From Leucoraja ocellata (taxonomy: Eukaryota): a DNA stretch of 64,000 nt. How positions within the stretch are numbered: the stretch's first letter is position 1; the number at the start of each line of letters is the position of its first letter. A model generated the notes under the pieces. It was not told the origin of the DNA, searched no databases, and was given only the letters and a program-made list of their open reading frames with translations. Location: assembly GCA_036785375.1 (NCBI GenBank), contig JAWMAR010000151.1, forward strand, positions 3,100,001-3,164,000, given 5' to 3'. A program made the translations under genes and the position numbers. Of this stretch, positions 1 to 64,000 are shown piece after piece.

Positions 1-893
1 CTTTCAGTCAATGGCTCCATTCACAATTCATCAGTTTTCCCCAACCCTTGTAAAATAAGAGAGTTATGCCTATGATATCTTCAACATACACACACTTCAT
101 CACTCATTATTAAAGTTTTGATTGAAGTGAGTTAGTGGATGAGAAAAGAGAAAATATTAAATTATGCCATGGTAAAAGTGTTACACGTAAATATTTCCAC
201 AAGCTGCACAATACTAATGGAATGATTAGTACTGTTAATTACGCTACTAGTCTAGCAGTGTGTAATCTCTCTCACAGGCTGACTAGTTGGTGTTCTAAAA
301 GGAGGTGTTAATTTCCCCACATCCCTGTGCTTCTGCCTCTAAGGCTGTAGGAAGGACAATTCGGATCTCAGGGACTATGTGACAAATACGTATGCTTGGA
401 CCAAGACATTGGGAGAACTGTTTTATCTGAACAGAAATTGCATGTGTAACAAGCCATCAGGGGAGAACATTGCATTATGCATTATTTTGTGTAATTGTTC
501 AGAAATTGGCCACCTCCATCATAAGATCATAGCTAATTAATTACACTTCACTGGCGAAGGCAGCATTTAGTACCCATCCCTAATCACCAGCTCATTTAGG
601 AGTAGGTTAACAATACTGGTGGAGTCATGTGACATACTGGGTAGAGATTTCCTTCTCTAAAAGACTTCAAAGAACCAAATAATTCCTTAAAACTATCTTG
701 TTGTTTCATAGCATCGTCGCTGATAGAGCTTTCTTTTTAACTTTAGATAATTATTTACACTTATTTTACAAGTAAGCCTACTGAGAATTAAGTACGTGAA
801 TTGATTCTGGAACAAGGTACTACATTTTGAGTGCTGGCTCAGTAATGTAACCACAATGTTCCTGTATCAATTGGACAAACATTAGAATTACTA

Positions 894-958
894 ATGTAGA
901 ATAACCTTCGCTCCATAGATGCTGCTGCACCCGCTGAGTTTCTCCAGCATTTTTGTGT
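894..958 (+). mobile_element. Short retroposed fragment of the palindromic (Penelope-type) repeat family with a 15-bp TSD
   Basis: ACATTAGAATTACTA at 879-893 and 959-973; the body is near-identical to 20894-20949. Confidence 0.75.
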
Positions 959-1184
959 ACATTAGAATTACTAGGCTATTTTTAATTGACCTATAATTGC
1001 AAAACTTGTTATTTGAATGGATTAGATGATATGTTGGATTAATCCAACAATGGGAACAAATCAACTTCAACTACATATTTATGTATAAAATACACTTCTC
1101 ATGTGTTACATTCTCAGATTTTAAATAAAGCGATCTATAACATGAAAATAAGTGAAAATGAAAAAATAACTACATCTAAAAAAC

Positions 1185-1412
1185 CCCCAGAAAATGCTGG
1201 AAAAACTCAGCAGTGTACGACAGCATCTTTCGAAAGAGAAAATTAAAGTTAACATTTCATGTTGAAGACCCTTCATCAGAACTAAAAAAGAGAGCTAAGA
1301 ACTGAGGAAGTGAAAATTCTTTGTAGTTCTGATGAAAAGCTTTAAATCTGAAATGATAACTTTATTCCTTTCTTCAGATGCTGCCAACCTGCAGAGTTTA
1401 TTTATTGGCGTT
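1185..1412. repeat. Old inverted-repeat copy of the same family; each arm has a degenerate CTGATGA..GAAA motif
   Basis: Arm ~1190-1283 is roughly the reverse complement of arm ~1325-1410. Confidence 0.6.
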
Positions 1413-1415
1413 TTG

Positions 1416-1565
1416 GACGCGTGTCATGATATTGCACCACAGGCTCACGTGTAACATGATAATGCACTGCAGGTACACATATAACACGATGGTGCACCTC
1501 AGGTACACGTGTAATATGATGGTGCACCTCAGGCACAGATGTTACATCATGATGCATCGCAAGCA
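1416..1565. repeat. 30-bp minisatellite, 5 copies
   Basis: Units start at 1416, 1446, 1476, 1506 and 1536; consensus about CACGTGTAACATGATGGTGCACCTCAGGTA. Confidence 0.85.
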
Positions 1566-2659
1566 CTGTGCCAGTTTCAGACAACACAAGGAGAGATGAG
1601 TTGATAGCTTTGAGGTCCTGGTGTTTTCCAGGGAAGGTTATAGTACAGGAGAATATGCTGTAAGGATGACAGTATTCATGGGATTATAATTAACTCTGCT
1701 ACCTGGCCTGATAAACTGGCTCTCAATCACATTTGGGCTGATTAATTGTCAAATAATTGTTCTGATTTTTTAACCGTCACCAAAGAATATTAAGCACCAT
1801 ACAATTTTGCAAAGGAAATGCTGAGAAGCCACCAATCCACTACATGCTGAGAAAGAGAAGCCATTCTAATCATCTACTAAATTGCAATCAATAAGCTAAG
1901 GTACATTCACAAAGCAAAGACATTAATGGTTTAGATTAAATAATGGTTTGAAGGTGCCAATGATTTTTTTGTATTAAGTACAGGGAATATTGAGTGGTTT
2001 TCCATTATTTGAACTTTATGCGCGCAGTGTTCACTTTACTAAAGAACTTGGCGTTAAATGGAATCAGATTCCTGTTCCATCAATCTCAGGTCCAAACAGC
2101 ATGGGTCGGGTGTGGAGCTTTCATTATATCTAATTCGTGATACATCTGATGTGGTAATGTTTAATAGGGAAACATTAGAAGGAGTTTTGCTCTCTATATT
2201 GCGTTGAATCTTATCTGGATGATGTGATACTAGCGAGAGGTTTAGTCAGTATCCAACTATCATGTACCTGACTGTAGTATCTCCTGATTCTGATCTACCC
2301 AGTACCTGAGACGATCCAACTGTCCAAGAAGCCTGTTTCTGTTTTTAATCCGGGGAATACTTTACACATTAGAGAACGCTTTACTCAATTAAACTTATGT
2401 TGTAACTTATAGAGGAGCAGTAAGAATTATCAAGAAATGAGGCGAGTTAAACAGGGCACTTCTAAACTGAATGAGCAACCTACACAGGAAAATAAAGAGG
2501 CACAGGTAGAGATGTGGGGTGTTAGGGGGAAGGCCATCAGTGAGAGCACTGGGAATCTAAGAGAAGCAACATGAAAATTAGTTTGCCGTGTGTTAAACGC
2601 TGGCAGCTTCAAACTGGGCTCAAAGGACTCTCCTGCTGAATGCTCAGTGTCTAACCTAC

Positions 2660-2765
2660 CTATCCTCCAGGGATGGATGTGTGTGGCCTGCCGTTAGAAT
2701 ATTCAAGGACAGGATGTTGGGATCGATGATAGAATCATCTGACTCTGGTGTGTTCCGGATCCGAC
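2660..2765 (-). CDS. KIF1A: KIF1A exon: (G)[34 protein letters not shown](R)
   Basis: 106 nt; CCATAG acceptor, TAG|GTAGGT donor; phase 1-2; the next known exon lies beyond position 1. Confidence 0.95.
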
Positions 2766-3904
2766 CTATGGAAGAGATAATATGCATCTGGTTAACAAGG
2801 GCAGCAAAAGCAAAATCAATTAAATTGTGCATTGGAGGTTCTGCTGTTACTTTATGAGCCTACGTCTGATTACATTTATGTTTGTCACTTCTCTTTATAG
2901 TTATTCCATCAGATATATTGAGACAGTATGTAAACTCAGGTGGTTGAGGGTCAGCTATTCCATTGGATTTCTCTGCAGTGCTCCAGAGGCTGTACCTTCA
3001 GCTCAGGCTCTATTGATGTAGGGCCAATTCCCATTACATTGACTTGGACATGTAATCTAATTCATTGGAGAGAATGCTGCACCAGTGGAAATTCCCTTCA
3101 TCAAGTGAAATGACAGACAAAGACCTGACTTCCCCCATCATACCCCTCGGATGCATACAAAAAATCCCACGGCTCTGTATCTGAGATGTGCACAGGAAGT
3201 CTGCCTGGTGTCCTGACCAATATTTATCCTTACCCAACAATACAAGAAACCAGATTGGCCAAGAAATTCTGTCATGTAGTTGACAGAAAGTTGTATGGAT
3301 GGTTTAATTGGAAACTTACTTGCTAAATGCATTAAGCATTTCTCTGCATGGATAATAAATCTGCAGTGTGGTCTCTGATGATTTTAGGTATGTTTGTGGT
3401 ATCAATTTGAGACAACAAATCAAATCAACTTTGCAAAATGTGACTGTGCATTTGTGGATTATGAAGGGTGTTCTTTTGAATGATTGGAACGGCGTGTCCA
3501 CTATGTTTTGCAACATTAATTGCTGCCCCAATGACCAGTGCTGATGACATTATCTTTCTGGCCATCAGCAAGAGTGGTTGAAGAGGCCGCTGAGTGTCCT
3601 TGCTGTGGCAGGAGACTGGACAGCAGTGTGCAATTAACATCCTCAGTCACCTCGCATTATATCCCCTTCTTTGATGCCAACTTTTGTCTGAGGATGGTTC
3701 TTCAAAGTTCCTTGGTATGCTTTTATGTATTGAAGATGCTCTTTAGCGCAAGCTGCTTTCATTATGTGTGACTTTTTGGGACTTTGGAATCCAAAGACTG
3801 TATCTTTAGATTTGCAGCCACCTAGATAACTTGCCCATCAATGAGCTGAATTACATGAAATTTAGATAATGACCGTACCGGTAATTGCTTTCTTCCCTAC
3901 TTAC

Positions 3905-3989
3905 CCACAACCAGTTCTCGTACTTCCTTCCAATGTATATCACTTCCTGTCTCATGCACAATAGTAACTGTTATCCTTCTTTGGATTCC
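3905..3989 (-). CDS. KIF1A: KIF1A exon: [28 protein letters not shown]
   Basis: 85 nt; TGATAG acceptor, TGG|GTAAGT donor; phase 0-1. Confidence 0.96.
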
Positions 3990-5134
3990 CTATCAAAAAC
4001 AGAAAATAAAATGCCTGAGTCACACAATTCCAAACATCCTTTGACAAATCTTCAACGGGTCAAGGAAGTCCTCTACTCAAAAGGAATGGGAAGTGGGGGA
4101 GAAGAATACATGAACATGTAAGTTGCAATGGCCACAATAGAAAAGACTTCTCTTTGAAGCAGTTATAACCTGGAATAAATACTTGGAGTTGATCTGTGTT
4201 ACTATCCTTTTGGCCATTTCCATCACAAAATGATTTAATCAGTTTGAATGTTTCAATACTACTGATCTGATTTAAAAAAACATAGAATTACACACTCCCC
4301 TTACAACACCTGACCTTGATAACGTGTCAGATTACGTTAGGAACATAAAATTCAACAGCATTTTTAAATGGAATTTGTGCTCCCACTGGGGAAAGCTCTG
4401 TGCTGCATGGTCTAATATGTAAAATACAACATCATTGTGCTATAAAAGTAGTCATCAGTTCTTATTGCCCCTGGTCCAATTCGTATTTACTTGACTGCAA
4501 GGCTAAATTTGTCAATGAAATTGTCCTCATTTTACCCACAATAGAAAAAACACAATTGCTCTCACCATTCACTGTTCACCTCATTCACTGCTCTCAGATT
4601 TCTGTTCATCGACACCATGAGTACACTTTTCACTGATTTATCAGTGGGTCCAATACTGCAGCAGGGATCAGGCTAACATGGATGAGATGGAAATGGAGGA
4701 GCCTGATGTGGCCTCCCCACTCACTATGTATATTGAGCTTAGCTGGAGCAAAAGGGGACCAAAACCTAGATCGCAGTAAGATTGACTGTATGAAGAAGAG
4801 ACATGACCAACTGTAATAGGTGGGGAGAGGATAGAAGCTAAAGATCAGGAAGAAATTACTCATTCAACAGGTCTGGCCATATTCCGCTCAGGATTGTGAG
4901 GAAGTTTAGAACTACTTATAAAAGTCAAGTAAAACACCTTCACTATCCAGTTCAGTTATTGTTGTTGCTAAGTGCTAAATCTTCCATCATTTCCCATCCA
5001 GATGAAAGGTTATTGATCTGAAATATTATTGGTGTGACTCTTTTTTCCAGCATTGCCTGTACTATGGATGATTACTACTGGATTTTGTTGAAAAGTAGTT
5101 ACGTTCTCAGTAGGTAGCTACTTGTGGCCTGATA

Positions 5135-5630
5135 GCAATTGCAGAGTTGTTGATGTAGTCCAGTCTATCGCACAAACCGATATCCCCTCATTGATTCCAC
5201 CTGTATTTCATGCTGCCTTGGGAAAGCAGCCAACATAATCAAGGACCATGTTTACCCGGGTAATTCCCTCTTCTTCCTTCCCCACAGTGGGCAGAAGATA
5301 CAAACGCCTGAAAGTGCATACCACCAGATTCAGGAAGAGCTTCTTCCCCACTGTTATCAGACTGAATGGTCCGTTAGAACAGCTAAAGAGGTAGTCCCAA
5401 TCTTCTAATCTACCACACTGTGGACCCTGTATTTTTTTGTTATCTGCATTTTCTCTGTAACTGTAATGCTATAATAGTATATTCTGCGTTATATACCAGT
5501 AAACTCTGGTATTTTTTTCTCTTTGCATTACCTGTTGGACCTGATTGCACTTGTGTATAGTATGATTTGATTGGACAGCACATAAACAAATATCTCAGTA
5601 CACATAAGAATGATAAAGCAATACCAATAG
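5135..5630 (+). mobile_element. Rex1/Babar-type LINE 3' fragment (old)
   Basis: Degenerate ORF end (…RYKRLK.HTTRFRKSFFPTVIR) followed by a T-rich 3'UTR. Confidence 0.6.
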
Positions 5631-5779
5631 CTCAACATGCCTCTTTTAACACTGAATATTCTTTAACCAAAGCCAAAAGCTGCTGAAGGAGAGACATGCG
5701 TAACAGATTGAACATTTTTTTATCAGAGACAACAGGCATAACATAAAAATCCAGTTTGAGACTGTTTGTGCAGCAGTAC

Positions 5780-5846
5780 CTGGTGCAGTAGGAAAGTTCC
5801 ATGACAGGGCATTCCACCTCTATGGTCGACTACAGCGGGAATATAC
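5780..5846 (-). CDS. KIF1A: KIF1A exon (DUF3694 region): [22 protein letters not shown]
   Basis: 67 nt; CTGCAG acceptor, CAG|GTACTG donor; phase 2-0. Confidence 0.96.
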
Positions 5847-5960
5847 CTGCAGAAGGAAAAGGGAGACACTGTTTGTCCTCTAGGCTGCAATTTATGTGGG
5901 GGGAGGAGTCAGTCTCAGTCCGAGATGTAGATGGTGAACAGGAAGGGTAACAGTACTTAC

Positions 5961-6069
5961 TCTCCAGTAGCCTCCAACTCACAGATCTCAAAGAATACCA
6001 GCAGGTCATATTTGCCTTGACACTGCCCTGCAGTGGGGCGGCTCATGGTGCTCAACTTGGTCGCTGGCA
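5961..6069 (-). CDS. KIF1A: KIF1A exon: (V)[35 protein letters not shown](E)
   Basis: 109 nt; TTACAG acceptor, AGA|GTAAGT donor; phase 1-2. Confidence 0.96.
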
Positions 6070-9026
6070 CTGTAAGGACAATAATCATTAGTCAGGGCAA
6101 TGGAAGGAGCCCAAGTGTGAGTGCAAATCTTGCAACTGGTTCTGTCACTAGCTTGCAACAATTACTGTTCAAAAAGCTGCTACTTTGTTAAGTGGCAAAA
6201 TTGGCATGCAAAATATGAATCAATCTTCACTTTATTTTTCAAAATGCGGATTGTGACAGGTTCAGTTCTACAATTGTGCAATCATTCTTTTTCACAATGG
6301 GACCAGGAAGAGTAGCTTGGCTGGGATAATTTTCTTGGATCAAGAGAGAAACTGGGGGGAAATTTAATTGCCGTTTAAAATCATGGGTGGCGTGAACTGA
6401 AATAATCTTAGCAGGGAATTTAGAAACAAGGGGGGGTGATTTGTTAATTGGATTAGGGGAGTTACAAAAACAAATTTGAGTGTTAGGGATCTGGAATTTA
6501 CTGTCTGGAAGGGTGTTGGAGGCAGAGCCCTCATTTAAACATTGCCTGGATGACTACTTGAGGTAGGTGCAGGGCCAAGGATTAGGATTGGGAGAGAAAA
6601 TGTCATCTTAAGTCTATGTGCGTGAAGATGTTCAGTTAAGTGGATTTCTGCTCCACACTTTCTAAGATAATTGGGCAGCTCAAGGAGTCTCTGGATTTTG
6701 CAGCGGTTTAGAGATTAGATTCACAGTGGGCTGAAAGACTCTTACCACACTAAAACTGACAAACAAAATCACAATTTCTTACACAAGATAAAAATGACCC
6801 AAAACACAGCAGACACTCAGAAGAATTAAGAGTAAAGACCACACAGCACACAGCATTGACCGATCTCACTCCCGTTTCATCTTTCTTAAATGTGTTCTTC
6901 CTTTTTCACACATGTATTAACCACCTGGAGCAGAACTTGATTTTCCTCAGAAGGACCATCAAACCTGAGATGTTCTCTGCTCCACTTGTTTATGTGTTTA
7001 ATTTATCATTCAACAAATCTAATTTAGTAATACAAATGTTTTTTTGTAGCAGCCTATCTTTGTGGCATCACACCCCACCTATCTCTCCAGCTCCTGCTTT
7101 GCTGCATAGGAACTAAATTCAGGGAATGTACATCTTCCACTAAATTTCAACTTTCACTCTTGGACCTGTCATTCTCAGTTAGAAAACAAAAATTCACATC
7201 CCACCCCTAACAATTCATTCCTTCTTACATTAAAATGCAAATCTGTACATTTCCCTGCAGCTTCATGTTCTCTTCTGAAAGGATCGAGTCACCTTCCGAA
7301 GATTTGCGCACACAATGACAGATTCAATCACACCAAAATCTGATTAGAATGAGTACTCTGATCACTATGAAAATGTCACTGTGCAATGGGCCAAGAGCAC
7401 TCTGTGGCTCGACGTTAGCTTCTTGAATTAAAATTAACATGTAAAAATTAAACAAAAGGGCACCTGTTGGGGTGTGATTGAATAACAGCAATGGACTAAG
7501 TGTGCATAGTTTTCAAATTGCATTGGCTATCAAGCAGCTCAACTGCGAATCAGGTTTTGGGTTGTCAATTGCGAACGGTGCATTACTGTAATCACTTCAG
7601 TCTTGCTCTCCATTGACAAGAGCCACTGAGGACTCCTCTACTACCTTCTATTGTCAATGTAATTAAAAAATAAACCTTAACTTCACATCATCACCAAATT
7701 GATTTGGTCCTTCTATCTACCTTGGAGGAAACTTCCTTAGACTTTCTTAGACTTCACCAAGGGTTTTCAATTTCCAAATTGTACATGAATCACAAATATT
7801 GGCATCAATATCAAATATTTCAAAGTTATTCTGTAGTCACATCTATTTGCAATTTAGTTGCACACTCTTGTCCACTGTTGTATGTTACTGAGTAAGACAC
7901 AAGGGCACAGGACTGAGAAATGACACACTGCTGCATCCTGTGGGAAATCACTTTAAATTGGGTATATCACCAGGGGCAAGAGAAGTGATGGGAATAAAAC
8001 AGGGAATCAGCATCTTCAGGAAGTATGCAGAAATTTATCGACTGAGATTCCATCAGTAAACATTATTTTTCTTAGATTATCCCAAAATCAAATTACAGAA
8101 AGAACACAAAGTAAGGAAAATAGAATATCCAAGGCCTTTCAGAGTCCAGCCACTCACCACTGCAATGTATGTTCAGTGTGAAAGAAAATGGTCAGAACAT
8201 AGTTATGGGGTACATTACACATTCATATAAGACAGGAAGAGGGGAAGGTGAGGTACCCAACTGTGCCTGGAGATAGATCACTGAACTGAATCAGGCACAG
8301 TAAATATCCAAAAATCTGGTATCCAATTATTTGAAAACCCCTATGGTTTAGTTCAGCATCTGCCTCACTCATTTGTGTACTAAATCTTCCGTATCCATTG
8401 AATTACTATTAATGTACCATCCAGATGCTTGTGAGGTTATCTGTGTCGTTTTTAATGCATAGACAGGGTGTGTGACCAGACCTCTGCTCAGCGTGTGGAA
8501 TATCTCGGGTCAGGGGCATGAGTGTAGGTTTGTGGCTGGATCCAGGGTCTGGGGTGCTTGAATGTGTCAACTTGTTTTGATTTTCGAAAAGCTGAAACTT
8601 ATTAGCTCCTGTTTCTTGTGTGACCTTTAAACATGCTAGAGAGATTCCTGCTCCCTTTAAACTTATGGAAATTGAATACTTTATTTTTAATACATATGTT
8701 TATTTAAAAAAGTGAATTAAAAGTGTGTGATACCAGCATTGTACTGAGGATGCTGGATTACCACATTGTCCTGTGAAGTTTCATGTATAACATGTGTGGG
8801 AGAATAATTAGTTGACCATACAGGGTTTTAAAGTTAAAACATACAGGAGGAGTGTTGAAGCATCCAGTAAAGCACAAAGAGTTGAGTAGATGGAGCACAC
8901 AACTAGGTAAGGTGAACACACTCATAGTTTAAGAAATGGGCCATGAATTTGGCAATAATATGTGGAGCTGTTTTGGGGTAAAGTATCCAATTGAAGTGAC
9001 TTCCAACAGGCTCCTTTGCTACGAAC

Positions 9027-9221
9027 CGTGTGTCTGGGCTTTCATGACAGCACAGCCAAGGGAAGAGGGAAGGGGCAAGTGGACATAATCCTCCTCCTCG
9101 GAGAGATAGGAAACAGCAACACTAGCAGCAGACACGGCGTGCATGGACAGCGAGTCCAGGAATGGGAGGTTCAACCCATCAGGCATCAGGTGTTTAATTA
9201 AAACAAGTGCTTTCTCATTCT
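9027..9221 (-). CDS. KIF1A: Candidate alternative KIF1A cassette exon (E)NEKALVLIKHLMPDGLNLPFLDSLSMHAVSAASVAVSYLSEEEDYVHLPLPSSLGCAVMKAQTH
   Basis: 195 nt, phase 1-1 matching the host intron, no stop; T-rich tract plus TTTTGCAG acceptor; ACG|GTTCGT donor; not a KIF1A segment I recognise. Confidence 0.5.
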
Positions 9222-11988
9222 CTGCAAAATGTGACATGGGAACAGAAAATAACAGAAATCATAACATTGCACCAACTCAGACAGGCTGCCTAATGAAGAA
9301 AGAAACGTGTTAGTATTCCCAGTCCCCATCCACTGCCCCACCAAGACCAGACAATTGCTGCAGGTTAGAGTGTGCGAGAGAAAACGTGAATGCTGTCCTT
9401 GGATATTGTCTAGCCCTGGGACGCTTATCTGATTTCAGGTGCTTTTACTTCTGATAAATGAGACCTGACCTATCTATTCTCATCTCTCTACCTGCAATAC
9501 TCAGTAAAACAATGCAGTTCTTAGAAAAGGTGGCATTGTAGATTAATGAACATGCCCTAATATCATGTGCTGCTGTCAACAATCTGGCAATTAAGTCCTC
9601 CAAGCAGTATCTGGCAACTAGATCCAGTGAGACTGGTTTCTCAGATGCGACATGCTGAAAGGTTGATTTTATGAAAATAGATCATGTTCGAGATTTGTTT
9701 GGGTGGATTTTCACCAGTCTCGAAAATGGTTTTTGTAGTTACAGATTAATGATTTTTTCCTGGCATCAGGTGCATGCCTAGTGATGTCACTATTCACACC
9801 AGGGCTGTTATTGCCCACTCTGACATTAATTGGAACTTAAAACTCCACATTGGGGATCTTGTGGAAGACTCACTAAAAACTGGAACACATTGTGCTTGCC
9901 TGGGTATTGTTCTCACAGCCGGCATTGGGGGAATTGACCAGGCATCTTCAAAATTAACAACGAACCGCACAGGCACTTTCCAAAGTTAACGATCTTGAAC
10001 TAACAGGGAATGTTTCTCTCAGCATTCAGCTTCTGAGATACCAATTCAAAGGGTAAACATGGTATGACTGCTGGCAGCATACAGTTGCCATAGGCATCAT
10101 TACAGCCATGGTTGGCCTTAAAGACCTCAGGTGAAGCCATGTTCATCCATGGAGACAACTCCAGAGATCCATGGATAGTGTCACTGGAGGCATAATTACA
10201 GTCATGCTGGCCATTCAGGATGGGCCAGACCTCAGGAGAAGTTCATTATTAGAGACAATTCCCAGTGAGTCTTTGAGATGCCAAAATACATGGTCCTCCC
10301 AGACAACAATGTACATGTCAGCTCAGGTTTCCATGGCTATTGTCACTGAAAACAGAAAGACCTTCAATTATGCTCATGTCTAGACCGTGTTGTTCACTGA
10401 TCGGTCATGTTTCTTAGTTTTCTGACAATGTATCATTTCTTAAGCAGACCCTTGCCAACCCTCTTAATTTAGCTCATTGTGGAGTAGAGAGGTTACTCAG
10501 ACTATCTGTTCACATAGAAATTGTTTAATCTCTTGTTTTTGGTGCGAAGGAGACACCTGGACAGCACTGTTGGCTTCCAACCAATGCAGGCGATTATGCA
10601 CTGCCTCACACTTCATGTAGAGCTCCCTTGAATAACCTGGACTGGTTTATTAATAGGAAAAGTTTCTGCTTCATCCATATGCAAGCTTTGACAACAACGA
10701 GAAGAATATCACGTTTCTGTGAAACACAAGTCATTTCCTTTCCTGAGGGAGTCAGGACTTCTGATCAAAACTGGAACTCTCTCCCATCTCCATGGTGCCT
10801 GTTGTTTAAACCCTGATACTTCTATGTTTCTCTTGCTCAGCAAGTAGACTACATTAACCCGAGTCTGATTCCATCAAGAACCACATAGATCCCGTTTCAG
10901 GGGGATCACCAGCCTAAGCTAGCTTCAAAAATGTGTTTTTAACTTTCTCTTTTTTTTGAGTAAGTCCTAATCTGGTACAAGCACAAAGCATGACAAATGC
11001 CTGTGCACTGAAAATAGACAAAATCTAGTTCTGGGCTCAGATTCTTTCCAGCGTGGTTTTTACGGTCTTCATTATTGATAAGCTCCTCATTCCAAATTTG
11101 TTTAACTAACTTAAGATGACTTGTGGAGGAAGATGAACTCATGTCTGCATTATTAAGTCCAAGTTTTTGCTAATGGATGCCGAAGTGTTGATGTTAGAAC
11201 GGTGCAGGGCACCAAGGATGAAGTTCAGGATTACCTCAATGATCACAGGATGAAGTTAAAAGTTGCCCTTGGACTGATCGAGACAGACTGAGGCTGATAT
11301 TGATACCAGGTTAAGCTTTAAGGTTAATACTTGGAAACCCAACCTCTCCACTGTAGCCTGGTTTCAATCTCAGTAGAAAGCCTGAGGTCAGAGATTGGCA
11401 CTGATGAATGTGGTGGTAGTTTCAGAGTCAAGGTCTTTGTCAATGTAGAGAGTATGGCAGTTAAGCGGCTGAGGGAGAGTGGATGGGAAGCCTTGATTAT
11501 GTCTGAAACATGCAATGCCACTCACTGATGTTATAGAGAGAATGTTTGCCCATTTTCAATCTGATATGTACAAACTAAATTTCTGAGCATGTCCATCAAG
11601 ATCTTTGCATTACTCTTGCCTCCTTCCTTCTCTACTACCCTGAAGTTGCTGTCTCTTGCTCCAGTTTGATGGTTTCCCACAGGCGACCTGATACTCTCGA
11701 GCCTGAGGGACTAGTGGACTGAGCACAGGACCGGCATAGGACTCAGCTATAACAGGACCAGCACCTCCAACTCATCATCAGTCACTGTTGGTGACTGCAA
11801 TGAAATTGAGGTTTTCTAATTCACAAATATAAGGGACCTGATGTCATCTGAGATATCCGAAAATTCACCTTCACCAATAAATTGATTGGGTAAAGGATAT
11901 TGTATACAATAAGTGACTGCTTTTTGCTGTTTCCCAGTTAATTGTCACTAAGTTCATCAATAAAGCATGAAACGTTCAATTGTCTCAC

Positions 11989-12044
11989 CTGGTTTACTCA
12001 AGGGCATCACCCGAGGGAACTGCCGGCGAGAAGGTCTTAAAGGA
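11989..12044 (-). CDS. KIF1A: KIF1A exon: PLRPSRRQFPRVMPLSKP
   Basis: 56 nt; TCTCAG acceptor, CAG|GTGAGA donor; phase 2-1. Confidence 0.95.
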
Positions 12045-12249
12045 CTGAGAGTAGAGAGAGACAAGACCAAGTAAAAATCACTTAGAAAACACAATGCAGC
12101 TGGGTGATTTTGAAGAGCAGATCACTGGTTACACCATAAATAGATAATTCATTTTGCTTGCACAGTGAAATTCCTAGTTTAGTTGATAAGTGCAGGGTCT
12201 GATAAAATGTAAAAAAAACTATTTCTCTTGGAATGAAGGCTATCTCCGG

Positions 12250-12780
12250 GGCATGGCAACTAACCCATTGTCATATGAGCAGGAGAAAAGTATATAGTCC
12301 CTTAAGCCTATTAGACCATTTAATGGGAACTTGGCTGACCAATATCACACTTTGCTCCCAATCCTTGATAACTTAATGAACAAAAAGTATCAATCTCTGA
12401 TTAATGATTGATTGCTGAACTGAATTTCCAGAGGAGAGGAAAAAACTTTTACCAACTTCCATGCAGAAATGTCTTAACTTCCCTCCTTATAGCTCTGACT
12501 CAGTTATTTTGGTTATGTGTTTTGGTTATGTGGTTACCTGGTTGCCAACCTGTGGGAAAAAAATATCTCTATCCCCTCTATCAGACTTTCTTAATGTCTT
12601 GAAGATTTCAGTCAATTCTAAGTTCTAGTGACTTCAGTTTCTGTAAACTATTCTCGCAACTGGCCTTCTAGCATTTTAGCTATTGCTCCAAGCTGAACAT
12701 ATCCTTCTAGACTGTGGTGCATAGTACCGAATCAGGTATGCCAGCTGTCATCTAAACTAGGGTTATGTATACCTGGACTA
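12250..12780 (-). mobile_element. Degenerate CR1-type LINE 3' fragment
   Basis: Resembles the reverse complement of the other CR1 3' ends in the window. Confidence 0.45.
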
Positions 12781-13073
12781 CCCACCGCAGACACTTGAAG
12801 GGTCTGAAAAAATATCACCAATGCTGTCCCATTCATTCACACCAGACCTTCTTTTCATTATCCCCCATGTTCTCCTGAAGCTTCGGTTTCTCCCTACACT
12901 CAAAGGCGTGCTGGTAGGTTAACTGGTAACTTATCCTTTAGAGTGATTCATGGTAAAAAGAGTCAAATGGTTTTGATGGGTGTGTGCGAGAGAATAATGT
13001 AGGAATATAAAATAAGGAGAGGGAGAATGAGACTGATTGGTTCAGTCCCCTGGAAGCTGGCATGGCCCTGCAG

Positions 13074-13280
13074 TCCACAGAAGACAGTGGAGGCCAATTC
13101 ACTGGATGTTTTCAAGACAGAGCCAGATTTAGCTCTTAGGGCTAATGGAACCAAGGGATATGGGGAAAAAACAGGAACGGGGTACCGATTTTGGATGATC
13201 AGCCATGATCATATTGAATGGTGGTGCTGGCTCGAAGGGTCAAATGGCCTACTCCTGCACCCATTTTCTATGTTTCTATG
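13074..13280 (+). mobile_element. CR1 LINE 3' end with (TTTCTATG)n tail
   Basis: Closely matches 52155-52350 and 46486-46693 (GEKxGTGY stop, GATCAGCCATGATC motif, tail). Confidence 0.85.
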
Positions 13281-13969
13281 CTGGGCCGAATAGCCTCCTT
13301 CTGAGTTGGAATAAGGCAGGCAGGAGACCATTGCCATTTCAGGTAAGTGTGAATGTGTGATCCAGCGCTTATTTGCTTATCTTTCCCAGGTCTCTGAACT
13401 GTAAACTGATTGGAATTGAGCGTCCTTGATGTGCAAAACAACCACTCCAACTAGCTAAACACATGTATTTTAATTTTCTCCCTGAAGTGTTTTTCTTCTT
13501 CCTTAGGTGATCAGCGAGGGATTGAAGTTGGGCACCTGGTTACAATTTCACTCATCTAATCCCATTCCTCTCCTGAGTTATTCATATGAAAGGATGTAAC
13601 AGATCCAACCTGAGGTAATGTTCCTTCTGATCATCTTAACTATTGAGCCAGTATTTGGCCTCTGTGAAAGTCATGGGACAGGAATATAAATTCTGGGTGC
13701 CAATTTGTACACCAACAATAGGCATGGCTGAAGTAATTCTCTTTCAATTAGATTTTGTGCTCATAACTAGCATTTGCACCTTCATGTGTTACACAATGTC
13801 CACCAATAGTTTATCCTGGATGCTTCCCACCCACGACAATACCAATGGAACTAAAGATGGTTGCAGAACCTCTAACGCTATGAAGAGTGAGATATCTTTG
13901 AGATTTTCTGAGCTATCTCAGAAAAGACTGAGCAATGTGGCTGTAAACAACATATAGCAGGAGAGGTTA

Positions 13970-14113
<144 letters not shown>

Positions 14114-15942
14114 TTACATTTTAAGATTAAAAAAAGATAAGTTTCCAGACTGCTGCGGCCATTAACAGGACATGTGGTAGGACATACTGCTATGTACAGG
14201 TTGCTGCCGAGTCATTACACTATTGTAAGTAAGGAGGTTTTAGAGCTGAAGTCTTGTTTTACTTGAGAGCGAACCTGCCCTCAACTCCTTCAAACCCTAT
14301 TTGCTCCTGCAACAATTGGTCAAACTCCTCAAGCCCATGACTCACAATCTATGATCAGCCCAGCCCTCTGAGCTCCTGACCTTTCAATCCCAGAATTCCC
14401 TCCTTGGTGCAATAGCAGATCACCAACCCTGGGCCTGAGATACGACTGAGGTTTGATGCAGCAGGCCATTAGTGCATGCACCATGCAACAAGTCCATAAC
14501 CGAGTGCACCATATGTATTATTTGATTTTAAGCTTAGCTTTGCATGCATTGCTTTCTTTAGGGGGTCGGACAGGGAGGGTGTATGTTTCGAAGTTCAGTT
14601 GAGGGCTACATGGATATATAGACTGTGGTCTAGTGGACCAGAGGAATTGGAGATCGAGACCCATTGGAGGGTGTGATTGAGTAAACACTGGTTGGAGGTG
14701 TCAAACAAGAGGGGGATAAACTGTACTTGGTTAAATGAAATGAATAACAAACAGGGGTGTCAAAGAATGGATGACCAATTTTGAGCCATGACCAACATTC
14801 TCAAAGAAGCAGAGGGCTGGGTATGGTGTTAAATCAACACATCACACCTCGAACCACTTGAGAGGGTGTTGCCCATGTAACAATATTAGAGCAGATGTGA
14901 CAAATGGATAGTACATTGCAAAGTGGTTTGGATGAAATTCTTGCCAGGTTAATGAACACTGCAAGGGAAGAAACTGTACACCATTTTCCACTGCCACTGG
15001 CAGTATCAGAGGACTAGAGGAATAAAATGTCAAAAACTCCGAACCATACAGCACAGATGCAGGCCCATTGGCACAACTCATCCTCTCTCCCCTTAAACCA
15101 ATGCCATCCTACCCTGGCTTAACTTCCCAAAAGGCACACGTCTGAGTTCATTTCTATCCACCATCCCTTTGCTCACTTTCCCATTTCATCTGGATGCTGT
15201 TGTACTCTTAGACAAGCTACATTCCACAACCAAATTTGGTGTCAAATACGAACTCACCAGTCATGTCACTACGTTCTCATCCAAATTGTTAACATAAAAC
15301 AAAAATGGACACCGCAACACACCCTTTGGTCAAGGGCTCCAATTTGAAAAGGGACATTCCACTCTCATCCTCTGCACAAAGTTAGGCTGATTATCCATAA
15401 TCAGTCCTTGTCTTTCCAAATGCAGATAGATCCTGTCTCCCAGAATCTCCTCCGGTAACAGAATGCATTGCCAGGGGAGATGATGAAAGCAGATAAAATA
15501 GCAGCAAATAAAATATATTTAGACAGACATCTGAGCAGTCGTGGAATAAACAAGTAAACCATTTTAAGGTGTCATTTTTCCACATTCTGCTTTTTCCTTT
15601 TCCAGGCTGACTCACTTCCTATGAATCTGCTCTCCCTCTGCATCTGCATGGTAGGAAACAACATTATTGTGAAATCAAATCTACTAATACAGCACAGACA
15701 CCAAGATCAGTACTGTATTGTCATCAACAGTGCAACACAAGATGCCCAAACACACTTTTACATATTAATATTATATCAGAATATTTTCTCCATCCATGGG
15801 ATATAGACATTGCAGGAAGGTCAACATTCATTATCAACTTTTCACCACCTTCCAGATTCTCTGCAATCTGTGTGGCAGAATAATGCCAGGGCAAACTATC
15901 TGGTTCTGCCTAATCACTGCTGTATCCCCAATATCGACTCAC

Positions 15943-16033
15943 ATTCTGCACATGGTAAAAACCCAGTGGGGGTCCTCGGCCTGTGTTCTTTAATGGCTCC
16001 GTAGAAAAGGCTTCTTCTTGGCGATGGATGAAA
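15943..16033 (-). CDS. KIF1A: KIF1A exon: (N)[30 protein letters not shown]
   Basis: 91 nt; TTATAG acceptor, AAT|GTGAGT donor; phase 2-0. Confidence 0.96.
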
Positions 16034-16406
16034 CTATAAGAGAAATAAAGAAAGACAATCAAAGCTAGACCCTGGTTAGAAGTTCCTTACTTGTTTTTGC
16101 TTATTTGATAATAATTCAGTGGAACTGTCAAAGTCTACATATATAAAGTGCTATTCAATCATAGTACTGGGTCAATACATTAGACTCACTGGGGGCTGCA
16201 GAATATAAGCAAAACTGCATAATGAGCTATATTACACCTCCTCTCATCTTGCCAGCAGAAACTCTCGTGATTGGTTTGGGAACATGGGGATGGATAAAAG
16301 ATGGCATTGTGACATTGGTGAATATAACCCCACAGTGTAGTGTGGAAATATTATGCCTTGCATGTGCATGGTAATGGGTAAATACAGTTGGGAACGGCTC
16401 ACTTAC

Positions 16407-16569
16407 TTGAACTGGCAGAAGATATCGGCATATTCAGCGGAAATACTTGATGCCTGTAAGACAGTCACTCTGAAAGTGAAGTTGCTGCCGATCCTGAGAT
16501 GCTCTACTAGCCCATCTATCTGTGCATCTACTGGTGACTTCAATGGACTCTCCAGATCCTCCTGGGTGG
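16407..16569 (-). CDS. KIF1A: KIF1A exon: (A)[53 protein letters not shown]
   Basis: 163 nt; CTGTAG acceptor, CAA|GTAAGT donor; phase 1-2. Confidence 0.95.
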
Positions 16570-16899
16570 CTACAGAATGGAGACAAAACCACAAACATTC
16601 ATTGAGGTATTTACCCCCAATCTCTCACAAACTCAAGATGGTGGTGATGGAGCGGTGGTGGGGGAGCTTCCTGTTTCCCCATGCACAAAGAAGGTTCCTC
16701 TACTTCACCAGCCCAATCAGATCCCTCTGGTTCTCTGCAAACCCTAACCCTAATTACCTTCTCATCATTGCAATACCCATTCATTCAGTTATAACATTGT
16801 CCTTCAGTTGGAAGAGTGCTGCCTGAATGGTGGTCAGATCCTTTGAGGACTGGCTGCACTGTCCCACCTGTAGGACAACTATGTTACCTTTGAGTACTT

Positions 16900-17610
16900 A
16901 CAAAGCATGAATGGTATGCACTGAGGAGTGTTGGAGCAGAAGGATCTTGGAGTGCAGGTATATAGCTCCTTGAAAGTGGTGTCATGGGTAGATAGGGAGG
17001 TCATGAAGGCTTTTGGCACATAGTCCTTCATCAGTCAGAGTATTGAGTATAGAAGTTGGGACTATGTTACAGTTGTACAAGACATTGGTGAGGTTACATT
17101 TGGAATACTGTGTTCAGTTTTTGTCACCCTGCCATAGGAAAGATATTGTTAAGCTGGAAAGGGCACAGAGAAGATTTACGAGGATGTTTCCAAGACTCGA
17201 GGGCCTGAGCCATATGGAGAGGTTGAGCAGAATAGGACGCAGAAGGGTGAGGGGTGATCTTATAAAGGTGTAAAAGATCATGAGGAGCTTAGATAGGGCA
17301 AATGCACAGTCTTTTACCCAGAGTACAAGAATCAAGAACCAGAGGACATAGGTGAGGTGGGAAAGATTTAATAGGAACCCGAGGGACAACTTTTTTTCGC
17401 AGAGGTTGGTGGGTGTATGGAATGAGCTGCCAGAGGAAGTAGTTGAGGCAGGTGCTATCACAGCTTTTAAAATACATTTGCTCAGGTACATGGATTGGAT
17501 AGGTTTAGAAGGATATGGGCAAATGCAGGAGGACGGGACTGGTGTAGGTGGGGCAGGTTGGTTGGCGTGGGTGTTTGGGCCAAAAGGCCTATTTCCACAC
17601 TATGACTCTG
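16900..17610 (+). mobile_element. CR1 LINE 3' fragment (RT C-terminus and 3'UTR)
   Basis: ORFs with LYKTLVRLHLEYCVQF…QRRFTRM and FFSQRLVGVWNELPEEVVEA. Confidence 0.88.
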
Positions 17611-18340
17611 TTAGTGTCACAATGCTGTGTTACACAGGGAAACCTGACAATGGTGACTGTGAATCTCATTGCTGAAGTTCACGCTCTTTACGCAACTTTC
17701 ACAGACAAGGTCAAGGTGACCCAAAGGCAGTATTTTACAGCTAAGAATGGCATGGAGCAATTTCTAGATATGTGAATCCAGATCATATCTAAATGTGACC
17801 CTTCCCTTATTTGTTTTCCATATACCACAATCAAAAGAGGAATCAAGAAAGGGTATTAAAAAATCTGAAGCATGGAAGCAGTCCATTCAGCCCACCGTAT
17901 CAACCGGCCTTCCATCGAGCTACGTAATTAGTCTCACTATCCTGATATTTTGCCACAGGACTATATATTTTGTTTTAAAATTATACTTGACCAATTACAT
18001 TTTGGAGGTTAATATTTTGGCTTTAGGTTGTGCGTTCTGGATAATAACAGCTTGTTACATAAAAAAATAATTCACTTGCTTTCCCCAAGGAACACGACTA
18101 CAGGTTTGAGAGCTCAGGAGCTAATTCATCAAAAGAAGATTCTAAGAGCTTTTCAACAAAAGAGATGGATGGTCCCAAATCAAACACAGGTTTTTGTACA
18201 ATTCAAGTAAAATTGTACTATATTGGAAAAGGTATGACTGAATCAATAATGTCAATTATAAATGCTCACCCACATCCACATCCCAGACAATTCAAACCAG
18301 GTAATATACAGCGACGTGGGTTTGATCGGCCAGTACATAC

Positions 18341-18476
18341 CTATACAGGTGTTGTTGTTAACCTCGTCGGCTGAAGGGCCCGAGTCGCTTGACTGACCTT
18401 GTCCTTCAACAATGCGCAGCTCCTCCTGTGACGTGCCTGAGCGAGACATTCCAGATGTACAGCAGTCCGACTGAAA
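18341..18476 (-). CDS. KIF1A: KIF1A exon: [45 protein letters not shown]
   Basis: 136 nt; GTTTAG acceptor, TAG|GTATGT donor; phase 0-1. Confidence 0.94.
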
Positions 18477-19402
18477 CTAAACACAGCAGAGAGAATCAGA
18501 GTGACATCAAAAATCCTTGTAAGAATCTGTGGCAAAGTTAATCAAACTAATGATGTTTCTAACAATCAAGACCATTTTAACCTATAGTGCAGCTAACCCA
18601 GCCACATAGTCTAAGGTCTTGTACTTTCCTCTGCTCCATGTACTTAAGCACTTTTTTCATCACTGTGGGTGGCAAGGCACTGCACAATTTAACCTGTGGC
18701 AAAATGTCTTCCAATATAACTTCCCACCCTTACCTAAAATATTAATATAATTGCCGGCCATTGCTGAATCACCATCAAAGGAGAGTCTGATGTTATGTTC
18801 ATGTTTTAAGATGTTAGCATTTTCCATTGAGTTACCTCTTGACCTTCTTTTCTCCCGTAGAAATTATTCTAGAATCTCAGGTCTCACATTGTTATTTTCA
18901 TTTGTCATTCACAGCTATTTTACTGAATCAATGTTTTAAGCTAGTCAACGTTATACAGCAAAGAAATAGGCCCTTCAGCCTCATTGATTTTATGTCGAGC
19001 ATCAAGCACCCAATTGTATAATCCTAAACTAATTCCATTTTTACTTTCCCCACATTCCTGTCAGCCCATTCCACCCACAATAATCGACAACTCACATGCA
19101 CACCAGCAGCAATTTATAGTGATTTATTAACTTACAAAACCACATGTCTTTGGGATCCCAGGATCAGAGGTTCTTTTGAACATTCTTAGACATAGATTAC
19201 GGTGGACATTCTCAGTTTTAGATGTTAGTATGGGACCTTCAGGGTTTGAAGTTATTTTGGGGGTGAGGGGGAGATTCTCAAGGTTAGGCCTTACGCAGTG
19301 TGTTCTCTGAATGATTACATTACATGTCTTACCACGTACTTATCCTCACAGTTTATGTTGTTGGTAAATTATTTATTCAATCTATTCTGGGTCTATTCTA
19401 GG

Positions 19403-19920
<518 letters not shown>

Positions 19921-20239
19921 TTAGTGCATGTTAAACCTGTGACAGCATGTATTAAGGCACAAGTCACAGGGCACCATTTTAACCTCACATGTCAAGTAAA
20001 ACATTAAAGGATTGGAATAATCACTTGTCTTGGTTTACTTTCCAAACTGAGATAAGGTTGTGTTGGGCAGAAGCATAAATGGGTAATTGCAAATCAGCAC
20101 CTCATTCAAACTCATTTTCTTTGCTACTGACTACTGACAGATTTAATTCCAGGGCAACCAAACATATTTCATACAATTCTTTCCTTTTCTGATGATGCTA
20201 ATACATTCCAGAGTGAAAGACACAGTGTAACCCCTAGGG

Positions 20240-20765
20240 TCATAGAGTTTTGCAATGTGAAATCAGGCCCTTTGGCCAACTTGCCCACATCGGCCAACAT
20301 GATCCATCTACACGTCCCACCTGCCTGCATTTAGAAACATAGAAAATAGGTGCAGGAGTAAGCCATTCGGCCCTTCGAGCCTGCACCGCCATTCAATATG
20401 ATCATGGCTGATCATCCAACTCAGTATCCTGTACCTGCCTTCTCTTCATACCCCCTGATCCCTTTAGCCACAAGGGCCACATCTAACTCCCTCTTAAAGA
20501 TAGCCAATGAACTGGCCTCAACTACCTTCTATGGCAGAGAATTCCACAGATTCACCACCCTCTGTGTGAAAAATGTTTTTCTCATCTCGGTCCTAAAAGA
20601 CTTCCCCCTTATCCTTAAACTGTGACCCCATGTTCTAGAATTTGGCCCATATCCCTCTAAATCTGTCCTATCCATGTACCTGTCTAAATGTTTCTTAGTA
20701 CTAAATGCTTCTAAATGTCTCCCGATTTGTGGCAGTACAGTGTGTGACCTTCTGTACGACTCATT
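20240..20765 (-). mobile_element. Older CR1 3' end interrupted by a younger CR1 3' fragment (~20332-20640)
   Basis: CCTGCCTGCATTT…TTTGGCCCATATCCC is split by a segment near-identical to the reverse complement of 46390-46690. Confidence 0.8.
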
Positions 20766-20813
20766 CACAGTGAGTGAAAGGATAATGTGTGTCCACTATA
20801 CCTCATTCTGATG

Positions 20814-20985
20814 GTAGACAAAAATGCTGGAGAAACTCAGCGGGTGAAGCAGCATCTATGGACTGAAGGAAATAGGCAAAGTTTCGGGTCTTTCCTTCGC
20901 TCCATAGATGTTGCCTCACCCGCTGAGTTTCTCGAGCATTTCTGTCTACCTTCGATTTTCCAGCAACTGCAGTTCCTTCTTAAAC
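20814..20985. mobile_element. Palindromic repeat insertion with a 16-bp TSD
   Basis: ATACCTCATTCTGATG at 20798-20813 and 20986-21001; arms ~20814-20871 and 20891-20949 are near-perfect reverse complements. Confidence 0.85.
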
Positions 20986-21024
20986 ATACCTCATTCTGAT
21001 GTTTATTTTTTTCACACTTTCTCA

Positions 21025-21213
<189 letters not shown>

Positions 21214-24200
21214 CTACACTTCCTTGTTGGCTCAGGGACTTCACAGCTGGGATTGTTAGAACATGGCATTGTTGATTTGGTTTTCTTGCAGCTGGAATTA
21301 GTTAAGACAAGATTTTTTGAAGACAGAGCCCACTGCACTGGTTTGTGAGAAATAATGAACATGGTGAATATGAATGGATGAAGGTTTGGATTTGATTTTT
21401 GTCTGTCCAATATTTTTTAACAGATGTGTTCTGGTGCTGACTTCATTTAAAGATGCTCCAGTTTGCTGGTAGTTAGTGTTAATGGATTTTTTCTCTTTCT
21501 CCACATGAACTGAATAGATGGCCCACAGAAGCCACCAACTTGATTAGCCCAAATACTCTTTTCTCTTTCTAGTCGTCATGTGTCAACTCAATAGGCTGGT
21601 AGAGGTGATAAGATTTCGTAGCCCTAAGTATCCCTAAATCATTGTTTCCGCATGTCACAGTTTTTGGTTGCACTGTTCATTTGAGTATTGAGTTCAGTCA
21701 GATTATCCCAATGTCCAGAATGGCGGAGCAGACCGCTGTTCACTTTGCCTCCACCATTGAAATCATACTCTGTATTAACTCATAAGATCTGGATTTATGC
21801 TGGCTCAGAAACTTTCATGGCAAAATCGAATCTGCTTTCCACATGGAGAAGATGCCTCCTCCTGGCAGATACTGAAACAGAGGGGTGGGGAGTGGTAATA
21901 GTGTAGTAATGAGTATTCAGCTAATTTTTGGACTGTATGTATAGTTGATAGTTTGCGCAATTGGAATCGTTTGCTCTGTCCATCAAGGCATACTGGCTTG
22001 ATTTGGAGCCTTAGCTGATGATGTTGTTCATCACTATTTCTGTTATACTGATAGAACTTGACATTCAATTACAGAACTAACAACACCGAATGTAGCGGTC
22101 ATGCACTAGCAGTTGGCACACTTTGTGACTGGATTTAGTCAACAAAAGTGGTTCTACATCCAACACCACCTCTGCTTGGGCTGTCCTCCCACTTCTTCTG
22201 TAAATACAGCTCTTACTTTTGGATGCTCAAAGATAGTAACTGGTATGACATTTTTCATTAAAGGAAAACTGCCATAAGATGCAATTTCCTACCAGGATGC
22301 CTAACACTGGCCAACCAAGGGATGCTTTTGCAACAGTCACATTCTTCAATTAAAAGGAGTCACATTTTCCAAGCCATGATGGTACAAGAATGGTCCATGC
22401 TTCTGGGTGAAGGTAAATCATTCAACTTCATATGGACTATCTTCTGGTTCATCACAGAGCATTTCAATGCTGCAGTTCTTCCTCACGTTACTGGAGTTTC
22501 CAAAGTGGCCTCAACATACAAACGTTCGACTCAAAGACAAGAGTGGCATTGACAGAACCACCACTGACAATTGACTAAGAGATCTTAGTTCCTAACATGG
22601 AGTAATAAAATCATACTGCATAGAAATGGGCCCTTCAGCCTAGCATCTGACCATCAAGTACTTTTCTAAAAGTACTTTTAGCAGCACTTGATCTGAAGCC
22701 TACTGTGCAGTGGAAATTCAAGTGCTCATCATGATACTTCCAAAATCTGAGTGTAACTGCCTCCATTATCTTCTCAGGTAGTCAGGTTTGGATTGTAACC
22801 AACCTCTGGGTAAACAAATTTGTCTTCCAATCTCCCCTATGTGAATGAATTATAATCAAAATCAGTATATGAATCAGTACATTTATTTTTAACTATTGCC
22901 CCACCAATTGTTTATTTCTTCTCAAAGAGGAGGTAAAGGTCATCACATTGTGTTGATCGGTCCAATTGTGACAATATATCTTCTTCTTGGGGTAGAATTC
23001 CAATGGGGCAAATTTTTCACCAACCCCTCAATCCCTGCATAATTGGCCAACACTGACACACAGTGGAGTTTCACTGCCAAAAGGTAATGTTCCATTGATC
23101 ATTACAGATTCCTGACCCAGGAAAATGAGTCTGAGTAAGGGAGAATTCAAAGAATAAATGAAAGGAGAAAGAAAGAGATAATACCAAACCCTATATGCTG
23201 GCACCAGAAAGAGAGCAATTACATGTGGGTCCCAGCAAAATCTGCCAAGAAGAAGAAGCCTGCATATGTAAAGTGTTTTACATGGAGTAGACTACAAAGG
23301 GGAGGCAGCAGTGAGCCTTATGTTGGTGACCTCTTGGAAGCAGTGGTATGACTCCTTGTCATCACTGGACAACCTGCAGCATCAATCAAGAAGTGGTCTG
23401 GATAACTGGTGAGGCAGAAAACATTATCAACAGACATAAGCCTGACCAGGAAACTGACAGAACAAGAGTGACAGGAAAAATAAATTATTAATGTAGATTG
23501 ACTAGATGGTCCTCTGCTGCAGTTCTAGGCCAGATCTTGGAGAATCTACACTGACTCCAAATCAAATTTCAGACCTGAGAAATGAAGACATTTTGTGCTG
23601 ATTTGACAGGATTCGCCTATCCATATGTCCCACGAACTGAAATGGAAACTCAGGTGGAGAGCAATAAATTGATAAGAATTGTAATGGTTGATTAGAATTG
23701 TTTCCAAAGTATCTTTCATAGATGGATCAACTAACTTCTTTCCATGAGAACCACACCCTCCTTCGATAACACAGGTAAGAAACGGGGCATCTATTTTTCT
23801 GTAAAAACATTGATCTGTAATCTGCTGTTCTCTATCTGTTGGCCTGTTTATGTCAGAAATAACCATCTCACGTTTCATTAATCAATATTAACAATGAACT
23901 GGATTGCTTTTCTCCAAAGTGCCTTCGCGAGATGACATTGATGTGGTGTTAACTGGCGATTCTTGTTCGATGCCTTTACAGTTATCAGAACTTGAACTTT
24001 TGTTATTTTAGGAAGTATTTCATCCAGTTCTGAAACCATCTCCAATAGTGATTTATTCATGAAACAGGCTTGTGGACTCATCTCCACCATCAGGTGATAT
24101 GCCAAATAATGCACTACTCTTTGACTGAGACATATACAGGCATCTTCCTTCCAGCAGCCTCTATAACTTTAAGTGGCAGGCACCACAAAACGCTGGACAT

Positions 24201-27200
24201 TCTCAAATGGTTTAACCATTAATGAATTCTTGAAGGCAGAGCTAGTCGGATTCCTCGTGATGACTGGATATGTTGCAACAGTTTATAATAGAGAAAACTT
24301 TTCAAATTCCATGAACCTGAGTAGGGAACTGCAAAGCATCCCAGTAAATGGGTACTTAATGTGACAGGAAAAGTGAATTACTTGTTCTCACTCACTAAGT
24401 TTTAGGAAAAGGCTATTGAATTTGTGAAGACGGCCCCGTGATTGGCCACTGGCAGAAAGGATTCCATTGATGAGGTTGCAATCAAGTGTGGGAAAGGGAA
24501 TAAAGTGTAAAGTCCCTGAGTGATCGGAGTAGAACCACCTGCAATCTTCATCCAACATATACAGCACGCCACAATGCCAGGAAGCAAAGCAGCAAAACAA
24601 AGCAGCATCAAAAGCCAGCCAAAGCCAGCCAGTGAGAAACTGGAGACAACCACACATGGACCACCAAAAGATTCATCAACAAGTCACAATTAGCACGGAG
24701 GGGCGGGAATCACTGCTGCCTTGCAATCAAGCAAACTTTGTGGACATAAAAACATCTGTAATAAAAAGAACATAAAGAAAAAAGATATTCAGTAGCATTA
24801 AATATGAGCAACCATACTGGATCCAGTGGATTCAGTCTGCTTCAAGAGGAAACAAAATCTGAATGGGACAAACACCCAGTTTCCATTGCCTAATCTGTAA
24901 ATTTTCCACACACAAAAATGGAATATAGTACGCAGAAGATTAAAACTTCTCATGAGCTAAACTGCTTAATTGCAAAACATTTACCAGGCACTTCAACCTT
25001 TTTTTGTCATAAGAAAGTTTCACAAACAGTGACAAATGGAGAAAGGTAGAGCAGGCAACGTTCTGTTCATTTGAGCGTGATATATCGGGGCAGTCTGCTG
25101 TGAGTAGCCGTGATTGTATTTCAAGGGCATTTTTCAGTGTGAGCTAGATCATCTCTGGCAACTAACCACAGTCACCAAGATTCAAAGTTCTCTTATATCT
25201 TTATCCTTCCTGGATGTTATATTGGGATTATGCACAATTGCTGCCTGCATTACCCAAGGGAATAATATATCATAGCCAGATGCATAGACAAAAAAATAAA
25301 ATTTGGCATTTATAATTAAAAAATACCAATAGCATGATTTTTTATAATTCTTTAGGACTTCTAAATGCAGTAGGATATTACCAAGTTTCAAAAGTGTGAC
25401 CTTCTTCATTAGAGGTCAGACATGGGGGATGAAAGGTGGGATTTTGTAAATGTCCTACCAATCCAAGAAGCCTAGACATTCTAATCATACTTTTTTGCAT
25501 TCATGGCCAGGGAATTTTTCAGGTGGACAGGACTGGAAATGTCACACACATAAATGTTCTGTATGCCATTGTATCAATACACAATATCTTGCACATATTA
25601 CCAGAATGTAGCTCACTCTGCTCAGTTTCCACAGTGCCCCTGATGGCGATGGTATACCATTTCATTTCTATGTCCATCATTCTCATATTTTCATTTTACA
25701 AGATTTCTTAACATAGACACCATGAAGAGCCCAGTCTAGGATAGCGGAAGATTCCATCTACTGTATACACATAGAAGTTTAGAATCAACATATTCTCAGG
25801 GATGCTATCAGTAAGATCCCATCAATTTTTCACCAACAGTGATTCCTGGGTCTTGCTCGGTGAGCACCCACTGACTTCTTGGATAGGAAGTGTTAACTGT
25901 TTCTCTTTCCACAAATGTTGCCTGAGCTGCTCTGTGTTACAAAATATTTTGTTTTTATTATTACTGTATCAGATACTCTCCAAAATGATCTGTCAAAATT
26001 AAATGATTTATCTGGTGAGCTTTGGGCATCTAGAAGGAATTTTATATATTTTTTCCTGAGTGCTTGTCATGAAATATAATTTTATTTATTGCTAACATCT
26101 GTTTCTGAAAATAGTGAAAATCATTTAAAAGAGAATATTGAGTCTACAGCCACAGAAATCATCAAGGAAACATATGTCATTAAATGCATTTGTAATGAAA
26201 AGAAATTGCAAGGTTCTTAACACAGTTAATCCCCCTCCTTGTCCAACTAGCTCCAGGGGGATGTGATAATATTGTACCAATTCAGTTCAGCACAGCTTTA
26301 ATCTAAAACATGATAAACAGGAATAAAAAAACATCTGTGTGACTCATGCGACAATCACAAAGAGAAACCCTGAACATGGCAAGACACTTGAAGCAGACTG
26401 AATATACAGTGGCCAATGCAAAGGAGCTGGTAACAAGATTGGTGAGGTGCAAAGGTGGCATGCTCAGAACACAAAGCTTTCAACACAAGAAATAAGGAAA
26501 GGAAGAACGTCAGTTGAAAGAAAACATTGGCTAAACATTGGTAGAGCCAGCTTCTATTGTAGCGTCTGTAACATTAACAGAAGGTACCCAGCATCTGGCG
26601 CAGCGGTTTTCAAAATGGCTGCACAGCAATTAGCAAAACAGAAGTGCCAATGTGCGTGCACAGTTTGAGAAAACTATTTTATTATTTTTCCAAAGCTGCT
26701 GTGCTGGGATAGCCAATTGAGATAAACTGAAACATGTTTGGAAACTGAATGCCTTGGCATGCCTTGTTGCGATGCCTTGGCATGACCTACTCAGAAAGTC
26801 TGGCATGCCCTACTGAGATGAGCTGGTAAGGGGACAAGCTCTTTCATCGGGAGAACTGTAGGATTCAAAGCTGTGAAAAAAGATCTCAGATATCAATGGG
26901 CTATGAACTGTAAGACTGACAAGGCAACTGCATTGACACCTGGACTAAACCTCCAAGTTAATATAGAGGTTTACATTCAAAACATTATAATTCAAACAAA
27001 CACTTCTAAACCAGAAGCAACACAGTGAATATTCATTAAATGTAACTGAAATTAAATATTTTTTAATATGTTTAATGATATTGGTCTGGAGATTTTGTTA
27101 CCTTTACATAATACCATCTAGCTGTTCAGTAGACACTCAAGAAGGATATTCTTTCTCAAGAAAACCGAGAAGTGGGCCAAGATTAACACATGCCTGCAAC

Positions 27201-28876
27201 TGTGAGTAGTGAGCAGAGTGACCATCACCTGCATGAGCTGTGAAGAGTAGGCATAGCGACACACACTCTTCGGTGCTTCCTGTCTATCTTCAGGATCTTT
27301 TACAACCATCCCTGGCCCAATTCATCTTGCGTGTAATGCCACAAGAATTTGTTTACCAAGGGGTTTACTGTTGGCCTCCTGAAATTGAACTATGTTGGAA
27401 TAGTATTCCTTGCATCTTAACCCTGCACTAGGGTCACCCACCCTTGCCCTTACCCATTTCCATTATTCTGATTTCTCCAACTCCATGAATTCATCAAATA
27501 CTTAGTTTTGTAATTCTACCAGCTGCCTAACCCACAACTAACTTTATAAATTTGTCACATGCTATGCCACCTTTCAGCCCTCCATCAGTTGAAGAGATGT
27601 TATGTACATCGGCCTTTCTCTCTGCCCCGAATTGTTCTTTTTCACTGCTTTTCTTCCCACTAAACTGGTCATTCACTTGCTTTTATTTCGCACCCTTTCA
27701 TTTATATCAGAAGCCCTGCTCGCTCCTATTTAAGAGTTTAGTTGTTCCATGTTGGAACACAATATGGTCAGAAGGTAAATGGTATATTTAATTGCTGCTT
27801 GGTGTTAGTGTTCTGAGATTAAACACAAGCACTGGACAATTCTATTTAAGGAGCAAATTTCTCCTGCTTTCCTTGAAAGCTCTAATTCTATCAACTTCAT
27901 ATCAAATGCTTTCCTGGTAAGAGGTAACAATTTCCAAACCAAAAAAGTTGTACAATCCTTCTTTAAAAAAATTAACAAAAAGGTGTAGTAAATTGTTCAT
28001 TAATGCAAGTCTCACTGCAGTGCCCTATTGTCAACCATGCTAGAAACCACAGCAAAAGCTGCCTTCCTCCGTGAGATACAATGGAATCCATATGTACACA
28101 ACTGTGATGTAAACAAAGGCACAGACATTTAACCAATTTAGCTGCATCCATTTTGGCTATCCAGATGTTGGGTTTAAAAGGCCAAATCCAGTGCTTCTGA
28201 CCCACCCATCCAAAATCTAACTGAAGCATTTTATTGTCCCGTGGAACGCATGGGTCTCTGACAAGAGAGAGAATGCAGCAAGTGGAAGCTGCTGCTCTGT
28301 CAGTATATTCTCAAACACAGGGGGATCCACTGGGCATCCTGCACCCTATCAGCCAACAAGCGGTAAATCATGTGCTGAGAATGAGTAAGCTGAGGAAATT
28401 GTTTGCAGAAATCTTTGCTCAATCTCACCTTTCTCATGTTGAGCAGAAGACAGAGCACATTCAATAAACTTACCAGGCTTGGAAACTCATTACCCCAAAT
28501 AGTAGAGTGCCAACAGATTCATGTGAATACTTCAGCAATCCCAGATAAGTTTGGGATGACTTTGGTATGACTTTTACCAATTTGTTGCATACTGTAGGAT
28601 TCCACTCTATCTGACAACATGAATTTTGTCTTGACACTTACAATGTATTAGTTTTCTAGATGGTGATAACGCAACTGTTGCACAGTATCACAGTCCACAT
28701 CTTGAATGAAATCTCCATCAGTGTGAACCAGCGGCCCTTGAGGCAAATCTGGGGCTTATGGAGAATGGATAATGACTCCAGCATTAAGATCTGTTGTGAC
28801 CATTTGCCACTGGGGTTACTCTTCTCAGTGTGAAAGAGCTAGTCCCTTCCCTTCATGCTCTAGAGACCTCACCAAC

Positions 28877-29188
28877 CTTCCCACTAAACTGAACCAGGGT
28901 GAGCGGTCGTAAAACGGGTCCTGGCCATCATGGTGGAACTGGTACCCTTCGTCTCCCCCCAGGTCAGAAAAGGGATCATCCAGAAAGATTTCATCGTCCA
29001 GCTCCTCCTCATCCTCATCCTCATCCTCATCCTCATCCTCCTCCTCCTTTCCATCATGCCGCTCGTCTGCGAGCTCAGTGATGTCAGAGTCAGGGTTCGA
29101 GAAGGTGGGGGAGGGGGTGAGATCAGCCATGCGCTCAGTCATGCAAGTGTTGAAAATGGGAGTACTAGTACAGCCAGAGACAGGGGAA
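28877..29188 (-). CDS. KIF1A: KIF1A acidic exon (alternatively spliced in mammals): (S)SPVSGCTSTPIFNTCMTERMADLTPSPTFS...EDEDEDEDE...DPFYDRSPWFSLVG
   Basis: 312 nt, phase 2-2; CCCTAG acceptor, AAG|GTTGGT donor; homologous to the poly-Glu exon of long KIF1A isoforms. Confidence 0.92.
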
Positions 29189-30124
29189 CTAGGGTTAGTA
29201 CAAGACAAAGACATGTTAAAAAAAAACTCATCATTCAACAATAGGCCAGAAACTCTCTGACTGACACTTATCATCAAGATTCTAATAAATCTGCTCCACA
29301 GAAACCTGAAATCAGCAAGCTTTGGTCAGAAGGTGTTTCCCTCTTAAAGATCTGCTGTCAAAAATACATGTATCAGGATGCCAATGGGCACAACATTCAC
29401 GCATAGGGCAGGCTCAAAGGGAACATTCACCTCATTTAGGTCACGGTTGAAATAGCAATAGATATTTGAGTTTTTTAAAGAATAATGAGAGAGAAATTGC
29501 AAAAGTTAAAAGCAGCCAAACAAAGTGTTGGTCTTAAGGTTCTAGATGGTACCACTTCCTGATATTGTTACTTTACCAATGAGCTCTACAACATTGGCAC
29601 AAAATCAGAAGATACTCTAGCCCTTTCCCAGACACTGCAGAGACCCATGACCACCTCCTTACTGATTTCACAGATCTGAGGGCCAGCTTCAGAACACCCC
29701 AATCTGATCCTTTACCCCGTCACAGTACTTCACACTGCAGACCTTGCGCTTGGCATCCACCTTAACGGATCGTCACATGGCCTGGCCATCACCGTGTTTT
29801 CTTCCTCTGCCCCTTAGTTCATGCCCCTACTCAATGAAATAACCACAGTACGACCACCCATTCACTGTGGCTTGCTCTGTTATAAGTATATATCCAATTG
29901 CACCTGATTCTTCTTTTGCTACCATTTAGATAGTGCATTCAGGTCAAATTTGTATTTATAAATATTCTCATCCTTCTCAGTTTATTTCGCTAAAGGCAAT
30001 ATTCAGGTGAACATTTTCAGTAAACAGATACTATGTATCTAGTAATCTAATTATTAAATAATACACTCTCTCCACCCTTCGCTGCCCACCAAGTGAACAA
30101 TTATTTATGGAGTGGCCATCTAAT

Positions 30125-30440
30125 GGAATCACAGCTGCAGGAACCCAGGTTTTATCCCGACCTCAGGTGTTGACTGCATGTAGTTTTCATACAACAGCAT
30201 GGGCGTCACCTGGATGCTCTGGTTTCCTTCCACATCCCAAAGATGTGCCAGTTGGCTATTGAAAATTACCCTTTCATGTAAGTCTATGGCAAAAAGACTC
30301 AAAGTGGAGTTGATGGCCATGTGCCAGAGAGGGTAAGTTGCAGGGCTTCTGGGAAGTGAACAGAGGGCGAAGGGGAATGCTGGGATGTTCACCTGGGAGT
30401 CAGCGTAGATCTGTTGTCCTGAGGGACCTCCTTCTATGTT
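30125..30440 (+). mobile_element. tRNA-derived SINE (degenerate)
   Basis: B-box-like GGTTTTATCCC and the core GCTCTGGTTTCCTTCCACATCCCAAAGATG. Confidence 0.55.
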
Positions 30441-31134
30441 ATTACACGATGAGGATGCACCTTCAGGACTAATCTAAGCTGTGGACAACTGGATTTTATA
30501 GCTACCCCTTTAAAAAAAAAAAGTTAATTGTTATTTTAAGTTGGATACCAATAAGAGAATTTTGTTTAGCAATCAGTACATTGTCCAATGCGTGAGGTAC
30601 GCGATAGGAACAAAAGTATGGGTACAGGGTTAGCACTCACTTGCCCTCGTTCAATGTTAACCAGGCCTGCTCGTTCTTCTGATGCACACACTGTTTCAGC
30701 CAAGGCTGGCTGTATTTATGGGTGGAAATCTGAATGAGCCAGCACATGGATTGATCGGTGAAGTGGATACCCAGAGCAAGATTACCAAAAAAACGTTCAA
30801 TATTCAGCATCTTCAAGTGTTATGCAGAAGAAGTGTAATAGTATATCAAAGAAATGTTACAAACAATAGCAATCATTTCATATGGATATCACAATATGAC
30901 ACTCCTACAAGTGCATTATTCACCACTTATTTACATCGCTCTCTGCATCAGGAGGAATTTATCTTTATCTGGGCAAGAAACAATTCCGTGAGTTGCACCC
31001 AATTAACCCGCTTGTCCAAACATTACTGCTGTTACACAGCAAGCTCATCCCCTAAATCAGGTAGAAGATGTACCATTGATAATGGGTGGGCTGTACAAGC
31101 AGAGGAGCAGGAGAATTTGTGGTTTGATTGAGAT

Positions 31135-31483
31135 TTATTGTGATTGAGAGACCCCTTCCAACCCTGCAACGGACTGTTCCAGCTGCTATGGTCAGGCAAA
31201 CACCTCCGTTGCCATGCGGTGAGAACAGAGAGGTTAAGAAGGAGTTTCTTCCCAGAGGCCATTCGGACTGTAAACGCCTATCTCACCAGGGACTAACTCT
31301 ACTGAACGTTTTTCCTTCCATTATTTATTATGTAAAGGTATATGTGTGTTTATGATTGTGTTTATAGTTTGTTTGTTTGTTTGTTTGTCTTTTTGCAGAA
31401 AAGTCCGCGAGCATTGCCACTTTCATTTCACTGCACATCTCGTATGTGTATGTGACAAATAAACTTGACTTGACTTGACTTGA
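31135..31483 (+). mobile_element. Rex1/Babar LINE 3' end with AATAAA and (CTTGA)n tail
   Basis: Translates as DPSNPCNGLFQLLWSGK…RTERLRRSFFPEAIRTVN; tail AATAAACTTGACTTGACTTGACTTGA. Confidence 0.8.
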
Positions 31484-31964
31484 AGCACCAACCACACAGT
31501 ACGTGGTGCGCTGCATGGGACGGCCAGTACAGTGTGCATGGGGAGAAGTGAACAATACAAAGTATGTAGCCTGGGGAATGATCAGTGGCGCTTGTGGAAT
31601 TTGGAAAAAAATAAGCAGAATGTAGTGAGAGGAATGACCAGTGGAAGCAGAATGAGAATGAAGACTGCATGAGGGGAGTGGAGGGGGGGTCACACTTTCC
31701 AAGTATCTAAACCGACACGTATGGCATTCATTCATTAACTGCACCAGCTCATTCTGCACAGACATAATGATTGCAAGGGCTGATGTCACACTGATTCATT
31801 GATTGGACCACGAGTAACACAGCCACACTAATTGAAATGACTTATATGAAGTTGGTCCATTGATCACACTGAATGATGACTCATTTCATAATTTAAATGT
31901 TTGGTGCCTGGACTAACTGATGTCATTTTCTGTAATTAAGGCACTGACTGGTATGACTATTGAC

Positions 31965-32093
31965 TAATACAAGAAACTGGAGACGCTGGAATCTGGGAGA
32001 AAACACAAAGTGGTGGAGTAATTCAGTGGATAAGGCAACATCTGTGAAGGGAGTGGACAGACAAAGTTTCTGGTCAGGACCCTTCTTCAGACT
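31965..32093 (-). repeat. Penelope-type repeat copy with a hammerhead-like core
   Basis: Minus strand reads AGTCTGAAGAAGGGTCCTGACCAGAAAC. Confidence 0.6.
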
Positions 32094-32449
32094 AGTTGCA
32101 TTAATTACAGTGATGGCGTGACACAAATCAAATGATTATACTGAAGTGATAGCACTGACATTGACTACAATGCCAGGTTTCACACTGATCTGATGATTGC
32201 ATTAAGTGGTAACATATTGACAGCATGAGACCAAAAGTAGAAAAAATTAGTGGAACAATTTCAGATTTCAGTAAAGGAGGGCCAAGACATTGATATGAAA
32301 GAAAAAGCAGAAAGAGTGTATAGCCTCAGAAGAAACACAAATACAGGTTGCAAGAACTTCTGTAAATATATATGAAGACAAATTAGCTGGTTTAGAGTTG
32401 CCCTTTTGAGATTGAGGTAGGAAACATGGTGTTGAAAAAATGACACAGA

Positions 32450-33000
32450 CATAAAATATTTTGTGTTTGACTTCACAGTTTTTTGGAGTACACGAGTTCG
32501 GAATAAATAAGGAGCACAAAATATTAGTTTTAGTACAAACTAGTCAAGGAGAAATTGATGCGAATGATAGGTCAGAAATCCTTTGGAACCAATGGCATTT
32601 TGACGTTTTGAACAACATGGTTACAGAGATAGTGGATGTACTAGTCATCCTCCAAAATTCTATGGATTCAAGAATGGTTTCCACAGATTGAAAGGGTGCA
32701 AATGTAACCAATCATTTGAAAAAGGAGACAGAGAGAAAGCAAGGAGCCATCGGACAGTTACTCTAGGCCAAAAGGAGGGAAACTGCTGGAGTTTATAATT
32801 AAGAACAATGGAAGTCTCAGAGAATTATATTGTTGTTGTGTAGAGTGAAAATGAATTTATGTAACAGAATTTGACAAATCCATTAGAGTATTTTTGAGAT
32901 TGTAGTAGGCAGAATAGATAGATATGGTGCATGCGCTCTTTCAGAATGACTTTGATAAGGTGTCAAATTAAGAGATGTCAAACAAAAATAGAGAGGCCAT
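32450..33000 (+). mobile_element. Highly degenerate CR1 RT fragment
   Basis: Similar to 45130-45570 (EIVDxLVILQNSxDS, ANVT, FDKV). Confidence 0.6.
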
Positions 33001-33209
33001 GGTCTCAGGTTAAGAAGAGAAAACATTTAGAGCTACTGACTGTCGCCATTTAGTTCTAACATGAACCATAATGAAGTGTTTTGAAAGACTGGTAATAGCT
33101 CATATCTGTGCTAGTCTTCGAGCAAGCTTGTAGTTTGCATATGGGAAAAATAGATGCACGAAGATACCATCTCTCTTGTATCACGTTGAGTTCCAGATCA
33201 TCTTGACAA

Positions 33210-33680
33210 TATGCTTTGACAGATCAGCCTTCAACACCATAATGCCGATTAAGTTCATCCCTAAACTTCTGGACATTGGCCTTAGAGCCTTCAAATGGCT
33301 TCTGGATTTCTTGATTGGCAGACCTCAATAAGTTTGAATTGGCCATAACATTTCCTTCATCCTGTTGGTACCCTTCAGTGTTGCGTGCTCAGTCACTTGC
33401 GCTACCTCCTGTACGCCTAGGACAGTGTGGCCAAGTACAACACCAACTCAATGGTTAAGTTTGTTGATGATATTACTGTTGTTGGCCATATCAACAACAA
33501 TGATGATACAGGATACAGGAAAGAGATTGAAAACCTTCTACAACAATTTAGCCCTTAGCATCAGCGAGACAAATGTGTTGGTTGTTGACCTAAGGAAGCA
33601 AAGAGGTTGAACAAGCTCTGTCCTCATCAACTGAGCTGCTGTAGAGATGGTTGACAGCTTCAAGTTATTTTCACCAGCTA
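33210..33680 (+). mobile_element. Rex1/Babar RT fragment
   Basis: Recognisable SAFNTI, LDFLxGRPQ and KFVDDITVVG (FADD-like) remnants. Confidence 0.6.
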
Positions 33681-33741
33681 TCTGACCTGGTGCTTTCACA
33701 TTGCCACTGGTCCTCTTTCAATAAGATTAGGGTTGACCTAA

Positions 33742-34529
33742 AGGGGCTGTCCCACTGCGGCGACCTAATCCGTGAGTTCAAAAGAGTGTCTTCGACCTTC
33801 AAGCTCGAGGGCACTCACCTGAAAAATCTCGAGCTGGATCGACCGTCAGCGATGAAACCGCGAGCTGGGTCGACCGACCGCACACACACATAGCAAAGGC
33901 GGAGGCCAGAGAAAGCGGGGGAGCACTGTCTGAAAATCACACCCGCAATGAAGAGGAAGGTAAAAGACGGCTGTACAGTGTATGGTAAGTCTTGTAGAGA
34001 GCGCGGAGGGGGGGGGGGGGGGGGGGGTGGGAGAGAAGGGGAGAGAAAGACAGAGAAGTGGAAAGAAGGGGAGAGAAGGGGGTAGAAGGGGGGGGGGGGA
34101 GAAGGAGTGGAGACCCATTTAAGGAGTCAGACAACGTTTAACGTTTAGTGGGCATTTTACCTCACCGGTCGGTTTTCCTTAGTCCTGAAACCTCCAATGA
34201 GCCAAGTAAAATGCCCGGTCAGCAAAGGAGATTGCCTATGGCTGCCCTCAACTGCCTGTAACTAAATAGCGACCCCACTCCACTGCACTACGAGTTAAAA
34301 AGAACCATGCTGACCAAATTTTACTCGCAGAAAAATTTTCAACATGCTGAAAATCTTTCCGCGACGTAGCTGAGGCCGCGAGTTTGCGGGAACTCCCCTC
34401 GAGCATGAAGGAGAGTTCCAGTGACCTCATAGGACCTCCTAAGACCACATGTCAACCATGCTGCAAGTTTGAGTCGATGACAAACTCTTCTAAACTCGCA
34501 GATTAGGTTCCTGCAGTGGGACAGCCCCG
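33742..34529. mobile_element. Non-autonomous DNA transposon, PIF/Harbinger-like
   Basis: TIRs GGGGCTGTCCCACTGC.G..ACCTAATC.G.GAGTT at both ends; flanked by TAA (33739-41) and TTA (34530-32); no transposase ORF. Confidence 0.8.
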
Positions 34530-34619
34530 TTACTGTAATCTCAATTTGTATTCTAATATAAGTTCTCACCACTTTGCTTCTTAAGGGTCTGTCTATTCCT
34601 ATTCAGACGCTGTTTCCAC

Positions 34620-35900
34620 CCCGTTCTCAGGGTTTAGCAATGAGTTTAGAAGGGATGATGGTGTTGAACGACACCAGTCCGTGCAGGTTTTGAGAACATG
34701 GGCAGGTACACCATCAGGGCCAGATGCGGTCTGACGGTTCAACCTCGAGGGGGATCTTCTGACTTCAGCCTTGGACACTGAGATCACTGTGGTGTCAGGG
34801 ACCGCGGTGGCCATAAAGATACATTGTTGTTCTCCTTTTCAAAGTGAGCATAGAAAGCATTGAGGTTGTCCGAGAACGATTCATTGCTCTCACTTATTCT
34901 ACTTGGTTTCATCTTGAAGGAAGTGCCACTGTTGCCCAGCATCTGCCTGACCCTCTAGTCCGGAAGTACCTCTGTGCATTCTCAATTACCTTTTTTGAGT
35001 TTGTACCTGGACTTCTTGTATGACTCTGGATCACCTGACCTGAAGGCAACAGATCTGGTCCTCAATAGATTGCTCATCTCCAAGTTCATCCAAGGCTTCT
35101 GGTTAGGGAACACTTGGATGGTCTTGGTAGGAGCACATTCCTCCATTCATTTCCTTCTTAAAGTTGGTAACAACAGTGGCGTTTTTGTTCAAGTCCATTG
35201 CCATGTCCTTGAATATCACCCAGTCTACCCAGTCCAAGCAGTCGTGAAGTTGCTCCTCTGCCTCCCCTGATCTGGTCGACACAATCCTTTTCACCAGTGT
35301 TGAAATCTTCAGTCGCTGCCTATATGCATAGGTAGCTCAGCCTGGTGGTCCAATTTACCAAAGTGCAGCGGAGGGATGGAACAATAAACATCTCTCATGG
35401 TGGAAAAACTGCTCAAGAATGTTTGATCTTCTGGTGCTGCAGGAGACATGCTAATGGCAGTTTGGAAGTATCTCCTTCAAGCTAACCTTGTTGACATCCC
35501 CATTAATAATGGAGAAGATGGTGGAGTACATTGTCCAGAGGACATCATTGACCACAGCATAGAGTTCCTTAAGTATTTGCCGAATGTCTATCTGAGCTGG
35601 GATGTGGAATGCAGTCATGGAAGTGAATTCCCTTGGGACATAGAAGAGACAGTACTTCTCTGCTAGGTGTTGCAGATCAGAGGAGCAGAGGTTGGACAAT
35701 GTCTGAGCATCACAAAGAGTTTATTATGAGACAGACGTAGGCTCATTCTTCCTGGTCCATATGATGGATTGAAAAACATTTGGGCTAGAGGCCGAGCTTG
35801 GAGAACTAGGGTCCCTTTGGTAAAGTCCCTTTGGTAAAGCAATCTTGCTCTTAAGTCTTCAATCTTATTTTCTCAGGACTGTACATTAGCCAAGAGGATG
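34620..35900 (-). mobile_element. Rex1/Babar LINE endonuclease-linker fragment
   Basis: ORF remnants FYVPREFTS..HIPA, DCLDWVDWVIF and ASGPDGVPAHVLKTC. Confidence 0.7.
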
Positions 35901-36164
35901 CTTGGGAGGGAGAATCATTATTGTCAACACTTCATTCTTAGTCTGAGTCTGCCCTGGAGTGCATTTATTGGGCATAATGGAGGCCACCCCAGCTATGCCA
36001 GGTACTGTACATATGGATCTCTGTGTCTATCAGGTGATGATGAAATAACTCATTCATTTAAATCATTCAGAAGCCTGTTAGTTACACCACCAATTTGTGA
36101 CATTTCTCTTTGCATTAAAAGTTTAAAATGGGTATATTTATGATTCTCCTGCTGACTCATCCCA

Positions 36165-36660
36165 CAATGTGTGTGCACTGACTAGTTCCAGTGTTGGTGT
36201 TTGAATGATCTGATTCTATAGTGCTAGATATTGCACAGATATTTGTCACAAGGTTTGCACTGATTTGTTTCACAGTGCTATATTTGAAACGGACTGATTC
36301 CATAGTATCAGTGTTTGTATTGACTAGTGTCACACTGTTAAGAGTTTGCACTTGCTGGTGTCACAGTGCCAATGTTTGCACGGCCCTATGCCACTGTTTT
36401 AATGTTTACACAGTTCTTTGCCACAGGGTCAGTGTTTACATTGATTTGTCCCACAATGGCACTGTTTGTACTGACTGTTTTGATAGTGTCAGTGTTTGTA
36501 CCGATAGTATCATTGTTAGCACTGACTGATTCAACAGTATCAGTGTTTACACTGACTGGTGCCCCATGCCAGTGTTTACACTAGCCAGTGTCACAGCGTC
36601 AGAGTTTGGACTGAGTGATTTCATAGTGAATGCACTGACTTATGTCAGACTGACTTGCGG
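36165..36660. repeat. Degenerate ~30-bp tandem repeat (…CAGTGTCAGTGTTTACACTGACTG…)
   Basis: Recurring CAGTGTTT/ACTGACT units about every 30 nt. Confidence 0.65.
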
Positions 36661-36949
36661 TTAGTATCACACTCACCTTTTCAAAGGATTGACTCAAAAT
36701 TTGTTGAGTGGTGACACAAAGACTCAGTAATTTTGTTGCACATTATTTTGTTGGTACGTTCCATAAACCGAATTACTAAAATCTTAAATATTTTATGTAA
36801 GGATCTAAAATTCATCAAAACAGTAAGATTGCTCTACAACAAACTGCAGACAAATGACAGTTTGAAACAACGGAATAAAACATTCCTTACAGTGTGATAT
36901 AGGGACATCCTTCAGAATGACGGATTCTCTCCTACAGTCCAGCATGTCT

Positions 36950-37620
36950 GCCATGGTCAGTCTGTCGAACAATCATTATAGCTCTGGGCCTGATTCCCCT
37001 TCCATCCTGATATCTTCCATTTCCTGAATATCCATATGCCTATCCCAAAGCCTCTTGCACGCCACTATCATATCTGCTTCCACCACCAACTCTGGCAGCA
37101 CATTACAAGCACCCATCACTCACTGCGTAAAAAAAACATACCCTGCACATCTCTTTTAAATGTTGCCTTCCCTCCTTAAAGCTATGCTCTCTAGTCTTTA
37201 ATATTTCCATTCTGGGAGAAAGGTTCCGTTCGTCTTTCCTATCTACTGTATGTCTCTCATAATTTAAATTTTTTTAATCAATTCTCCCTTCAGTTTTTGA
37301 CACTCCAGAGAAAACAATCAGTTTGTCCAACCTCTCCTTATCCCTTTAGTCTAGGCAATATTCTGGTAAACGTCTGGTAAACATTCTCCAAAGTCTTCAT
37401 ATCCTTTCTGTAATGGGGCGAAGAGAACTGAACGCAATACTCCAAATGTGGCCTAACCAAAGTTCAAAGGCTGTAAATGGGCTTCCTGGCTCCTATACTC
37501 AATACCCTTCTGATGAAGACAAACACACCGCCTTCTTTATCATTCCATCTGCTTGTGTATCACGTCTAGGAAGCTATGGGTTGTGTCCCCAAGGTCTTTC
37601 TGTGCATTAGTGCTGTTAAT
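36950..37620 (-). mobile_element. CR1 LINE 3' fragment
   Basis: Similar to the reverse complement of 16900-17610 (CAATACTCCAAATGTGGCCTAACCA = LVRPHLEYC). Confidence 0.75.
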
Positions 37621-38769
37621 GAGCTAGATGAGCACTTGAATTGCCAAGGCATAGAAAGCGGGAGATGTAATGCTAGGAGATGGGATTAGTGCAGCTATGT
37701 ATTTGAGAGTAGGTGTAACATGGCAGGCCTAAGGACCTTTCATGGTATTGTAGGACTCTATGATATTAGTTATCCAGTTAGGTTTATATGACAATCTGAC
37801 TTGCATCCTCTTGAATTTACAGCCCATGCTGCTGTGATATGATGCAAATAAACTTTCCATGTTCACTAACTTATCTACCGGGCTCCTCCATATCCAGTAT
37901 GCTAAATCACACCTCCTAAAGGTTAAGTGGCTGGTTGTATTCAGCTCTGAAACTATAGGCTCTGCAGAAACCAAAAAAATCAAGCAAGAGGAAGCTCAAC
38001 AGGAAAGGGCTGGGATCAACCACCATAGTTTTCCTGAATGGTGCAGCAGATTCCAAAGGACCAAATGGACAATATTAACAGCAATGTAAAAAAAGTATTT
38101 TATTGAGTACATTAATAAGTACGAATGCTGCATATTTAAATCTGCTTCATTTTTCCTGCTCAGATACACAGAAGGTTGTGATCCTTCAGGATGATATGCT
38201 TTCTTCTCACAATCTGGGGAATAAACCGGATTGATAAACAGGAAAATGTCCACAGGATTTACACTGTAATTGGAGGCCTGACATGGCTCTGTGGTTGGTT
38301 ATTCTGCCATTAGTGGTTGATCTTGGGGAACCAATGCCACAGTAGTTTGGGAAAACAACAGTTTCCAACAAATCCACATTGCCAGTGATCTCTGAAAGTA
38401 AAGCCCCCTGACTAAGCCTGTTACCCTTCCCCTTCGACCTTCTCTGCAAATTGTTGGCAATCCTTTTCTCCACCTCCTCCTCTGCCTGGCCAAGCCCCTT
38501 GATAAAGACATCAATATTGCATCTCAGATGTCTTTATCAAAAAGTGTCACATTAAACAGATCTAACAAACATCTTCACCTGCTGCCCATCAACAACATAC
38601 TGTGGAAGAATTGAAACAGTTGAGAATCCTCTTCCTCGAATTGTGCATGTGACTAGTGGTGGGGGAAGAACTGTTTGTGAAGGTAAGAGGCGTCTTCATG
38701 CAGCTGAAATCACGTTCATGCTATGCGCTAAATAATAACAGATCAATATGGAAAGGTAGGTATAAATTC

Positions 38770-39258
38770 AGAATTGCACAATGGTTGTCTGCGCCGAGAC
38801 ATCCAGTATGTCAGCGACTTTGGGGGAGAGGGGGAGGAGGCGAATACGGCAGGAGTGGAGGGAGGGGGAGACGGGGGCATGGGGGGTCGGGGGTGAGGCC
38901 AAGTGGACAGAACAACAAGAGGATGAGGAGGAGGCGACAGTGGAGCGGGAAGCGGACAAAGGGATGGGCCGACAGGAGCTGGTGAGAGGGGAGGGAGCCC
39001 TACGGTGACCGAGCGCTTCCTGGTGGTGGCAGCGGCCCGAGGAAATGCAGTCCCCAGGGGCTACAATGCAAGGCGCAACAACTGTCAACCGGACAGTGCA
39101 GTGGGTGAAGAGGGCCTCGCTGGTGCATGTGGCGAATCGGGGGTGGTGTCGGAAGCCAGGGCTAGGGAGGTTGTGTGAGCCCTGGGAAGGTCCGCAGGTC
39201 TGTCCGCTACATCCGAAATCCGTTATAAAGGAGTCCATTAGCATGAGTGTTTACTGTA
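38770..39258. mobile_element. GC/purine-rich non-autonomous element with a Tc1/mariner (Tigger)-like right end
   Basis: Ends …CCGTTATAAAGGAGTCC…TTTACTG|TA; left TIR not found. Confidence 0.35.
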
Positions 39259-39884
39259 TTTGATATGTAGAATTAAACCCAAGTGACCCAATTTCCCGGC
39301 CTCTCCCTTGTTGTACTTGATCCCTTGACAATTTGATTGCATGTCATTTTCCTAGAGAGAGACAATCCTGCTGCCTCAAGAGGTGAGCTAGCAATCTTCC
39401 TGAAGACGAGGCTTAGGTATGTGGGCCAAGATACTGGTGTGATAAAATAATGTAGAAAGGCAGAAATGTAAACATTGAATGAAAGATAATGGGGTATAAA
39501 AAGGATTCAGAGAGGATAATGGAGGATATGAAGGAGCCACGTACCATCTCCCTGCAAATATTGACTAAACTCAGAATCTATTAAGCATACCATCATTTTG
39601 TTTTCTCTGGATCAATATCCTGAATTTCACTTTCTAACATTCCTGCAGCTTCTCAAGGAGTGCAACATTTCAAAGATAAACTTGCTATCAACTTCTCAGG
39701 TAAATTATGGAAATAAATGCAATTTTCCTATCTTCTCCCAAATCCAGAGAATGCATAATAATAAAATACACAGAAAGATATATGTATGGGGCATGCTCCC
39801 ATCAGAACCACTCCCACCCTAAGGATTGTATGGTAAACCATTTATCTCCTCCAATTCCCAACCTGGAGCTGACATCAAGACGTT

Positions 39885-40073
39885 GAAAGGAACACAGTGC
39901 TGGATTGACTCAGCAGGTCAGGCAGCATCTCTGGAGGACATGGATAGGCAACATTTTGGATTGGGACTCTTCTTCAGACTAACCACATCCTCCAGACATT
40001 CTGTCTGACCAGATGGGTTACTCCAGCACTGTGTGTTCTACACAAGATTCCAGTACCTGCAGTTCCTTGTGCC
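39885..40073. repeat. Palindromic Penelope-type repeat copy
   Basis: Arms ~39890-39942 and ~39986-40038 are complementary; minus-strand CTGAAGA at 39971-39977. Confidence 0.65.
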
Positions 40074-40627
40074 AACATCAAAATTTGAGATTAGTGGTGG
40101 CACACCCTACTGAAGAGGCATTTGATGCCATTCTGATGGCTGGGAAGACAACACGTGGATAGTGTATCTGTCCTAAGGAAAAGACATACTACAGGCTGGA
40201 CTGTAAAGAAAGTTTCACCATCATTCAGATGAAAACATTGAGACTCCATAAAGAATTAGCACAGAGAGATTCTAGAGAGGGTAATACTTCTCTCTCAACC
40301 TTCTGTTGCTACTTCCATGGAGACAATGCTAGGGATGAGCAGTATCCACATGCATCTGGACACTTAAACCTTGGAAAAATTGCATTCAAACAAGAAAAGA
40401 ACTACACTGCAGTGCAATTCATTCAACATGGATACGTTGCTTCTGGGCTCTCTCGTGTCATCCAGATGAAATGGGTAAAGCTAATTCATTTTCCAAATCA
40501 ATTGAAACCATAAGTAGAAATTTAAATGTACCTGTGTTTCACTGGTTTCACTGCTCATCTCTAAACATGACTACAACTATTAGTTATCATGGTAAACAAC
40601 ACTATAAAAAGTTTATCACAATCTTAC

Positions 40628-40765
40628 CTTCCGACCAACCGAAACCATGGGAAACGATCGTAAAATGGATCTCCACCCGTCATAACATTGTCACAGTCAT
40701 CGACCACACTGGAAGGCACTTCAGCGGCACGGTCATACATCTCACGCATCAGGTCTAGTCTCTGT
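40628..40765 (-). CDS. KIF1A: KIF1A exon: [45 protein letters not shown]
   Basis: 138 nt; TTGCAG acceptor, AAG|GTAAGA donor; phase 2-2. Confidence 0.97.
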
Positions 40766-40929
40766 CTGCAAGAGATATGAGTCCAACACACTAATCTCAG
40801 CCACATCCTTACAGGCACGGGCACAAACAGAGGTCACGCTGATTGCAGAAGTGCCGCTGGCTGCAGAAGCCCCACAGTGGAGAGGCAGTGCTCAGCCGTG
40901 TGAGTAGATTCAAGAAAGTTTACTGTCAT

Positions 40930-41623
40930 NNNNNNNNNNNNNNNNNNNNNNNNNNNNNNNNNNNNNNNNNNNNNNNNNNNNNNNNNNNNNNNNNNNNNNN
41001 NNNNNNNNNNNNNNNNNNNNNNNNNNNNNNNNNNNNNNNNNNNNNNNNNNNNNNNNNNNNNNNNNNNNNNNNNNNNNNNNNNNNNNNNNNNNNNNNNNNN
41101 NNNNNNNNNNNNNNNNNNNNNNNNNNNNNNNNNNNNNNNNNNNNNNNNNNNNNNNNNNNNNNNNNNNNNNNNNNNNNNNNNNNNNNNNNNNNNNNNNNNN
41201 NNNNNNNNNNNNNNNNNNNNNNNNNNNNNNNNNNNNNNNNNNNNNNNNNNNNNNNNNNNNNNNNNNNNNNNNNNNNNNNNNNNNNNNNNNNNNNNNNNNN
41301 NNNNNNNNNNNNNNNNNNNNNNNNNNNAGAGTGTGTGTGTTTGAGTATATGTGTGTGTGTGAGTGTATGTGTGTTGTGAGTGTATGTGTGCGTGAGTGTA
41401 TGTATGTGTGAGTGTATGTGTGTGTGAGTGTGCGAGTCTGNNNNNNNNNNNNNNNNNNNNNNNNNNNNNNNNNNNNNNNNNNNNNNNNNNNNNNNNNNNN
41501 NNNNNNNNNNNNNNNNNNNNNNNNNNNNNNNNNNNNNNNNNNNNNNNNNNNNNNNNNNNNNNNNNNNNNNNNNNNNNNNNNNNNNNNNNNNNNNNNNNNN
41601 NNNNNNNNNNNNNNNNNNNNNNN
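40930..41623. other. Assembly gaps (40930-41327, 41441-41623) around a (TG)n-rich microsatellite
   Basis: N runs; TG-rich island at 41328-41440. Confidence 0.99.
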
Positions 41624-41689
41624 AATATTGCATTGGGGGACCAGCCCTCCCGTGTGCAGCTGGGACCCAACGGGTCCCACTTAGTCTAG
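41624..41689 (+). mobile_element. Helitron-like 3' terminus
   Basis: Perfect hairpin TGGGACCC-AAC-GGGTCCCA (41661-41679), then CTAG (41686-89) followed by T. Confidence 0.6.
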
Positions 41690-41723
41690 TTTCCTCTAGA
41701 ATTCTGGAATAAGGCAGCCTAAC

Positions 41724-41972
41724 TCATTATCACTTAGCCCAGAGCCAATAATGGACAATTGTGGGCTCCATGTTTCCTTGCTCATCGTTATCATTCTGCA
41801 TATCTTTAATTCATTCATTCTATTTCTCTCTACTTCACCGTTTATATATCTTGTTTCCCTCGCCCCTGACTCTCAGTTCAAAGAAGGGTCTCGACCCGAA
41901 ACGTCACCTATTCCTTTTCTCCAGAGATGCTGCCTGACCCGCTGAGTTATTCCAGGTTTTTGTGTCTATCTT
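41724..41972 (+). mobile_element. Penelope-type repeat insertion with a 9-bp TSD and hammerhead-like motif
   Basis: CAGCCTAAC at 41715-23 and 41973-81; GGGTCTCGACCCGAAACGTC at 41886-41905. Confidence 0.7.
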
Positions 41973-42603
41973 CAGCCTAACCTTAACTTTGGGGCTGACA
42001 GCAGGAAATACCTTTTCACACAAGAGGTTGTGGAGATCTGATCTTTGCTCGTACCACATGACTGCAGATGCTGGGACAATTGAAAATTCAAAGCCAAGTT
42101 TATAGGATCTTTGTTAGGTCATGGTTTATGATGGATTATGGAGCAGAGATGGGATAGTGGATCAGCCAAAAGCTTTTATTGAACAAAGTCTCCTAGTGGG
42201 AGATTTTAATAGGTCTGAGATAAATCATGATGATATGAAACAAGTAATGTTAACGTTAGAAAATCTTAGCAGTACACATGTCAGCTTAAGAAATATTTAG
42301 CTTTCAGATTCAAACTGGGCAAGAATATGAACAATGGAACAGATTACCCATCAGCACAATGCCAAAACTACCCCTCATTTTGAGTTCCATCTTGTACACA
42401 TCTGTACTGAAAGTGCAATCTTGGTTAACATGCCCAACAATGAAACATTTTAGGAAAATTTGTATGAATATACTTCTCCAGCACAGTATCAGAGTATCAA
42501 GCTGAGTTCTATGTTGAGACTGTTCCAATAACTTTGTATTTGTTTTTAAATGAATTATATTCTTACCTAGCCATATTGTTCTTAGAAACAGACTTTCTGG
42601 TTA

Positions 42604-42831
<228 letters not shown>

Positions 42832-43271
42832 TTAAAGCAAGTTTCTATGAGCCCTTCTCAAACATTCACACCTCTGGGAACTATGTGATTAATGGGATAA
42901 TTGGGTTTTATTACTTCCAGATAGCACCTCCTCATACACGTTTCCTTCCTCTTTCATGTCCCTCAAACAATACCACCTTATAACTGGCATTCTTTCTCCA
43001 ATCTTTCTTCTGGCCCATTCAGGCTAGCTTCTCTCCTGCATTGTATAGAGACCCACAGTAGGCACGGTCTTGAATTACATCCTTTGGAATTGCAGTAGGG
43101 AGATCTGTCTCTGTACCGGGTGAGCTATATACGCAGCATCTGCTGGCCGTAAATGTCTCATTGCAATGGCAAAGGAGACATTGTGACTTTTCTCTGGCCT
43201 TTGTTGGACCCATTCACAACTATAACAGGTTACATGACAACACCACTGTGGGAATCTCTCTGTCACCCTTA

Positions 43272-46694
<3,423 letters not shown>

Positions 46695-46708
46695 TTAACT
46701 GTAGTCAT

Positions 46709-47963
46709 CAATAGACAATAGACAATAGGTGCAGGAGCAGGCCATTTGGCCCTTCGAGCCAGCACCGCCATTCAACGTGATCATGGCTGACCATCCACAA
46801 TCAGTACCCTGTTCCTGCCTTCTCCTCATATCCCCTGACTCCGCTCTCTTTAAGAGCCCTATCAAGCTCTCTCTTGAAAGTATCCAGAGAACCGGCCGCC
46901 ACCTCCCTCTGCGGCCGAGAATTCCATACTCACAACTCTTTGTGTGAAAAAGTGTTTCCTCATCTCCGTTCTAAATGCCTTACCCCTTATTCTTAAACTG
47001 TGGCCCCTGGTTCTGGTCTCTCCCAACATCGGGAACATGTTTCTTGCCTCAAGCATGTCCAAATTCTTAATAATCTAATATGTTTCAATACGATAGCCTC
47101 TCATCCTTCTAAATTCCAGAGTATACAAGCCCAGCTGCTCTATTCTCTCAGTATTTGACAGCCCCGCCATCCCGGAAATTAACCTTGTGAACCTACGCTG
47201 CACTCCCTCAATAGCAATAATGTCCTTCCTCAAATTAGGGGACCAAAACTGCACACAATACTCCAGGTGTACACAATACTCCAGGTGTGGTCTCACTAGG
47301 GCCCTGTACAACTGCAGAAGGACCTCTTTGCTCCTATACTCAACTCCTCTTGTTGTGAAGGCCAACATGCCATTCGTTTTCTTCACTGCCTGCTGTACCT
47401 GCATGCTAACTTTCATTGACTGATGTACAAGGACCCCCTGATCTCTTTGTACTTCCCCGTTTCCCAACTTGACACCATTTAGATAATAATCTGCCTTCCT
47501 GTTTTCGCTACCAAAGTGCATAACCTCACAATTCTCCACATTAAACTGCATCTGCCATGCATCTGCCCACTAACCCAACCTGTCCAAGTCACCCTGCATT
47601 CTCATAACATCCTCCTCACAGTTCACACTGCCACCCAGCTTTGTGTCATCTGCAAATTTGCTAATGTTACTTTGAATCTCTTCATCTAAATCATTGAGGT
47701 ATATAGTAAATAGCTGCGGTCCCAGCACCGAGCCTTGCGGTACGCCACTAGTCACTGCCGTCCATTCTGAAAGGGACCCGTTAATCCTTACTCTTTGTTT
47801 CCTATCTGCCAACCAATTTTCTATCCATGTCAGCACTCTACCCCCAATATCATGTGCTCTAATTTTGTCCACTAGTCTCTTATGTGGAACCTTATCAAAT
47901 ACTTTCTGAAAGTCCAGGTACACTACATCCACTGGCTCTCCCTTGTCCATTTTCCTAGTTACA
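46709..47963 (-). mobile_element. CR1 LINE 3' 1.25 kb, tail-to-tail with the preceding copy
   Basis: ORFs 47570-48091 and 47075-47551 (RT motifs); (TATTGTC)n tail; internal 18-bp duplication giving HLEYCVHLEYCV. Confidence 0.93.
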
Positions 47964-48116
47964 CCATCACAAGAGCAGCACTTGCTGTGAGAGTTAGTTG
48001 ACTCTTCAAATGTTGCCACAGCTTCCTGATCTATTTCGCTAGCTTCCTTGCTAATGCCACGGGGAAATGAGACAATAGTAAAACATGACAAAAAATGAAG
48101 AGGGATGTTCTCTCAC

Positions 48117-48210
48117 CTTCCTCCTCTGGTTCTTCATCTTCCTGTACATTTTCTGGGTAAAAGCAGGAATCCATCTGCCTTTGTAAAGCTTCCAGTCTGC
48201 TTTCGTAGTC
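48117..48210 (-). CDS. KIF1A: KIF1A exon: [31 protein letters not shown]
   Basis: 94 nt; TTCTAG acceptor, AAG|GTGAGA donor; phase 0-1. Confidence 0.95.
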
Positions 48211-48773
48211 CTAGAATGGTAGACAAAAACAGGGGTGAGAAATGTTACGGCTCTTTACCTTTGGAGCCGTTAATAATGCTGGACGACAGGCGCTTGGATT
48301 GGGATGTCCAATTAATCGAAACATTATGTGCATCAATTTCCTCCTTCAAATGTGTTACGGGATGCCAGTTTATTGGGAACTTTAGTAACCTTTATCCATG
48401 AAAACATTAATTGGATGCTCCCGCTGGAGCCAAAGTAGTGTTTCGATAGTTCTTCAATCTGAATGATTTTTTTCCCCTCAAATGTTTCCTGATCTTCTGA
48501 GTATGTCTAGCACTGTCTATTTTCATATCTGTCTTCACCATATTTGCCAATTCCATCACCTAGGAAGCTCTGGTGGTTCTCCTCTCCACCCACCCTCTCC
48601 TCTTGTGGGAATGTGCATGGACAGACTCCAAGCTGTCTTGTCTTTAAAAGGCTGTCAATTACATTATTGTTTCCTGGTCCTTGACTCGACTTTACCTCAG
48701 TGAGATTCAGTCTTAATTCACCGAAATTATGTTGTTGGCTCAGAAAGTCTCAGTAAAGTTTAATGTTACATAC

Positions 48774-48846
48774 CAGTCGCTGCTGTTCTAACAGTAAATC
48801 AGCTTCCTCCTTTTCTCTCCGGTACTGAGTTTCTAGTTCTTGCAAC
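48774..48846 (-). CDS. KIF1A: KIF1A exon (CC2): LQELETQYRREKEEADLLLEQQRL
   Basis: 73 nt; TCTTAG acceptor, CTG|GTATGT donor; phase 2-0. Confidence 0.95.
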
Positions 48847-49886
48847 CTAAGAAATAATTCAATTAAGTAAAATCCATACAAAGTATCATAGTTTACTGCA
48901 AGTCTCTTCAATGTAGAATAAAATTAAATGAAAGTTGATATAAACCTGGGAGAAAAAGTTTGTGTTTATTATTGTAAATATCCCTCAACACTGTGCCATA
49001 AGAAATTATGCGTATAGTATAGAGAACACCGTGTATAGAATACTAATTCCATTCGCGCTATCCTATTAAACACTGCCACAAAACACAATTGTTATGTAAG
49101 TATCTAGATGAGCACTGGAATCATTGAGGAGTAGAAGGTTATGAGTCATGCTGGAAAATTAGTGTAGACAGGTGCGTGATAATTGGCATGGTGGGTTGAA
49201 GGACATGTTTCTGTGTCATGATTCTATTCTCTGTGAGAATAAACCTCTTCCATCTATTACCCTGAGTGTGTCATGTTGTTGCTTTTAATGATTTGTCTGT
49301 AGTTCCTGGAAGTAACCTTGTTCTCGCGGTGAAAATTCACCAGTAAAGAAATGAAAAGCTTGGACATACCTCACTTCTATTTCACTGTGAAATGATGACT
49401 ACAATAGAACAAAGACGTAAAGGGTTTTTAACGTTACCTTCTACCTACAGTAGAAGGAAACGGTGTTCTATACATCATCACAATCAAAAATAATAAGATA
49501 GTAAAGTGGTGAACATGCGCAATCAGGATATTCCTGGGGTTTGTTGTCACTAAATGGAAAACCAAACCATGTAAAATTGAGTACAAAATCTAAAGCTGTC
49601 ATTGGAAGCGAATATGATTGTTTTATGGGTACCAACCCAATCCAAGGCTTTAACTAATTCATAACCAAAGAATATTTTCACTGAATAAAGCCATGTTATC
49701 GTCAACTAACAGAACTCATAAATTCAACCATTACCATTTTAAAAAGGTATGCAATGGAACCTTGAATGCAGGTCGATGGACAAAATGCAGTATTTGTCAT
49801 TCAATAGGCTGTTCAACTTCACGTCACTAAATTTTACAGGGAATGCTTTGTTTGATTCTCTTTGGACACCATTATTCCTCATTTTA

Positions 49887-50153
<267 letters not shown>

Positions 50154-50184
50154 TCAGAAGCCATTACTCATTACATCCCAGAGC

Positions 50185-52352
50185 ACTCAAGGAGGTGGCC
50201 CTAGAAATTGTGAACACATTGGTGATAATTTTCAATAGACTCTGGATCAGTTCAATGTGGACTGGATGGTAGCTAATATAACCCTACTATTAAAGAAAGG
50301 AGGGAGAGAGAAAACAGGGGATTATAGACCAGTTAGCCTGACATTGGTTGTGGGAAGATTCTTGTTGATTATTAAAGAAGTAAAAGCAGAGCATTTGGAA
50401 AGCAGTGACAGGATCAGTTAAAGTCAGCATGGATTTATGAAGGGGAAATCATGCTTGACTGATCTTCTGGAATTTGTTGAGGATGTAACAAGTAGAATGG
50501 ATAAGGGAGAGCCAGTGGATGTGGTGAATGTCGACTTTCTAAAAGCCTTTGACAATGTCCCACACAAGAGATATGTATGCAAAATTAGAGCACATGGTAT
50601 TGGGGATAGGGTATTCGGTGGGGGCGCTGCAAGCCGGCAGTCCTGCCAGCAGCGTGTGAGATTTTTTTACTTTTTTTTAGTGTGTTTAAATGTATGTATT
50701 TAATGTTTCTCTGTTTTTTGTGTGCCGGGTGATGTGGGGGGGTAAGGGGGAAACCGCTTTGGTCGTCTCCTCCACAGAGAGGCAACTTTTTCCATGTCGC
50801 CTCCCCCGTGGCCTAACATCGAGGATCGGTGTGGCCTTTCCCGGAGACTCCATGGACTCCCGGCGTGGAGCGGGCGAGCCCTTGCTGGGGGCTCGCCGGA
50901 GGGGAGCGCTCTGTTTCGCTGGCCCACGGCAGCCTGAAACCGCGGTCTGCAGAGCTCCAGCTGGCGCAGTGTCCGCAGCGTGGGACCCCTCGCTGGGGAC
51001 CCGGGAGAAGAAGAAGCTCCCACCGCAGGCCTGTGGCCAACTTCTACCGCGGGCGTGGCGGGGACTTACCATCAGGAGCGGGGACCCTCGCTGGGGACCC
51101 CTGGAGGAGAGCTTCGACCGCCGGCCCTGCGGTCTGCGGTGCTTCTGGCTGCGGTGCAGAGGGAACTTTAAATCTTCGACCGCCAGCCTGCGGCCTACAC
51201 CAACCTGAAGCTGCAGTCTACGGTGGGGGAGGCACCGTTTCAGGACTTACCTTGACTTTCACTCATCTGGACCATGCGGAGGGTTGAGGTCCCGACCATG
51301 GGGGAAAATGGAGGAGGACTGGCCAAATTTTGTGCCTTCCACCACAGTGATGAATGTTGTGGTGGATGTTTGTGTTAATTTTTTATTGTGTTTTTGTGTG
51401 TTCTTTTTCATTGTACCAATGCTGGCAAATTCATTTCACTTGCACTTTATGTGCAAGTGACGAATAAAACTGATTGTATTTGATTGTATTGTAGGGTATT
51501 GACATGGATAGAGAGCTAGTTGGCAGACAGGAAGCAAAGAGCAGGAATTAATGTGTCCTTTTCAGAAAGGCAGGCAATGACTAACGGGCGCCTCAAGGTT
51601 CAGTGCTGGGATTCCAGTTATTTACAATATATATTAACGATCTTGACGAAGGAATTAAATGTAAAATTTCCAAGTTTGCGGATGACACAAAGTTTGGTGG
51701 CTGGGTGAACTGCGAGGAGGATGCTATGAGGCCTCAGTGTGACTTGGATAGGTTGGGTGAGTGAGACCATGCACGGCAGATGCAGTATAATGTGGATAAA
51801 TGTGAGACTATCCACTTGGGTGGCAAGAAAAAGCAGATTATTATCTGAATGGTGTCAGATTCGAAAAAGGGAAGATGCGACGAGGTTTGGGTGTCCTTGT
51901 ACATCAGTCACTGAAAGTGATCATTCAGGTACAGCAGGCAGTGAAGAAAGATAATGGCATGTTGGCCTTCACAGCGAGAGGAATTGAGTATAGGAGTAAG
52001 GAGGTCCTACTGCAGTTGTACAGGGCCCTGGTGATACCACACCTGGAGTATTGTTTTGGTCTCCTATTTTGAGGAAGGACATTCTTGCTATTGAGGGAAT
52101 GCAGCATAAGTGCACCAGTTTTTCACCCAGAGAGTTGTGAAACTGGAATTCTCTGCCACAGAAGGCAGTCGAGATGATTTCACAATGTTTTTAAGAGAGA
52201 GTTAGATACAGCTCTTCGGGCTAACAGAATCAAGGGATATGGGGAGAAAGCTGGAACGGGGTATTGAATTTGGATGATCAGCCATGATCATATTGAATGG
52301 CGGTGCTGGCTCGAATGGCCTACTCGTGCACCCGTTTTCTATGTTTCTACGT
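50185..52352 (+). mobile_element. CR1 LINE RT fragment interrupted by a GC-rich insertion
   Basis: GKSCLTDLLEF…KAFDNVPH, KFADD and QVQQAVKK motifs; 3' tail at ~52340. Confidence 0.9.
50616..51491 (+). mobile_element. GC-rich non-autonomous retroelement with a Rex1/Babar-type 3' end and 9-bp TSD
   Basis: TAGGGTATT at 50607-15 and 51492-500; 3' hairpin TCACTTGCAC..GTGCAAGTGA, AATAAA and a short-repeat tail. Confidence 0.8.
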
Positions 52353-52409
52353 TTCCAAGTATGGTTTCCTGTTTCCATGCTGTATGATTCGATGGTTGAA
52401 AATATATAC

Positions 52410-52493
52410 CTGATCTAAGTACAGTTGGTTCAGTCACTTGCTTTCCGTTGAGGTATGTGTCTGCTCCTTCACATGGTTCAAGAATGACAATCA
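52410..52493 (-). CDS. KIF1A: KIF1A exon (FHA): (V)[27 protein letters not shown]
   Basis: 84 nt; TTATAG acceptor, CAG|GTATAT donor; phase 1-1. Confidence 0.95.
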
Positions 52494-53623
52494 CTATAAA
52501 GCAGAAGAAAAATGCTGAGAGATTCTTAAAATTAACACAAGTGAGCTGGTAATTTCATCAACCACACTAGATCTTCATGGGTCTCCCTGCTCCCCCTGCA
52601 GTCCACATCAATGACAGCAGCTTTCAGCAATGCAGATTAACCCAGCTTGCCCAGTTCTCTTGCGGTCACTTGAAGATAAATTTTAATATTTGTCTTTGAC
52701 TTCAGTAACAAGAGTGTAATAATTGTTACTGAATGAAAACTCAAAGGAAAATGTTCAGCACAATGACACTACAGGAATCCAGGTCCATTTAAAAAGGTAC
52801 AGAAATAAAAAGCTGACATTAGTAAAAGTAACCATGAAGCTGTTGAAATGCCATAATATCATGAGGGTCTCGACCCAAAACTTCAACAATTCTTTCTCCC
52901 AACAGATGCTGCACTGCTCACTGAGTTCCTCCAGCAGTTTGTTGTTTGATCATAACTAGCCCATGTTATCCTTCAGTGCGTCATAAATTTCAAAAGGCAA
53001 GGTTCATTAAAATGGTAGTGGGATGACAGAAATAATGTACATAGTATCGAAGAAGCTAAAGCAAAGCTCCAGAGAAGTAAATTGTAATCACACTTGGAAG
53101 TAAGGATATTAAAAGCTGTTAAAATGAAGGTTGTGGAATTTAAGGTAGTACTATTAGTACCCATTAAAATATTGCAATGTTCTTTAGAAAATCTACCATC
53201 TGCTTAGACATGGGTCTAGTGTGTTTAACTCTCAGCTACCCTCTGAAATTGAGTAGAAATTAGCTTAATTATATCAAACTGCTCAACAGTCTGGTCATAA
53301 GGTCATTGGTAGTTCCAGAAGCTCTCAACGTCACCTTCTGTCCTGTATTTGGAGGTTTAGTGCTGGCTTTGTCATTAAGACCCACGTAAAAGGCAACAAA
53401 AAGGCCATTCAGTAAATATTTAATAATTGATTGCAGCACACTATGCATAAAATGGACCTCTTCGGTGAGTTGCCATTCCTTGAATGCAGAGCACAGGATC
53501 ATTCATCTAATGTTTCAGTGAGGCCCTGCAGTCCAAATTAAAATTTCACTTGAACATCAGCAACATCAGCCTGGCACCCACTATTAAGATAGTGCTTCAC
53601 ATTAATGTGCAGCTCATAGGTTA

Positions 53624-53812
<189 letters not shown>

Positions 53813-56193
53813 TTAGATTAAATTGTTTTAAATCCATGAAAATTATCACCGAATACCATATTGAAACCCAGATCCACTGTGAAGTTCTTATGCTTGATTG
53901 CCTAGTACTGCATCAGGAGTTTAATTATAATGAAACCAATCAATTGTTCACAATTTCTATTAAGGCCGTGGCATATAACTGAGTGAGTTTATGTTTGAAA
54001 TGCACCAAATTGCTGGCAATAGCCATTTAGACTGATTCTCTCAGGATTCCATCACAAATAAATGAAAAAGGGATGCAACCAATGTGTAAATTACTGGGGT
54101 GTGCGTGTGTGAGAGAGTGACTTTGAGTGTATGTTCTTTTGTCTTGACCAATTGGTAGCCTTCATTCACATCATTTTGTGGCCATTTGTGATGTGTTGCC
54201 AGGTTCAATGTCTGTCTATGTACCACCCAGCACCACAGATTAGAGATTAATTACCATAATCTAGTTTGGCCATCAATGGAGAAAAATCATGGGTACAGTT
54301 ATAAAAAGTGTGTGCTTTTGTTTTAAGCATTCATGAAGATTTCTTAATTGTTATTCATAAAATATTGAAGATGGGAAACAAGATTGAATAATGGTCAAGA
54401 AACACCCACTCAGCAAATGAAGAGCCTGTTTGTTTACTGATCAGAAAGGAAGGTGGTATTTTGTGAAGCTCGCGTATCGGACAACCAAAGGTGGGATTGT
54501 TGGAATGGGGCGGACTGGAGATGGGAGTTTACATGATGAAATCTTCTGAAACACATCCAACCACCTGGAGGTAACTATGCGCACAATTGCTGCAGTGTGC
54601 AAATTTAATTAATTGCACATGAACAGTTACAAGAAATGACAGACATTATATAAATTCAAACTTGCATGATGTGAGGCACATACGTAAAACTGAACTGAAC
54701 AAGCAATCAACCAATATCCAAAAATAATATTACTCAATTATCTTAGTTATAGCCTAGAAAGTGAAGAAATCCTAACTTAGAATTTGGTTTATACGTGTCT
54801 GAAGTTCCTGTTTAAATATATGTGGTCAGATTTTCAAGATCCAAGAATATCTTGGTAACTTTTCTTAAATGGAAATAGGAGCTGCTCTGTTCATGCCCAA
54901 GAAAGTCTATATAAGCACCTGAGAGAAGGAACCAATCAGTCTGAACCTCCCAAAAAAAGATAAATCAGTTTTGGTATCCAAGAAGCAATATGGACTGACT
55001 GCCAGACTGCTAAAAATGTTATATGAAAACAAACGATGCATTACCTCGAGGTTATTTTCAATGAGTAAGATTAGTTCATTGAGTTTATTTTTATGCTGCC
55101 TTGTGGTTGAGTAGAGGATGGTCTATTGTCAGCTTGCAGTCATATTTATGGTTCTTATTTATGTGTTTGCTTATGTTTTGGTAAAAAAAAGATTAGCTTG
55201 ATATTTTAAATTAAAAATGTACCTAATGTGACATTTGCAGGGCATTTAGTTAAGACCATAAGCAGCCGTGTAGGTAATTGCCAAGCAGCGTGTGCTGTTT
55301 GCTTCCCAGGTACAGTGCTAAATGCTTACCAACTTTAAACCAAGTTAGTCATTCTCAGAGGTATTGGGAACGATCCAAAGATATCAAGAGTTGTGTAGAT
55401 GCCAAACATCTGCTCACGGGATGAGTCATCAGCATTTCTGGCTTCTGTTCATGCTGCCACTGCTAATTCCTGAAGATTTTAAATCACCTCATAATACACT
55501 GCAGGCTGTTACTTCTGTGAATAGGCAATATTTCAGCACGGGTGCAACATAGATCATTTGAAATGGATTGTGGGGAACATTTATTGGTCCCCTTGGGCCT
55601 CCGTGGGAATGAGGCTCACAAACTCTGGCAAACAAGCTGCTGAAATGATCTCCAGCAAGAGGATTATTAAAGAACCACAAACGTAACAGTCCATTTCGTT
55701 CAAGTTTACATAAAACCCCACAGAAATTACACCATGGAAAAGGCTGGGTGGCTCCATCAGCCCATGTTGGTATTTATCCCTTACGGGAAGAGCAGACCAA
55801 ATTTTAAGCACTTGGCCTGTTCCAATAACTCCAGGCCCTCCTTTCCAGATTATATTGGTGTCAATATTGTCGCTGCTACAACAACAAACATTAGTAGTTC
55901 ATGCCAGTCTTGCAATACTTCAGAGTTCTATTGCCTTCTGTATTAAATCTCATAGATGCTCCCTGATTTATGCAAGGGTTACATCCCACGGACCTTTGCG
56001 CAAGTCAGATATTGTGACCATGTGGGTGCTCCAACGTGGAGACCACGTGGGTGCCATTGGGCTTGAATAATTGCTTATGTAAGTGTGAGTTTAATTAGTT
56101 CACCTGTTGTGTACGTCGGCGAGTGCCTGTACTTTTCATTTAACATCTCTTTACCCAACGCATCTCAGCACATGAACTCAGTTTTGGTTTCAC

Positions 56194-56291
56194 CAGTCTG
56201 AAGAATGGTCTCAACCCAAACCATCACCTATCCATATTCTCCAGGGAAGCAGCCTGACCTGCTAAATTACTCCAACATTTTGTGTCTTTTA
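56194..56291 (+). mobile_element. Penelope-type repeat fragment with an 11-bp TSD, starting at the hammerhead-like core
   Basis: TTTGGTTTCAC at 56183-93 and 56292-302; CTGAAGA at 56198-204. Confidence 0.65.
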
Positions 56292-56509
56292 TTTGGTTTC
56301 ACTTAATGCTTTTAACAGAGGCTCTGAGTTATACTTTTTTTTAATCATGTGTTGTTTCTTGCCTGTTTGCAGATAAGTTTTCAATTTGATTATTCCATTA
56401 TTGGTAACTGAAAAAAACATACTTTCCATCTAAATTTAGAGTCAGTCATCACTGTCAATCTATCACTGGCCACATATCCTGAACATTATGCTTTGCTCAG
56501 CCACATTTA

Positions 56510-56650
<141 letters not shown>

Positions 56651-57129
56651 CTATAAGGGAAGATTAGATAATGTCAAAGGAAATTGTGGACTTCTGTGCA
56701 TTAAGAACGTGGGACCAGACATATTTGTTTATTTTGCTAGCTTCACTGTAGTGATTTCCCAGTAAACTAAAAAAATAAATACCATCCAGCTCCTTCGAGT
56801 TTCACCATGGTGGGCTGTTGTGCAGTCGCACACCATTAACATGAATACCACGTATGCTCTGAACTTTGCAAAGCTAAGAAATTAAGCTTTCAATTTGGCA
56901 AACATGTTCTTGTCCATTGAAGGTTTTGTCCATTGGGTGTTGAGCATGGTCAAGCATGGCTCTCACTGACTGGCTGGCAATTAATGTTAATTTGGTCTTT
57001 TGCTATTTGGTTAGTTTTCATTAAGCATGGCAAGATAAATCTACAACCATTCTTTGAATCATTCATTTTGTACACGCCAGGGATTCCTGCATTCACTGTC
57101 CAGCTCCCTGCACATTCCACATAAAACCT

Positions 57130-57300
57130 TGGATCGCCCATATTTGGAGTACTGTTTTCTAGTTCTTGTCCCCATACCAGAAGACATAGGAAGGATGTGC
57201 TGGCTTTAGAGAGGGTACAGATGAGGTTCACCCGGATGTTGTCTGGATTAGCAAGTATTAGCTGTTAGAAGTTGCACAAACTTGGATTGTTTTCTCTAGA
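57130..57300 (+). mobile_element. CR1 RT C-terminal fragment
   Basis: HLEYC and DVLALERVQMRFTRM remnants. Confidence 0.65.
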
Positions 57301-59651
57301 GAAAATGCATGTCTAATTGTGGAAGGTTCTGATATTAACGGATTTACTCCTTGAGGTCAGAAATTTCAAACGATGCTGGTGCTGCGTTTCTGGTCCAGTG
57401 GCAATGTTTAGCTGCTGAAATCACACCCAATAATGTTTCACACACACTCATGCACACGCACATGCACACATGCAAAGTTGTTAGATTGGTTGAAACATTT
57501 CTAGCCCAAATATACATCCATCGTCCATGGTCCTTAACATGATTCTAAGAGAATAGATATTAAACATAACACCATGCAACAACTAATTAACACAGAATAG
57601 ACCATTTTCAGGAACCCAAATATTAACACTCACAGGTGACGCAGCTTGGAAATGGAGCATGTTTTACAGATCTCAAAATGCACTGCCAAGACAATGCATC
57701 TTAAACTGTGCAATATATCAACAGTGACATTTTGGAGGGTTATGAACCTCTCGTGGCATTTATCGACAGAAACCCCTGTGTTGATGGTATTTCCTTTTTT
57801 TACACAAAAAATGACATTATAATTTGCAGTTGGATTGATCAGATTTAGGTTACGAACACCAATTCATACACTCTTCTCCATAAAGGATTGCATATATATC
57901 TATTAACAGTGAATTGTGGATAATAACAAAGCACTTTAGCCCTTCTCCCCCTGCCCACATCTTTAATCCTTTGAAGAATTGTCCCTTGTCAATAAAACTG
58001 GCAGAGAAGGAAAGGGTATTTTTCCACACCTGTTGTCATGATGTGTTGGGCACTACAGAATGTGTGGTGGGAAAATATTTGGTTGTAAATTTCCATAGTG
58101 AATTGCCTGTCCACTCGAGTAATAAATAATTGAGTGGGACCAAGCAATTAGCTCTTTCTAAAAGCTAGCACAGCCTTGGCCTGTCGCTATCAGAGCTGGG
58201 GGTGAGTTTACATGTACATTTTTGAACATGTCAAGTGTAACAAACAATATTAAGAACCACTGGCTGATCTTATTTTTGAGCAGGATTCTTTCAACTGCTG
58301 TTGCTCCGGCTGAGACTGACAAGATGGACTCACATTAATGATCTTCATGGCTTGATGAAGCCATCAAGTTTGGAACTCACTTGAGTGTGAGTTCCTAATT
58401 AGCAAACTATAAGCATTCGAGTTATAATACTCCAGTCTTCCCACTATATGGGGAGGCTGCTTATGAACAGGGTTACGTCAGTACTATCAGTAGGATTACT
58501 AGCCCTCCAGAAATCTCAGTAAGATTATTGTAAAACCATGTCACAATGTCAACTTAGTTCAGACAATGCCTAAATTGGGGTGTCTCATTTTTTAACCCCT
58601 GACAATGCCAATTAATATACATGAATGCTTCCTTTGTGTTGTGGTTGTAGATGATGGGAAAATAATATGGTTCTACTGTAGTGATCATTACAGTCCTCTG
58701 TCTGCTCCATTGATCCAAAAACCTGAACATTTAATCTGTACCTCACCGTAAGTGAAGACTGTGATCCATCATGTCTCTGTGGAAGCAGATTGTCCAATCT
58801 GTAGCAATCCAGTAAAATCCATTGAGCTAATGGCTACAATGTCAGGTGCATTGTGGAAATAGATGATCCTCATGGATTGATGAGTTTGTTGGGAGATGCT
58901 CTCCCGCAATGTAATTAGAACCTCTGCTGACAATTTATTTAATACAAATACTGGGATTCACTAACTCACAAAATGGAAACCATATTGATAGGAGTTAGAA
59001 ACACTAGGAGAAATAGTCAAAACTGGTCTCGACATGGGGTGCAGAGAGATGCTGGATTTATGCTTTAGGAAAATCAGAGGATCTTTTCCCAGGAGGTTAA
59101 ATGAGCAGGTAGTATCTTGGCAGTGCAACTGACAGGCTTGATGGATTATGCATCATTTCCGCCTACCACATTTTCTCATGAACTTAAACAGATGACATTT
59201 ATAGGGGGAGTTGGAGATGGCAATAATGAGAATGAGGTGAGGAAGGAAAGATGAGTGGATGATTTGGACTGAGGGGTAGAATGGGAAGGAATGGATGGAA
59301 GGAAGAAGGATGGATAAGAAATCCAAGAAGATGAGGAAAGTGAAGAGAGAAGTGGTGGTGGTGGTGGGTGGGGGGGGGGGGGGGGGGGGGTTGCAGAGAG
59401 AAGGAACAGGAGAAGGAGAGACAAGAGGGCAGAGTTGGAGTGTGAATGGAGTTAGGTCACAAAGTCCTCTTCAAAAGTTGATGGACTGGGAACATTTTCT
59501 TTGATTAAGTTGGGCCCTTTAAGGCATGGCGGTGATGCTGATGAATGTATCTGAACCAGCCAATGGAATCGAGGATTCCATATTATAAGTGACAGAACAA
59601 ACCAAATCCAAGAGAGCACAGCACTTCACACACATGGTCACCCAAACAAAC

Positions 59652-59714
59652 CTCCTTGGGAGAGAACACCCCCAGAGACTCCAGCAACATCTGAGCTGCT
59701 CTTCTCCGTTCAAT
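59652..59714 (-). CDS. KIF1A: Candidate alternative KIF1A cassette exon IERRRAAQMLLESLGVFSPKE
   Basis: 63 nt, phase 0-0 matching the host intron, open frame; long pyrimidine-rich region then TTCCTGTTAG acceptor; GAG|GTTTGT donor; ends in LGVFSPKE, like LGVFSPKK of the preceding exon. Confidence 0.65.
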
Positions 59715-60429
59715 CTAACAGGAATTAAACAGTTGCAGGGTTGAGCACGAGTTGGGAGGGGTGAGGAGTTAAAACGGTGGGAAAGTGAAGGAGATAGCAA
59801 ACACAAAAGACACCGATATACAATTTATAAAGCAGCAATTATTATAATTTAGATGGTGTGCAGCTGATAGGAGTTAAAACAAAGGCATTTTACACATACT
59901 CAATGTGGATAAATGTTAACAAAATCTTCACAGATGAACATGGCCGCAATACAATTATGCATTAGCACATACACACATGCGCACTCGATCAAATGTGCGC
60001 ATACACAGACACATACAAGAACACATATGTACGTGCATGCCACACACACACACACAAAGGGAAAAAAACCCTCCTTCTTACTATTCATCCATTGGGAAAA
60101 GACGCCTCTGTTTTGGAGGCTTGGGTTTCTGTTCACCATTTTTTTCGATGACCTACATGTTGTTATCCCAATAATGTTTGCAGAGAATATTTCAATGTCA
60201 AAAAGACAATCTATTTTAACCTCCATATCATTGTCCACCTGCACCTTTCTCAGTTCGCTTTCTGGTGAAATCCTCATCCCAGCTTTTATTGCAACTGGTT
60301 AACTTTTCTAATATATTCCCGATGCTCTCACTCAATCTCCAGCAGGTAAACTTCAAATCGTCTAAAACGTGATCGATGATGTTCAGGTGGCACTAATTGC
60401 AGTTTGTCTCTCACCACTGTATTTGCTGA

Positions 60430-60760
60430 CTTGTACTAGCTCGCAGTTTACCATTCCTTCATTTTAAGATACTCATCTTTTGAGATCGTCTCATGCCCTC
60501 GTGCCTCCATATTTCCTTAATCTCTTCCAAGCCTACAACCTTCTGAAAGATCTGCACTCCATCAACCTTGGATCTGATTGTTTCACCAATGGCTCCATAC
60601 ACTCAGCTGCCATGCCCCTAACGTGATTTACCTCAATAAACCTTTTCTTCTGAAAATCAAACTCTTTTCTATCTTAATATTTCATATGACTTTCTGACAA
60701 ACTCTCCTATGAAGTGTCTTAGAACATTCTGCCTACAGAATATCATATCTGTAAGATTTG
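60430..60760 (+). mobile_element. L2-type LINE 3' fragment (old)
   Basis: Remnant FKILI…SHALVPPYFLNLFQAYNLLKDL. Confidence 0.45.
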
Positions 60761-61327
60761 ATAAACTAATTAGGTGTTTAAATTTGTAGATGAAAGATGT
60801 TCAAGGAAGTACCACCAAACCTCATTTCTGAAATTTAAGCCTATAAACGCTATTCCAAGACCTCTTGGATAATTGGCTTGGCAAACATTCATCTTCTAAC
60901 CATACACATAGTTTCTAACCAAACACAAGGAGGTCATTCATCTCCTTTTTTTATGATACTTCACTGCGGGGTTAAACTAACACATTTCAATAAGTAGAAA
61001 AAATGAGTGTAAACATCATGCATTGGATACATGTCTTCCAGTATGTTTCTCATCGATGTAGCAAAGGTAAATATATTTTTCTGATCTCCCTCTACTGGAG
61101 TTGCAGAACAATTACATTCATGATGGTTTGCCTTTTGATTTGACGCAGAAGAGAAATCATTAATCTGCTTCATGAACAGATATTACAGAGCATGGGAAGT
61201 ATGTTTTCCCAACCATCAAGGGGCTCATCCAAAACCATCCATTCAAAACTTTCATTAAGTAGCACCCTCATTCCCACATCTCTGGACAATTAAGAAAAAA
61301 AATTGGCTTTCAACTTCTTCAGACTCA

Positions 61328-61450
<123 letters not shown>

Positions 61451-62009
61451 CTACACAATAAATGATTTGGGCTATTGACTCTAGCAAAAGGGAATAAATG
61501 ATGGCTGGATAAAAACTTATACTGTGCACTGAAACTCTGGCAGTCTGCAGCTGACCAACAAGCAATTGCCGGGAGACGAGCCTGTGAACTGGTTACCCGA
61601 GGGCAGTTGTGCAGGGAATAAGTTAAAAATATGTATCAAGATGAATAAGGATACAATGATCCGAAAGGACAGGGAAGAAACGTCTGTGATGAACCAGTAC
61701 ACGTAATATTAGTCCTCTCAGATAGTGCTCGATAGTCTCTACACTAGCTATTAAATTCATGATCACTTTCAGCACTAACAGGCTCTTATTCCATATCACC
61801 ATAGAATGCTATTTGGCCAATTGAATTTATGCTGGCTCTCAGAGCAATCTTTTCCAATTATTTATTGGTAGCCTATTCTATCACAAATGCCATTGATATC
61901 CTCGGCATTTCTACAGGATCTACAGTTGGCATTTAACCTAATGACCAGCATGTCCTTGAGATGTACAAATTACTGGTTGCACGAGTTGTATAAATCATTG
62001 ATTAGGCTG

Positions 62010-62500
62010 CAGCTGGAGGATTGTGTGCAGTACTGAACTCCATGCTATGTGAAGGATATGATTGAGAGAGGGTGCAGAAAGTATTCAATGGACTTGCCTT
62101 TGTTGGAGAGCATGAGCTATAAGGAGAGATTAAATAGGCTGTCAGTTTTCCCTGGAGCAAAGGAGGCTGAGGGATGAATCTATAGAGATTTATAAAATTA
62201 TGAGGGACATAGATATGGTAGATTGTCTTTTTCCCACGATAGGGCAGACTAAAACTAGAAAGCATTGGTTTATGGTGAAAGGAGAAAGATTTAAAAGGTA
62301 TTTGAAGATCATTTTTTTCACACAGTGGTGAGTATGTCAGCGGAGTTAGAGGTGGCCAGTACAATTACAGTGATTAAATGACATTTGATAGAAAGATGTG
62401 AGGGATATGGGCCAATTGCACGCAAATGGGATTGGTGTAGACAGGCATCATGTGTTGTTCCAAAGGGCCTGTTTCCTTGCTTTATAATTCTATGAATGAA
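62010..62500 (+). mobile_element. CR1 3' fragment
   Basis: Similar to 17090-17610. Confidence 0.7.
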
Positions 62501-62608
62501 TATAGGAGGAAATCAGAATACCTGTGGAAAATTCACAGAAAGAAGGTCACAGAAAGAATGTTCAAACTCCGCACAGAGAGCACCAGAGGTCAGCATCAAA
62601 CCCTGGTA

Positions 62609-63020
62609 CTCGCCCAGAGGCCTTTATCGATGCGCCGCGTCCCGATGCCTCCCGGATCGCCACGTACAAGCCCAGGTCGGGCCCGGCCGGAGCCTCGCGG
62701 GTCAGAGTCTGGGTCGGCGGAGCAGCCGGCAGAGCCCGCGGCTGGAGCCCGGGTCGGCACCACTGAGGCGTGAAATGGGGCGGTGGTGATGCCTTGGCGG
62801 CGGTGAAGCCTCGCAGGTCGACCCAGTCGACGAGAGCATGGAGGAGGGGAAGAACAATGGGGACCCGACGTGGGGGTCCGCTGGGGGGATACACACATAC
62901 ACACAAAAGGAGGAACCGGTGTGCTTTGTAACCTTGTCAGCGCCGTAGGTGGCTGCTATTTGTATACATTGTGTATGGAATCAAGGAATCTCACTGTGAC
63001 AATAAAAAATTCCTCCTATT
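62609..63020 (+). mobile_element. GC-rich non-autonomous retroelement (5'-truncated) inserted into a minus-strand SINE
   Basis: CCTGGTA at 62602-08 and 63021-27; 3' TCACTGTGACAATAAA. Confidence 0.6.
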
Positions 63021-63527
63021 CCTGGTAACTGGAGCAGTGAGAAACCTGGAGTATTACTGTGCTGCCCTTAATCTCGATTGATTTCAAAACTCAAAGTGAA
63101 TGAAGAGATGCATAAGATTGTACACCAGTATCTCAGAGGTCTCTCCAATCTCAGCCACTTTCTTTCCACAATGGCTTCCATCTATTCATTTCTGGCTAGT
63201 TTTCAGATGGATACAAATACCCTCCTCACCACCCAGCACTGTCCAACGCATCAGAGTGACGCACTGAAGTGTGGTTTAAGAGATTATCAGTGACATGGGA
63301 ATAGCCCAGCATTGATGTAAATATTGTATCCATTCTAAAGAAACCTCAGCTGTCAGAACGCAGTTAAAAAGATTACTAGAACACAAAACATTGGTGGCAC
63401 TATTTATTATTATTATGAATATCAGAGGAGCCTTGATTCAAGTATGAGCCACTCAGTCTTCAGTCTTTACCTTCCAATCAGATCATGGCTGATGCTAAGA
63501 GAACAAAGGCTTGGACTCACCTGACGA

Positions 63528-63532
<5 letters not shown>

Positions 63533-63566
<34 letters not shown>
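63533..63566. repeat. Poly-C/G homopolymer
   Basis: Uninterrupted run of about 34 C. Confidence 0.9.
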
Positions 63567-63568
<2 letters not shown>

Positions 63569-63947
63569 ACCCCCTCTTGCGGTTCCCCTGTTTATGGATA
63601 AACAATAAATGCTGACCTTGCCAGCAAAAACCAACCTCACATGAGTGATTACCATAACAATGTATTGTGAGCTGGAGGACGCAGGAACAATAATTAAATT
63701 CCTTCACCAACTAAAATAAACTTCTGACTGCTTGATCTTAACAAAGCTGCTGAGAGGTCTCCCCATGAGGGATTTGTGTGCGCATTAATTAATCAGCAAT
63801 TCAGCATTTTATTGAAACAATGGCATTGCTAAGAGTTTCAATGGTCCTTAGACAAACATGTTGATTGTGAAGCACCAGTATTTAATGCTGTTGTTCCCTG
63901 AATACAATTAGGTTACTCACTAACTCAATTTGCTAACTTGGTTACAA

Positions 63948-64000
63948 GCGGCACAGTGGCGCAATGGTAGAATTGTTGCCTTACGATGCCAGCGACCAGA
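63948..64000 (+). mobile_element. 5' end of a tRNA-derived SINE, truncated by the window edge
   Basis: A-box TGGCGCAATGGTAG in GCGGCACAGTGGCGCAATGG. Confidence 0.6.

Follow-up and report, generated by a model that had tools for sequence, protein, structure and literature searches.

A very probably ancient optional exon upstream of DUF3694 in Leucoraja ocellata KIF1A, with a counterpart in a likely KIF1B paralogue

A 195-nt segment of the Leucoraja ocellata gene for KIF1A, a kinesin-3, is very probably a genuine and ancient exon. It lies in a window of 64,000 nt (the whole stretch of DNA analysed; contig JAWMAR010000151.1, positions 3,100,001 to 3,164,000) that covered the middle of the gene on the minus strand, where exons were mostly 85-100% identical to Scyliorhinus torazame KIF1A and the FHA-region, KIF1B-domain and DUF3694 segments followed in order, with matches to named isoforms. 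The exon is already annotated in other vertebrates and apparently unstudied, no publication describing an exon before VPATKL having been found in the literature searched, which covered few subscription journals. What is new is the copy in the window, a copy in a paralogue, the weak donor that the two share, and conservation that follows predicted helices rather than a motif resembling the LIR/AIM of ATG8-family binders. The window exon and its surroundings comprised the following features:

9027..9221, minus strand: KIF1A cassette exon, 195 nt, 65 codons, phase 1-1; orthologue of the insert in teleost and chicken isoforms
9222..9261, minus strand: polypyrimidine tract and CAG acceptor; the AG is retained in organism B (run X2)
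9021..9029, minus strand: weak donor ACG/GTTCGT, 5/9 matches to CAG/GTAAGT
11989..12044, minus strand: upstream exon ending PLSKP, spliced directly to 6069 in X2 and X10
5961..6069, minus strand: downstream exon starting VPATKL, identified by exon match and by the skip junction in runs X2 and X10

On the minus strand, TTTTGCAG directly preceded the segment 9221..9027, which ended at ACG/GTTCGT, and exons 12044-11989, the segment and 6069-5961 together gave a frame that was open throughout, with phase 1 at both ends. The initial annotation had proposed a cassette exon here, and its acceptor, donor, coordinates, strand, frame and 65 stop-free codons were all confirmed on the sequence; the segment had a single match in the source genome. 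Two weak matches in that genome (L003 and L004) contained stop codons and were rejected (E 0.5 and 4; profile scores 7.7 and -0.9 bits). Within the 5919-nt host intron, a filter for AG..GT segments of 45-400 nt that kept the frame and lacked stops returned 9221..9027 as the sole candidate, a count that is weak on its own because the donor pattern had been widened so as to let the GTTCGT donor pass. Besides an acceptor with a pyrimidine tract, a weak GT donor and an intact, stop-free frame, both splice forms of a cassette were represented: the skipped form by the 11989-6069 junction in runs X2 and X10, from other organisms, and by catshark RefSeq isoforms, and the included form by annotation in orthologues, with both forms in four teleosts (these annotations being predictions). 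The exon had also been placed in a linker just before DUF3694. It does lie upstream of that domain, but less closely than this implies, since in protein P0002 the insert occupies 1124-1188 and DUF3694 begins at 1225 by Pfam, 36 residues beyond the end of the insert. In the 1684-aa catshark isoform the insert position is 1108/1109. Over 9222-9325, about 100 nt of intron 5' of the acceptor, likeness to organism B was about 88%, while no other part of this intron was matched at 85%, and this conserved flank is a possible splicing-control element; no enrichment of YCAY or TGCATG was found around the KIF1A exon. A 31-nt piece at 5917-5947, in a 114-nt intron, matched X2 and X10 contigs with unrelated flanks and is probably a short repeat.

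A search with the exon peptide yielded 46 candidates, of which a single one matched, a gene model from S. torazame with 84% identity over all 64 residues. This model (P0001) demonstrates conservation and not expression, because it is a partial, unnamed prediction in which the upstream exon is seemingly replaced by read-through of the pyrimidine tract. With the catshark region and its flanks as query, we took the best 120 of 8000 scored proteins, and in 105 of these an insert of 64-73 aa stood exactly between PLSKP and VPATKL. For 101 the insert was 65-73 aa between clean anchors; inspection identified as carriers P0001 (the query), P0007 and P0077, whose anchors were unclean, and a second copy of the region in P0003. 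Teleosts accounted for 90 of the 105 carriers, chicken isoforms for 11 and sturgeon models for 2, the others being 1 quail model and the query itself, and the 15 proteins among the best 120 that skipped the exon were all Scyliorhinus RefSeq isoforms. Ranking by score favours carriers in such a list. A less biased sample, the 54 teleost members listed from four clusters of 168, divided into 22 that included and 32 that skipped the exon, and both kinds of isoform were annotated in Rhinichthys, Maylandia, Gasterosteus and Esox, where the RefSeq X isoforms are database predictions. The window exon was 44-55% identical to fish inserts and 31-33% identical to bird inserts; frame, length, AG and core residues were intact in both the window and the catshark model. 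Annotated teleost and chicken proteins with inserts at this very junction place the window exon far beyond chance, so that the cassette exon first proposed is borne out and is older than had been guessed.

When 1.84 billion representatives were searched with a profile, 30 matches were obtained, 29 of them genuine and all 29 unspliced genomic frames; the other, the repeat protein P0205 (15 stretches), was dropped as a chance sum over repeats. Divergent versions of the exon, unlike both the teleost and the bird form, occurred in P0198, P0202 and P0204. Teleost inserts came in a 65-aa form (P0004) and a 71-73-aa form (P0005-P0115) whose difference was confined to the beginning of the insert, which suggests that teleosts have a second acceptor 6-8 codons farther 5'; in the window there is no AG at that place. 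Bird copies (P0087-P0097, P0116, P0200) had lost the first-helix pattern, with Pro, His and Cys instead, and kept the second block and the KAQKP end. P0001, P0002 and P0003 are flawed gene models, the latter two having some segments in duplicate and names that bear a contamination flag. The initial annotation treated this exon as not known from mammalian KIF1A, and no mammalian copy turned up in either the profile search or a search with the chicken exon, but neither search was sensitive enough for loss to be concluded. The chicken-exon search returned 12 of 286 candidates, from chicken and quail only, and says little on mammals because even the fish orthologues fell below its threshold.

When the source genome was searched with the downstream exon, one paralogue was found, on contig C29, which we take to be KIF1B from its sequence features and from its having such a tail. 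Its matching intron contained an unannotated counterpart:

L007:6410-6210 (= G000:C29:2975909-2975709), minus strand: counterpart exon, 201 nt, TTTCAG acceptor, ATG/GTTGGT donor, in frame

The KIF1A exon profile matched this exon over its full length within the paralogue's intron at 18.7 bits, against a maximum of 4.2 bits in 200 shuffles of the intron (140 of which gave any match), and hhalign aligned the KIF1A and paralogue exons with 95% probability (E 2e-8) at 23% identity. Sturgeon P0003, where its flanks are of the paralogue type, carried a 67-aa insert similar to the paralogue exon and equal to it in length. Because the counterpart lies in the same intron and in frame, the simplest reading is that one exon was likely present before the KIF1A/KIF1B split. 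The 200 nt 5' of the paralogue exon held one TGCATG and 8 YCAY, where 4.15 of the latter were expected from the intron average.

The donor of the window exon matches CAG/GTAAGT at 5 of 9 positions, compared with 6-8 in six neighbouring exons. Past the exon end, the 29 genomic frames read through into Gly-Trp in 26, Gly-Leu in 2 and Gly-Arg in 1, and a Gly-Trp read-through fixes donor positions +3 T, +4 G and +5 G, as in the paralogue (G/GTTGGT), with which the window donor has +3 T and +5 G in common. Since this weak GTT-type donor is conserved, the retention of a non-consensus site for so long suggests regulated, partial inclusion.

Conservation within the exon was counted over 66 distinct homologous peptides, which are mostly teleost and hence not independent. 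S25 and A35 were kept in all 66, P13, D22, H27, A32 and A61 in 64, A28 and S37 in 63, I8, L11, L24, A31 and V58 in 62, and C56 in 61, with a peak at residues 22-39. The exon can thus be divided as follows:

9175..9216, minus strand: codons of residues 2-15 (EKALVLIKHLMPDG), first conserved block; amphipathic predicted helix and Pro, from a low-confidence model
9103..9156, minus strand: codons of residues 22-39 (DSLSMHAVSAASVAVSYL), the most conserved block; predicted helix, abundant in small residues
9076..9099, minus strand: EEEDYVHL, LIR-like motif of the window species, not conserved

AlphaFold2 modelling of the zebrafish region (9 sequences; mean pLDDT 30.7) placed helices at both conserved blocks with low confidence, and the first block had a hydrophobic moment of 0.4-0.5 in the window, zebrafish and the paralogue. 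From that low-confidence model and the hydrophobic moments, the conserved part is predicted to be two helices. Neither a Pfam family nor a usable ESM Atlas match was found for the exon, nor a solved structure matching the surrounding 351 aa. Matches of the exon to WD40 proteins in the PDB were rejected as chance sums, in which 21-residue stretches worth 2-6 bits each had been added over identical repeats and no full repeat of about 40 residues scored alone.

Use of the exon was examined in four sequencing runs, of which X2 and X10 are contig sets from two other organisms that we guess to be RNA, one is a 1-read run and one is DNA-like. In none of them was a junction found between the exon and a neighbouring exon, and the only junction seen was the skip, 11989-6069, at depth 595 in X2 and 54 in X10. 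Skipping is thereby shown to dominate in X2 and X10; the absence of inclusion does not follow, because rare forms are lost from contig sets and these came from unspecified tissues. An X2 contig of depth 15 over 9087-9325 crossed the acceptor unspliced, with the AG kept and a single indel, in the intron, and its exon part had 9 changes, 6 of them non-synonymous and one at P13. From about 6% of run X9 (raw reads), 1 KIF1A read was obtained. Half of the search words were present in X1, and this was rejected as evidence of a spliced exon: the run covered the exon together with 23 nt of intron and further stretches of intron but no constitutive exon, so that X1 is likely DNA.

Our leading reading, to which we give about even weight, is that the window exon is the orthologue of an optional KIF1A exon and acts as a regulated splice switch that retunes the tail, through fold-back or through fold-back and binding together, rather than through LC3 binding. 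Inclusion would place about 65 further residues between the exon ending PLSKP and the one starting VPATKL; the weak donor would keep inclusion low and restricted by cell type; the predicted helical pair may alter fold-back of the tail or adaptor binding; and a 65-residue module at the joint of middle and tail could lengthen or prop that joint. In the accessible part of PMC6077247, rodent KIF1A 657-1105 is reported to bind liprin-alpha, TANC2 and calmodulin, and also the 1105-1698 fragment, and the longer fragment 657-1698 no longer binds liprin-alpha or TANC2, the sites for both partners being hidden by the mutual binding of the two parts. If rodent numbering carries over, the place where the two halves meet is where the exon lies, 1105 being a construct boundary, and it is this position that leads us to favour a tail switch over a pure adaptor site, near-silence, an LIR or chance. 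A KIF1A hinge exon that alters motor activity offers a precedent (PMC12436618, accessible text), and the available portion of PMC9314371 reports a MATH domain after the MBS domain, with the suggestion that KIF1A/B have it too.

It is also conceivable, if somewhat improbable, that the exon is real and its helices merely provide a new binding site for some adaptor or cargo specific to a cell type, with fold-back unchanged. D22, S25 and H27 are invariant or nearly so and surface-like, the amphipathic predicted first helix is kept in the first half of the exon of both paralogues, and the region falls inside the cargo-binding tail (PMC6077247, accessible part), but the Pfam, PDB and Atlas searches gave no match and the loss of the first-helix pattern in the bird copies counts against such a site. 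We judge it unlikely that ray-finned fish and some tetrapods use the exon while it is nearly silent or decaying in sharks, where slow evolution or constraint at the DNA or RNA level would have kept it. The skip-only junctions of X2 and X10, the omission of the exon from 15 of 15 listed catshark RefSeq isoforms, the share of non-synonymous changes in X2 and the similar conservation of the upstream intron flank would all be expected of such an exon. Set against them are the intact frame, length, AG and core residues in the window and the catshark model, the intronic position of the sole X2 indel, the intact paralogue exon in the source genome, and the limits of contigs from unspecified tissues noted above.

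An LIR core has the form [W/F/Y]-x-x-[L/I/V] with acidic or phosphorylatable residues before it, and the window exon contains such a core (YVHL) after an acidic run (SEEED). The initial annotation had accordingly proposed that inclusion couples KIF1A directly to LC3/GABARAP membranes through an acidic LIR, a proposal that was not supported and that we now regard as very unlikely. EDYVHL also fits an extended LIR pattern; shuffles of the window peptide gave a core with at least two acidic residues before it in 3% and the extended pattern in 9%, but the bare core in 62%, and 30 bare cores occur in one catshark isoform that skips the exon. The motif shares with ATG8-family binders its acidic residues followed by Y-x-x-L, and differs in being putative and not conserved across orthologues: Y45 was kept in 1 of 66 homologues, from catshark, with no aromatic residue there in bony fish, birds or the paralogue, and the catshark core, YAPL, fails the extended pattern with Pro at its third position. 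Cores of LIR type within positions 40-52 occurred in 4 of 67 sequences (the window, catshark, P0003 and P0196), and in P0003 and P0196 no acidic run stood immediately ahead of the core. No stretch of the exon varies more than the one containing EEEDYVHL, and the corresponding region of the zebrafish model (mean pLDDT 30.7) had neither helix nor strand. An LIR cannot explain the retention of the exon because its Tyr is not conserved, and may at most be lineage-specific. KIF1A is reportedly required for neuronal autophagy, according to one study. A link of KIF1A to neuronal autophagy, which would favour an LIR, is also made in the accessible part of preprint 10.64898/2026.07.22.740140, in which the word "LIR" does not appear; the exon data themselves add no new link to autophagy. 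That the segment is a chance AG..GT open frame without a role, as the lack of an inclusion junction in the runs examined might be taken to mean, is scarcely credible, being refuted by orthologues at the same position across jawed vertebrates and by the paralogue.

The tail of KIF1A and KIF1B decides the vesicle cargo of main axonal motors, and an exon that both paralogues have retained from early vertebrates onward indicates where that tail has a functional site. The tail switch can be extended to a bolder form, which we regard as doubtful yet worth stating: an undescribed switch older than the duplication and common to KIF1A and its sister motor, in which the conserved weak GTT donor would gate a module of two helices that either opens the tail or brings in an adaptor in particular neurons, and which would have been kept from sharks to birds and, in mammals, lost or left unannotated and overlooked by KIF1A/KIF1B disease sequencing. 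In zebrafish or chicken used to model KIF1A disease, tail isoforms may be made that are missing or unannotated in mammals.

Several known optional segments invite comparison, one of them within the window itself:

29190-28876 in the window, with the matching end at L009:1493-1428 in the paralogue, minus strand: poly-Asp/Glu alternative exon, ending in a second DPFYDR; matches chicken KIF1A X1

This poly-acidic exon resembles what we take to be exon 25b of the human disease literature; like the window exon it is large, optional, located in the tail and found in both paralogues, but it differs in position and in its poly-acidic composition and is unrelated. The closest relatives of the window exon are the teleost and chicken RefSeq KIF1A isoforms (XP_021332797.1 from Danio rerio and XP_025009317.1 from Gallus gallus), which have the same junction, core and C-terminal KAQ end, whereas the LIR-like Tyr is absent from them and most teleost isoforms begin 6-8 residues earlier. 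Further small optional segments inside DUF3694 (of QFLDSDMP- and SISLG-type) varied between isoforms in P0063, P0052 and P0097. A KIF1A exon linked to lateralised behaviour in a cichlid (PMC13646608, accessible part) is likewise a case of alternative splicing that affects the KIF1A tail, in the brain of a fish, but is described as lying inside DUF3694, whereas the window exon ends 36 residues earlier; by that description the two are probably distinct, the supplement giving coordinates of the gene rather than of the exon, and one of the small DUF3694 segments may be the cichlid exon. Exon 13 of Kif1a, an FTO-regulated hinge exon (PMC12436618, accessible text), is likewise an optional in-frame linker exon with a matching KIF1B region, and its inclusion alters motor conformation and activity; it adds about 10 aa beside the neck, whereas the window exon would add 65 aa in the tail, with a role that is predicted.

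Follow-up and report, generated by a model that had tools for sequence, protein, structure and literature searches.

A conserved, partly duplicated candidate cassette exon between CC1 and the FHA domain of the kinesin-3 proteins KIF1A and KIF1B

The window, a stretch of 64,000 nucleotides from the skate Leucoraja ocellata (contig JAWMAR010000151.1, positions 3,100,001 to 3,164,000), contains exons of a KIF1A gene. A tblastn search with A. radiata KIF1A isoform X4 recovered near-identical exons, in order and on the minus strand, and a tree built from residues 1-900 of 18 proteins separated the KIF1A and KIF1B labels with a support of 1.000. Several other features of the gene were noted. Exon 28876-29166 (-), which contains a run of acidic Glu/Asp residues, has one residue fewer than its counterpart in the A. 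radiata reference. The DPFYDR motif of exon 40627-40785 recurs at the end of this exon, which makes another internal duplication besides the one described below. A segment of 65 residues at 9028-9243 (-), present in skate KIF1A X1-X3 and X10 and in L. erinacea X1 but not in other isoforms, corresponds to an alternative exon of the tail. Reverse-transcriptase-like frames occupy positions 45398-48112, inside an intron.

An interval of 4.7 kb separates the 76-nt exon 61334-61409 from the 79-nt exon 56572-56650. Within it, positions 59714-59652 of the minus strand form a stop-free segment of 63 nt in phase 0-0, flanked by AG and GT, which encodes 21 residues (IERRRAAQMLLESLGVFSPKE). Such ends, a preserved frame and the lack of a stop are what a cassette exon would have. 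The acceptor context reads ...ttcctgttAG and the donor side GTttgt. The AG-free zone at the acceptor extends over 147 nt; in nine further exons of this gene it measures 17-70 nt. The donor consensus is GTAAGT, from which the GTTTGT of this exon deviates. The preliminary description of this DNA had credited the segment with phase 0-0 and good splice signals; the phase, the AG/GT bounds and the long AG-free zone stand, but the signals are not uniformly good because of this donor. When open 63-nt windows in the interval 56651-61333 were scored against the related units of species other than skates (see below), the exon came first of 1631, with a score of 36.5 and a runner-up at 2.0. Its length is above the range of neural microexons (3-27 nt, as given in the accessible part of PMC13174390).

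Table 1. Features at and around the candidate exon, in window coordinates.
Feature	Position	Strand	Basis
Candidate 63-nt alternative cassette exon of KIF1A, 21 residues	59652..59714	-	Splice bounds, frame, match to skate RefSeq models
Duplicated 24 nt (LGVFSPKE), copied from the end of the upstream exon	59652..59675	-	19/24 identical
5' part outside the duplication; short helix predicted; homology to units of KIF1B and of other KIF1A	59676..59714	-	Permutation test, structure model
Acceptor AG, preceded by 147 nt free of AG	59715..59863	-	
Non-consensus donor GTTTGT, followed by UG-rich intron	59646..59651	-	
Upstream 76-nt exon, CC1 end and beta-hairpin (EALLAEMG...LGVFSPKK), source of the 24-nt copy	61334..61409	-	
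79-nt exon on the downstream side, where the FHA domain begins (TPHLVNL...)	56572..56650	-	

The final 24 nt of the 63-nt exon are identical to the end of the 76-nt exon at 19/24 positions, and the five differences comprise four synonymous changes and one change of K to E. This recomputed match agrees with the parallel drawn in the preliminary description. Matches of at least 19/24 are expected by chance 0.0004 times in the 4.7-kb intron, and the second-best match to the 24-nt tail on both strands of the window reaches 16/24. When five random changes were drawn in 200,000 trials, 1.4% of the trials altered one residue or none. The earlier proposal of a partial exon duplicate under purifying selection is supported. 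BLASTN likeness was confined to about 30 nt at the donor, between otherwise dissimilar flanking introns, and one of the four four-fold third positions is common to the copy and its source exon, as saturation predicts. The duplication is thus partial and old; a recent duplication was ruled out by the flanking introns, which have no similarity, and by the saturated third positions. Tandem exon duplication is a general class of event that yields alternative exons. The present case resembles it in that the 3' end of a neighbouring exon, together with its donor, was copied and retained under selection; it differs in that the copy is partial (8-9 codons), lies in another phase and is added rather than exchanged.

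Mutually exclusive exons share their phase and length modulo 3 and never occur together. Here the lengths are 63 and 76 nt and gene models that hold the unit also hold its partner exon, in keeping with the additive use put forward previously. Exclusive use could be reached through an internal acceptor, since internal AGs would give versions of 52 and 49 nt with the same remainder modulo 3 as 76, and the product would be a motor without the beta-finger; alternatively, the in-frame Met of the 63-nt exon could serve as an internal start of a protein without the motor domain. We give either event hardly any credence: the internal AGs are preceded by purines and have no pyrimidine tract, the upstream exon is present in every model with the unit, and the column in question holds a Met in 1/14 of the units compared below.

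A read-through translation search returned, among 3 candidates, one protein, A. radiata KIF1A isoform X4, in which 21/21 residues are identical. The peptide is identical in the RefSeq models A. radiata KIF1A X1-X4 (XP_032887359-362) and shows one substitution in L. erinacea X1 (XP_055502045). In the skate cluster (22 members, of which 15 are listed and 14 full-length, all automated RefSeq predictions), the insert stands directly after FSPKK in 5/14 of the full-length models listed, four from A. radiata and one from L. erinacea, and is absent in 9/14. This position, ahead of the FHA start, agrees with the linker between CC1 and FHA to which the exon had been assigned. The same exon, unnamed and added after FSPKK, thus exists in RefSeq isoforms of skate KIF1A and of vertebrate KIF1A and KIF1B, which are predictions carrying no described origin, tissue pattern or function. 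The case for inclusion is made by automated gene models and conservation. The skate isoforms P0002-P0016 also display hinge inserts of 13 and 22 residues near residue 394 of the shortest isoform, as well as optional segments of 8 and 9 residues (residues 1327-1344 of the shortest isoform). The latter match in size the 24- and 27-nt Kif1a events found in the part of the mouse retina splicing table that was available (PMC4991804 supplement 3).

RNA reads were mapped to the region 52200-62000 from four of the 24 runs listed, of unspecified tissue, with the three raw runs sampled at 5-25%. Most mapped reads fell on a short, highly transcribed repeat at 52200-52360. The joint 56650-61334, which skips the exon, was found in 4/4 sets, with 19, 42 and 13 raw reads (74) and one contig. 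The inclusion joints 61334-59714 and 59652-56650, proposed earlier as a check on the exon, appeared in 0/4 sets among the joints listed (threshold of three reads, ten joints standing outside those listed). In the 327-nt bin that contains the exon, read depth came to 0, 0, 0.2 and 0, at most about one read. With skipping joints only and a bin depth close to zero, the exon is skippable and rare or absent in the sampled RNA. The available part of the mouse retina table, with at least 6 Kif1b and at least 7 Kif1a rows, lists no event in which a 63-nt exon stands between exons of 76 and 79 nt. The UG-rich sequence downstream of the exon might point to an RBM24-type regulation and so to a tissue of use; Kif1a and Kif1b were absent from the supplements of PMC13099659 as far as these were accessible.

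These RNA results would fit an exon that is a relic in skates, rarely or never included and carried into the gene models by sparse or cross-species reads. The non-consensus donor points the same way, as does the loss from the skate unit of an otherwise conserved proline at position 6. Nevertheless, the open frame, the exact length of 63 nt and both splice sites have been kept despite saturated synonymous change, the two skate genera differ at one residue in 21, and whole-codon unit lengths have been kept across jawed vertebrates, which makes a relic very improbable in our judgement.

At least 7 species have KIF1A models, and at least 38 have KIF1B models, with a related unit of 18-22 residues at this junction; these tallies, taken from source names, are lower bounds because matches were ordered by their similarity to the query, and are silent on absence. 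The KIF1A carriers are two skates, four teleosts and chicken, and the KIF1B carriers three sharks, six teleosts, a frog, a snake, a gecko, twenty birds and six mammals including colugo. A search with residues 499-543 as query, in which 8000 candidates were scored and the best 120 taken, gave an insert of 18-42 residues at the junction in 119 of these 120 matches, with whole residues in every case. The evidence from orthologues consists of protein models at the same junction, and at that level the exon has orthologous units, as expected of a conserved cassette exon. Comparison of the protein models also indicates that the exon is not specific to skates and that its age had been underrated in the preliminary description. 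Mammalian, shark or other bird KIF1A with a unit was not seen among the best 120 matches of each search, which is not evidence of loss.

KIF1B models carry none, one or two units, often two in tandem. In the cat and shark KIF1B clusters, of which 30 members were listed, 22 had both units, one the 3' unit alone, seven none and 0 the 5' unit alone. The 5' unit alone occurred in one ab initio gecko KIF1B model (P0187). The upstream unit of KIF1B, of 18-21 residues, is the more divergent of the two (P0027, P0043, P0104, P0118, P0128, P0134 and P0187); it may be encoded by an exon of its own or form the 5' half of a single exon that has two acceptors. No such second 5' unit was detected in the skate interval 56651-61333, where the best other window scored 4.4 versus 14.8 for the known exon.

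Outside vertebrates, no unit was found among the 140 representatives spanning the region in a distant set of 150 (clustered at 50% identity, one protein per cluster), the sole unit in that set being that of gecko P0187. This null result is a weak one, because each cluster shows one protein. Six or more extra residues were present in 5/140 of these representatives, and the four besides P0187 look like unrelated inserts or intron read-through. The single KIF1C models of hagfish and sawfish have no unit. In the amphipod Trinorchestia longiramus, a KIF1-type protein (P0189) contains a long tandem repeat of the stretch from CC1 to FSPKK, possibly an assembly duplication.

Fourteen chosen units, 5 from KIF1A and 9 from KIF1B, were compared column by column. 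G15, S18 and P19 are invariant in 14/14. In columns 1-12, the part that was not duplicated, the KIF1A units match the KIF1B 3' units (column permutation P 0.0004), and so does the skate unit alone against the KIF1B units (P about 0.003); the same columns do not match the tail of the upstream exon (P 0.74, set against the KIF1A units, and 0.84). Because this 5' part is common to both paralogues, the simplest reading is a single origin before the split of KIF1A and KIF1B, by partial duplication of the 3' end of the upstream exon; the second tandem copy would, again on the simplest reading, have arisen in KIF1B by the time sharks and bony fish diverged. The last residue of the units is always K, E or Q, which may partly reflect the donor site, as each of these has a codon ending in AG.

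The duplicated motif appears to depend on position next to the FHA domain. Among distinct units, P0187 and P0304 being left out, those adjacent to FHA end in G[VL][FY]SPxx in 23/23 cases versus 0/13 for the non-adjacent KIF1B 5' units, the first figure being inflated because both searches used a motif-bearing query. The FHA-adjacent unit of gecko P0187 has no such motif. The CDK consensus is S/T-P-x-K/R. The serine of the native motif would be residue 487 by 4EJQ numbering; Huo and colleagues, in their 2012 work on the KIF1A CC1-FHA tandem with its beta-finger, reportedly proposed it as a Cdk5 site. The KIF1B 3' units keep SPKK in 9/9, and the KIF1A units tabulated end in SPKE, SPNE or SPKQ, so that the basic residue at +3 expected of a CDK-type site is absent in 5/5. 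The second S-P-K kinase site imagined for the skate isoform is therefore weak, since the KIF1A copies have no +3 lysine. It could still be argued that the exon works mainly through phosphorylation or partner binding near FHA, with the fold unchanged. The invariant S-P (14/14), the SPKK of all nine KIF1B 3' units and a conserved [RK]-P-x-x-[LVM]-[FLY]-x-[DE]-[ST] pattern speak for such a role. Against it, apart from the missing +3 residue in KIF1A, units set apart from FHA have a decayed motif, and distant kinesin-3 proteins, too, commonly have an S/T-P ahead of the point where FHA begins, so that its role may well be structural. We consider this explanation distinctly unlikely.

The region from CC1 to the end of FHA, insert included, was modelled with AlphaFold2 on a 72-sequence alignment (mean pLDDT 83), which superseded an earlier 13-sequence fold (pLDDT 54). 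The model keeps the CC1 helix (12-53), the native hairpin strands (56-58 and 64-67) and FHA, for which structural matches were 4EGX, 4EJQ, 2EH0 and 2G1L. In the insert, residues 76-86 are modelled, with modest confidence (pLDDT about 57-66), as a helix that gives way to coil; the second GVFSP copy receives no strand assignment, so the second linker strand envisaged at the outset is not borne out by the model. Residues 89-206 align on KIF1A 486-603 of 4EJQ chain D (Z 20.0, rmsd 2.6, 117 residues), and this aligned stretch begins at the Phe of the second GVFSP copy. With a short helix in front of it, the second FSPK copy is thus predicted to occupy the native position next to FHA. The KIF1A CC1-FHA crystal structures 4EGX and 4EJQ, whose flanking sequence is near-identical to that of the skate gene, correspond to the skipping form, as their constructs have no insert. 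A homodimer prediction for the inclusion isoform scored 0.01 and was counted neither for nor against.

An exon that is real and ancient could also tighten autoinhibition, or block an activating CC1-FHA dimer: with the beta-finger parted from FHA the dimer would be impossible, and the short helix could pack like the inhibitory CC1c of KLP-6. The accessible part of PMC9314371 ties the CC1-FHA dimer to activation and describes CC1c packing on the motor and FHA in KLP-6. The predicted insert helix directly precedes the stretch that aligns to KLP-6 residues 442-558, and superposing the model over its whole length on 4EGX chain B gives an rmsd as high as 16.5. This poor whole-length fit, however, comes from the inclusion form modelled alone, with no skipping form set beside it. 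A proline at position 6 is present in 13/14 of the orthologous units, and a long insert helix is therefore not conserved. Moreover, nearby splice inserts raise activity in the descriptions that could be consulted (PMC12436618; PMC10987577 citing Matsushita 2009). Tightening thus seems unlikely to us, though it carries more weight than the explanations discussed above.

We favour a loosening of autoinhibition, because of four lines of evidence from related motors, each as given in the accessible parts of its source: in autoinhibited KLP-6 a compact packing of CC1, FHA and the motor underlies autoinhibition (PMC9314371), the CC1-FHA tandem can dimerise in a manner linked to activation (PMC9314371), FHA mutations release the autoinhibition of UNC-104 (bioRxiv 2023.12.24.573241), and inclusion of the Kif1a hinge exon 13 raises dimerisation, ATPase and velocity (PMC12436618). 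On this basis we think it somewhat more probable than not that the locus contains an ancient in-frame KIF1A exon whose GVFSP copy replaces the native segment at FHA and loosens self-inhibition in a restricted cell type. Upon inclusion, the spare GVFSP would supply the segment that FHA needs at its N-terminus, while the end of CC1 and the beta-finger would be shifted 21 residues from FHA; their coupling to FHA would thereby be loosened, leading to a looser self-inhibited fold in that cell type. We infer a real inclusion in some tissue. The shift in register of CC1 and the beta-finger relative to FHA is suggested by the structure model, and an effect on autoinhibition by analogy with related kinesins. 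As to the direction of the effect, the analogy with the hinge exon tilts the balance only slightly towards easier activation. A bolder version would have a switch, older than the split of the paralogues, swap a spare linker in before FHA and evict the beta-finger, with a poor KIF1A kinase site replacing SPKK, so that a cell-type-specific kinesin-3 is freed from CC1-FHA control; the two units of KIF1B would then act as a three-step dial, mammals included. We regard this version as tentative and rather doubtful.

The loosening that we favour would not represent a new kind of system, since tuning by hinge and K-loop splicing is known and the exon already figures in automated annotations. K-loop inserts lie in the motor domain. 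The Kif1a exon 13 hinge insert, as described in the accessible part of PMC12436618, is likewise a short in-frame exon that changes activity in a motor-proximal regulatory region of a kinesin-3, as are, in the parts available, the K-loop and hinge inserts of KIF1B (Matsushita 2009 as cited in PMC10987577 and PMC12626424), which are also short and in frame. Exon 13, however, precedes CC1, in the hinge, while the 63-nt exon lies between the beta-finger and FHA and partly duplicates its neighbour. Two exons met in the literature were set aside as different: the KIF1A exon of PMC13646608 is located in DUF3694 and the KIF1B exon of PMC2636774 is an alpha-type terminal exon, both according to the parts of these papers that were available. 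A description of the present exon was not found in the open literature, a search that left subscription papers mostly outside, and supplements or splicing databases may list it. The homology between the units of KIF1A and KIF1B, and the relation of these units to the upstream exon, come from the present sequence comparison and not from those annotations.

Taken together, comparison of sequences and gene models argues that the regulatory hub of KIF1A and KIF1B contains a real cassette exon, deeply conserved and in part duplicated. Variants of KIF1A are described as a cause of neurological disorders. KIF1B has been linked to neuropathy. How a kinesin-3 escapes from autoinhibition is an open question relevant to disease, and an insert that both paralogues have kept at one exact junction from early jawed vertebrates onwards would provide a natural pair of isoforms for models of the beta-finger and FHA. 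If the reading is true, a disease gene has an isoform that is not represented in the matched crystal structures. A colugo KIF1B model carries the unit, and if humans keep the exon, it would be a candidate coding exon missed by variant analyses on canonical transcripts.
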